Position numbers and translations under genes: made by a program. Below the pieces are notes generated by a model. It was not told the DNA's origin. It did not search any database and saw only the letters and a program-made list of their open reading frames with translations. A stretch of 61,796 bases of DNA, filler included, from Porpidia crustulata (lineage: Eukaryota), in the NCBI GenBank assembly GCA_964255105.1. It is 4 parts of 4 records of this genome, joined end to end, with 100 filler letters (N's around TTAATTAATTAA, not from the genome) between each part and the next. Parts side by side here need not be neighbours in the genome. Positions count along the whole stretch, not along the records: positions 15,483 to 30,858 come from CAXUWE010000314.1; 3 more parts are not named here. One strand, given 5' to 3'. Of the stretch, positions 1 through 61,796 are shown piece after piece; the stretch's first letter is position 1, and each line of letters begins with the position of its first letter.

Positions 1-62
1 GGGGTGTTTATCGCTTGCATGGCGGAATTCCTCTCGGGATCGTTGTTCCCATCTTCCCACAC

Positions 63-86
63 ATTTGAATTTGAATTTGAATTTGA
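63..86 (+). repeat. (ATTTGA)4 microsatellite
   Basis: Four perfect tandem copies of ATTTGA read directly from the sequence. Confidence 0.9.
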
Positions 87-1050
87 TCGCCTGGGAGAAA
101 GTGGATCTCATCCTACGCACTTCCCGACTTAGCCTTCTGCAACACGTAAGAAGCCGAACGTGGTCCCGCTCGTTCGCTGCCCCCGTAGATCTGCGCATGG
201 GAATATGGGAAAGGGTGGGATACAGTGGGATGATTGCATCTCGACCCAGGCAAGTCAAGGGGATGTCGTGCATGAACGATCAGGGAGTCGGCATGAGCGA
301 CTGTAGTGTGCGTGTCGCAGCACGACGACAACACGTACATACAAAGATCATTTCACGATCCAGTCAAATCACGGCCAAGGCAGTCAGCACACCATCATGT
401 CGCGAGATGCGTGAAATTGCCTGTGGAGATAAGGGATGTAACGTCCGCGTCAGATTGCTGTGGGGTTGCCTGTCGTGCCTGTCAACCCCTAGACGACCCC
501 ATCTGTGCCCCCAATCAAGGATCCCCGAAACGAGATGAAGATCAAAAGGGGCCGAGCCTACCGCCGATCCAATTTGTGTGCTTCATGCCGCAGCCGGTCC
601 GAACAATAAAAAAAAATTCCGACGATTCGATGATCAAGTGTGTATGCGATACGAGGCACCACGTAAACCACTATGCAAGAGAAACAGGTTTGCGTGACGA
701 AGACTTTTCGTCGCATTTTCTAAACTGTCATCCGCCAGGGTCATGTGAAACCAGTCGTGGCCCAATGTGAGTGCTGTTTTCGTCAAACAAAAGAGATGTT
801 GGATGTTCCAAATGAGTGTTCATGTGCCCCAGGCGCCATGTGTATCTGGTGTGGCCTGACCCGCCTTTCGCCAATCACCCACTGGAACAATATGTCCATG
901 GTTGCCACCGATCAACTCCCCCGATACCCAATCCCATAGTCTATAGTCATGTGTAAAATGCTCCAAGCCCAAATACTTTAAGACAGTGCAACCGAATAGA
1001 AATAACCAATCCTCTCATGTGTGCATGATGCATGTTTGCAGCGGTCAGCT

Positions 1051-1856
1051 TTAGTGTGCGGCAACGGCATTGGACTTTCCGAATTTCGCCATGCCCCAGC
1101 TTCGTTTCTTCGTCTGTTTGGGGGTCACAGCAGCGGTGACGGCCTGTGGGGTCATGCGTTCAGGAGGGCTATCGAGCATTGGTGCTTCGCCAACTTTGCG
1201 GGTTCGGTCCTTGTGCAAGTTCTCACAGGCAGTGAGCTGCGGTTCCTTGCGGGTTTGCATTGGCATCTCAACCAAGTCTGAAATTGTTAGTGACATATTC
1301 AATATGGCGTAGCTTGTGCTCTGGAAGCACTTACGAGACGAGGAGGATGAAGTGGAGTGTTCAGAGTGCGTTGGTGAGACGGCTGCAGGCATTGTTCGTC
1401 AGCATAACTATAAGGATCTCAACTGATGACAAGCTTACCGTGACTTGCCAACGGGCTAGATTGGTAATCTGATTTTCCGATAAAGGACTTCCTCGTCTCC
1501 AGCATGGCTGGCGTCAAGACTCCATTCATGCCGTAGTTTCCGAAGCTGTTATGCTGTGACCAGTCTGACCCGTTGTAGCTGTTATTTCGGTTTGCACCGA
1601 AGTTGCCCGACATAGCACTACTGTTGCGGGTTAACTGGATTTGACTTCGTCGCTTGTGAGACTCGCGAATGGCGGTGCGGTCCTCTTCTCTGAAGCTGAA
1701 TGGAGCCCCGGAAAGAGCGTCGGAAGCAGCATGTGTGGGAATGTGCTTGTAAGGCTGGGGCTTATCGACGTTCTCAGCCGGTGCTTTCTGAGCTTCAGCG
1801 TTCTTGTGTTCCTTGGCGGCTCTCTTCGCACCCTTGATCTTGGAGAAGATAGACAT
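1051..1856 (-). CDS. Uncharacterised fungal protein (~249 aa, basic N-terminus, Ser-rich); 2 exons 1856-1439, 1382-1051
   Basis: ORF MSIFSKIKGAKRAAKEHK...YKHIPTHAASDALSGAP joins in phase to ORF 1051..1392 via intron 1438-1383 (GTAAGC donor, GCTGAC branch site, CAG acceptor). Confidence 0.75.
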
Positions 1857-4464
1857 TATTGGGGAGAGGAAGAGATAGATTCTGTGACTGGGGGCAGAAA
1901 ACGAGCGTAGTGGTTAGAAGTTGTAAGTTGATGAGTTGAGAAGAAGTTTGCGGGTTTCGGGGTCCTCGTATTACTTGATGGCGGAACGGCTGAAGATCGT
2001 TACCCCTCTCGGTGCTCGGAGACACTCTAGCAGAAGATCCCAACGTCTTTGAAAACTTTGGTTTGCAGCGGAACCGAGCGGAAGATCGGACCTTTGAAAC
2101 CCAAAAATGGAAGACAGAATATTTCGAATCGCAATTACGACGATGATGGGTATTGATGATCGAGATAAGTGATTAGAATAGAATATGTGGTCACAATAAT
2201 AGAATAGAGCAGTCCGGGTCAAAGAAAACCCCTCTTGCTTGGCTAAGGAACCAAGGTAGGTAGGCACGTAGGATAGGATCGAAGATGATCTGGAGAGCTA
2301 GAGCGTATTGCGTAGGAGTAAGGTAGAACTGCAGAAGTCTAAAGAAATCGGCGAGAGGGGATTTGAGAGGAACTAAATAAAGTCAACCGAAAGGCAACCT
2401 TTCCGTTGCCTTATCTTTTGCGCCGGCCAGGCCATCTGGATTCCCGCACCTGTATCGTTATGGCTCAGCACTCCATCCACTTACGAAGCACAATAATTGG
2501 GGCTTTATCAGCTTACAGAGTAGAGGAAGTAGTGCCGCCAACGATAATCTGATTTAGGCGGAGGATCCGTCGCTGATTATCCTCGTTACCAAATTATGCC
2601 CTACCAAATCGGCCAAATTTCATGGGATGCGAGTCCGAAAGAACGGATATCCGCATGGGTTCGTGGGCGATTCGTTGGTCGTGGCGGTCTTAGTGGCATG
2701 ACCCAGTCCGCTTTGAGAGGATTGACACGAGGCGCCCTTGGAAGACCAACCAAACTTGGTTTCTGCCCTGGCCCACCTGCGGCAGGCGGAGACTCAATAA
2801 GGTTTGAAGAGGACGATTGTCGACTGTCTGTGGCGGTTTCGGTGGCCCGCTGCCTTGTCAGAACCTGAGACAGGCAGCAGGTAGGTATCCACCACAGCGC
2901 ATAATCCGCATGGGACTGTTGTTGGATTGTGCTTATGGCCTTTTCAAGCGAGGACCTTGGGTTTTCATTTAGGATTTATCGAAAGTCAAAAGTCAGATTG
3001 GTTCTTGCTATGGAGCCATCCTGATATCGAGCAAACTCACGACACCAGCGAGCCATCTATCATCTCATAGTCAGCAGTCGCTGCAGTCGGGGTGGGGTTC
3101 TCGGCCTTGACCTTGGCATTATGTATTCTGTCCATGATGCAGTGGACCCTTGATCTTTCAGGCGCGACCGACTAGGCACATTAGATGCTCGCTTTATGCG
3201 CACTTCAGGGTTCCCAGGTCAGCATCCAAGTGAAAATCTCGAGATCCAAAGAAAGAGCGTGCAGCAGTCCCAAAACCCGAAGAAGCGGTACTTCCGGCTA
3301 TACTTTCGTGCTCAGTGACGTGGGGCTTGACCCTAACCCCCGAACAGTAAGGCTTGGAAACCTTGTAGGTCTAAAAGTTGGCAACCCTAAGGGCCCAATA
3401 ACGTAGTTGATGAAACTTAATATTTGAGAAATTAAGGATGCCGAGACAGGCAATAGAGTAGTAGTTTATTGGCTCGATGAATTATCGAAAAAGCCAAAAC
3501 ATGAATTATTCTTGAGCGAGATCTAATGTCACCTCAAAGTCCATTTTTGCGCTGCTTACGTCTTACTTGCGTTACTGGCGTAAGTTCTGCGTAGCCGTAT
3601 CAATTATGCACCATCATCCAATCCCCTCCTTGACTGTTCCGTGCCCAGTACAGACAGATTGGCTGGCGATCTTGTGCATAGGTATCCTTTAGCTCGCGTA
3701 AACGCAATTACTTCTACTCCGTACTCGCTCCTGCAACTAATTTCACGGGTTGCGCGCTAATCCGAAGGCTCCGTAAACGTTGCTTCAATAATAACCCTTT
3801 CCGATTCTGCATGTACAAGAGTCGAGCAGCGGAGAACACGCGGCGTCTGGAGCTGGCATGGCCATATTAAGGGACCTGGAGTTCCCCCGGTGTGGACACT
3901 CATAGAAACAACGAAGTGACGAAAGAATTGTACATACTACAAGTATTCTCGAATAGGAATCTTTACTTTCATAGTAAGAGGTGAGTATACTTATATTTCG
4001 ATTCCGTAATGGCATAGGGAGGCAAGCATGATACGGCCAGTTGCAAATTTCGAAGCTCTTCGTGAACTTCGCAAAAATGGGAAGATCTAGCTAGCCAAAA
4101 GGGAAAGGGAATCTCATCGGTGATCATGTGAGAAGCGCGAGCGGCCCATGTCGAATCTCGCCAAATCAGTACTCTATGGTCGCATCCGCTTCTTGAATGG
4201 AGGCTTTGAATTGCTAAATCCGTGATAACTTAATTGGGAAAAGAAGCCATACCCGGCTCGAATTTGACATGCGGTACGCCCCGCGGGTAAATCACCTGGG
4301 CCAGAACTGGACCAGGTAGATTCGGATAGATACCAGTGATGTAGATTGCCAACTTGACGACTTCGTTTGAGCCGGTGTAAGGTCTGCCTTCCCCACACTG
4401 TAGAGAGGCTCCGATTCGACCTGTGATGGCTGACTTGCATGATATTTATCGGGACCTGAACTCT

Positions 4465-4944
4465 TTAGATTGTGTACACAACAAAAAGGTCAAGCAACAG
4501 CTTTCTAGATGAGAACTATCCCATTATATATTAGACATCTGATTGATTGAAAGTTCTTATAGACCGGAGTTCAATAGGAGAATATTGTCGCCAAGATACT
4601 TACAACAAGGTGTGATCTGTTGACAGATTGCTCTGCTGCAATCTGCTCACAATCCTTCCGGATAACAATGGAGTCTCTGAAGCGCAGCACTTTGTTTGTG
4701 TACAGGTAGTTTCTATCAAAGTACCTGACAACCTGATTATGCTTATCGGGGCATCGGGGTTTGGGTTTGTTGATCTACGGCTTACTGTGAAGATGAAACG
4801 GCCAAAAAACGTCATCTTAGTCACCATGGCTCGCTTCTCGTGCTTGCCCGGATCGCCACCTTTTGGCGAGCTGGTCAGATTAATCGCGGCTGTGTTTGAT
4901 CGACTATGTTTCAAGTCCAGAGTTTGCTCAACAGCGTCCGCCAT
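4465..4944 (-). CDS. Putative small spliced ORF (112 aa) divergent from PSY2; exons 4944-4786, 4732-4604, 4515-4465
   Basis: Two consensus donors (GTAAGC at 4785, GTAAGT at 4603) with CAG/TAG acceptors give one continuous phase-0 frame; no recognisable homology. Confidence 0.35.
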
Positions 4945-5400
4945 AGGTAGATTTCATGGTTAATCGCATCGGGTCTTTTTCGATTCCTGGCATCACGAAC
5001 GCTGGTCTCGGTATCCAAGCGGAAGGTTCAGCGGCCGCCCGTCCCTGAAGGCATCAACACCCCTGAGCCTGCAAGCGTAGCGCGCGCAGTACACCACTCC
5101 GAAGCGTCGTCGAGGTACCGCCTCTCTTAGATCAACTCATCACCTCAGATTCTCTGCGACCCTGATCCTCTACTCGACAGTCATCGATACTGTACTGCGC
5201 TTCTCCTCCCACAGCTGTTCTCCGAACAGGTTGCCGTTATCATCGCCTGCTTTTAGCCGAAGACTTCGTGCGCCCAACTTCGATCCGGCCATCACCGTCG
5301 CAACATATTGTCGCTTCCGCAAAGTCGCCCAGCAGAGCTTTAGGTGCGCACTCAGAGATTGAGTAATACAGCTGGCGTGTTGGGGGGGTCGCAACCTGTT

Positions 5401-8400
5401 ATGGCCTTGGCAGCGCCACCGCCAAACGATAAGAAACGAGTGAAGGTCTACGAACTCAGGAACAATGACTGGTTTGATCGTGGAACGGGGTTTTGCACGG
5501 GACGCGTTATTGATGTACGAGAACATACCACGCCGAAAGCGATTTGAAGGCACTTTCTGGGCGACCAGCGGTAGTGTGCGCTTCACTTGAACATTATTGA
5601 CAGTGCCTGCAGGACGAGTCGGAGGTCTACGTTGAATCAGAAGATCAGCCAGAACGTATGCTTCTGGAGACCAAGATCTCAAAAGACGATGGTTATCAGA
5701 AGCAACAAGGTAGCTTTCGGAAATGCTCACCGTGAGGGCACTAGCTCACCTGGTACAGATACGCTCATCGTGTGGACCGAGTCAAATGGTACAGATATGG
5801 CTCTAAGCTTTCAAGAGGCCGAGGGCTGCGCGGCAATATGGTTTGTTTTAGCCCTCATTCTGTCAAGCTGCTTGTGTAAGTTCAAGCTGACTAACCGCTA
5901 TACAGGGGTTTCGTTAGCCAGGTACAACAGCATCTAATGGCTATAGGAGGCCCAGGTAACCCATCATCACCTGCGTTACGACCATTGTGCTATATGAACC
6001 TACATCCGTAGCATGCTAATTTGGTTTATGTGTTATAGATGATGCGCTATCCGACGATGCCATGAACAACTTTGCCAGCCCTCTCATATTACCCCAACCC
6101 GAGCTTTCAAATCTGGAGGAAATACTGCGAATGATGCGGACAGTATCCTCAACGCCGCAAGGCCGAGACTCTTTATCGAAATTTGTCATAGCTGAAGACT
6201 ATATTCGAAAGCTGATACCGTTAGTGAGCATGGCAGAGGACCTTGAATCTTTGGATGATCTGCACCATTTGTGCAATATTATGAAGATGCTTATTCTCCT
6301 CAACGATACCCAGATCATTGAGCATGTAGTAAGTGATGGTGTGGTTCTTGGAGTGGTTGGCGCGCTAGAATGTAAGTAGAATCTATGATCAATGTGTGGG
6401 TGATGGATTGACTGACACTTACGTCTAGATGATCCGGATTTTCCCACCCACAAAACAAACCATCGCCGATATCTCCGAGATCGTTCTCGATATAAAGAAG
6501 TAGTACCAATTGCAGACCCTGCGATCAAAAAGAAGATCCACGCAACTTGGCGACTGCAATATCTCAAGGATGTCGTTCTCGCGCGAATTCTTGACGACCC
6601 TACCTTCTCAGTGCTCAACTCACTCATTTTCTTCAATCAAGTTGATATTGTATCTCATTTACAAACGAATACTGCGTTTCTCGAAGAGCTCTTCGGTATC
6701 ATCAACTCCCCTGAAGCAGACTCGGCCCGTAGGAAGGATGCAATCTCCTTCATCCAGACATGTTGTGCCACTGGCAAGAACCTGCAGGCGCCTGCGAGGC
6801 AAACCCTCTACACCAATTTCATCCAAAATGGCCTCTTGCGTGTCATAACTTTTGCGCTTTCGAACAACGACGCATCCATACGCGTTGCGGGAACCGACAT
6901 CCTTGTAGCTATGATAGATCATGATCCAAGCATGGTGAGGGCCTACATATTTAAGGCCATTGGCGAGAACAAGATTCCCTTAACCGATACCCTGATTGAG
7001 CTTCTGCTAGTCGAGGTTGACCTCGGCGTCAAGGCACAAGCCGCGGATGCAATCAAAGTCCTGCTCGAGCCCCAGGGAATTCCGCCACCGCAAGACGCCA
7101 TCGGCAGGGCAAACGGCGACATTTTGTCCAAATTACGCGGCTCTGCGCCAGCTAATCCGCAAACAGAATCTTTCATCCAGAACTTCTACGATATCTCCGC
7201 AAATAAGCTCTTTCAACCACTAAAAGCCCTTGAGGAGAGACAATCATGTATGTTGGGATGCAAGGACCAGTGCTGTGGCTATAGTGGATCACCAAAATGC
7301 TGACCGCCTACTTAGTACAAGATCTTACCTATCAGGAGGTTTCGCTCTTTCATCATTTGATTGAGATCTTGATGTTTCTTATTCGCTTTCATCAATTCCG
7401 AAGTAAATATTCTGTCTTTGCAGAAGGACTTGCATCGCACATAGCGCAGCTGCTTTCCTGTCCACAAAAGCATCTGAAATTAAGTAGGCCTGCCTTAGAC
7501 TGTTTTGACCATGCCCAATGCTGACACATCTGCAAGCGGCGTTAAAGTTCTTTCGATCGTGCTTAGGTATAGGGAAGGAAGATGAAAATTACCTCCGACA
7601 AGTGACTCAAAGTCACTTGCTTCAACCCATCCTTAATGTCGTATACGAGACAATGCCGCGAGATAATCTTCTCAATTCAGTTTGTTTGGAATTCTTCGAG
7701 TACATTAAGCGAGAGAATGTTAAGCCTATCATCATTTTCCTTGTGGAGAACTATAGAGAGAAGCTCCAGGAAATCACCTACGTCGATACGTTTCAGAATC
7801 TCATACTTCGATACGATCAAATGCAGGCTTTCAACCCAGATATGGATACTACACTATTTGGACCTGAAGGCGGTAACACGCCCAATCATGTCAAGACCAA
7901 CAGCAACCAAAGATGGCAAGGTGTTAGAGACCTAGACGCGGCTGAAGAGGCGTACTTCAACACTTCTGACGATGAAGATGAGATATCTACCAAGACAAAT
8001 ACGCAGATCACCGCGCCCTCGATCAACGGAACGTCAGCCCTGCTCAAGTCTCTCGTTGACTACCCAGACGATGACGATGACATCATGGACGCGAAACCTC
8101 AGGCACTAAAAGTGACACCTCTCAGCTCCGAGAATGAACAAGCAACCAAAGACAGCAAAAATTCGGACTCTCCTGAACCTAAAGCCCAGGCCCTTCAGAC
8201 ACCGCCGCCTGAAAGGCTTTCTGAGAAGCGCAGGAGAGAAGAAGAAGATGATGAGGAAGATGAACTTGGCAAATTATCGCATACGAAGCGGCGCAGCTCT
8301 TCGTTCTCATCGATTAACAGTACAAACAGCAACACCGTCACTCCGAACAATATCCTTCGGCGAAAAAAGGGTTTCGCACCCAACAACAAAGACTCATTTG

Positions 8401-8480
8401 CTGGGGGCAAGAAGATAGAGATTTCTCTGGCGGTGAAAAGCCCTGGGGAGACCGAACATAAACGGGATGAAGGGGGTTAA
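5401..8480 (+). CDS. PSY2: Protein phosphatase 4 regulatory subunit 3 (Psy2/PP4R3/SMK-1); 8 exons
   Basis: N-terminal EVH1-like segment KRVKVYELRNNDWFDRGTGFC...DTLIVW...ALSFQEAEGC; SMK-1 region (LEYDPDF, QYLKDVVLARILDD, RDNLLNS). Introns 5515-5612, 5710-5758, 5841-5905, 5956-6038, 6372-6428, 7248-7315, 7484-7536 keep frame. Confidence 0.95.
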
Positions 8481-9375
8481 GGGTAGTGGCTTTCCTGGGT
8501 TGACCAAATAGGCGTTCCGGGTACAATCCGTCGGTGTTGACGGAAAGCATTCAACGCCAGCGAAGGTAAATGAGCACTTGTACCATAGTATTACTACTTA
8601 GCAGCATAGCAACAGCAGATAGGCTGAGTGGCGCAGAGCTTTAATGATGCTCTGGCGCCGCGTTGTAAAATCGTCTTGTCCCTTTTAAGAAGGAACCTGT
8701 ATTTTCCAGTCGAACATCGCAAGGTAGAACGGCGGGTGACGCTTCGAGTGACAGGATGTTTGCCTCTTGAATGAGATGTACTGCAGTCCTGCCCAGAGTC
8801 TTGCATTGTCGTGATGTCTTGTAGCCCTGTGTGGGTAGGGCTGATACTAAACTTGAAGTTCTGCATACGGAATGCCTTCCTAAGCTCGGCTCTAGCTGGC
8901 AACGAGTAGGCCTGATCGACCACGCCAAGCGCTGCTACAGAGCTTGATACTTTACTCCGTCATTCGAAGGTCGCATGGACGGGGTACTTGTCGAACGCAT
9001 CTCAATCATCCCGGAAGGCACTTTTCGGACGATGCGCCTTTGATGCTCCTTGTCGTATCAGCCACATCGTTGCACGACCCCAGCTCGGCTACACCCCACC
9101 TCGAGCATGACAGGAGCGTCTGCAGGAAAGGAAAATCAGCGACTGGCTGAATCCTGAGATAATAACCTTCATCAAGGTCTTCGACGAACGCCTACACAAG
9201 ACGGGGTGGAGAATATAGCGGCGGAAGGATTGCTAACTGATAGATTGGGGCCGTCAAGGCTTCGTCGCTACATCAATCATCCATTGCTTGAGTCGTAACG
9301 TTGTCTAGCTGAACTGTCACTGCATACTTGACGGGATCAATTGCATGTCTTCATAGAACTGCTAGGCATCTGAAG

Positions 9376-12300
9376 ATGGCTTACTACCAGAGCGCCCGCC
9401 GCCAGCAGGGCCAGCAAGACAGCCTCCAACAGTCCTCTCCATTACCAACTGAACAAGGAGCTTTCGATCCTTCGCAATCTAATCAGGTTCGGTATGTGCG
9501 AAGGCCACCAAGCTTCGACCATGGAGATGATACTCGCTATCCGGAGGGAACGAACGGGGTGGCGGAAGATCGCGCGTATGGAAGAGGCGGTCATGGAAGG
9601 CATAGCAGCGCCTCTATACAGAATGAAGAGCTGTTCATGGGAATCTCGAATTCGCCAATCCTAAACCGTTCGCCTTCTTACGTTCCCGGTGGCGGCGGAT
9701 ATCAGCATCAGAGTATTCCCGCCGTCCACTCGAGCACCCAACCTTCGTACAATCCACAGCAGTATGGGATACAGCAGCCACATTACAGCCCACAGCAGCC
9801 CACTAGTGGAATCAATAGCAGCCCCAGCGCCGCCTACCAGCCTTACATACCAGCTGCATATCAATCATCAGCAGCGCACCATCAGGCCAATTACATGGGC
9901 CAGTCTTACGGACAACCGCCCCAAGGCTACCCGATCCCTTCGGCATATCATTCTCAAGTCCAAACATCTCCACCACCTCAGAGATCCTACGAACATCGTC
10001 ACAGCAGCCAAGTATCACCTCAAGTAGGCTCAGCCCCTCAGATACAACCCATCAATTCCCGGCACGAGTACCCATATCGACTTCCTCCGCTCCCGCCTTT
10101 ACCTAATCCAACGCCCCTTCCCCCAGGGACTGGGTATACTCCGCCAGCCCCGCCACCACCGCCATTCTCTCCTTCTCGTGACGCATTTCCCTCTAACGCG
10201 CCTTCAGGACCATCACCACAGCTCTATTCCCCTCGTGATCCTAGTTCTCAACCCACCCACCTCCCTGGAGTGAACCGAACGTCATCACAGAATGTACTTC
10301 CACCATTACCACCTCGGATACCGTCGAACGGTCATTTGAACTCACCAACTCTTCGCTTGGATGATTCCTTGCCACCAACTCCAGGGACACCCGGGCCCAC
10401 ACCACCACAGCATTCACCACAGCGAACAAATACAACCGGGCGGCACCCTCAAGCAAGGCCCCTCCCTGGCCGTCCTCCCGAGCATCCCATGTCTTCGGAT
10501 TATTTTGGGGATTCTAACGGATACGAAGTCAACGATGCTGGTGCGCAAGAGCCTCGATACGAAGATTTGATGAAGGAAGTCGAGGCGGCTGTTATGGGAA
10601 GGCCTCCTACTTTAAGTTCACGACGAAGCCCATTGGGAGATATCAGCGCCCAGGTAGAGCTTTACGAGGAGCATCAGACCCAAAGACCACGCCCACGAGA
10701 GCATGTGGCTCCTGACACAAGTCACACACATATCAATGGACACGCAGATACGCCAGAAGTCAATGCGTATGTGGAATACGATGATAGTGACACGAGTGAC
10801 GCTGAAGCAGAAGCTGGCCTGGCTGCTATGCACGCAGCGGACGAGCAAGACGCAGCAGAAGAAGCCAGAAGACTCAGTGGTGGGGATTCGCAACGCGGAC
10901 TACATCATTCTCGGCAGAGCTCTAGACTTGGGATACCATCTGCAGAGCTGAGCGATAGTAGCGATGTTCCGGTTGACATGGAATCATATGGGGGTGGCTT
11001 CTCAGGACATGTTCACTATGGTGATCAGAATCTGTCCAATCCCAGTAGTCAAGCAAATCTGAGTGAACTTGACGATTCGCGGCGATTTTTACCGACGCCC
11101 AGCTCTTCGCAACGTTCTCAAAGGTCGAGTGACGACCAAGGAGCATATAGAGGATTGTATGATTACTCGATACCTGAACAAGATGACATACATCCATTCC
11201 CACCCACACTTGGCGCCCGTGTCGATACCGGTGGAACTGGAGGCCTCTCTGAGCCAAGTCCCCATCCACGCAGATTAAGCTTTGAGGATGGCGATGAAGC
11301 GGCGCTTGCAGAATTCGAAGGCGGTCAGAGTTCCGGTGAAGGAGTGCCCGATATGTTCTTCCACCCAGGAGTAGGCGTGAATCGGCCGCTTCCACTTGCC
11401 CCTTCAAGTAGGAATCGTATTTCCCAGCTGATGCCAGCTGGTACATACCAACATCCTGGGAGACCTCAGCCGCATGACCCATATGTTCGCCCTACATACC
11501 CTCCAGCCCCAGATGCCTACGATCAGTTACTCAGTCCCACGGGGAACCCTGTACCGAGATCATCCTCATTAGTCAGCCATGGTAGTGGTCCGCAAACAGT
11601 ACCGCCAATACGTTCGAAAACAGATGCGGACCGGGCAAGGATACTCAAGCAGCAGCAGCAGAATAATCGGTCAACTTCAATTTACGGTTCAGACGCTACT
11701 CCTGACTCGGCTCGTTCCCACAGCGCAGAACTTCTTGGTCTTCCTGAAATTCCAATCGGGAAACGGAAAAAGTTTAATCCAGCCAAACTATCATCAAATG
11801 ATTTTAAAAAGTGTGCCGAACCGTGGGCATTGAGTTCAATTGTGGCTTGGATCAAAGAAATGAGTGAAGGCGAGGCTGACCTTAAAGAGCATGCAATTAT
11901 TGACGGAATCGTAGCGCTCTTCACCCACAAAGTTCCAACTATGAACATAGCCGATGCCGAGACACTGGGCGCTCGAGTGGTCAAAGCTATGTTCGACTCC
12001 GGTACTTTACAGAAAGAGGAAGAGTGGGTTAAATTCGGGACTGAATCGATGTCTGGTGTGCTTTTCCAGCTCACGGGCACCGGCTGCTACTCTGTCCGAG
12101 TGCATAGCTTTACTTTGCCGGGAAGATGTTATGCGCATCATTGCATGAGGACGCTGAAAAAGATCAATCTACAGACTCAGATTCTGGAGCCTCAACGCAA
12201 GATCGAGGATTGGGCAACTTTCTACAAAGTCTCGAAAGCGGACATCGAAAACGTGAATAAGAAAGAAGTTGAGCGACAGAATATTCTCCACGAAATCGTC

Positions 12301-14760
12301 ACAACAGAAGACGCGTACATGGATCAGCTCAATGTTCTCCGAGTACTATACAGAGATGAGCTTGGTAAATGGCAGCCGCCAATCATTACTCCGAAGAAAA
12401 AAGAGAGCTTTCTCCGTGATGTATTCGGTAAGGTCGATATGGTCAAACACGTCAATGAGGACTACCTCTTAGCACAGTTGAAATACCGTCAGCAGGAGCA
12501 AGGGCCGTGGATAGCCGGCTTTAGTGACATCTTTCGCGAGTGGATTCGCAAAGCTAAGAGTGCCTACATCGAATATGCCATGAGCTTTCCAAAGGCGACA
12601 TTTTTAATCCGCCAAGAGGCCGAGCGCAACATTCTTTTCCGACAATTCCTTGATCAGATGAGAGACAACGAGCGGTCGAAGCGATTAGGTTGGGATACAT
12701 ATTTGAAAGCTCCGATTACAAGGCTTCAACGCTATGGCCTACTCCTATCGACTGTTCACAAGAATATGGTCCAAGATTCCGAAGAAAAGATCAACCTTCA
12801 GACAGCACTCGATGAGATTAAAGCGGTTACCCTGGACTGCGACGCCCGCGTTGCCGATATGTCGAAGAGTGTTGACTTGTCAGAACTTGCGAATAAGCTA
12901 ATCTTAAGACCGGGGATGGAGAAAGTCCATTTAAACTTGGCGCATTTAGGACGAGAGATTATATTCAAGGGAGATTTACAACGGTCTGGCAATAACAAGT
13001 TTACCTGGCTAGAAACTCATGCAATACTGTTCGACCATTATCTAGTATTGGCTAAAACAATCTCTCAACGAGATGCCACCGGTGGTCTAAAGTACCAAAA
13101 ATATGACGTCTCGAAGCTCCCTATACCAATGGATCTCCTTGTTCTCGAGAGTGTGAACGACGATCCAGTAGTGAAGTCATCTGTAAGGGGAATTGGGCCT
13201 GTCACAACGGTTACTCGACCATCACTTGCAAACCAGAACACTTCAAGTGCAAACACACTGACCCACACAACCACTTCTACTTCCATAAATTCCGTCGCTA
13301 CTAATGGATCGGGAAAAACTCTTGTCGCTACTACTGTACTTGATGGCTCAAAGGATGAAAAGATCATGTATCCTTTCCGACTAAAACATCTCGGGAAGTC
13401 TGACGTCTACACCCTCTACGCGCCTACCGCTCAAAACAGGCAAGATTGGTGTGATAAGATAATCGAAGCAAAGACTAAGCATGCAGCTTCTCTGTATGAG
13501 CAGAACGCGGAACCGTTTCGGTTGAGAGTGGTAGCGGACACGGCATTCGCATGCGATGGAATGTCTCCAGGAACAAAGAGTATAGTCATTAGTGGAACTC
13601 CGCTTGACCGTGCCATTCAAGAAGTCGAGGGCAAATTTGCAGGGCAGATAAGGCCGCCACCGGTGTGTAGGGCCCAAGTAAATTGTGCGACAGCTTTCAA
13701 TCAGCCATACGGCAATCCTATGCTTGCAGTTGGGACAAATTACGGCGTGTACATAGCCAATTACAGCAACCCTCGCGGTTGGACACGAGTAAGTCTCCCT
13801 CTCATCTCTGTATTCTTTGACCATCAATGCGGAATCTAAGTTCTCTAACAGGCAATCTCCGCCTCTCACGTCACCCAAATCGCCGTCCTCGAAGAATTCT
13901 CCGTTTTCCTCATTCTCGCTGATAAATCGCTCATCGCCTATCACCTCGACTCCGTCTGCCCCGTCTCCGGCACCGCCCCAACTCCAGGTACAAACAACTC
14001 CGACGCCTCCTCCCGCCGTGCCCCACAGAAGCTCTCGGGCGCCCGCGACGTTGGCTTCTTCGCTACAGGCCGCATGAAAGACCGCACCCTCGTCTTTTAT
14101 AAAAAACGCGAGGGGATTTCCTCCCTTTTCAAAGTGCTCGAACCCGTTCATCAAAAGTCTTCAGGAACATCACGTGGGCGCTTTGGCATCAGAAAAGGAA
14201 CCACGGAATACTTCCGCGGCTTCGACGATTTTTACATCCCCTGCGAAAGCTACGCCATCAATCTCTTCCACTCGAGTCTTGCCATCGCGACTGCCAGAGG
14301 CATCGAGGTCATGACTCTGGACAAGAAACAACCCCTCAGCATCCCCGACCTCAAACCACCCGATTGTGCTTCCATCGCCCAGCGCATTCGTGACCAGAAA
14401 CCCCTGGGTATGTTCCGACTTTCGGACTCGGAGTTCTTGCTTGTGTTCGAGGAAGTTGGCATCTATTGTAACAAACACGGCGACGTGTCGCGGGCGGTCG
14501 TCATGGAATTCGTTGGTCGTGCCAGGCAAGCCGTACTTTACGGGGGCATGTACTTGGTGCTCGTGGATTATGGGGGCGGGTTCGTGGAGGTGCGGAACGC
14601 GGTCAATGGACGTTTGAGACAGGTGGTCAGCGGAAGGGACGTTCGGTTGCTGGATGAAGGGGGAACGGGGAGCACGGTGAAGATCTGCATGCAGCATCCG
14701 GAATGGGAAAAAGGGCAGGTGGTGGTGGAGATGATTGTAAATGAGGGACTGAAGGAGTGA
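9376..14760 (+). CDS. Rho guanine nucleotide exchange factor, Rgf3/Tus1 type (Pro/Ser-rich N-terminus, DH, PH, CNH domains); exons 9376-13788, 13852-14760
   Basis: DH motifs ERQNILHEIVTTEDAY and KAPITRLQRYGLLL; PH (LFDHYLVLAK...RQDWCDKI); C-terminal CNH (VTQIAVLEEF...PLGMFRLSDSEFLL). Intron 13789-13851 GTAAGT..CTAAC.AG. Confidence 0.93.
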
Positions 14761-15382
14761 AGGGCGTAATGATGGGGCTTGGTGATGGGGATTATATTTC
14801 AAGAGGTGCAGGATGGAAGATGGGGCGGCATGGAATCTGGAGCAGGATATAGGGGGCATGGCACATGGTTGGATTTTCTTTTCTACGTGTGTCGGTTGTT
14901 GAGGCGCCGCGATGATTGACGAGCGACGATTCTGGCGTTCTTGGATTCTCAGGAGGACATCACCTGCGGTGCTTGGGCGCATCGATATTGGGAGTCCCTC
15001 CTGTCGGGGCACGGGATCAAGATTTGGATCTCCCTTTCTAATCATCCATCAGTGTTAATATCTAGGAACTCCGCCCTTGGGAGAGCGAGGCTATATAATT
15101 TGATCGGTTCAAAGCATGGGCTTGTATCCGGACTTAGGTTTCTCTGGACAGGAACAGGTGCACTAGAGACGCAGCAATATGTGCTCCTACAGGTATAATT
15201 GCAATTGATGTGTGTCGTGTTATGCTGGTTCATAAGCCTTCAAAGACACAGAGCTGGAAGTGAGATGAGATGGACCTCGGTGCTTGGATTGGGACTCCGC
15301 TAAATTAAGGCTCCTCCCGGCCCCGGGAGCCAAGATGTTCTCACTTGTATTGCGGGGACCTAGGCGCCACGGTGCCTAGCAC

Positions 15383-15482
15383 NNNNNNNNNNNNNNNNNN
15401 NNNNNNNNNNNNNNNNNNNNNNNNNNTTAATTAATTAANNNNNNNNNNNNNNNNNNNNNNNNNNNNNNNNNNNNNNNNNNNN
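15383..15482. other. Artificial contig-joining spacer (44N-TTAATTAATTAA-44N)
   Basis: 100-nt N spacer containing a six-frame stop linker; identical to the other two spacers. Confidence 0.99.
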
Positions 15483-15810
15483 GTATATTTTTGTGGGGGA
15501 AAAGGTTTTCGGAGATGAACATTAATCAAAGCCGTGAAAGATGCACGAGGCATCTGTGATGTTGATCCCGGCCGGACGACGGCGGGTTCGGATTGCTAGA
15601 GTAAACAACCTCGTATCGCCCGGCTGTTTTCCTCATCTCTATCCCAAGCCTCGCTCACAAGTAAGATTCCTAGAAATCCGTACTCAGCATATCTACCCAT
15701 CCGCCTCCGCAGGTACAAAGGCGCAAGTAGTCTCGAGCCTGCCGTTCCGACCATGTCAATGTCCGCTGGTAGTATCCGACTGATATACACCCGAAACATT
15801 AACCGCTACG

Positions 15811-17199
15811 TTACGACGCCTCCCCGAGCCATTTGTACACGACCGAAAAGTCCTTTGCTTTTGCCGTCGCTCCGACCTCTTCGTAAACCTCGGTCGTCTT
15901 CTCTGCAAGTGTTAGTTTCGCACCTGCCCCTAGCGCCGCTTCAACCGCAAGCCGCAGATCCTTCTTCATCAACTCAACCCCAAACCCGCCGTCGTAGTTC
16001 CTCTCGGCGGGCGCTCCGGGGGTGACGCCGGGGACCGGGTTGTTGACTTCCGATGCCCAGCAGCGTCCGGAACTGCCGTTGATGAGTTCGCCCAACTTCT
16101 TGGGGTCGAGCCCAAACTTGACACCCATGTTCATCGCTTCGGCTGCGGCAATGTTGCTGACGGCCAGGAGATAGTTGTTCGCCAGTTTCCCGCTCAATCC
16201 CATGCCTTGTTCGCCCAGGTGGACCGTTTTCTTGCCCATGAGAGCCAGGATCGGGCTTACGCGGTCGACCAGCTGTCCCGATCTCGAGGAGGCGCCAAGC
16301 ATGAACGTCAAGGTGGAATTTTGTGCACCAACGACACCACCGGACATGGGGGCATCGACGAAGCGGCCTTGGGCGGTGCAGTGGACGGCATTGGCAACTT
16401 CGCGGGAGGAGGCCGGGTCGATGGTGGAGCAGTCGATGAAGAGACGTTCATTGTTGGTGGTTGACGAAGGGGGTGGGGGAAGAGGTGGGTTAAGGATGTT
16501 GTGGAACACATTTTTGACGTGCGATGGTTCGGGGAGGACGGTTATGATAGTTTGCTAGCAGAGGAGACAGATTAGCTTGGTTGCTGGATTTGCATGGGTA
16601 GATGCAACACGGTGTTGAACATGAGCGATCGACGGATCAGAGGATTGGCTTTGATGTAGAAATTTTTGGAATCATGAAATAGGGCAAGCACGAATGCGAG
16701 CCCCCTAACTTAGATCATCGATAGAACATGCTCATCATATAGATTGCTCAGTATCAGTAGGAAGATCGAGAATTGACGTACAGATTTCTCGGCAACTTCT
16801 CGAGGTGACTTGGCAACCACGACCCCATCTCCCACCTCCTGCACGAATTTGTCGGTAGCTTCTGTGTTTCTGTCGTTTATGAGCAGTGTGTCCTTTTTTG
16901 GAATCTTCGCTCTAAGGTTCTTGGCCATTGGATATCCTACAATGACCTCAGATAAATCAGCACGTGCTCTAGAACCACCCGCTCGCTTTGAACCAGCAGC
17001 ATCGGCGTCACCGCAAGCAATGAAGTCATTGCAAAGACCTACCCATGCGTCCCAGACCGACAAAGCCCCAAGTCGCCAGATTACTCCCAGAGGAAGCAAA
17101 CGATCTCCTCGTGACCCTCGCAACCGCACCGGAAGCGGCGCCATTCCCAAAAATGCACAATTTCGCCGGAGAAAACCTGATGGAAACCATGGCCCGCAT
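15811..17199 (-). CDS. 3-hydroxyisobutyrate dehydrogenase, mitochondrial; exons 17199(or 17190)-17043, 16936-16782, 16554-15811
   Basis: Rossmann motif GFVGLGRMGYPMAKNL, IDCSTID, DAPMSGG, catalytic KLANN, GFGVELMKKDL; Arg/Ser-rich presequence; both introns in phase. Confidence 0.95.
16632..16743 (-). ncRNA. Candidate intronic box C/D snoRNA in intron 2 of the dehydrogenase gene
   Basis: Box C ATGATGA (16738-16732), box D CTGA (16640-16637), C'-like ATGATT, internal hairpin AGGG..GCA-TTCG-TGC..CCCT; element AGCCAATCCT next to box D is complementary to the conserved LSU rRNA sequence AGGAUUGGCU; host intron is 227 nt versus about 50-110 nt for the other introns. Confidence 0.75.
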
Positions 17200-17264
17200 G
17201 CTCGCTATGTCTGCGCAAATGAAATCGTATGCCCAAGAAATGATAAGAGGACTGACTACAGGAT

Positions 17265-17290
17265 CAGAAAAGAAAAGAAAAGAAAGGAAG
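17265..17290 (+). repeat. (GAAAA)n purine-rich microsatellite (pyrimidine tract upstream of the dehydrogenase gene)
   Basis: GAAAAGAAAAGAAAAGAAAGGAAG read directly. Confidence 0.7.
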
Positions 17291-18312
17291 TAGATTAGCA
17301 GTTGACAGGTGAAAGGAAGCTCTTCTGGCTGCCCTGCATGGTCGGTACTTTCTAGGGTCCAGAGGGCTGGCTCATGGCCTGCCCGGTATGGCCCGTTCGA
17401 GGGGTAAAGGCAGATAGAGGGTGGGAGTAGAGTAAGTACACCATACACGACACACCATACGCCATACGCCACACGCCTATAACGATTCACCAGTAGTAAT
17501 CAGGAGGGATTGATAGACAAAGCGATCGGGACTGTGAGGATGCGACAAAAACGGGGCGAATCCCTACATGCCTCGGCCCTAGTCCATGCGAGGAGCCCGA
17601 TTAGTCCCAACACATAATGCCGCTTCATCGGGACGGCATGAGGTGGGTGGATCGATTTGGTAAGCAGATAGCGAATGGGATCAGGGAGGATCAAAAGCTC
17701 ATCGACAGTAATCAGGAGTCTGGCTGAAGTTCAGAGGATTGCTGGATGAATGGATGGAAGGAATTTCACAAGTGTTGGCAGATCAATTTAGCGTACGGAA
17801 CACAAAGATGGCATTGCACAGCGGGCGCCGTCCAATCACGTGCACTAAACGGGTTAGGGCTGGGAATGCCGTTTGGTGGTGCATGGAAAGGAGCATTGCG
17901 GATAAGTTGCCCAGGAATATACTTGTGCAGGGGAAAACCTCGGCAGCATACAGCATGCATGTTTTCACTTCCATCAAAGGGAGGTCGCTTTGATTAAGCT
18001 CACCGTTAGCCGTTGCTGTTCTATCTATCCAAACCTCCGCGATGGAAGCTGAGATGCCCTGGATGTGATTATCGCTTTCTCCCTTTGCACCCTCGACAAC
18101 GGTAGGAGACACATCGGCCTCCGCTCAATGAACCAACCCCTTCCGGACGCCTGATGAAGATACCCGCACAAGAACGCGAGGTAAACATAAGATGAGGGTA
18201 TGTAAAGAAAAATGGGAAATCTCCGTAGGAGCCATCGTCGAATTCTGAGGGGATAGCTCGACCGTCGTAGTAGGCCGGCGTACATCAAATTCGGTTTGGC
18301 GTCCGACGAGCT

Positions 18313-19749
18313 TCAAACAAAGTAGGGGACAATGGCCCTGCGTTCAACGTTAGCGGTGCCGCAGCTACCAGCCCGAAGACTGCACAAACCCAATCATCAT
18401 CGTCGCCACCACCCCGATCAACGCCCGTTCTCGGATCTTTTCCTTCTTCAGCTGCTGTTCCAGCAGTCTCGCTCTCTTCGCTGGCTGTAGGTCGTTCGTC
18501 CCTGCGGCGTCCTCGTCCTCGTCCAACTCCTCCGCCTTGCGTTTAGAGACCCTGGAGCTGCTCTCCCCATCTAACCTCTTCGCTTCCTCGACCATTTCTT
18601 TAGCTTTCTGTATCATTTCCTCTGGGTTCTCTGGGAGAGGGAGATCGGCGGATCCACCGGGCATTTCTATCTTGACCTTCGTGGTCGTGCTCTCGGTATC
18701 GCCATTGACCTTGGTCACAGATTCGACATCGACCCGGACTTTCTCGCCGTCCACCGACTCCGAATCTGCAATTGATGCCGCATCATTGAGGGTTGATTGC
18801 AAGGAGGCACTCGCTTCACGGGCGTTTGCGGCATTGGATTCTTTGGAGGCTTTACTGGCTCGAGCCTTCCGTGGGGTTGGTCCTGGGGTGGAAGACTTGA
18901 TCGGCGAAGTTGCCCTTGGTCGTCCGCGAGCGCGGGGGGTGGCACCGCGAGCAGTAGGAGGTGGTAGGTGCGGCTTCTCGTTTGCGGAGAAGACGAATTT
19001 TGGGGGCGGCGATATTGACTTCATGTGGGGATTGTCTGAATTCTGTTCAATGGGTGCCTCGTCAACCAAAGCTCTGATCCAAGGGCCCATGTTGTAATCC
19101 TCTGCTAGCTGAAGTGCTGTGAACTGTCAACACTGTATTATCAACACATACACCTTGCTATGGGACGTACCGAATGACTCGGGGATCCACACGTTGCCTG
19201 CAATTTCGTCTTGGCTAGTAGTGGTAAGAGTCTTCAAATAATCTCGCTCAGCTGTTTCTTCTTTGTGCTCTGCCCAAGGAAACGCGGCTTTGAACATCCC
19301 TGTAGCGCTAACGTATCCATCAGTACTTCTTCTCTAAGCGTGTCACATATGTCAGTAATGCGTTTACTCATAAGATTATGGTGACTGCACTGACCATGAG
19401 GAAATACGCCTCTGGGTGTGGCTGGTGCTGATTCGGCGCGAAGATTTCGGAGCCTCTGAGGTTTTTCGGAAGCGGTGCTCTAAGATGTGCATAGTCAAAG
19501 ATCCCAAGGTTCTCGGGCTTCGTCGCATTCGATGTACCGACTTGACCTGGCCTGACAGCTAAGTTTGTCTGACCCAGCCGGCGTTTCTTCACAAGCTCGT
19601 CGTCTTTACTATTGGATTAGCTATGCGCACTAGTTCTAGGGATTCAAGCGATATGGCTTACGATCAGGTGTCTTGTCAAGCGCGAGAAGCGGATTAGGTT
19701 TTGAAGGCAAAGGTCTATCTTGGATCTTGTCGGCCGGTCTGGAGGGCAT
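18313..19749 (-). CDS. Bqt4/MtgA-like inner nuclear membrane protein (KilA-N/APSES domain, C-terminal transmembrane anchor); 5 exons
   Basis: [25 protein letters not shown]...[23 protein letters not shown] signature; hydrophobic tail [19 protein letters not shown]. Introns 19661-19604, ~19395-19334, 19170-19117, 18389-18338. Confidence 0.88.
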
Positions 19750-21711
19750 TGTGAATAGTTTGCGACAAAGGTTTCGCGATTGAGGTGCTCAAAGTATGCT
19801 AAGCTCTATCGGTGCGATTTCGTAGAGCTGGAGCGCGCCGAAAATTACCGTCTATCAATTGATCCCGGTCGGGCGCCTTGGTGGATAAAAGCAACGGTTT
19901 TCACACCGAGTGAAGCTGAAAGTACAGTTGACTGTACGCGGTGACAAGGTGGAGCGCAGTGGAGATGATAGAAATGAGACAAAACTACCGTTGGTTCGCG
20001 TAGTCTGGGGTATGAAAACGGGGATGGAATTGTGAGGTGGCAGGGGAGAGGTTGGTAGTGTCATATCTCTAATCTGCCAGAAGGGGGCTGGCTGGACCTC
20101 CACATGCGGCAGACGACGATGATAACGTCACATTATCCACGACGTCCTTTTTACAAAACTATACGGATATATCATTGTGCACGCAATAGAAAGTAGATCT
20201 AGGGACTTATGTGATCAATACTGATCCGCGTCAACCCATCGCGAATAGGATTGACCTCCAAACAAAAGCAAGTACGCCTCTCATTAGACTAGGAACATAC
20301 ACAATAGAGCCCGTCTTCCAGCTAGCCAGTCACCCAATTTACTTTTGAACCTCCGCTTCCAAATCCTTCAACATGTCCAAATTCCAAGATTTCCGCATCA
20401 TAGTATTACAGTACATTGTATCCTGCTCCATACCCTACCTCCATCTGGTCAGTGATTGCTGTATCAAGGTATCACCTGTGAAGAGTTCTTTGTCTAAATT
20501 ATATTGCTGTAGCGCACAAGATCCTTTGGGTCCAATATGTTTGCACTAGAAGTCTACGGTAGTCTTGATTGTATTGAAGCGTTTAACCCTGAAGATTGCT
20601 CCGTGGCGGGCATATCTCTTCAAGTCTAATTGCTGCTTGATACATCGCTACTCAAAATTCCCATGGTGCCTCTGCATCGAGTTCAATTCTATCATCTCGT
20701 CTCTTCGCGCCTTGATCCTAAATCCTTTGGCACAGCGATATTCCACTATAATATATATTTATTCGATAATCGCCATACATAACCTCAATTTCGAAGAAAA
20801 GCAAAATCATCATCGGGAAATTGGCGCTTTGCACATCTGCCAAAACCCTTCCCACAAAGTGGTACAACTCATCTTGACACGGCCTCCAAGCCCCCACATA
20901 TAGTGGAAAAACTTGGTGGACACGACCAGCTCAAGCCTCTCCCATAGAGACTTGGATACTCAGTGCGGTCTTTCGCAGATTGTATGTTAAGACCTCGGTT
21001 GCATCAGAGAGTCCTAGTCTGCTGGTATCGCGCATGTACTGCCATTGGCCACACACAGGCTCATCATCAAATGAAATATAGTATGAAACGCGGAGTTTAC
21101 ATATAAGTCGAGGGTAGTACGCGTATTATACGAAATCATTCAAGTTGTAGAACCATGGTCTCAGGATTATCCTACCGTGTTTTCACAGCCACCCTCGACG
21201 CGCATTCCGCCATTCAAGCGACTTTTCAGTCGCACGAGAGGCTGTAGTGTGAAGCACAGTTGAAAAGGCGTAGGGCAAAGTTGTGACCAACAACAAGAAA
21301 CCCACTACAGCCAGTGAATCATCTACGGCTTACGTTGTCACATCAAGGGCCCCCATGCCTACCTGTCCATTCCTCGCAGTCTCATTTATAAAGAAATATC
21401 AGAACTGAACCGAGAAGACTAGCATATGTGCATGATACTCAAATGTATTTGACAGTGGCAGCAAAGCCGTATTTGAGATGCAGCAGGCTTACTGCCACAG
21501 AAAACGCTTTTAACACAGAAGAGTTACTGACAGATGCCACACACATGGTGAAACACCGAACAATATAACAATATACACCTTTCCAACGAGTAGCCGAAGA
21601 AGATGAATTAATCATCGCACCTCAGCGCAAATTCTGAGCTGTAGAAAAGAGCCCCGAAATCAGGAATTGTAGTGAGTTGCCATGGAAAAGCTGTAAGGTG
21701 AAGAACACCAC

Positions 21712-24143
21712 TTACCAGCGGCGGCTGCAACTGCCATCAGAAAAGTCCTACACAATAGAGATTTATATGCTCACCTGTAGGCTTCTGCGACCTTTGGCTG
21801 ACGCCTTTTGAGCTTCGGTGTTACGTCGTCGGCTTGGCGCCTACCTTGAGTTTCGCTTTCCTCAGAAGAGTCACCTCGGTTGTCAAAATCTCTCTTGCGA
21901 CCATTTGAGCCTCCTGTGCGGAGCTTGACAGGCGACGCTAAGAGTTCATCTATTGAGTTTCTATGGTGAACGCCCCCGTTGTCAGGGGTGTGATTGCCAA
22001 AATTATTCAAGGCTCCGTGGTTAGATCCGGCTGATAGTGGGCTTTCAACAATGCTGTCGTGGAACGGTGGCTTGCGTAATGAAGGTGGTGGAGGTGGTGG
22101 AGGTTCAAAGTTCTGTGAGTATGATCGTTCACTTGGTCTGGGAGGTAGCTGGTCATTGTTCGCATAATGTGCGCTATGATGACCACGGCTATCAGCACCG
22201 GAAGTTGAACTGTGCCTTCGTTGAATCTGACCACTCCTGCAAATGAGTTAGAGATAGACAACACCTGCTACTAGTATGGCACTTACGGATCGTATGTCGT
22301 TGGACTTCTACTTCGTGAGCTGGGCGTAATGTTAGGCGAGGCTTGTGATGATGGCTCCTGGGCAGGTGGTGGAGGATACGGTCGAGCAGGTGCTCGGACA
22401 GGCTTTGGCGCCCCAGTCACACCTAAGGCAGCAAGCATGGCCTCGGTATCATTTGCCGAGGGTATCCATGGATCGAGATTCCGCGTCGACATTTGGTCAA
22501 CTGCAAGTGCACCTTTACTATTGGATATTTGTATTGCATTTGGCCGCCCTGCGTTGAGTGCATGCTCAAGGCTGTCCATGACATCCCCTACGTCTTCATC
22601 GTCCAATTTGAATTTATATCCTTGATAGGAATCGTCACTGCCGTTCTCGGGTTCTGGATTTTGATCTTTGTTAGCATGACGAGGGTCAAATAATGATTTG
22701 AGATATTCTGCGGGGATAACTTCGCCACCATCAGGGATAGAAAGAAAGATAGGGTCTTTCGATAACTCCTCCCAGTAGCTAGTATCCTTGACATTTTGGG
22801 TGATGATATCGGGTCTCCCGCGATCTGCGTATTTGGAGCGGCAGCATCCATCATTATCAGGCTCTGGTGGAAGGAGAGGAATAGCCTCAGCAACCACAAA
22901 ATTGGCAGACAATGGTCGGCCAGCCAGGTCTATCAGCGCTCCTCCTAAGCCAAGCGATTAGGTCATCCGCAAAGAAGCGAGTTGGAATGACTTACCGCTT
23001 GGAATGTCAGGTACGTCTAATTTATCCAGATCATTATCTTGGATCACAATGTCCGCTATAGCAGCGAAGTGAGATCTTGGTGTTGACGATTGAGATTGTG
23101 CTGGCGCATTGAGGGCAGCTGGGTCTGGGTAGGCTGTCGCAAGATCGCCTCCGGCAAGACCTTGGTATTGGTTCCATTGGTAACCTGTAGTTCGAGACAC
23201 ACTAGAGGGTGAAGTAACGGAAAACGGTTGCGCTAAGACCTTCGAGGGCTGTTGATACTGTGGAGTATTTGGATTGTATCCAACTTCGTGTTGTGGCCAC
23301 GGTGCATTTGACTGACTTGAGCTTTGAGATTCGTAATATGAGCTTGGTGTGGGAGGTACCGTTGCTGCCGTGTATGGTTGCTGCTGAGACAAGCTACCTT
23401 GCTGGTATGGGTAGGCTTGCTGATGAGATTGTTGATGTTGCGCTTGCTGTTGTTGCCATTGATGATAAAGTGGCGATTGGGCAGATACCGGAGTCGGTGG
23501 GCCACTTACCCCGGGGTATTGAGCATAGCCAGGCTGACCATAAGGTGCTGATCCAAAGCCCTTGGGTGGTTCTGGAGGTGGTGCGACATGAGGCGGTAGA
23601 GGATACTTCGTGATTACTGGAGCGTTCGTCTTTTGGCGCTTCATAGGCCGAAAGAAATTTTGTTGATTCGCAAATCCCCTATCTCGGAAATCAATCTAAT
23701 ATGTCAAATCGTGAGCAACTCATAACTTACGCTGGAACCTCGCGCCGTGGCTCAGGACAGTCTTGGGCCCAGTGGTCGGGAGAACCACAATTATAGCACG
23801 TATGTGCATTTGGCTGAGTCGCTTGCTGGGCTTGTGCTGGGCTTGCGGCATTTATGGACTGATATGTTTGCTGATAGCCTCCTGGTTGTGGGTTGCCATA
23901 TTGTTGGTGAGAATAAGATTGTTGAGTATAAGACTGCCCCGGGTATTGTTGCTGAGGATACTGTTGCTGAGAGTATTGCTGCTGAGAATATTGCGGCTGA
24001 TGGTGTTGCTGCTGGGGCTGAGGGTAATGCTGCTGAGGATATTGTTGTTGGGAGTACTGCTGTTGGTATCCTGAATACCCGTAACTTTGAGAGGGCTGGG
24101 CCTGCTGCTGCCGCGATTGCCATGGAGTAGCAGGGGTAGCCAT
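21712..24143 (-). CDS. CCHC zinc-knuckle protein with Q/Y/P/S-rich low-complexity N-terminus; 5 exons
   Basis: CYNCGSPDHWAQDC knuckle; introns 23730-23679, 22995-22945, 22286-22237, 21774-21725 join all ORFs in frame; C-terminus PKLKRRQPKVAEAYSRRW*. Confidence 0.85.
23900..24070 (-). repeat. Imperfect 15-nt coding tandem repeat encoding QQQY(S/P) pentapeptides
   Basis: Repeated CAGCARCARTAYYCN units; protein reads QQQYSQQQYPQQHYP...QYSQQQYSQQQYPQQQYP. Confidence 0.85.
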
Positions 24144-24720
24144 ATTCCTGTCAAGACGTCGTGTAGGATTATGCAAACATTGCTCCGCCGAAGGATGACT
24201 AAGTCAAATGAGCTGCCTCGAGAATAGAGCGTAAGGCTGCGTGATCCGTGAGCACGTCTAAGGATCTGTGACTGCACGGGTCAAGATTTCAGGAGCAGAT
24301 ATTTGAAATTAGATGAAGATAGAAGCTTGGGCAAGGGGACTCTTGTATAACTGATCCGAACCAACACTTCTCAACATTCTTTTTGACACAATATAAAAAA
24401 GAGCAAATTGGCTATGGAAGTTCTGAAAGTTTGTGAAAGTTGAGAAAATGCTGTAGCGTCGACATCGGAATTGAGGAAGTAGTAGACACTTCCAGATTGG
24501 TCAGAGCGGCGTGGATCAACAAGGCCCCGGACCATGTATGTCCCCAAATCTTATTGACGATTATATAATGTGGTCAATATACTTTCGTCTGCCATGAAGC
24601 ACTGTCGCACAAGATGATTGTGAGAGACAAATTGCAACTAGCTACAGCTTCGTATGTCCCATTTAGTCGCTCTTTATCTCCTCTCATCACGCCCTCTCTA
24701 CCGTCTGGTTGAGCCGAAAT

Positions 24721-25810
24721 ATGCCCGGGCTTCCAGGTAAACGCTTCTCAGAACACGACAAATTGCGAAAAGAGAATCTGACTGACCGTATACTACAGCG
24801 AGTGTAGACCTGGATGAATGTATAGAGCGCCTTTACAAGAAAGAATTGCTCGCAGACTCGGTCATTGAAGCAATATGCGCCAAGACGAAAGAGCTCCTCA
24901 TGAAGGAAAGCAACGTGGTACATATCGCAGCGCCGGTCACGGTAGTTGGGGACATACATGGCCAATTCTTTGATATGATCGAGATCTTCAAGATTGGAGG
25001 ATTCTGTCCGGATACCAATTATCTATTTCTTGGTACAGAACCTTCGCCAACGGGGCAATGGCACAACTTACGCTAATCTCGTCCGGAACAGGCGATTACG
25101 TGGATCGTGGCCTGTTCAGCGTCGAAACAATCTCCTTACTTGTATGTCTAAAGCTGAGATACCCCCAACGCGTTCATCTTATTCGAGGAAACCACGAGTC
25201 CCGCGGGGTCACCCAGTCTTACGGCTTCTACACCGAATGCTCCCGGAAATATGGCAACGCCAATGTCTGGCACTATTTCACGGACATGTTCGATTTCCTA
25301 ACCTTGAGTGTAGTCATTAACGACCAGATATTCTGTGTTCATGGCGGTCTTTCTCCTTCCATACACTCCATCGACCAAATCAAAATCATCGATCGCTTTC
25401 GTGAGATACCCCACGAAGGTCCGATGGCAGACTTGGTGTGGTCAGACCCAGACCCCGATAGAGATGAATTCTCCCTTTCTCCGAGAGGTGCAGGCTACAC
25501 TTTCGGAGCTCAGGTTGTCAAGAAGTTTCTCGAAGTCAATTCTATGACGCACATCTTACGCGCCCACCAATTATGTCAAGAAGGATACCAGGTGCTCTAC
25601 GACGATCGACTGAGCACTGTGTGGAGCGCACCCAATTACTGCTACCGATGCGGCAACATGGCTAGTGTGTTGGAGGTCAGCGATACTGGAGAGCGGTATT
25701 TCAACGTTTTTGACGCTGCGCCGGAAAATGATCTCCACAGAGGCGAGCAGCAGCAACAACCAAATCAGGGTCAGGATGGGCAAGGAGTTGTGGTCGAATA
25801 TTTTCTTTGA
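24721..25810 (+). CDS. PPG1: Ser/Thr protein phosphatase, PP2A-like Ppg1; exons 24721-24736, 24799-25032, 25092-25810
   Basis: GDIHGQ, GDYVDRG, RGNHE, SAPNY motifs and C-terminal YFL; N-terminus [12 protein letters not shown] and [10 protein letters not shown] match Ppg1 rather than Sit4/Pph3. Confidence 0.93.
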
Positions 25811-25898
25811 AGATACCACTGCATTTGGCCGGGAGTTCGAGCCTTTTTTATTATTATTGGGAATGCTACGCATGTCATTCCTCTCCTATGAACTGAGA

Positions 25899-28312
25899 CT
25901 ACCTCATCAATCGATCTCCCTCACCATCCCTGCCCTCGCTCTCGCTTTCATCTTCCTCACTCTCCTCCTCAGTACTCCCCTCTTCGCTTTCCGTCTCACC
26001 TTCGCTACTCTCCTCGTCATCTTCCTCGCCAAGCCACTCATCGAGAGTCTTGTCCTTATCCTTACCTTTATCCTTTTCTATCGGCCTTCCTCCGTCAGGT
26101 AATCTCTCCGCCGCAGCGCCACCCAACCTGTCCACCGCTGCTCCTGACCTAGCCTCCCCACCATCATCCCGAAGGGCAGGCGCTGGTTCCGAACCTTCAG
26201 CCACCCAATCAGGCAATCCGCCGTCCGAGCCCGCACCAACTTCTCTGCCCACAATCAAGCTGGCACTCCCAAGCAAGAACCATTTCCGCGTTTCTGAAGG
26301 AGAGGGAGCTTGTGGCACGGGCTTTGGGGCGAGCAGGAGTAAGGACGCAAGTTGAGTATTTTGGGGGTCAGAGAGGAGGGCGCGGTAAGTGCGGCAGCGG
26401 TCGCGGAGGTCAAAGGAGGTATCGTAGCGGACAAGGAGGAGGATGTGGGACCAAAGCAAGTGTATAGGGTGGGAGGGTTCAGGTGGTTGAGGCGGGAAAT
26501 CTGCTTCGTCACTGGTTGTTGGTTCTAGAGTTTCTTGAGGTAAGATATGGGCGCGATTGAGATGGTGTAGATAGACTTTGGCGGCGAGTAGTAGAATCTG
26601 CAATTTCGCAGCTCCAGACTCGTGCGCGAAGCCCTTTGTCAATATCCGCAGAACGTCTGGCGCGATGTTATGCTCGTCGTCAACCCCGGCGGATTCGCCG
26701 ACGAGCCAGATGATGCTTGCGCGCGCCTGCGGATTGGTGATTGTGTCGAGGGTTTTGGCAAGCCGAATGACAGTTTTACTGTGCGCATGCGGGGGTTGCT
26801 GGATCAGATGGCGGACGACGGTCAGGGACTCGGCAACGAGGGTGCTATCTTGACTGGAGATTTGCTTGAGCAAGAGACGTAGGCAGCGAGGAGAGGCGCT
26901 GGGAGAGTTCTGGGCGCAGCGGCCAATGGCACGGACGCTCTCCGAGATTAGAGACGGGTCTGGGGAGTGGGTGAAGTGCTCGAGTTCAGCGAGAATGAGG
27001 TCTTGGATGTGGGGTTCGGAGTGGGGAAACAGCAGGGTGAGGGCTTCGATCTTTAGTCGGGAGATGGAGGGTGGGTCGGTAGAGTGGACGAGAAAATGGG
27101 TTGTGTATTCGACGAAGGCTTGGGGGTGAACGAGGCAGACGGCAACAATGTTGTACATGGCTAGTTGACGGATATCTTGAGGACTCCGGAGTAGGGCTAT
27201 CAGGGGGCCGATGGATGAGTTAATGTAGTAGATTGTGCCAAGATAGAGATAGCAACGGGCGACGGAGACGACGACGGCAGAGTTGCGGCTTTGGAGTAGA
27301 GAGGAGCAAGCTTTGAGGAAAAGTTCGAGGTCGGGGTCTAGCACTTGGACTTCTTCCTTCGGAGTCTCATCTTGCTCCTCGCTACCTTGATCGTCATAAA
27401 AGTCTTGATTTCTGCTCTTTTTGACTCTCTTCGTTCTTCTCGGAAAGCATCTCCGGGCATAGATGGTCATTAGCCTCAATGTTGCTAATTGACCCCATTC
27501 ATCCATGTCGACTAGCTTTCTTACGAGTGCTCTGTAGTGTTTATGTATCAGATCCATTCGATCTGGGCACATCTCGAGGAAAGCGGTGATAGCAGACCCG
27601 ACAACATAGTACTGCTTGTCTCCGAGCAAAGTTGATAGGTAATCCACAAGCTGGGGCAATGTATTTGGGTCTAGCCTGAAGCATTTGGGGATTGCCAGGG
27701 CAGCTGCTTTACGAACGTACGGACTCATGTCTCCACATCCTCGCTTGATAGCCAAAGAAACAATCTGACTGATCACTGGAACCCTAATACCGGACATGAC
27801 TCTCAGTGCCATAGCCCGGACTTGAGGATTCTGGTCCGTAAGAGATTTTTGTATAGTATTGATAGAAAGCAAAGCAAGGTCCGGCTCAGACTCGGCATAG
27901 TGGAGTAGATAGATGTAGACAAGCTTTTTGATCTCGATGTTTGGACTTGCAACATTCTTGACTATGGATGAGAAAAACGGAAGACACGGCTTTGACCGGT
28001 ACATCATCTATACATCCAATATCAGACAAGAGTCCATCTTCGTTATCCCAAGTCTGACCGTACGCTTATGACCTTCCGTAAGCCTTCCAGTATTTCTCGC
28101 TCAACTCGGCTGTCTAATAATTTCTTTATTTGTACGAAAGGTAGCTCTCGAGTCGAAGCTCGTGTGCTGAAGCTCCGGGAGGACCCAGCGGACTGTGCTG
28201 CTTCGAGAGTCAATTCCCTTGCTGTGTATAAAATTAGCTCGATGCTCTGAATGGTTCCTCACAGTATTCTACCTGTGTCCAGCATGGACGAGATCTTCGA
28301 CATTGACTCCAT
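25899..28312 (-). CDS. APL6: AP-3 adaptor complex beta subunit; exons 28312-28273, 28221-28064, 28007-25899
   Basis: Adaptin-N motifs KKLVYIYLLHYAE..PDLALLSINTIQKSL.DQNPQVRAMALR, VRKAAALAIPK, DMDEWGQ, YDTSFDLRDR; acidic tail. Confidence 0.95.
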
Positions 28313-28565
28313 GGGTTTTGCACTTCCCGGAGGCTAATGCTCCTCGTAATTTGTAGACAGTCAAACCAAGTTAGACATATTGACGCAGCGACATTGACCT
28401 TGAACTTGCTCGGGCTTTCCGCCTCAAACTCCGCACTTCTCCATCATCATCATCAGCGGGATCAACAAACCATCAAGCTCGTGTGGCAAAGAGCAATGAT
28501 GGCATCCGACGTACCAATGATAAACAAAGATGATCTTCGATGTTTAACGATATTAAGTGTGCGAT

Positions 28566-29288
28566 ATGGCTAACCAGCGTCGAGTCGTTCTTCCTCCTAT
28601 CAACTGTATCGATTTCATTGACTACATCCTTCACTCGCACTCAGTTCCAACAACATTGGTCGTCTGTTCCAGTCGGGAGATCTTCCTAGAACTCCTTCAA
28701 TCTAGTATTCACAACACACACCCCACTGTACGTTCCGATACTCCAGAGAATGGGATTCCCAAAACACTTCATCGTTTTCTAATTCCAACCATTCACCTCC
28801 TCGCAACGTCACGGACAGTCAAATTGGCTTTTGCGCCTACCCTCCCTCATCTCAGGGCATTCTTAGCAGTCTTTGGTCATTCATTAGAGTCCGTAGCCAG
28901 CACGTGCAGCTATGAAAAGACGGGAACCTGTACGCCAACCCTGGCAATTCTTGGGCTTGTAGCTCTGCACCAATTCACCGGCGAGTACTCTGCCCAAGGC
29001 TTATCACGAACCCTCGCCAATGCTGTCGACGCTGCGGACAGCGCAGACGTGAGGTTGGTGCTTGCAGAACTTCGAGTCCAGCAAGCTATGGAACAAGCGA
29101 TCGATGATGGAGGTCCTATCATTGAAGTTCAAGAGATAGATCCATGGAAGGAACAAGTGCCATTATTAAGCAATAGCATCCGAATCGGGGATGATCAAAG
29201 AGCTTGGGCTGGCAAGACCATTGACGTTGCAAGAGTGGTCGAAAGATGGTGCCACTTTATCATTTCGGAAGACATATATGTTACCTGA
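28566..29288 (+). CDS. Hypothetical protein (240 aa), possible degenerate RecA-fold Rad51 paralog (SWSAP1/Shu-like)
   Basis: Intronless ORF head-to-head with APL6; alternating strand/helix pattern TTLVVCSSRE, VKLAFAPTLPHLRAFL, LAILGLVALH, LSRTLANAVDAA, VARVVERWCHF. The CDS is well supported; the fold is inferred. Confidence 0.8.
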   Translation: MANQRRVVLPPINCIDFIDYILHSHSVPTTLVVCSSREIFLELLQSSIHNTHPTVRSDTPENGIPKTLHRFLIPTIHLLATSRTVKLAFAPTLPHLRAFLAVFGHSLESVASTCSYEKTGTCTPTLAILGLVALHQFTGEYSAQGLSRTLANAVDAADSADVRLVLAELRVQQAMEQAIDDGGPIIEVQEIDPWKEQVPLLSNSIRIGDDQRAWAGKTIDVARVVERWCHFIISEDIYVT

Positions 29289-30858
29289 TACTTGTTTTCA
29301 AAGCTTGTGGAAAATTCGCAAGGTGCCTGAAAGCCTGGTTCTATCAAATGAGGCGCGGGCTGGTATGCTCTGTGCAGGTAGAATAACGGAGGAAACCACC
29401 TGACCTTAGTCTAGGAATGGACGTAGTAGATGAGTAAGTATGAATGACATGCTATCTATATTTTGTTTGAGCTTATTATTTAAACGTAGGAAGGAGAACA
29501 TGGCCACAGTTTTATCTTTGTAAAACTTTCCAGATGAGCCCATATGAATATCTACAAGGACAGCAGCTCCTTTCTTTACACTAGTCTTTCTACTTTCTTT
29601 TTTTCCAGAGACCAAAGTCTTCCTGACCGACATAGCCTATCACGATTGCTGTGACGATTTTTCCTGTCTCCTCCAGTCTCCTTACTACCAGACGTTCTAG
29701 CCTCCACATTTCATTAAATGAAGAGCCCACCGCCCAAATCACAAGTGCTGCGTATGGAATCCCGTGCTCAGAAGACTACGATAGGCACCATGGGCCTTGT
29801 TTTATGATAGTCTATATAACGGAGGGGCAGGAAAAATCTACTTCAATGGTTCTATAATCGGGGGATACAACCATGTGCGTACGGCAGGGAGGAAGCGCTG
29901 ATCTAGAATGGTAGAGTAAAGTTGTCATGGATGCCTAGGCGGTGAACGCTCTTGATATTTGGCAAAACCAGGCAGGGAAATATTAAAGCTCCCCAACACC
30001 CTTCAAGATTATGCACTACATCCAGTACTCTGTGGAATAGATAACACGAGACTCGATTCGTTGCTATATCATTCAGGACCATTTCGTCGTCGTGGTGCCT
30101 GGCATACCTGATCGCGACTTCAAAGTCCTTTGTTTTGCCTTACCATTCCCCTTCTCACCCACTTCTCCTTTGTCCCCATAGAAAGAGCCCTCCCTCCTAC
30201 CGATCGTGCCGTCTCGACTCATAAGAGAGCAATGGAGGACCTTCATTGGGAATTTCAGCACAGCCACTCTTTTCAAAGACTAGTCTTTAGCACCTACTGA
30301 TGATGCAAAAGTAATCTCTGCGTCCTCACCAAATTTTGATAATCACAGCCTTTGCATTAGATAGGGGCTTCACTTCCCGAGATACTTCAACTACCATACC
30401 AATGAACTATACTTACTCCGTTCAACCATCAGCATTATTCCAATGGCAATCTACACTTGACTCTCAATTTGTCAAAGTTCCGCTGCTTCACAATCTCCAT
30501 CCATCGCCGAACCGTTTCCGCACAACACATTACCGCTGCAAAACACCCCATCCACCGAGCTCCAGCTTCCGAGACAAAATCTTTGTTCTCCGTGACGTCG
30601 TTGGCTGCGGACGTGTTGCGATGGATACGCTCTGGCATGAGAGAAAATGGCCTGATTGTTCGGGTGGTAGCGCTGCTTGTTCCAAGAAGTCGGCGTGAGA
30701 ATCGCTTCTTTTTCTCAGATTTCGCCCAGTCGGAAACGATAATGCGATTTGGTTACACCTTAATCCTTTATCCTTCAGTGCATCCTACTAGCACAACGGT
30801 TTCTTTATCCTCCCATCCCCCAAATTTACCTTTCCTCAAAAGTACAACTCCCATTATC

Positions 30859-30958
30859 NNNNNNNNNNNNNNNNNNNNNNNNNNNNNNNNNNNNNNNNNN
30901 NNTTAATTAATTAANNNNNNNNNNNNNNNNNNNNNNNNNNNNNNNNNNNNNNNNNNNN
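30859..30958. other. Artificial contig-joining spacer (44N-TTAATTAATTAA-44N)
   Basis: Identical 100-nt spacer. Confidence 0.99.
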
Positions 30959-31053
30959 GGGGTGGAGAGGTACCCTTTGAGTCCGACGTGTTCGGCGAGC
31001 CCGGCGAGCTCGCCTTTGCGCTGCTGGTGCAGCCAGTTGGAGGCGCCTGACAT
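30959..31053 (-). CDS. First exon of a gene truncated by the contig end (HeH/Rho-N-like helical N-terminus)
   Basis: MSGASNWLHQQRKGELAGLAEHVGLKG followed by a G|GTACCT donor just before the gap; C/A-rich leader upstream. Confidence 0.6.
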
Positions 31054-31619
31054 TGTTTTTCTCTGTTTGCGACTTGGCAACAGCGGGTTGCGCGGGCAAT
31101 GCGATCGCAAAGATAGGCTTGATGCGAAGGATTTCAGAATTCTGGTTTGGAGTTTGGAGTTGGAGTGATAATTAAAGTAGTTGGGTGGTGTTTACGTCTG
31201 GGGTGGGGGATGTTTACATCTGGGGTTTCTGCGCGTTGCGACTGATTGGGGATAGTTTGATTGGCTAGCGTGGAATAAGGTGATTGGCTCTTGTTCGAGC
31301 TCCTTTTCGAGCCTTGTCTTAAGTTACCTGTAGTCAATTACCCTATATTACGTGTTAATTATTACTGAGATCCGGTTCTTTCGATCTGGTGTAGAGGTTA
31401 GGGAATTCTATGCCTCCAAGTTTGAACAAATTGAGAAGAGATGGAAGCATATGTAGACCTTGAATTGGGTAGAGTGAATATCGAACATCTATGCAGTTTA
31501 TCTTACGCCATGAAAATGCAACGCGCCTTCGTAAATGCTTCTGACGCATACTAATCGTCCTCTAAGGTCTATCTCCCGGAGCTGATTCTGTCTGCAAACA
31601 TAATGATGCCGGGACCATC

Positions 31620-33007
31620 TCAACTTAGGCTGCTACCCTCGTTGGCGGGCGTTGTATGAGCCGCTATTTGTGTTAGAAGTGTCTGGTAGAGGACAAGCAT
31701 TGTTCCACTCTGCACACTGGTCCACACGAACCTTGGGCCAACTCCACGGAATAATCCCGCAATGCCCTCTGTCTTGTATATAAGCTTAAGGCCTGTGATA
31801 ACGGAAGAGGTATCCAGCGTTACAGGTGCCGGCTTCCGCGCTGTCGTATTTGACGACGAAGTTGAGATGACGCGCTTCTGATGAGCCAGGTGTTTCTTCC
31901 CTGTAGCATAGGTAGCTTCTGTTGTAGGCGTAATCTTGCTTGGCCTTTTGGTGGTGTCAGATGAATTTTGTACTGCTGCTGTGGAAATTTCTTCCGGTGG
32001 ATTGAGCTGCGTTTGAATCCTTGTTTTTACCACGTCGAGTGGACAGGTAATTACTCCAGCCATGCCCCCTGCTGATGTAGCAGTCAAGATCTCCAGAGGT
32101 AGTCCAATGTCTTTGTTCCCAACCCATTGCTTGGCCCATTCCCGTTCTTGCTCGTAAAATGCAAATTGCAGCGCTGAAAATGGCAGGTCTCTCCATATGG
32201 TGGCTTTGTAGCCATAGAAAAGCGCTGATACGCCCTCTTGACGAACTATAGTTCGAGCAGCATCTAATGTGGATCGGTAATTGTAACCGGAATTGGAAAA
32301 AGGATTATTGTATCGCCCTTGGAGTTGAAGGCGAGTTTTTATTACTTCAGATGGGACATACACAACGGAGGCTGCGAAATCAGCAAGGAAACCTGAAACA
32401 ATTAGCTACGAAATGGTTTCCGGGGCTTGCTTATTGAACATACCTCCAGCTAAGTAGGCCAGAGAATGATGGACACCCGCATCGATCAAATGGCGTTTAC
32501 TGTATTCATAGGTACCAAAAAAAATAAGGGTGCCTGGGAATGATCCCAGAAACGCGGGAGTGACGCCGCTGTAAAGACCTCTCCGAAGACCTTCCTGCCG
32601 GAAGATCTTTGAATAGGTCGAGGACAAGGACGTATACTTGGCAGGTAAGCGGGGATCACCCTGCTGCCGGGTCTTGACAGTGTCAATGGAATGCATAAGA
32701 AGGTCCCCAGTAGTACCACCAACCGCGCCACATAGCATCGACTGCAGGTGTCATCAGTCCTCGGATATTTTCAAAGCCAAAAGCATTGCAATCAAGGTCT
32801 CACATGTAGGTATGGCGGTCGAGCTTCTTCCTCCTCTTCCAGGGCCGTGGCATATTCTTTCCTCGTTCCTCCGTGGAGTGAGATATTCTGGCTAACCCTA
32901 GGTTCCTGAACCGTGAAAGGATGCGTAAGGTCATGACTGTCAGGCGTCGCAAATTGCGTAGCTTGACCTGTAGTGAGTGTGTTGGCAATTCGGCAGGCTA
33001 GGGACAT
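31620..33007 (-). CDS. MME1: Mitochondrial carrier (SLC25), Mme1/YMR166C type; exons ~33007-32804, 32741-32444, 32392-31620 (start uncertain)
   Basis: Three carrier repeats: MHSIDTVKTRQQG, YVPSEVIKTRLQLQGRYNNPF..GYNY, CPLDVVKTRIQTQ; GYKATIWRDLPFSALQFAFYE resembles yeast Mme1. Confidence 0.85.
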
Positions 33008-33494
33008 GACCCTCCTCTGAGGATCCTGACGAACACCACAACTCAGCTGCACAGAAAAAGATACAAGTAAGGTATCCGCATCCTAACCTCAGTGTAGGAT
33101 GTGGTTGGTTAAAACTTTGTAAATGACGAAGCTTTGATATCTAAATTTAAAATACCTCGGATTTAACGTTTATTACATCGATAGTTTACGTGGTAGAGGT
33201 GTCAATGCGGTTCGCCGACTTCAGCACACTTAAAAATTCTTTATAGCGTCTGGCAACAAGTGTCAGGGACGAGAAAGGATCTCTTTGATCAAACAGATCT
33301 GAATTTACCCTACATAGTATGTGCAGCAAGTAGAATAATTTCTGCGTCCAACGACGCCATGATTCTCCTAAGCCACAGCGATTCAAGTGCCCCGTCGTAG
33401 CGTACACTCACATGAACCCGTGTCTGTGTGACTCGATATATTGACGAACCATACATGACTTCTTACCAGCGCTGGTAGGAGTGGAACTCCTAAC

Positions 33495-35164
33495 TTATAA
33501 CAGCATTTCCAATGGATTTTCAACCACTTTCTTAAATTCGCGGATCCACTCCCCTCCAACAACCCCATCAACTACCTTGTGATCGAAGCTTCCAGTGACA
33601 ACAATCTGGTCGTCCCATTCAACTGTCGCCTCGTCTCCACTCGTCGACGGAACGGCAACTTTTTTCGTAGTTCCAACTGCAAGGATACCCGCTTGTGGTG
33701 GATTGATTACGGCGGTAAACCGATCTATGGCTGCGTTCATGCCCATGTTGCTGATTGTAAATGTTCCTCCTTGGTATTCCTCAGGTTTCAACTTGCCGTC
33801 TCTGGCTCGTTTCCCAAGATCCTTGACTTGCGCTGATATGTTCTCTAGTCCAAGATTCTCGACGCCTTTGACAATTGGTGTCATGAGGCCAATGGGTGTA
33901 GCTACTGCAACACTCACATCGACTGTAGTGTGTTTGCGGATAACGACTTGGCCATCGATTTCACGCCAGCTAGAGTTCACGGTGGGGATTTTCTTGCAAG
34001 CAACTGCCGAAGCTTTGATCAAGAAGTCGTTGACTGATAACTTATACCTGCCGTCTGCTGAAGCATTCAGAGCTTGCCGCAGCTTCAAGAGTTTCGAGAC
34101 AGAAACCGTTGCAGCGACAAAATAGTGAGGATTCTGGTTCATGGATTGCGTAAGGCGATTTGCGATAGTCTTTCGCATCGAAGTTGCCGGTACATCCTCA
34201 TATGAAGGGCCCACAGATGTAGACGCTCCGGATACTGCACCTGCTGCAGGCTTATACTTCTCAATATCCTGTTTTGTAATTCTCCCGCCTGGGCCTGTTC
34301 CTTTGACAGCTTTGATAGGTACACCAAACTCTAGCGCTAGGGATTTAGCTCTCGGACTCATTGATGGCTCTCGGTCTAAGCTAGTCTGCAGTTTCCCGCC
34401 AGTGGACTCAGATTCGGGCTCCGGGGTTGGTTCGGGCTTCGTCTGACTCTTGTCAAGGGTAGATGGAGAAGTCTTCGACCCTGAGTCTGGAGGCTCAGAA
34501 GACTGAGAAGCCTCTTCTTTGGGAGCATCCTTTGGTGGGGCTTTAGCTCCACCTGCATCCTCGACTGTGAATGTTTCGAAAGGAGCAATGTCCGTACCCT
34601 CCTCGACCATTACAGCAATTGGCTAATTATGATTAGCCCTGTCTCATGAGCGACATCTCACAAACTGACATTTCCCACTGTGACGTCCTTTTCGCCCGAG
34701 TCTTTGAGTATCTTGGCCAGAACGCCATCTTCTTGAAATTCAAAATCCATTTGCGCCTTGTCGGTTTCAATCTCTACCAGTACATCACCTGGGGCGATCG
34801 TATCCCCAGCCTTTTTCTGCCACGTCCCAATGTTCCCCGCTGTCATTGTAGGGGATAATGCCGGCATTGTAACAACTGTGTGCGGAGGAAATGCTAAGGC
34901 CGTAACTGTCAGCTAGGACTGTACGATGATAATAGTAAAGGTCAACCTTACACTTTGACGCATAGTATCGGGCAAGTGCAGCGAGGGCTGGTATTTGTCT
35001 GCTGAAAAGCTATATAATAAGCTTCGAATTCTTCGTAGGTTTGTTACATTGTTTTCTAGCACTCGCCTTGAGTTTCTGCAGGTTGTAGGTAGCCCGATCA
35101 AGCTTGGGGAAGCTCGAAAACATGCTTGCGCTGGAGCTCGGCGAAATACCGCAGCTGCAGACAT
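33495..35164 (-). CDS. LAT1: Pyruvate dehydrogenase E2, dihydrolipoamide acetyltransferase; 4 exons
   Basis: Lipoyl domain [21 protein letters not shown]3-binding [12 protein letters not shown], catalytic DHKVVDG. Introns ~35066-35002, 34951-34894, 34669-34623. Confidence 0.97.
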
Positions 35165-35620
35165 TGCTTGCCAATTCCTCAGACTTGAAGCTCGAATCTA
35201 CCAAGTATAAACGGAATAAACAGTCAACTTAAATGTTAAGCGACCATGAGGGCGGCAGTGACTTGCGGTGCAGAGCGACAAATTAATGTTGAGTTGCAAA
35301 GTTGAAGTTAATTTTGGGGGTTGAGGACGTGGAGAGCTAAAGGGCCCGACTCGCCGAGTTCCGCAATCAGACCCGCTCAGTCGGTCACCGTACTCAGGCG
35401 GCCAATCAGACGTAAATGGGCTGCCTTCCCTATGGCATCTTACAATGATAATTTGTGAGTAGGTTAGAAAAGGACACTTTTTTCCTACAACAGCCAGGGA
35501 CAGAGGCATCTACCCCTCACCCAGTCTTTTAGTTGTATAGCTTAATGGTGGGGCAAAAGATCCGTCACCAAGACGAGGCTCCTCCTAAGCTTTGGCGGTC
35601 ACATTGACTCCATTGCTGAC

Positions 35621-38600
35621 ATGGATGAGGTCGACAGTGCCCCAGAACACAGCAGGGTTTCACTCAGCACTACGAATATAGCCGGACAAGAGGATAAATC
35701 TAGCAGGGTTCTCGGAGGGGACAAGGAAAGTCCAAGCTCAGATAAAAAATGGGTTGAAATCAAGATGGGGGATGTTCCGCGCGTGGACGCCAAAGAACTT
35801 CAAAAAGCGAGTACAAATGGGTTGGGACATGCGTTGGAGTCGACTACGTCCGAGAGACTCAGCCATGAATCGTCGCCGGAGGGGGCGCTGAGTCGATCTT
35901 CAGTTGCTTCGGAAGCACAGCAACCGCCTGTTCCGCCAGCAAAGGACGAAAAGGACCCACGAGAACCAGTGCAATCCTCTCCTGCGGTCATAGGCTCACA
36001 CGTATCTGAGGTCAATGAAATACCATTACAGAACAGACCACGGTCGGATACTCAATCTACGGCAGCAACCACGAATGGACAGAGGTCCGCACCTTTGAGC
36101 TCAATAGTCTTTGTTGTTCAAGCGCTAGAGCAGATCGCATCTTCAAAGGAAGCGCGCAAGAGGAGAGACATAGGGGAAGCTGTGAGCAAAGCTATCGCTA
36201 CTATCAAACAGAAAGACGGCGAGCCGAGTCCCGAAATCATTTTTGATGCACTTCGACTGGCAACGGAGACGAACAGTATACCCCTAACCACGACGTCCCT
36301 TGATTGTATAGGCAAGCTCATTAGCTACTCATATTTCTCGGTACCTCCAATAACTCAAGACCCGAACCCCCCCCCAGGCCAGCGACATCAACCACCCCTC
36401 ATCGAGCGGGCTATTGAGACTATCTGTGACTGTTTTCAGGACGAAGCTACGCCAGTAGAGGTACAACTGCAGATTGTAAAGTCATTGTTAGCGGCGGTAT
36501 TGAATGATAAGATAATCGTGCATGGTGCTGGCTTGTTGAAGGCTGTACGCCAAATATTCAATATATTTTTGCTGTCGAAATCAACCGCGAACCAGCAAGT
36601 GGCCCAAGGCACACTAACACAAATGGTGGATACCGTTTTTGAGAGGGTTCGTACACGACTGGTAATGAAGGAAGCACGTCTGGGCCTCTCTCGGCTGGCT
36701 TCAGAAAAAGGAACAGCAAATGGCAGTCAGGTGGACTTGGATGGCAGTGACCCTGCACTGGAACACAGTGAAACAGATGGTGGCGTTGATGCTGACGATT
36801 CCTCGGAGGCAAACTCAATACCAACTGTGGACCGGCCCGTGCGTAAAGTTCCTGGTGAGAAGCTGACCTTACAAAGCTTAGAAAACGCGAAAGGTTTTGA
36901 TGATGCGAGGATTGGTGATAATGCGCCTACTATGGTTACAAAAGCAAAATCTACTCTCAAGGGGTCGCGAAACACTTCTGGACAGCAAAGGGCTAATGGT
37001 ACCGAGGATCATCCGAGCGAAATATCTGACGAGGACGAAGAAGATGAGATATACGTCAAGGATGCATTTCTCGTGTTCAGATCGATGTGCAGGCTGAGTA
37101 CAAAGCAGCTATCTCAGGATCAGCAGCAAGATATCAAGTCTTCCAACATGAGATCCAAGCTGGTATCTCTTGCCATCATTCGCACTGTTCTTAACAATAA
37201 GATGATCATCTTTACTTCGCCACTAGTCACCATTCGGAGCAGCACAAGTAATGAGCCTACAAGTTTCGGACAGGCAATCAATCATTACCTACGGGTAAGT
37301 CTGAGTAAAAATGGGGCAAGCTCAGTGAAACAAGTTTTCGAGCCTTGTTGTGAGATTTTTTGGCTGATGTTGCGGTATATGCGGGTTATGCTAAAGGTAT
37401 GTGCTCCGTTGGGTAATCGCTTCGCTGCGATCCAGCAGCTAAGTCCTTAGTAGCGCGAAATTGAGCTTTTCTGGATAGAAATATATCTTGCCATCCTTGA
37501 GCGTAAAAATGCTCCAAGTTTCCAGAAGCTTTACGTTATGAAAATTCTAAAGCGATTGGCTTCAGATCCGAAGGCCTTGGTTGAGATGTACTTGAACTAC
37601 GACTGCGAATCGACTGCACTAGATAACATGTTTCAGCGAACCATTGAGCATCTGTCAAGAATAGCCAGCACACCGATGTCGGCGTCCGCGGCACAGCAAC
37701 ACCAATATCAAGAACAAGCCTCGAAAGATACTGATGCTGATCTGGACTGGCATGATCATGGGAGGCTTCCCCCATCATTGACAACTAATAGCCTTAATAC
37801 TCCTTGGAACCATGAATGGGACCTACCAGTAGATTTTTTTCTGAAGCAGCAGGCTCTTGAATGCTTAGTTCGCGCTCAGCGGTCGTTAATCAACTGGTCC
37901 CAAGAAAACCTCGTGGCCACCACAGCTAAGCTACGACAATATGACCACCGGACTTCGTTCGAGGGATTTCGAGGCTCAATTGAGCATGGACGTGGCCCTG
38001 GATCCCCTAGACTATCTACCGATACACCTCTGGCTCCTTCGACGCCGTTGCTTGAAGACGACCCAAACCAATTTGAAAAAGCCAAACAACGCAAGACAGC
38101 TCTTCTAAACGGGATAAGGCAATTTAACTTTAAGCCGAAACGTGGTGTCAAGATTCTGATTGCTGATGGTTTTCTCAAAAGTGACTCTCCAGAAGATATC
38201 GCTAATTTCATCTTACAAAATGATAAGCTAGATAAAGCAATGATCGGCGAGTATCTCGGTGAAGGCGAACCCCATAATGTTGCAATCATGCATGCGTTTG
38301 TGGATTCCATGGAGTTCACCAATCGTCGATTTGTCGATGCTCTGAGACAGTTTCTGCAGAGCTTTCGTTTGCCCGGTGAAGCGCAAAAGATCGATCGCTT
38401 CATGTTAAAATTCGCCGAACGCTATATCACTGGTAACCCACTGGCATTTGCCAATGCTGATACGGCTTATGTCCTAGCATATTCTGTCATCATGTTGAAT
38501 ACAGATCAACATAGCATGAATATAAGAGGAAAGCGCATGACCGTAGAGGATTTTGTTAAGAACAACAGGGGAATTAATGATAGCGCCGATTTGCCAGAAA

Positions 38601-41600
38601 AATACCTTGCCGGCATATACGAAGATATTGCACATAACGAGATTGTCTTGAATACAGAACGAGAAGATGCTGCTGCCATGGGTGTCTTACCGCAGCCAGT
38701 CGCTGGCGGTATTGCCTCTCGGGCCGGCCAAGTCTTCTTAACAGCAACTCGGGATCTCCAGAGAGAAGCATACGCCCAAGCCTCAGAACAGATGTCAAGC
38801 AAAGCAGAGCAGCGACTTCGAAATATGATCAGATCTCAGCGTAAAAATGCCTCGAAGCAAATGCTACCAAAATATGTACCTGCTACATCATATAAGCACG
38901 TAGGTCCTATGTTTGATGTAACCTGGATGTCATTTTTATCCGGCCTATCTGGCCAGATGCAAGATACTCAGAACATAGAGACGATCAGGACTTGCATGGA
39001 AGGTATGAATTTAGCGATTAGGATCGCGTGCTTTTTTGAACTCGAGACACCGAGAGTGGCTTTCGTGACAGCCCTCGCAAAATTCACAAATCTTGGGAAT
39101 CTGCGAGAGATGATGGCGAAGAACCTTGAAGCTTTAAAAGCTCTTGTTGAACTCGCTCAAACTGAGGGTAACCTTCTCAAGAGTTCTTGGCATGACATCT
39201 TGACTTGCGTCAGTCAGCTCGATCGCTTTCAGTTGATCTCGGGCGGAGTCGATGAGGGTGTAGTCCCAGATGTATCAAAGGCCCGCATTGTCCAGCCTGC
39301 AAAAGTAAACTCGATCCCTACAAGGCGACCACTCCAGCTATCTACTCGCCCTCGACAAATACCAAGTGCATCAAACTCGACCTACCAGCTCGATGTGGCT
39401 CAGGAAAGCCGGTCAGCCGATATGATCAAAGCTGTAGATCGCATTTTCACAAGTACAGCGGATCTGTCAGGTGAAGCAATTGTACACTTTGTTCGTGCTC
39501 TTAGCGAGGTCAGTTGGCAAGAAATACAATCCTCCGGGCAAAGCGACTCGCCTCGAACATACAGTCTTCAAAAGCTTGTCGAGATCAGCTACTATAATAT
39601 GACCCGAGTTAAATTTGAGTGGACTAGTATCTGGCAAATTCTAGGCGACCACTTTAATGAGGTGGGATGTCATCCAAACACTAACGTTGTTTTCTTTGCA
39701 TTAGATTCTCTACGGCAATTGTCCATGCGCTTTATGGAGCTTGAAGAGTTACCTGGCTTTAAGTTTCAGAAAGATTTCTTGAAGCCTTTTGAACACGTGA
39801 TGGCCAATAGTTCTTCGGTTACCGTCAAAGACATGGTACTTCGCTGCTTGATTCAGATGATACAAGCACGAGGGGAGAACATTAGGTCGGGATGGAAAAC
39901 CATGTTTGGGGTATTCACATTCGCTGCTCGAGAGCCGTATGGTATATAAAACATTGACGTTCATCTTCTTAGAGTCTGCTAATGGATATCTGCAGAGGCT
40001 GTCGTGAACCTTGCATTTGACCATGTAACCCAGGTCTACAATACACGCTTTGGAGTGATAATATCCCAGGGAGCTTTCGCGGATCTTGTAGTATGCTTAA
40101 CTGAATTCTCGAAGAATCTGAGATTCCAGAAGAAGTCATTAGCTGCTATCGAAACCTTGAAGTCCACCGTCCCTCGAATGCTCAAGACACCCGAATGTCC
40201 CCTTTCACATCGACTTGGCTCGCTTCCGAATGGCCTAGGTCAAGAGAGTGTTATGGTACCACAACAGGTTACCAGACAGACACAAGAGGAGCAATACTGG
40301 TTCCCTGTATTGTTTGCATTCCATGATGTCCTTATGACAGGCGATGATCTTGAAGTGCGATCACAGTAAGTCGTTGGTCATTTGTGGCAAAGCCCCTTTA
40401 ACATAAGCTAGGGCTCTTAACTATTTATTCGAAACTTTGATTAAATATGGTGGAGACTTCCCGTCGGGCTTCTGGGATATTCTATGGCGACAACTTCTCT
40501 ATCCGATTTTCATGGTGCTCAAATCGAAATCTGAGATGTCAAAGGTTTTAAATCATGAAGACCTGTCTGTTTGGCTTTCTACTACGATGATTCAAGCCCT
40601 AAGGAACATGATCACACTCTTTACGCACTACTTCGAGTCTCTAGAGTACATGCTCGATCGGTTTCTAGATTTACTGGCATTGTGCATATGTCAAGAAAAC
40701 GACACGATAGCACGAATTGGGAGCAATTGCTTACAACAGCTAATATTGCAAAACGTCATCAAGTTCCAACCTGAGCATTGGAGCAAGATTGTGGGAAGTT
40801 TTATTGAGCTCTTCGATCGTACGACCGCACATCAGCTTTTCTCCGCAGCTACTTCTTCCTCGGAGTCGTCTTACATTTCTGAGGATGAAGGCATGCGCAG
40901 AGTGACTCCAAGCGATGCCCCTAGCCTAAGCGACTTACCCATAAGCGGCACTCCAGTCGAAGAAACGGTCCCAAATCCACAGACGGTGAGTCTGAAGGTG
41001 GATTCCAGCGCAGTGGTCGGTAATCCAAGCAATGAGTTGGATGGATCTGATGCAATGCGACGGAACCCATCTTCACCTCCAATGCCACCAGCTCCTACTA
41101 ATTCGGAACTTGAAAACTATCGTCAGCAACCTGGCCTTCAGCAACAACCAGTGGAAGTTACTGCCGCTCGCCGTCGTTTCTTCAATAAAATTATCACTCG
41201 GTGCGTACTGCAGCTGCTCATGATAGAAACCGTGAACGAACTGTTTTCGAATGACGCGGTCTATGCACAAATACCAAGCGTCGAGCTTCTGCGTCTGATG
41301 GCGCTCTTGAAAGGTAGCTACTCGTTTGCCAAAAAGTTCAACGATAACAAAGATCTGCGCATGAGGCTATGGCGAGAAGGTTTCATGAAACAACCTCCGA
41401 ATCTGCTGAAGCAAGAAAGTGGTAGCGCTGCTACTTACGTGAGCATACTATTTCGCATGTACCATGACGAAGGTGAAGAGCGTAGGAGGAGTCGACCCGA
41501 TACCGAAGCTGCTCTGATACCGTAAGCCCCCTATATCTCCTATCCGCCTCTTGTCAATCACTGGTTCTGACAACATGATAGTCTATGCGCGGACATCATC

Positions 41601-41921
41601 AGAAGCTTCGTTCTACTCGATGAGACGCAGCCTCGTAATATTGAAGCGTGGAGACCAGTCGTTGTTGATGTGATGGAAGGGTATAACAACTTCCCCAAAG
41701 ACGACTTCGAAAAACACATTGACACCTTTTACCCCCTTGGAGTCGAGCTGCTGAATAGAGAATTAGGCCACGACATCCGATTAGCGCTGCAGGTCCTGCT
41801 GCGGCGGGTTGGGGAGAGTAGGATGGGGATGGAGCCACCCCGAACGCCAGTGCGGACTCCGACTAGCCCTCGAAGTATCTCCTCGGCGTTCTTTGGTCGA
41901 CGGTCAAGCCGTGGAAGGTGA
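35621..41921 (+). CDS. SEC7: Large Arf guanine nucleotide exchange factor Sec7/BIG; 5 exons
   Basis: DCB, HUS (YLNYDC), Sec7 domain FRLPGEAQKIDRFM and YSVIMLNTDQH, HDS domains (FQKDFLKPF, NIRSGWK), PNLLKQE. Introns 37397-37453, 39942-39995, 40366-40411, 41522-41581. Confidence 0.97.
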
Positions 41922-42670
41922 GGACCGTTGTTGGATTTTTGCTAAGTTTCCTCCAGTGTCTGCAGATACCCTCTTGTCTGTTGCAATTTTAGCGTCATTG
42001 TATTGCGAGGTGCATGTACAGTCTGGCAAATCCTTTGAAGGCAAAGGGTTCGTAAATAGATGTCGCTGCTGCTCAAGCAGAAATGTAATTATAGAAGCGT
42101 TCCGAGGGGAAGGAAAGAATTCTTGCTGGGGGTCCGCTTAGTAGTCACCTTGAGCGAAGACTCTCGGAAATTCAGCTACCTCTCTTCCATGATACCGACA
42201 AAATCTGGCTCAAATTCTTCTCTTTGCTATTGTAAGGGAATTGAGACTGGTCTAGTGAGCATTTGAATGCCTTATTGATGACTGGCCTCCGTTCAGCGGC
42301 TTCATGCGCGGTCGATCAGGGTCCAGCCCTAAGTGAGGGGGAAGAGAGCTTGGCGATGACTACCTATTGAGTACTTACCTGACTCGATAGGAATCTAGAC
42401 TGTGTAGAGTAAGAAACAGGACTTCTGCGCCAAGAACTTGGGCGGGATTCAGGAAAGACTCAAATAAAATAACGACATACTTTTGGGTCGTAGCCAACAA
42501 AGTCACCAGATCAATCACCACTATCCAAAACCCGTCTCTCTAGTCAACAACCATTACCCCCCCTCCTCCCCATCTTGCGGACACGATACCTTCTCATGTG
42601 CGCTGGTAGAATTCGCTGTACTGTGAGTAACTCGACGCCATAACACTGCTGCACTTTCAAACCCGTAGCG

Positions 42671-45393
42671 ATGGCCTCTCCGGAAGCCAAGGAGCACCGC
42701 TCTCTCTCGGAGAGATTGAAGCACCCCTTCCCTGAGACTCGTCAAGATCTGAAAGGTTACACCACCCCAAGGAATGCCTACGGTATTGTCTTAGCTGACG
42801 TTACGCCTCGTAGAGACGCCACTTTACAACTTCAAAGTCAAAGCCGCCCATTTCAAAAGTAAGTTGGGCAAGTTCCACAACATCGTCAATCCAAATCACC
42901 GTCACGATGAAGAGCACGAAAAGATTACCGACGAAAAACGCACTCGTATTGCTGGAAGCCATCGATTCGAGTCCTTTGCCCCCGAAAGAGAAGGTAATAA
43001 GATTAAATGGTACGTTGATGGAAGAGACTACTTCTGGGCGGTATCTGTCGCGCTGGAAAAGGCAAAGGAGACCATCTATATAGAAGATTGGTGGTTGAGC
43101 CCTGAGCTTTTTCTGCGGCGACCGCCTTACTACAACCAGGAATGGAGGATCGACCAAGTGCTGAAACGTAAGGCAGAGGCCGGCGTCAAGATATACGTAA
43201 TAGTATACAAGGAAATTGCAGCAACTATCACCTGCAATAGTCTCCATACCAAGCATGCGCTAGACGCGTTATGTCCCCGTGGAACTCCTGGGCACGGGAA
43301 CATCAAAGTAATGAGACATCCAGATCACAATGTCTTCGAAAATGCCTCGGACATGACATTCTACTGGGCCCATCATGAAAAATTCATCGTCATCGATTAC
43401 GCGCTAGCTTTCATTGGAGGCCTGGATCTTTGCTTTGGCCGATGGGATAATCGACAGCATCCGCTTGCAGATGTGCATCCTGCAGGTGTGAGTAATGAGG
43501 TGTTTCCAGGGCAAGACTTCAATAACAATCGTATCATGGATTTCCAAAGCGTAGAAGACTGGAAGAGTAATGAGCTGAGCAAGGCAGAATACGGGCGCAT
43601 GCCTTGGCATGATGTAGCTATGGGCGTGATCGGAGACTGCGTATACGATATTGCAGAGCACTTTGTCCTGCGGTGGAATTTTGTCAAGCGCGATAAATAC
43701 AAGCGAGACGATCACTACGACTGGCTGACATTACAAGGTCGAGAAGGCGATATGGAGGATTTGGTAGGGGTTCAGAGACCCAAATTCCCAATGGGCGACT
43801 ATGTCCATCATCCACTTTCATCACTCGAAACGAAGCCTTGGGCCCACGGACAATCGGGAACCGTGCATGCTCAGATCATTCGAAGTAGTGCCGATTGGAG
43901 TAGCGGCATCTTAACTGAGCATAGCATTCAGAATGCGTACTGCGAGGTGATTAGAAATGCCGAGCACTTTGTCTATATCGAAAATCAATTTTTCATCACG
44001 GCCACTGGCGAGCATCAGGCGCCAGTTCACAATCTAATTGGCAGGGCCATTGTGGATGCAATAGTGAGGGCTGGGAAAGAGGGAAGGAAGTTCCGAGTGA
44101 TCATTGTCATCCCATCAATTCCTGGGTTCGCCGGTGATTTGCGGGATGATGCCGCTGCGGGAACTCGTGCTATCATGGACTACCAATATAAATCACTTCA
44201 TCGGGGAGAGCACTCTATAGCCGAACAGGTCAAGAAAGAAGGCGTTGATCCAAAGCAGCACCTTTTCGTCTTCAACCTCAGATCATACGATCGTCTGAAT
44301 AAGACGCCAGCTATGCAACAGCAGGAAGAAAAATCAGGGGTCAAGTACCAAGAAGTCCAACGAGCTCATGCTGAAGACATCATGGGCGCCGGTGCGCCAA
44401 ACACCACTGGTTCGAAGAATCCACTCAAGCAGGACGACGGTGGGGACGAAGAAAAGGAGAGAAGGGTTGACCAAAAGCGGCGATATGAGGCCGAACGTGA
44501 GCACGTTGGTTTGGGTGATAAAGAAACTACTCGCGAAGATAGCATTGCAAGGACTGCTATGCTCAATGGCGGTAAGGTGTCCGACCAGCTCTGGGAGGGC
44601 GACCCCGAGGAAGAAAAGCAGAATTTCGTGCAGGAGGAGTTGTACATTCACGGGAAGCTATGCATCGTTGATGACCGCATCGCAATCTGTGGAAGCTCCA
44701 ACATCAATGATCGGGTAAGTTCTTGAAGAGATGAGTAGAATCAAGCTGACATTGGCAGTCGCAAATGGGCATTCACGACAGCGAGCTCTCCATTGTGATG
44801 CAGGACACGAACACGTTGGACAGCATGATGGACGGGCAGCCATACCAGGCGGGTCATCATGCGGCGACACTCCGGCGATTCCTCTGGCGAGAACACCTTG
44901 GCCTCCTACCGGCGCAGAAACTTGACGCAAGTGATGACCCGAACGCACAGCCGCCAGATGTCTGTCCGAACGACATCATGGAAGGACCCGAGTATGAATT
45001 TGTTGCTGATCCAATGAGCGATCAGGTGTGGAATATGTGGACGAGCAATGCGACGAGGAACACGGATTTGTTCAGACATCTCTTCCGCGCGGATCCTGAT
45101 GACAACAGTGAGTCGCTATGCAATGCTGATGTTTGGGAGTCTTCCGTGGACGCTGGTATGCTGACATGTCCCTAGTCAAAACCTTTGAAGACTACGCTGC
45201 CTTCTTGCCAAGGCATGACAAATTCAAGCAGGGACATCTTCACGACCCGTACATGCCAGTGGCCGAGGTGCGCCAAGAACTCGATCAGATCAAGGGTCAT
45301 CTGGTGTGGATGCCGCTAGACTTCCTCCGAGACGCGGAAATGGCCGAGAAAGGACTTCAGGTCAACGCGTACACGGAAAGTATCTACACCTAA
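42671..45393 (+). CDS. Phospholipase D (two HKD motifs, no PX/PH domains); 4 exons
   Basis: HHEKFIVID and HGKLCIVDD..GSSNINDRS motifs, DWWLSPE, RMPWHD, IYIEN-type motif. Introns 42756-42813, 44715-44758, 45108-45175. Confidence 0.95.
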
Positions 45394-45790
45394 GATCGGG
45401 GCGATGACGTGGGAGTTGGAGATTTGACAGGAGTTCGGTCTTCGCCAAGGGCTTGGACAGGCTTGGAACGGGGCTCCGGAGCGAAAGCGGGAGAGTATGG
45501 CCAGGCTCGGGAGAGATCCGTTGCGAGCGGTGTATGGGTTGTGAAGATTCGGGAGCCAGGGGCGGCAGGTTGTGTTGGCCGCACCATTGGATGGCGGCGG
45601 GTAGGTGGATTTGGTTGACCGGTGCTGCGGTACGGTGAGGATGTTTCATCACACCGCTGGTACCGCTTTGACTCTCATAATCGTTCACACTGCCGGTTTA
45701 GTCGTAGTCGAGGGAGAGGACGACGAAGAAGCTTTTCGCCCTCGTTTGACTAAAGAGGTTATAATAACATGATTGGCTCCGATGCACAAC

Positions 45791-45818
45791 CCCTGTCCTT
45801 GTCCCTGTCCCTGTCCCT
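45791..45818 (+). repeat. (CCTGTC)n imperfect microsatellite
   Basis: CCCTGTCCTTGTCCCTGTCCCTGTCCC read directly. Confidence 0.75.
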
Positions 45819-46328
45819 TCTTCTGTTCGCTACCGAGGAATCTGAGAGAGGTCCGTGTCCATGTCCCCATGCAGGGCTAGTGACGTGATTTTGCAGATAT
45901 CTCGCATTCTACTTTCGGAATGCGGAATACTCCATCTCTGCATCGACGTCGAATGGTAAGCCGTGTATTCTGGAATGACGATCTATTGCGTGTGTGGATC
46001 AGGCGTCGATTCCGGAATATTCATGGATGCGAGGGCGGTAAGCTCTTCGACTGCTTCTCTCGGCATTTCGTGAGTCAGCAATGAAATGAGATGATAATCG
46101 ATTATTCGGTCGGGTTACACGACACGGCTACCTACCCATGACTACCGATACTACCGATACTACCCTAATTCCTAACCACACAAACCCGGTGTCAGGGTAT
46201 TGACAACGTGCGGGAAGGTTCTTATGGGCATAGCGTGGGAAAGGGAAGAGAGAGGTAGAATGGTGGCTTGCAGCAGAAATAGATGGACCCAAGGAGTCGG
46301 GCTGAGATAGCGTGACACTAACGAACCC

Positions 46329-46428
46329 NNNNNNNNNNNNNNNNNNNNNNNNNNNNNNNNNNNNNNNNNNNNTTAATTAATTAANNNNNNNNNNNNNNNN
46401 NNNNNNNNNNNNNNNNNNNNNNNNNNNN
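46329..46428. other. Artificial contig-joining spacer (44N-TTAATTAATTAA-44N)
   Basis: Identical 100-nt spacer. Confidence 0.99.
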
Positions 46429-47651
46429 CTTTATGGGAGGTGGATTTACGGTATACGGATGTGCTTTATTTATTTTTTTGAGTATGTGCTTGATTTGAGG
46501 GAAGAAGAGATTGTGATGTTTTGTTTTGAGACTGAGGAGGATGAAGGTCGTGCGAGTTTGTGGTTTTTAGATATGGTGATGCTGATGAGGAAGAAGAATA
46601 TTATGGTATGGTGAGCAAATGGTCTGAATGTGGGCTGGTGGGGGATATGGATATGGTTGTGATGTGCCTGTTTGTTCTTTTCAGTGGTGTCATATCAAGA
46701 AAGGTTTGTGCTGATGACTTCCGAGCTCTGTTTACCGTCAATACGGTGGGTATGTCGCGGTAGATGCGTAGAGCGATTAATAGATTTTGCGGAAGGGGGA
46801 CAGTCTTGGGATGTTTAAACGTCGTGGTTTAAAAGTGCGTAATTGAGTAGCTATCAGGATCTTGCAACGACCATGCTCATGTTCATCAGATCTGGAATGA
46901 TGAATGGCTGCAAGCCAAGAACCAGCAGCAGGGAAAACCTACCTAGACTCATATAGTTATTGCTCCCTATTCGTGGCATCTTTACAAGTATGGTCGCCAC
47001 AGAATTGTAGTCGTGATTGACTCATCAACAGAATTGATACCTGATAGGACCAATGATGTCTTGCACTGCTCTACCTATCATGTGGAGCAATTTCTACCGG
47101 CTTGATATTAGCAGAAGTGTCGATTGTTCCGCTGCATATGCAAGGGCAAAAATTGCATTTTCTTTTCAGGGGTGGAGAATTATGGACTGTGTAAGATTTA
47201 CCAAGTTGGAAGTGGAGGCAGATACAAGATTCAACGCGAGACCTTGAAAAATTCTCGTAAAGGGCAGAGCAAATTCAAAGCAAATAGATTCTTAACCGTC
47301 CTCATACTCGGACTTCTTGACCCTCGAATTCGAAGGGTGGATAGAAAAAGCCGAAGAACAATCTTATCAAGATAATCTTGGCTTATTGAAGTACTGGTAT
47401 ATAGACAGTAGTCACTCACACCGCTTCGATACATCGACCAGCGTAGAGGCTCGAAGCACTTGTCTTTCTCCATCTGTTGGCTTTATGAAGATTTCTTCCT
47501 TTCATGCTATAGGTGAGTATTATTTCGAGGATGTTAATTATTCGGTTCATTCGCAGGTTTATAATTCATGGCAAGGTCAAAGTGAGCATGTTCTCCACCA
47601 GATGTCAACTCTACAGCGGCGTGAACGGTGAGTAGGTAGGGCTGGCTGACA

Positions 47652-47663
47652 TATCACGTGATA
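47652..47663. promoter_or_regulatory. Palindromic extended E-box TATCACGTGATA upstream of YCF1
   Basis: Perfect 12-bp palindrome containing the bHLH (Cbf1/SREBP-class) core RTCACGTGAY about 190 bp before the ORF; inverted CCAAT (ATTGG) at 47698-47702. Confidence 0.5.
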
Positions 47664-47850
47664 CCAGGATTGATAAGTAATCCGCCGCGGCGTCATGATT
47701 GGTGACTGAGCGTGGAGCGAACACAAAAAAATTGTAGCCCGCAATCTCGAGATATGATTTCAAAGTTCTACACAACTGATATTGTTGACATCTATGGTCA
47801 TGGCTGTTGGACAATAACGCCATCTTGCTGTCCACCAGCAAGTCTCGGCC

Positions 47851-52933
<5,083 letters not shown>

Positions 52934-54448
52934 AACATCTGTTTTCTGTTGATGTCAATTAGCGCAGGGTGTCTTGTGTAGCTTTGTGGGATACAGCGCT
53001 TGTTTTGGTCACAGATACGTTTAGAAATGCTAAGCCATCCCGAGTTGCATAAGCTTCCGTCTACTCACCCAGTTTTCAAGGTTCAAAAACTGAAACAGCA
53101 CGAGGGAGTGGAAGAGTGGCTGGCGTGAATGGCCTGCGACCCATCTTACTGCAGGATTCCCTGGTGAATGCTGGACGGACTCAGTGGCCCATTTCCTGGT
53201 TTCTTTGATTAGGGCTCGATGCTTAAGGGTGGAAAGTGCAATGATTACGGGCCGGAAGCAGGTATCCATTCCCCGCCCGCTGTCTCTCTCCAGATCTGGT
53301 GGTGGTTGTGTAAGGATGTCTCGGCGCCCTCGATCGTACTACGATCAACCATCAAGCAGGGCCGTTGAATCTTCAGGCTTCTCGCGTGAGGTAGCAACAA
53401 ATGAAGCTTTCGTCGCGATACTGATGCATCTATATGCAAAGCATCGAAAAGAGCCTACATCTGAGCTCTTCCGATACATATCTAGGGAAATGATGCCGTG
53501 TAATTCAACGTTCAACATGCGGATATGCGTCCGAGACTACAATTCGTCAAACAACGTCATTCTCGACACGACCAATCGCCTTAGCTTCCAAACAAGACCC
53601 CAGTCATATGTTCAAAATATTGGCACATCGTCTGCTTCTAGAAGGGTACGTACATTGTGTCTCGCTATTGGCCTCTGTGCTTGGTGGATGCAATTCGGAT
53701 ATATTCCGACTTGGAGATGACAAGGTTAGAACATTCCGATTGGCTGCCGCCTGACTTTTGAGGCCGCAATCTTATATCGGACATGAAGAAGCCTCTTTCC
53801 TGGTCTTGGACAACCTGGCTTCTGATATTTTGTGTGGGGTCTGTGGGAACACAAACCCAGGATTCGCACGCTTAGTCCACCAACTTCAATACCCCACAAC
53901 CATCATTCCATTGCTGTCGGGGCTTGTTCCGGCTCCTACTCCCGAATATTCAGCTTGCACTCGAAGTCGGGACTTACTATCAACTCTTCAGATTGGTCAG
54001 TATAGCTTCAAAGATGGCAGCGATCTTTTGGTGAACCTTTCATGTTCCTTAGAGACTGATACTGGATATTTTCTTTGCAAGCACTCTGAATTTCTGGACA
54101 GCTAGAATGATGTATCATCTCCTACTCTACTTTCACTTTTATTTCACCAAAAGAGTATTCAGAATCTATTGTAGCTCAAGGGACAATGTTGCGCGCTTTG
54201 CTGAGCCCTCCATGACGGTTTTCCATTGCACCCTTGTTAGCTCAGTCAAGTGGTCTCTACCTAGCCTTGCAATTATTCGAACAGCGCGTAGTTCCATTAT
54301 TTCTGGACCATTTACCTTTTTGGGCAGTGCAACTAGCTGACTACCCCAGTACTGAGGCTCAACGCAGTGGCAAATCCAGTAACCATTACCGACAACGCAT
54401 CAAATATCTTGTATATAAAAACAATTATTGATCTGGCTCTCGTACAGT

Positions 54449-56639
54449 ATGGTCACCCGCAAGTCTTCCGGCTTCGGCCACGGCATAGTAAATCCGGCCA
54501 CGGCAATTGGACAAACCCTCTCCAAACAATCCAACGCTGACATCAAGAATCCCTGGGATCTCCCATCGCCGAAGCCTGTGCAGTCAAAGGAGAAGTGCCA
54601 AGTCCCCCAGGTACGCACGCCAAAGACTCTTTACCGATTCAGCGAAATAAATTAGATCTGACATACTTCAGCTTGGCGTGCATCTAGCAGACACCTCCTC
54701 CGATAATCCTCGAAAACTGTATGCGACGTTGCGAATTGATGGCCATGGCAAGTTCCAAGTGGAGAGCTCTCCATGCTTGCGAGGATCTCTTGATAGTATC
54801 TTTCCGCCGGACTGTGTGAACAATTTTATCAACGTCGCACTACTACAACAGCAACAGGTTGGATCAGCTCAAAGTAAGCATGAGTTAAGCTTCCCCGTCT
54901 GAAGCCCATACTTACACGGTTCAGATACAACCCACAAAGCCCAGCTTTCGGGCTCCTGGCAATCTATTGAGGACTTCAGGGCTAACCATCGTCGCTTGAT
55001 AAAGCAGCCAACAAAGAGAAGACGATATTCCTCGTGCCATATACCTACCTTGTCCAAGCAACGCAGATCAGCACCACAGGTAACCCCAAACCTTGCAGTT
55101 TCCAAGGCCTCTCTAGAGTCTACTGAAAACGAATCGTCGGAAAACGACGAAGACATTGAGAGAGGAAGTCAATTCAGAAGTATTCGAATAGGGGACAAGG
55201 TCGCTGTTGACGATGCTTACGTAAGTGCTTTTGAATCTGCACAGCAGATCCCTTGTAAGCAGATCGCCAAGGCTTGGATCAAAGCCATAGAGCCCAAGAA
55301 GCAATCTAGGTTCCCCTACAATGGGGGCGATTATAAAGACCTTGCTATACGATTGTATGGGAAGAAGCATCAAGGGTTTATTACTACGCCAGGATGGTGG
55401 CCGCCGGCGGGATGTCCGCACACAGAACCCGACCATATCAAGAAGGAAGGTGAGTGTGTTCACCACATGTTCAATATAGCTGCTGACGTTTTACAGAGCG
55501 TCTTATATTAATGTTACACTTAGTCAGAAACCTTGACGTATCTTCGAAAGACCTGGAAGCAGTCACGAATGAATGGATGCAGGCGATACAGGGGCAAGCC
55601 AAGAGGCCCATCAAACCAATACTTGATGAAATATACTACATTCGAAGGCACGAGGAGGCTTTGGCAAGAGGCGAAATTGGTAGGTACAGTTCCTTCACCG
55701 TGAGCGTCATAGTCGTCATACTCAATTCTATTTCTAGACAGCGATACTATGATAAATGTGACAATACACGCAAAGTCGAGGCCTATCAAACCTCGAAAGC
55801 CTTGCAAGAGGACAGAAATTTCCACTGATGCTGATAGGCGCCCTTTACGATGCAGTATACCGGCATCAGAGAAGCCAAGTGTCGCTTCCATGGACTCTCA
55901 AATGTTATCGCCTCTGGTCCCGTGTGCAGATCCTCAAATCCCAAAGCGTCGATGTGAGCAAGGCTTTTCAGGACTACAGACTCCATTTCTACGGGCAGGC
56001 ATCGCCGATCAGTCAAGCTTTTTCGCTCGAGGCGCTCAATCACCGTATCAGATGCGCAGTGGAATTCTGAGTAACAATGGTAGCACTCTGGGAAGTGGTG
56101 CTCCGAATGTCCAAACGCCGCTTGAAATCCCAGAGTTTGGTTCATCACGTGCCATAAGTGTTGATGGAGTTTCCGCGCAGAGGGACAGGAATGGCAACCT
56201 TCTTAACCCTATTCCAATGTACACTTGTCTTGACGGAAGTGTCCTCTACGATCCAAATCCGCAGAATTTCAAAGTCAAAGTTGAGAGATCCTCGTCGCTG
56301 TGCGATGATCAATTACTATCGTCATCACATTCCCAGATGGCTTTCAATGAGATATGTGATGACGGACAAGGCGCGGTCGAGACCTCCGGGATGTATCCTA
56401 AGGCATCGTTGCAGTCCGGATTACCAGCGGCTTTTCTCATGCAGCCAAATGGCCTGCCAATCATGCGCCCTCAACATCCTTTCTATTCACTGACCGGTGA
56501 TGTTGCAAACAACTTGCCAGCATTTCCGATGAATAATGATACCCTTGCGCCCTCGCTAGACTTTGCTTACGACACAATATTTGACGAATCAGACCAAAAC
56601 CCGGAATTCTATGGAAATCACCAGTACCCCCCTGGCTAG
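54449..56639 (+). CDS. DUF2841/YDR124W-like protein; 5 exons
   Basis: QQIPCKQIAKAWIKAIEPKKQSRFPYNGG...PGWWP..CPHTEPDHIKKEER family signature. Introns 54611-54671, 54874-54924, 55450-55496, 55680-55737 preserve frame. Confidence 0.85.
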
Positions 56640-57767
56640 TTATACCCTCGAGCATGATGCCGACGTATGGAAGATCGGGCAGCGACGTTACCTTCCACTT
56701 CTCAAAATCTCAGCAGCAACCCCGAATTATCGACATTCCAATCCGCATTCTACTGTACACCCCAAAAGTCCTTTCCTGCTTATCTGTGGTTCTCATGCAT
56801 CTAAAACAGTCATCCTTCCAGATTTAGTCCGAACACGTTACCCGGCGGCACATTATACCCCAGCGCTTCAGCGATCGATCTTGGGCGGCTTATTCAGTGC
56901 TCTTTGTTCGTAGCGATTCCCGGAGTGGCTTATACCCAACACTCTGAGTGGCGAGTTCTGCTGGCCAGCCGCGGATGGTGGTCTAATTGTTTCTTGCCTT
57001 TGCGAAGTTGTATCGAGCGGCCATTGAGGCTTAGATGGTGCTGGTTATTTTCTTATTTGGGGGAAACGGGCAAGGGATATATAATGAGTTACGATCGAGT
57101 AATATATTTAATCTCACCGTTCTGGGGCCTTGATCATTACAGCAGTCAACGTTGTACACAAAGTTATTTGCTCAAAGAACAGGACAACTCGCGGTTCTGC
57201 ACGGTCCATTTCCACAAACGTCCAGAAATCCCGCCCTCTATCCCAAAGTATTAGTATAATTGACCACGGCTTACAGGTGCACGGGGAGGTTCAATGCGGA
57301 AAAAGGGATATTGATGCACTTGAAAACCCCATGATCATCGATTTATTATCTGGTCTGATTAGTTTTGGTAGCACGCCCAGCTCAACATGAAGACTCCAAG
57401 AGGCTTCGATGGTAGCTTGGACAATGTTCTTGAATAGTCTCTTCTGTGGAAGGGTTATGTGGTGAGGGTATCATATCCCATGTTCCAGACAGGTAAGCGA
57501 GATGATCTAGCTGGAAATAGCAAGGTGGTAAAATATCTCACACGACTCCAGCTAAAAGCCACGGGTAGGGCTTAGGCTGTAATATAAGTTAACGTGATCT
57601 TGGTGACAATCCGGAAACAGGTACGAGTATCACATGGCAGGTACTCTCACTCGTGACAAAGCCCAATCATCTGAGGCGCATGCATTCCTCTGACTGAAGC
57701 TGCACTAAGTCTCTATCAATGTACATTGTTGAGCAGGAACGCGGCCATCTTACGAACGGTCTGCGCG

Positions 57768-60700
57768 ATGACAACACCACAAGCTCCACGAGATCCTATA
57801 AGAGACGGTCGAGGCCGGGGCCGAGGTCGCGCAGTCTTCCCACCAAGAGAGAGCAGAAGTGATGGCAGAGTAAAGCCGGCCCCCCGACAACCACATACTT
57901 CGGGAGGTCCAACTAGTTCAACCGGCGCGCCTTCACAGTCGATCAAGCCTCCCCCAAAGCAGAATGGGAGCAGTACCAGGATCCCAAAGGTTGGGACGAC
58001 TTCGTCATCGGCAGTTCGAGGACGAATAGGCATACCTCTCAAATCTTCTCGAAAGCTCGACCAAGAATCTCAAAAGGAGGGTTGGCGGAACGCCGTTGTG
58101 GAGCCTAGCAGTTCATATCAGAAGAGCATGGGCGACCTGTTTCAAGTGGTATGTATCCTCTACTCAAATGTACTGACGGAAGGGTATCCATAGTGACTTT
58201 TGCGTGTGTTTGAATCAACAGCTTAAGCCCAAGCGGGATGCAGAAAGAAAGGATGCTGTGAAGAAAGGATTTCTTGCGGATCCGGACAGGCCTGTCTCGC
58301 TAGAAAATGCTATAACAATGGTTGGGACCTGTCAGGACATGTGTCCGGAGTTTGAGCGAGTAGAGCGAATAGTGCAGCTTAACGTCGATAAGTGCGAAAA
58401 AGTGAGGATCAATGCGATATTCGAAACGTGAGGGCTTCGCTGATGGATATACCCAGACTTTGTCAAAGTCAGAGACCAAAGTGCCATGCGAGGAATTCAT
58501 GGTGAAAAGGTTTCGTCGATCTGCAGCTGGCAATGACGAACAACTACCCTCAGATATCCGACCACCACTTGTTCTCCAAAGGACTTTGGAATACTTATTT
58601 GACAAAGTTGTTGGTGGCTCGCAACCATTGGCCGCTGTTCACAAATTTGTTTGGGATCGCACAAGAGCGATTCGAAATGATTTCTCAATCCAACAGCTTA
58701 CGAAGGTCCCTGATTTATGTATCGCTATTGACTGCCTCGAACGGATTGCTCGCTTTCATATTCTATCTCTGCATCAAATGTCAAAACCCGGTGTTGACCA
58801 TGGAGATTTCGATGCTCACCAAGAACGGGAACAACTGAACAATACGCTCCTATCACTCATGTACTACTACGATGACAGTAGACACAAGATGACATTCCCC
58901 AATGAAGCCGAATTTCGGGCTTACTGCATTGTCTTAGAAATTCAGGACCACAGACCGGACCTTGAAGACCGAGCGCAGCTGTGGCCGAAGCCGTTGCTTC
59001 AAGACCCACGAGTACGGACCGCCTTAAGACTCTATGCTGCAGCTGGAAATACGTCTGATCGCCAGGGACCTCTACGACCACCAGCTGCGTTTTCCATCGC
59101 GCAAGCATATACCGGACGTTTTTGGAGCTTAGTCAAGTCCAGTGCTGTTCCATATCTCATGGCATGCGTCGCTGAGATATACTTTGGCGTCATTCGCAGT
59201 ATGGCATTAGAGACGATATGGAAGGCCTACAAGGGTAAAAGGGGCGGACCAACAAAGATGGAGGATTGGATTCTTGGAGATTTGACGATTGCGCTTGGAT
59301 TCGATGATGATGAGGATACCGAAACTTTCTGCGAAGAGTACGGGTTCACGATTGCTGCAAAGGATAATGGGGAATTTTACATTGATCTTGCCTCGGTGGC
59401 TGGTAGATATCTCGAAGGTCAGTCAATATCCTGGGGATACATTTGATGCTTGCAAACTACTTATAGACACGAACCCACGAAGGAAACAAATGTTTTCACA
59501 GACATTGGTGGAGCCGAAACGACTAGGTCGAACGTTGACCGCTGTGATTAATGGCCTGAGTGTTTCTCAAGCTCGTTCCCAAGGCCTCGTTATTCAGTCC
59601 CCTGCCGCCGAGATCTCTTCGACATCTGATAATGAACCCCTATTCATGGAAGATTCGGAAGAAGAACAGACACGAGAAAAGTCACGATCTAGTACTTTGA
59701 TTGGGGGAGACGCATCGAAGAGTGACTCGTCAAATTTGAATCCGGGCGCCAGGCAATTCAATCCCACTTCGTCGCCTTTCAAACCTCCGGCCTCGAGCGG
59801 GTTCTCCTTTGCTTCAAGTGGTTCTTTCGGCATGCCTAGCACTATCAGTAATGCGACAACGTCCGCGGATATTTCCTCCATCTTCAAATCTGCAGCCTCT
59901 AGAACAGAAGATTCAAAACTCGTTGCCACGGAAAAGCCACCTGCCAAACCGAGCCTTACTAACGGTAATTTCACGCCTTCGAGGACTGGCGAGAATGGCT
60001 CTCAGCAGAAAGATGTGTTCAAACAACCACCGACAATCTCGTTTGGCACCTCCTCACTATTTGATATTGCTAAGATCGGTGATTCGAAGAGTGATCCTGT
60101 AGACAAAGTTGCAGCAGCAACAGATTCGACCCCGACACCCGCAGTCTCGATATTTGCTACCCCAAAGGCTCAGAAATCTCCATCAAGTACGCCTGCTTCT
60201 ACGTTGTTCCCAAAGCCTCCACCTGCTTCTACGATATTACCACCGCCTACAACGACTTCTACATTCCCCCCCATCTCTACAGCAAAAGCTTCTCCATTTT
60301 CTCCACCAAAAACTTCTGAAAGCCCTAGTGCGCCACCGTCAATGGAAAATCCAAGCCCTTTTTCAAAATTTCTCCCATCCAGCGAAAGACCAATATTTCC
60401 TACTCAAGAAGAATCCCGGAAATCGGTGTCCTCTCCGTTTACGCCATCTTTCGCCAAATCTACCAGCTCAGAGACGCCTACGACTATTCCCTCACAACCT
60501 CAACCTTTTCTTCTACCAACGTCAACAGCGCCCTTACCAACAAAACCCGCATTTTCTCAATCTGCAACCTCGTTCTCTCCCACGGGCACACCCTCGTCCC
60601 ATCCTAAATCTTCTTTTGCTCCCACACCCCCACCATTTCCAATCAATTCCACACAGTCTCCACTTACGCCCATGCTGTCACCTGCGGAACAAGCCAAGAT

Positions 60701-61796
60701 TAGACCCCCAAAGCCAGACCCCCGACCGGCAACACTCGATAAGATTTCCCAGGCCATTGTGATGGACGAAGACGGCCTCTTAGCACAGTTCGTCGAGTAC
60801 ACCATCGGTCCTATTATTGCTGCATCGTTCCGACAAGTCAAGGATGAGCGGTCTTGGACCAAAGCAAGTACGTGCTCATTGTTAGGATCGAATCCCAAGG
60901 CAGATACTGATAAGTCATAGGGGAAATTCGTGCTATACTACTTGGCAAAAAGTACGTCAAAAAGTGGCAAGCCAATGCTTGGAAAAGGGGTCTATTACGG
61001 AAGGGGAAAGAGCGGAGAAAGAATTTTGCGCAGTCAATGCGAGACCTCGCGCAGAGCACACGAAATCGAAGATTCGACCCCATTTCAACTTCTCAGTATC
61101 AAGTGGTTACTCAGGAAAGTCAGCACAAGACACACGGTCAGAACACGATGCCTCCACCCTCAACACCATCTCAAAAGCGCACTAGCCTCCCTACGGATCT
61201 TAGTGGACAAACATACTCATCTGATCCATCGTCGAACAAGAAGCGAAAACACCATCACTCACCAATCCAAACCGATCAGATATCCTCCAAGACTAACAAA
61301 ACATCTCACAAGCAGTCTAGCACAATTGCAGGACTTTCGATGTCACATCCGCCTCAAAAACGCATATGCTCATCCGAATTTTCTCGTACAGGTTACTCAA
61401 CGCTGGCCAATGGCACAATCATAGACGATTCACTTATGAAGAAAGCCCGGCAACTTGCCGGCAAAGCTAAAACTGACACGACCAACACGGACTACTTCCT
61501 CTTGAAATCTCGAGGCATCGATCCTGACACCCCAATCATTCCTAGGACCTCGAAAAGACAATCCACGACCTTGGGCCAAGACCCACCTCTAAACAATAAA
61601 GTCTCTAAAATAAGTCCACCAAACTCATCTAGTCAACCTTTCGCTCACCGTATCAACCGCGGCACGTCCCCTCGACCGCTTCCAATAACGACCACTCCCC
61701 AACCCGCATCAACCACAACCCCAACGACTAAAACCAACCCCCCCAACCCCCCCCCCCCCCACTACGCCACCCACCCCACCGACCCCACCCCCCACC
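57768..61796 (+). CDS. SAC3: Sac3/GANP mRNA-export (TREX-2) scaffold, 3'-truncated at window end
   Basis: GTCQDMCPEFER, VKRFRRSAAG..QLPSDIRP, FVWDRTRAIRNDFSIQ, CLERIARFHI; late motif DTTNTDYFLLKSRGIDPDTP. Introns 58149-58221, 58402-58456, 59418-59466, 60868-60920; no stop before the end. Confidence 0.93.

Follow-up and report, generated by a model that had tools for sequence, protein, structure and literature searches.

The 227-nt intron of a 3-hydroxyisobutyrate dehydrogenase (HIBADH) gene of Porpidia crustulata (assembly GCA_964255105.1) almost certainly contains a genuine box C/D snoRNA of the Nc CD40/CD_40 family, located in a stretch of 61,796 nt in which four parts of the assembly are joined end to end (hereafter the window). 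The initial annotation had presented this snoRNA as unannotated, and that novelty is lost: judging from sequence comparison, the RNA is not new but is an orthologue of Nc CD40, already cloned in Neurospora crassa, and the gene itself is ordinary. Nc CD40 is an intronic RNA of 107 nt that was cloned as cDNA and was positive in northern blots (Liu 2009), and the family is listed across fungi as CD_40 (snoStrip Nc_CD_40; Canzler 2018). Against Rfam, where the initial annotation had proposed checking it, no described family was matched by the whole window at the gathering threshold, by the locus at E-values up to 10 or by 20 orthologous loci, and Rfam 15 holds no family for CD40 or CD_40. Because Rfam has no model for the family, pipelines based on it miss the gene, and one such snoRNA gene is added here, which accounts for the unusually long intron. 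The deep conservation of the host-intron relation is part of a modest gain for snoRNA biology; in addition, the conserved D guide aims at a U that is unmodified in yeast, and the published family receives a corrected reading, in which an element once called a D' guide looks like an accessory pairing across an expansion segment. The features of the locus are as follows.

15811..16554, minus strand: host exon 3, starting QTIITVLPE..., encoding the C-terminal 247 amino acids of HIBADH
16555..16781 (read 16781..16555), minus strand: host intron, 227 nt, GTACGT...GCTAAT...CTAG, phase 0
16571..16576, minus strand: GCTAAT, branch-site-like, its identity as branch site given by consensus only
16635..16743, minus strand: predicted mature box C/D snoRNA, about 105-110 nt, ends inferred from the N. 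crassa cDNA
16637..16640, minus strand: box D, CTGA, located by script and part of the search pattern
16641..16650, minus strand: D guide AGCCAATCCT, 10/10 Watson-Crick to LSU AGGAUUGGCU
16670..16675, minus strand: C' box, ATGATT, outside the search pattern
16681..16705, minus strand: stem-loop separating D' from C' and capped by GCA-TTCG-TGC
16705..16714, minus strand: accessory element TCTAAGTTAG, family consensus TCTAAGTTGG, complementary to LSU (CC)AACUUAGA
16715..16718, minus strand: D' box, ATGA, outside the search pattern
16719..16731, minus strand: D' guide GCATGTTCTATCG, its positions 1-10, counted upstream from D', pairing to LSU UGAUAGAACA
16732..16738, minus strand: box C, ATGATGA, part of the search pattern, so that its conservation in orthologues is by construction
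16782..16934, minus strand: host exon 2, YPMAKNL...REVAEKS

Coordinates were taken from a reading of the minus strand combined with a script, and all snoRNA motifs lie on the sense strand of the intron where they had first been read. The ends of the mature RNA follow the N. crassa cDNA, which begins 4-5 nt before box C and stops 2 nt after box D. The host, first described as a valine-catabolism gene, was identified as HIBADH by Pfam and NCBIfam matches to the product of exon 3: NAD_binding_11 (3.1e-26) and NAD_binding_2 were both found, and the best NCBIfam match was TIGR01692 HIBADH at 230 bits, under its cut-off of 291.6 because the scan covered exon 3 alone. The order of box D and GCTAAT also stands, with a gap of 60 nt instead of the earlier estimate of about 65 nt.

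By scanning metagenomes with a pattern made of box C, the D guide and box D, at least 113 loci were detected. Among the matches listed, at least 105 were considered orthologues (103 of the 113 with a CTAA[AG]T block that was no part of the pattern, and two more beside HIBADH exons), and eight were judged unrelated. Matches in viral contigs were set aside as well: two loci with the LSU motif are not rRNA, and 108 matches to a looser snoRNA pattern are copies of one unrelated phage gene. Among the matches listed, 103 of the 105 orthologous loci have a HIBADH-like exon 2, exon 3 or both where expected, at 43-92% amino-acid identity, a similar exon lying upstream of the snoRNA in most of them. The dimensions of the intron are likewise kept in the listed orthologues, with a median length of 208 nt (range 178-287, n=52), a median of 41 nt from the 5' splice site to box C, and a median of 72 nt from box D to the 3' splice site (range 59-105, n=70; 82 nt in the window). 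One HIBADH intron appears to have been kept as the home of this snoRNA across lineages in which HIBADH is only 43-60% identical. Liu 2009 states nothing about the host gene of CD40, and no mention of a relation between the CD40 family and a host intron was found in the literature searched.

Eighty unique orthologous sequences, picked among the matches listed for an exact box C, D guide and box D, were compared, and the constancy of these three parts is by construction because the pattern required all of them. The initial annotation had made its snoRNA depend on conservation in orthologous introns, and among these sequences the D' box, C' box, hairpin, spacing and host position are indeed kept: the ATGA D' box is present in 80 of 80, and an NTGATT C' box in 75 of 80. 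The hairpin between D' and C' has at least 5 bp in 75 of the 80 listed sequences, with a median z of -2.83. RNAalifold gave no consensus pairs on the full MAFFT alignment of the 80 listed sequences because hairpin length varies, and a gap-free subset of the matches listed was used instead, in which five of eight pairs change on both sides in a compensatory manner and 96.7% of cells in the hairpin can pair, versus 50-61% when the partner strand is slid. The fold of the whole RNA is no better than that of shuffled sequences (z 0.26). The window has an outer stem of 5 bp (TGAGC/GCTCA, 7 and 10 nt from the boxes) and several orthologues have terminal stems of 5-6 bp (seen by eye, without a systematic count); in the lineage of the window, no such stem was found to be conserved.

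Box C (RUGAUGA) lies near the 5' end of the RNA and box D (CUGA) near its 3' end. A box C followed after 70-100 nt by box D occurs twice in the window versus 2.15 times expected from shuffles, so the boxes alone prove nothing and the case rests on homology. The second such match (20960-21067, minus strand) has no run of at least 8 nt complementary to the LSU fragments and was taken as a chance occurrence. When the window was compared by eye with Nc CD40 (Liu 2009, Table 1 and Additional file 1), the two were found to be homologous. In one alignment (A1) the window also lines up with metagenome members whose sequence is N. crassa-like, and among the matches listed there, the TGA of the C' box is invariant.

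The D guide pairs 10/10 by Watson-Crick rules with real fungus-like LSU fragments, as the initial annotation had proposed, and AGGATTGGCT is its sole 10/10 site in the six fragments. This 10-nt antisense element lies directly at the box with the target at position 5, and the D+5 rule places this target on the first U of GGAUUGG, that is N. crassa U1915 and yeast about U1937 (yeast number by offset). For the window sequence on a 2.4-kb LSU fragment, the duplex energy was matched by 34 of 300 shuffled guides. The target scan covered LSU fragments, and another target is possible since 18S, 5.8S, the 3' third of LSU and snRNAs lay outside it. In the complete map of ribose methylation in S. cerevisiae, Um1888 is the only entry between Gm1450 and Cm2197; the predicted U is thus absent from it, in line with the initial annotation, as is the A1859 equivalent. 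No target is assigned to the D guide in Liu 2009 and none is named for CD_40 in the main text of Canzler 2018; the accessible parts of Arabidopsis and Drosophila supplements contain no guide with this motif, a paper on Dbp3 has no site list, and no methylation map or data for a filamentous fungus were found in the literature searched. We consider it fairly likely that the D guide methylates the predicted U.

The second guide assigned by the initial annotation, upstream of D', also holds, and both guides survive comparison with real LSU and orthologues. TGTTCTATCG pairs through nine Watson-Crick pairs and one G·U with TGATAGAACA, a site that is present in six of six fungus-like LSU fragments and precedes the D target by 55 nt. 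Position 5 of the D' guide is opposite the A of GAU[A]GAACA, N. crassa A1859 and yeast about A1881, the same A on which the D guide of Nc CD28 is predicted to act (26S-Am1859; Liu 2009). Among the matches listed, 36 of 41 unique sequences of class 1, the class of the window, keep the D'+5 register with 8-12 Watson-Crick pairs at one site, free variation being confined to position 1. Between lineages the D' guide varies: among the 80 unique sequences listed, 39 have a different D' region, and there are at least two targets in register, namely the A of GAUAGAACA as well as a U within AAUUAAAACAUAG. It might be argued that the D guide alone works, and that the complementarity of D' to UGAUAGAACA is a relic or coincidence, the A being served by, for example, a CD28 orthologue. 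Such an explanation would fit the variable D' region and the limited pairing, whose duplex energy was equalled by 121 of 300 shuffles (window sequence, 2.4-kb LSU fragment), and N. crassa uses the 14-bp D guide of CD28 for that A while its CD40 lacks the pairing; it is rather unlikely given that the 36 listed class-1 sequences keep both the pairing at the site and a fixed D' spacing.

The initial annotation had given the D'-like box as ATGA/CTAA, of which ATGA stands, whereas CTAA is part of a separate conserved element that is complementary to rRNA. In alignment A1, TCTAA and a T two bases on are invariant among the matches listed, and TCTAAGTTGG is found in 64 and TCTAAGTT in 72 of the 80 unique sequences. 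The consensus has one 10/10 site only, CCAACTTAGA, in the three fungus-like LSU fragments carrying it, 144-148 nt downstream of the D target; a fourth fragment (L120) reads CCGACTTAGA there. Folding of this rRNA stretch pairs UCUAAGGGUUGG with CCAACUUAGA, making the accessory target the 3' strand of the helix that closes a variable expansion segment, whose 5' strand (UCUAAG-GG-UUGG) starts one base past the D target. We take this expansion segment to be ES27L/H63. The consensus duplex was matched by only 4 of 300 shuffles. In the window's own element an A replaces a G, which limits uninterrupted pairing to 8 bp, and the duplex of this element was matched by 167 of 300 shuffles on the 2.4-kb LSU fragment; the accessory variant UCUAAGUCGG and the LSU variant CCGACUUAGA may be a matched pair. 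On balance, these complementarities favor an action of the block by accessory pairing.

Another explanation is that the snoRNP is real but its D guide and accessory element serve as a base-pairing chaperone near the expansion segment, adding no methyl group, like yeast snR190. The 10-bp duplex is a minimal guide, the invariant accessory element is complementary to the opposite strand of the rRNA helix, and Gm2395, the site predicted for snR190, is given as absent in the yeast map, so that conserved guides without methylation do exist; methylation data for filamentous fungi were not found in the literature searched. We regard this explanation as improbable, since the D duplex ends directly at box D with exactly the spacing of the D+5 rule, the sequences of the boxes are canonical, and in yeast short guides with extra pairing do methylate (van Nues 2011).

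Much less probable still is the original N. crassa annotation, in which UUCUAAGUUGG is a D' guide that methylates 26S A2062 through a non-canonical downstream D' box (Liu 2009, Table 1 and Additional file 4). The 11-nt complementarity behind it is real, but in the orthologues among the matches listed the element then runs into the variable hairpin stem with no box-like motif, and an invariant ATGA lies just upstream of it; moreover, three single-sequence targets of Liu were attributed to falsely detected D' boxes (Canzler 2018, whose main text does not name them). Being complementary to the 3' strand of the helix that closes the expansion segment, the invariant block after D', UCUAAGUUGG (in the window UCUAAGUUAG), looks like an accessory pairing element, and the N. 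crassa annotation of it as a guide with an odd D' box does not hold. That chance motifs in an ordinary intron give no stable RNA, as the chance rate of the boxes and the finding of no RNA run with the region might suggest (the single sequencing run listed was DNA-like and may be the source of the assembly), can practically be dismissed in view of at least 105 orthologues that keep the boxes, the spacing and a hairpin with covarying pairs, and of the cloned and northern-positive N. crassa member (Liu 2009).

The locus is thus quite probably the local orthologue of fungal Nc CD40/CD_40 on the sense strand of a conserved HIBADH intron, acting through guide and accessory pairing steps. After splicing, debranching and exonuclease trimming of the intron would free the RNA, and the trimming would stop at the part shielded by the core proteins (Snu13, Nop56, Nop58 and Nop1 in box C/D snoRNAs) at the C/D and C'/D' motifs. 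Pairing of the D guide with AGGAUUGGCU would bring the first U of GGAUUGG into the methyltransferase site, and in the window's lineage the D' guide would also pair with UGAUAGAACA and direct the A of GAU[A]GAACA there. The accessory block would pair with (CC)AACUUAGA, the 3' strand of the closing helix; because the partner strand of this target begins one base past the D target, binding of the snoRNA would steady the short D duplex and hold the helix open, a role that may be likened to the extra base-pairing that boosts methylation in yeast (van Nues 2011). A more tentative idea, which we put forward as a possibility with less than even confidence, is that CD40 is a clamp on the base of the LSU expansion segment that times the closing helix and methylates a U unmodified in yeast, its D' guide having been re-aimed several times. 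The invariant 10-nt element would copy the 5' strand of the closing helix and capture the 3' strand about 145 nt away, and the D guide would hold the sequence just upstream, so that the snoRNP would set when the closing helix can form.

Like the window RNA, Nc CD40 (EU780963) of N. crassa is intronic and about 105 nt long, and the two share a AUGAUGAG box C, UGUUC, a D' AUGA, UCUAAGUU, the hairpin, a UGAUU-type C' and an identical AAGCCAAUCCU-CUGA comprising D guide and box D. They differ in that the D' region of Nc CD40, GUUUGUUCCAAUUC, is out of register with A1859, that in Nc CD40 D' is separated from the accessory element by 5 additional bases, that the window reads UCUAAGUUAG in place of the family's UCUAAGUUGG, and that the published target of Nc CD40, Am2062 via an odd D' box, departs from the accessory-pairing reading. 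Nc CD28 of N. crassa resembles the window's D' guide in being predicted on the same A, GAU[A]GAACAAUGUA, but it is a separate snoRNA whose guide lies upstream of box D with 14 bp and whose other guide is directed to Am1845. Two further snoRNAs, snR62/U34 (Um1888) and Nc CD16/U50-like (Gm1907), address the same 60-nt LSU stretch as the window snoRNA, but at other nucleotides, and they belong to other families. Yeast snR75, snR76, snR70, snR13 and snR87 combine short guides with a further conserved element, not itself a guide, that is complementary to rRNA next to the site of methylation, the extra base-pairing raising methylation 2-5 fold (van Nues 2011), and such an element near the predicted site was found here as well. 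In contrast to those snoRNAs, the predicted accessory target of the window RNA lies 144-148 nt off along the chain, across an expansion segment, and it would adjoin the D target only through the rRNA helix.

The window encodes, on its minus strand, a 3-hydroxyisobutyrate dehydrogenase (HIBADH), whose exon at 16554-15811 matches Pfam NAD_binding_11 and NAD_binding_2 and has TIGR01692 HIBADH as its best NCBIfam match (230 bits vs a cut-off of 291.6, a score below the cut-off because a single HIBADH exon was scanned). A run of N (X in the six translations) at ~15380-15480, directly downstream of the HIBADH gene, was read as probably an assembly gap; the 100 filler N between the first two joined records lie at this place. 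On the sense strand of the HIBADH intron, the snoRNA elements follow one another in the order C, D', accessory element, stem-loop, C' and D:

16934-16782 (-), HIBADH exon 2, ends in ...REVAEKS
16781-16555 (-), host intron, 227 nt, phase 0, GTACGT...GCTAAT...CTAG
16738-16732 (-), box C, ATGATGA
16731-16719 (-), D' guide (predicted), 13 nt, GCATGTTCTATCG
16718-16715 (-), D' box, ATGA
16714-16705 (-), accessory element (predicted), TCTAAGTTAG
16705-16681 (-), stem-loop
16675-16670 (-), C' box, ATGATT
16650-16641 (-), D guide, AGCCAATCCT
16640-16637 (-), box D, CTGA
16554-15811 (-), HIBADH exon 3, starts QTIITVLPE

This map confirms all of the motifs (boxes, guides, and stem-loop) on which the initial annotation had based its proposal of an intronic box C/D snoRNA with guides for LSU rRNA, each being located in the intron on the sense strand.

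The boxes alone do not raise the window snoRNA above chance, as ATGATGA-N70-100-CTGA occurs twice in the window vs 2.15 occurrences expected from shuffles. The second match, at 20960-21067 (-), contains stops in 3/3 sense frames, shows no ≥8-nt complementarity to either of the two LSU fragments compared, and is consistent with the chance expectation. Folding of the entire window RNA was no better than that of shuffles (z 0.26), and on a 2.4-kb fungal LSU fragment the best duplexes formed by this single sequence were equalled by 34/300 shuffled guides for the D guide, 121/300 shuffles for the D' guide, and 167/300 for the accessory element. The comparison with Rfam, which the initial annotation had suggested, revealed no described family matching the window locus in Rfam 15, either at the gathering threshold or at E up to 10. 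The case for a snoRNA has to rest on homology and pairing geometry.

The homologue is Nc CD40 of Neurospora crassa, a 107-nt RNA from an intron on chromosome IV, identified from a cDNA library and by northern blot (Liu et al. 2009, PMC2780460). Its printed sequence and the window both have AUGAUGAG, UGUUC, AUGA, and UCUAAGUU, share a GC-rich hairpin and a UGAUU-type C' box, and are identical in AAGCCAAUCCU-CUGA (PMC2780460). In Canzler et al. (2018, PMC5824354), the family appears as Nc_CD_40 (CD_40) and is described as 'not detected in Eurotiomycetes'; the main text of that paper names no target for it. The window RNA is an authentic box C/D snoRNA of intronic origin and an orthologue of this family, which is missing from Rfam. 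The class proposed initially is thereby borne out; the RNA itself is not new, the family having been described in 2009 and 2018. Only the re-reading of its targets and the fixed host intron may be new, and the former may already stand in the supplements of Canzler et al. In our literature searches, the name 'Nc CD40' was found in Liu et al. 2009 only, and snoRNA, 3-hydroxyisobutyrate dehydrogenase, and intron together returned one unrelated match and no snoRNA-host link.

Scanning of metagenomes with the pattern ATGATGA-N65-95-AGCCAATCCTCTGA detected at least 113 loci, at least 103 of which contain a CTAA[AG]T block lying outside the pattern (103/113 among the matches listed). Among the 10/113 listed loci without this block, two (L182 and L229) adjoin HIBADH exons and look like divergent family members, and the 8 others are unrelated to the snoRNA. 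In L182, the guide is TTGTTCTATCT, the D' box is a canonical CTGA, and TCTAAGTT is absent; thus, the accessory block is not universal. A further pattern, GTGATGAG...GGAAGCCAATCCTCTGA at a fixed 102-nt spacing in 108 viral contigs (L003 onward), belongs to one conserved phage/prophage gene and is unrelated to the snoRNA.

The listed matches contain 79 distinct cores; with the window sequence added, alignment A1 has 80. The scan pattern itself fixes box C, the D guide, and box D in all orthologues, and the constancy of these three parts is not evidence because it arises by construction. The scan reached lineages with saturated spacers and a host protein 43-60% identical to that of the window, and free drift of the D guide would not permit such distant orthologues. 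Conservation of the boxes in orthologous introns, on which the initial annotation had made its proposal depend, was observed among the matches listed for the D' box (ATGA, 80/80) and the C' box (NTGATT, 75/80). The element after D' reads TCTAAGTTGG in 64/80 and TCTAAGTT in 72/80 of these sequences and lies directly 3' of D' in 66/80. Between this element and the C' box, a hairpin of ≥5 bp is present in 75/80 listed sequences, with a median z of -2.83 over 74 distinct listed sequences. RNAalifold predicted no structure on the gapped alignment; in a gap-free subset (A2; 16 listed orthologues, all of one length), an 8-bp helix was paired in 96.7% of cells vs 50-61% with the partner slid, with both-sided changes at 5/8 pairs and a covariation score equalled by 0/500 shuffles.

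The host intron is conserved as well. Among the matches listed, 103/105 loci have a HIBADH-like exon 2 upstream, exon 3 downstream, or both, the exceptions being L154 and L207 (2/105). The listed orthologous introns have a median length of 208 nt. Box C lies a median of 41 nt after the 5' splice site (43 in the window) and box D a median of 72 nt before the 3' splice site (range 59-105; 82 in the window), a spacing that, on established knowledge, fits splicing-dependent release of intronic snoRNAs.

As a stand-in for the organism's own rRNA, we used eukaryotic LSU fragments contaminating bacterial assemblies. The LSU motif given in the initial annotation retrieved 35 loci (L111-L145), 32 of which read as LSU; AGGAUUGGCU occurs once per locus in 35/35, by construction because it is the search pattern. 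These 32/35 loci, retrieved from bacterial/archaeal assemblies by an 18-nt eukaryotic LSU motif, are short eukaryotic rRNA contigs of fungus-like, yeast-like, and mammal-like types, which look like contamination. Seven fungus-like fragments (L112, L113, L119, L120, L124, L135, and L143) match the N. crassa 26S sequences printed in Additional file 4 of Liu et al. (PMC2780460) and have the layout ...UUGAUAGAACAAUGUAGAUAAGGG...CUUCGGGA(A/U)AAGGAUUGGCUCUAAGGGUUGGG, a variable GC-rich segment, and AACAACCAACUUAGAACUGG. The 10/10 Watson-Crick pairing initially claimed for the D guide is seen in these real fragments, with AGGAUUGGCU as the sole perfect site in six of them, and the fifth guide nucleotide upstream of box D is opposite the first U of GGAUUGG, the same predicted target as originally put forward.

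Counted from the anchors of Liu et al. (Am1859, the A of GAU[A]GAAC; Um1866, 7 nt on; Gm1907, the third G before AAAGGA; PMC2780460), this U is N. crassa U1915. Since Um1866 is the snR62 site (PMC2780460), snR62 makes yeast Um1888 (Yang et al. 2016, PMC5199042), and a yeast-like LSU fragment has the same spacing, the yeast positions corresponding to the D and D' targets are ~U1937 and ~A1881. Neither is methylated in the complete S. cerevisiae map, where Um1888 is the only entry between Gm1450 and Cm2197 (PMC5199042), in agreement with the initial annotation as regards the U; a plant comparison table has nothing at matching distances from Um1892 (PMC11542601). The predicted D-guide target is a U left unmodified in yeast.

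The window's lineage also has a predicted D' guide. It pairs with UGAUAGAACA through 9 Watson-Crick pairs and one G·U in 6/6 fungus-like fragments, and its position 5 lies opposite the A of GAU[A]GAACA, a site assigned by Liu et al. to the D guide of Nc CD28 (PMC2780460). Among the matches listed, T(T/C)CTAT(C/A/G)-N precedes ATGA in 41/80 unique sequences including the window, and 36/41 would pair with the LSU site of the window guide (8-12 Watson-Crick pairs) without a change in spacing to D', varying freely at position 1 only. This fixed register supports, for the window's lineage, the double guide suggested initially. The D' region is different in the remaining 39/80 listed sequences: 11 are N. 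crassa-like (GTT[CT]C...) and no longer in register, and 22 share TTTCC, within a conserved TTTTCC, at a variable distance from D' (e.g. L153, L159, L171, and L241; 6-9 nt in the best matches), a spacing too irregular for a methylation guide. For TTTCC there are two candidate partners, GGAAAAGGA, which overlaps the D target, and AGGAAAAGAA, close to the LSU 5' end. The D' guide of L154, L199, and L251 is complementary, in D'+5 register and over 12-13 nt, to LSU AAUUAAAACAUAG, a site 185 nt 3' of the D target, and AAUUAAAACAUAG is therefore a third predicted target for the family.

Liu et al. read UUCUAAGUUGG of Nc CD40 as a D' guide for 26S-Am2062 followed by a non-canonical box (PMC2780460). 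In the listed orthologues, what lies 3' of this element is a variable hairpin stem, and what lies 5' is the invariant ATGA. Canzler et al. attribute three targets of Liu et al. to false D' boxes, unnamed in their main text (PMC5824354). For the consensus element, CCAACUUAGA is the sole perfect match in the 3 fungus-like fragments in which this site occurs. It lies 144-148 nt 3' of the D target, and the duplex is equalled by only 4/300 shuffles; a fourth fragment, L120, has CCGACUUAGA at this place. In a fold of this part of the rRNA, CCAACUUAGA is paired with UCUAAG-GG-UUGG. The latter strand starts one base 3' of the D target and closes the variable segment, which we take to be ES27L on H63. 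The snoRNA element thus has the sequence of one strand of an rRNA helix and would capture the opposite strand, next to the D duplex. Owing to a G-to-A change, the window sequence is limited to 8 contiguous pairs at this site; its closest relatives among the matches listed (L146, L163, and L212) keep the consensus. Structure may account for part of the conservation of the element's last two G, which form G·U pairs at the base of the snoRNA hairpin itself.

Three orthologues (L225, L230, and L242) carry TCTAAGTCGG, and the accessory site of L120, a low-coverage contaminant contig, is CCGACTTAGA; this may be a matching change.

The most conserved internal element of the CD40 family is best read as a predicted accessory pairing. 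In yeast, 'extra base-pairing' adjoins short guides and raises methylation 2-5 fold (van Nues et al. 2011, PMC3116282). The CD40 element follows the same logic, being placed beside a short guide; unlike in those cases, its partner lies across an expansion segment.
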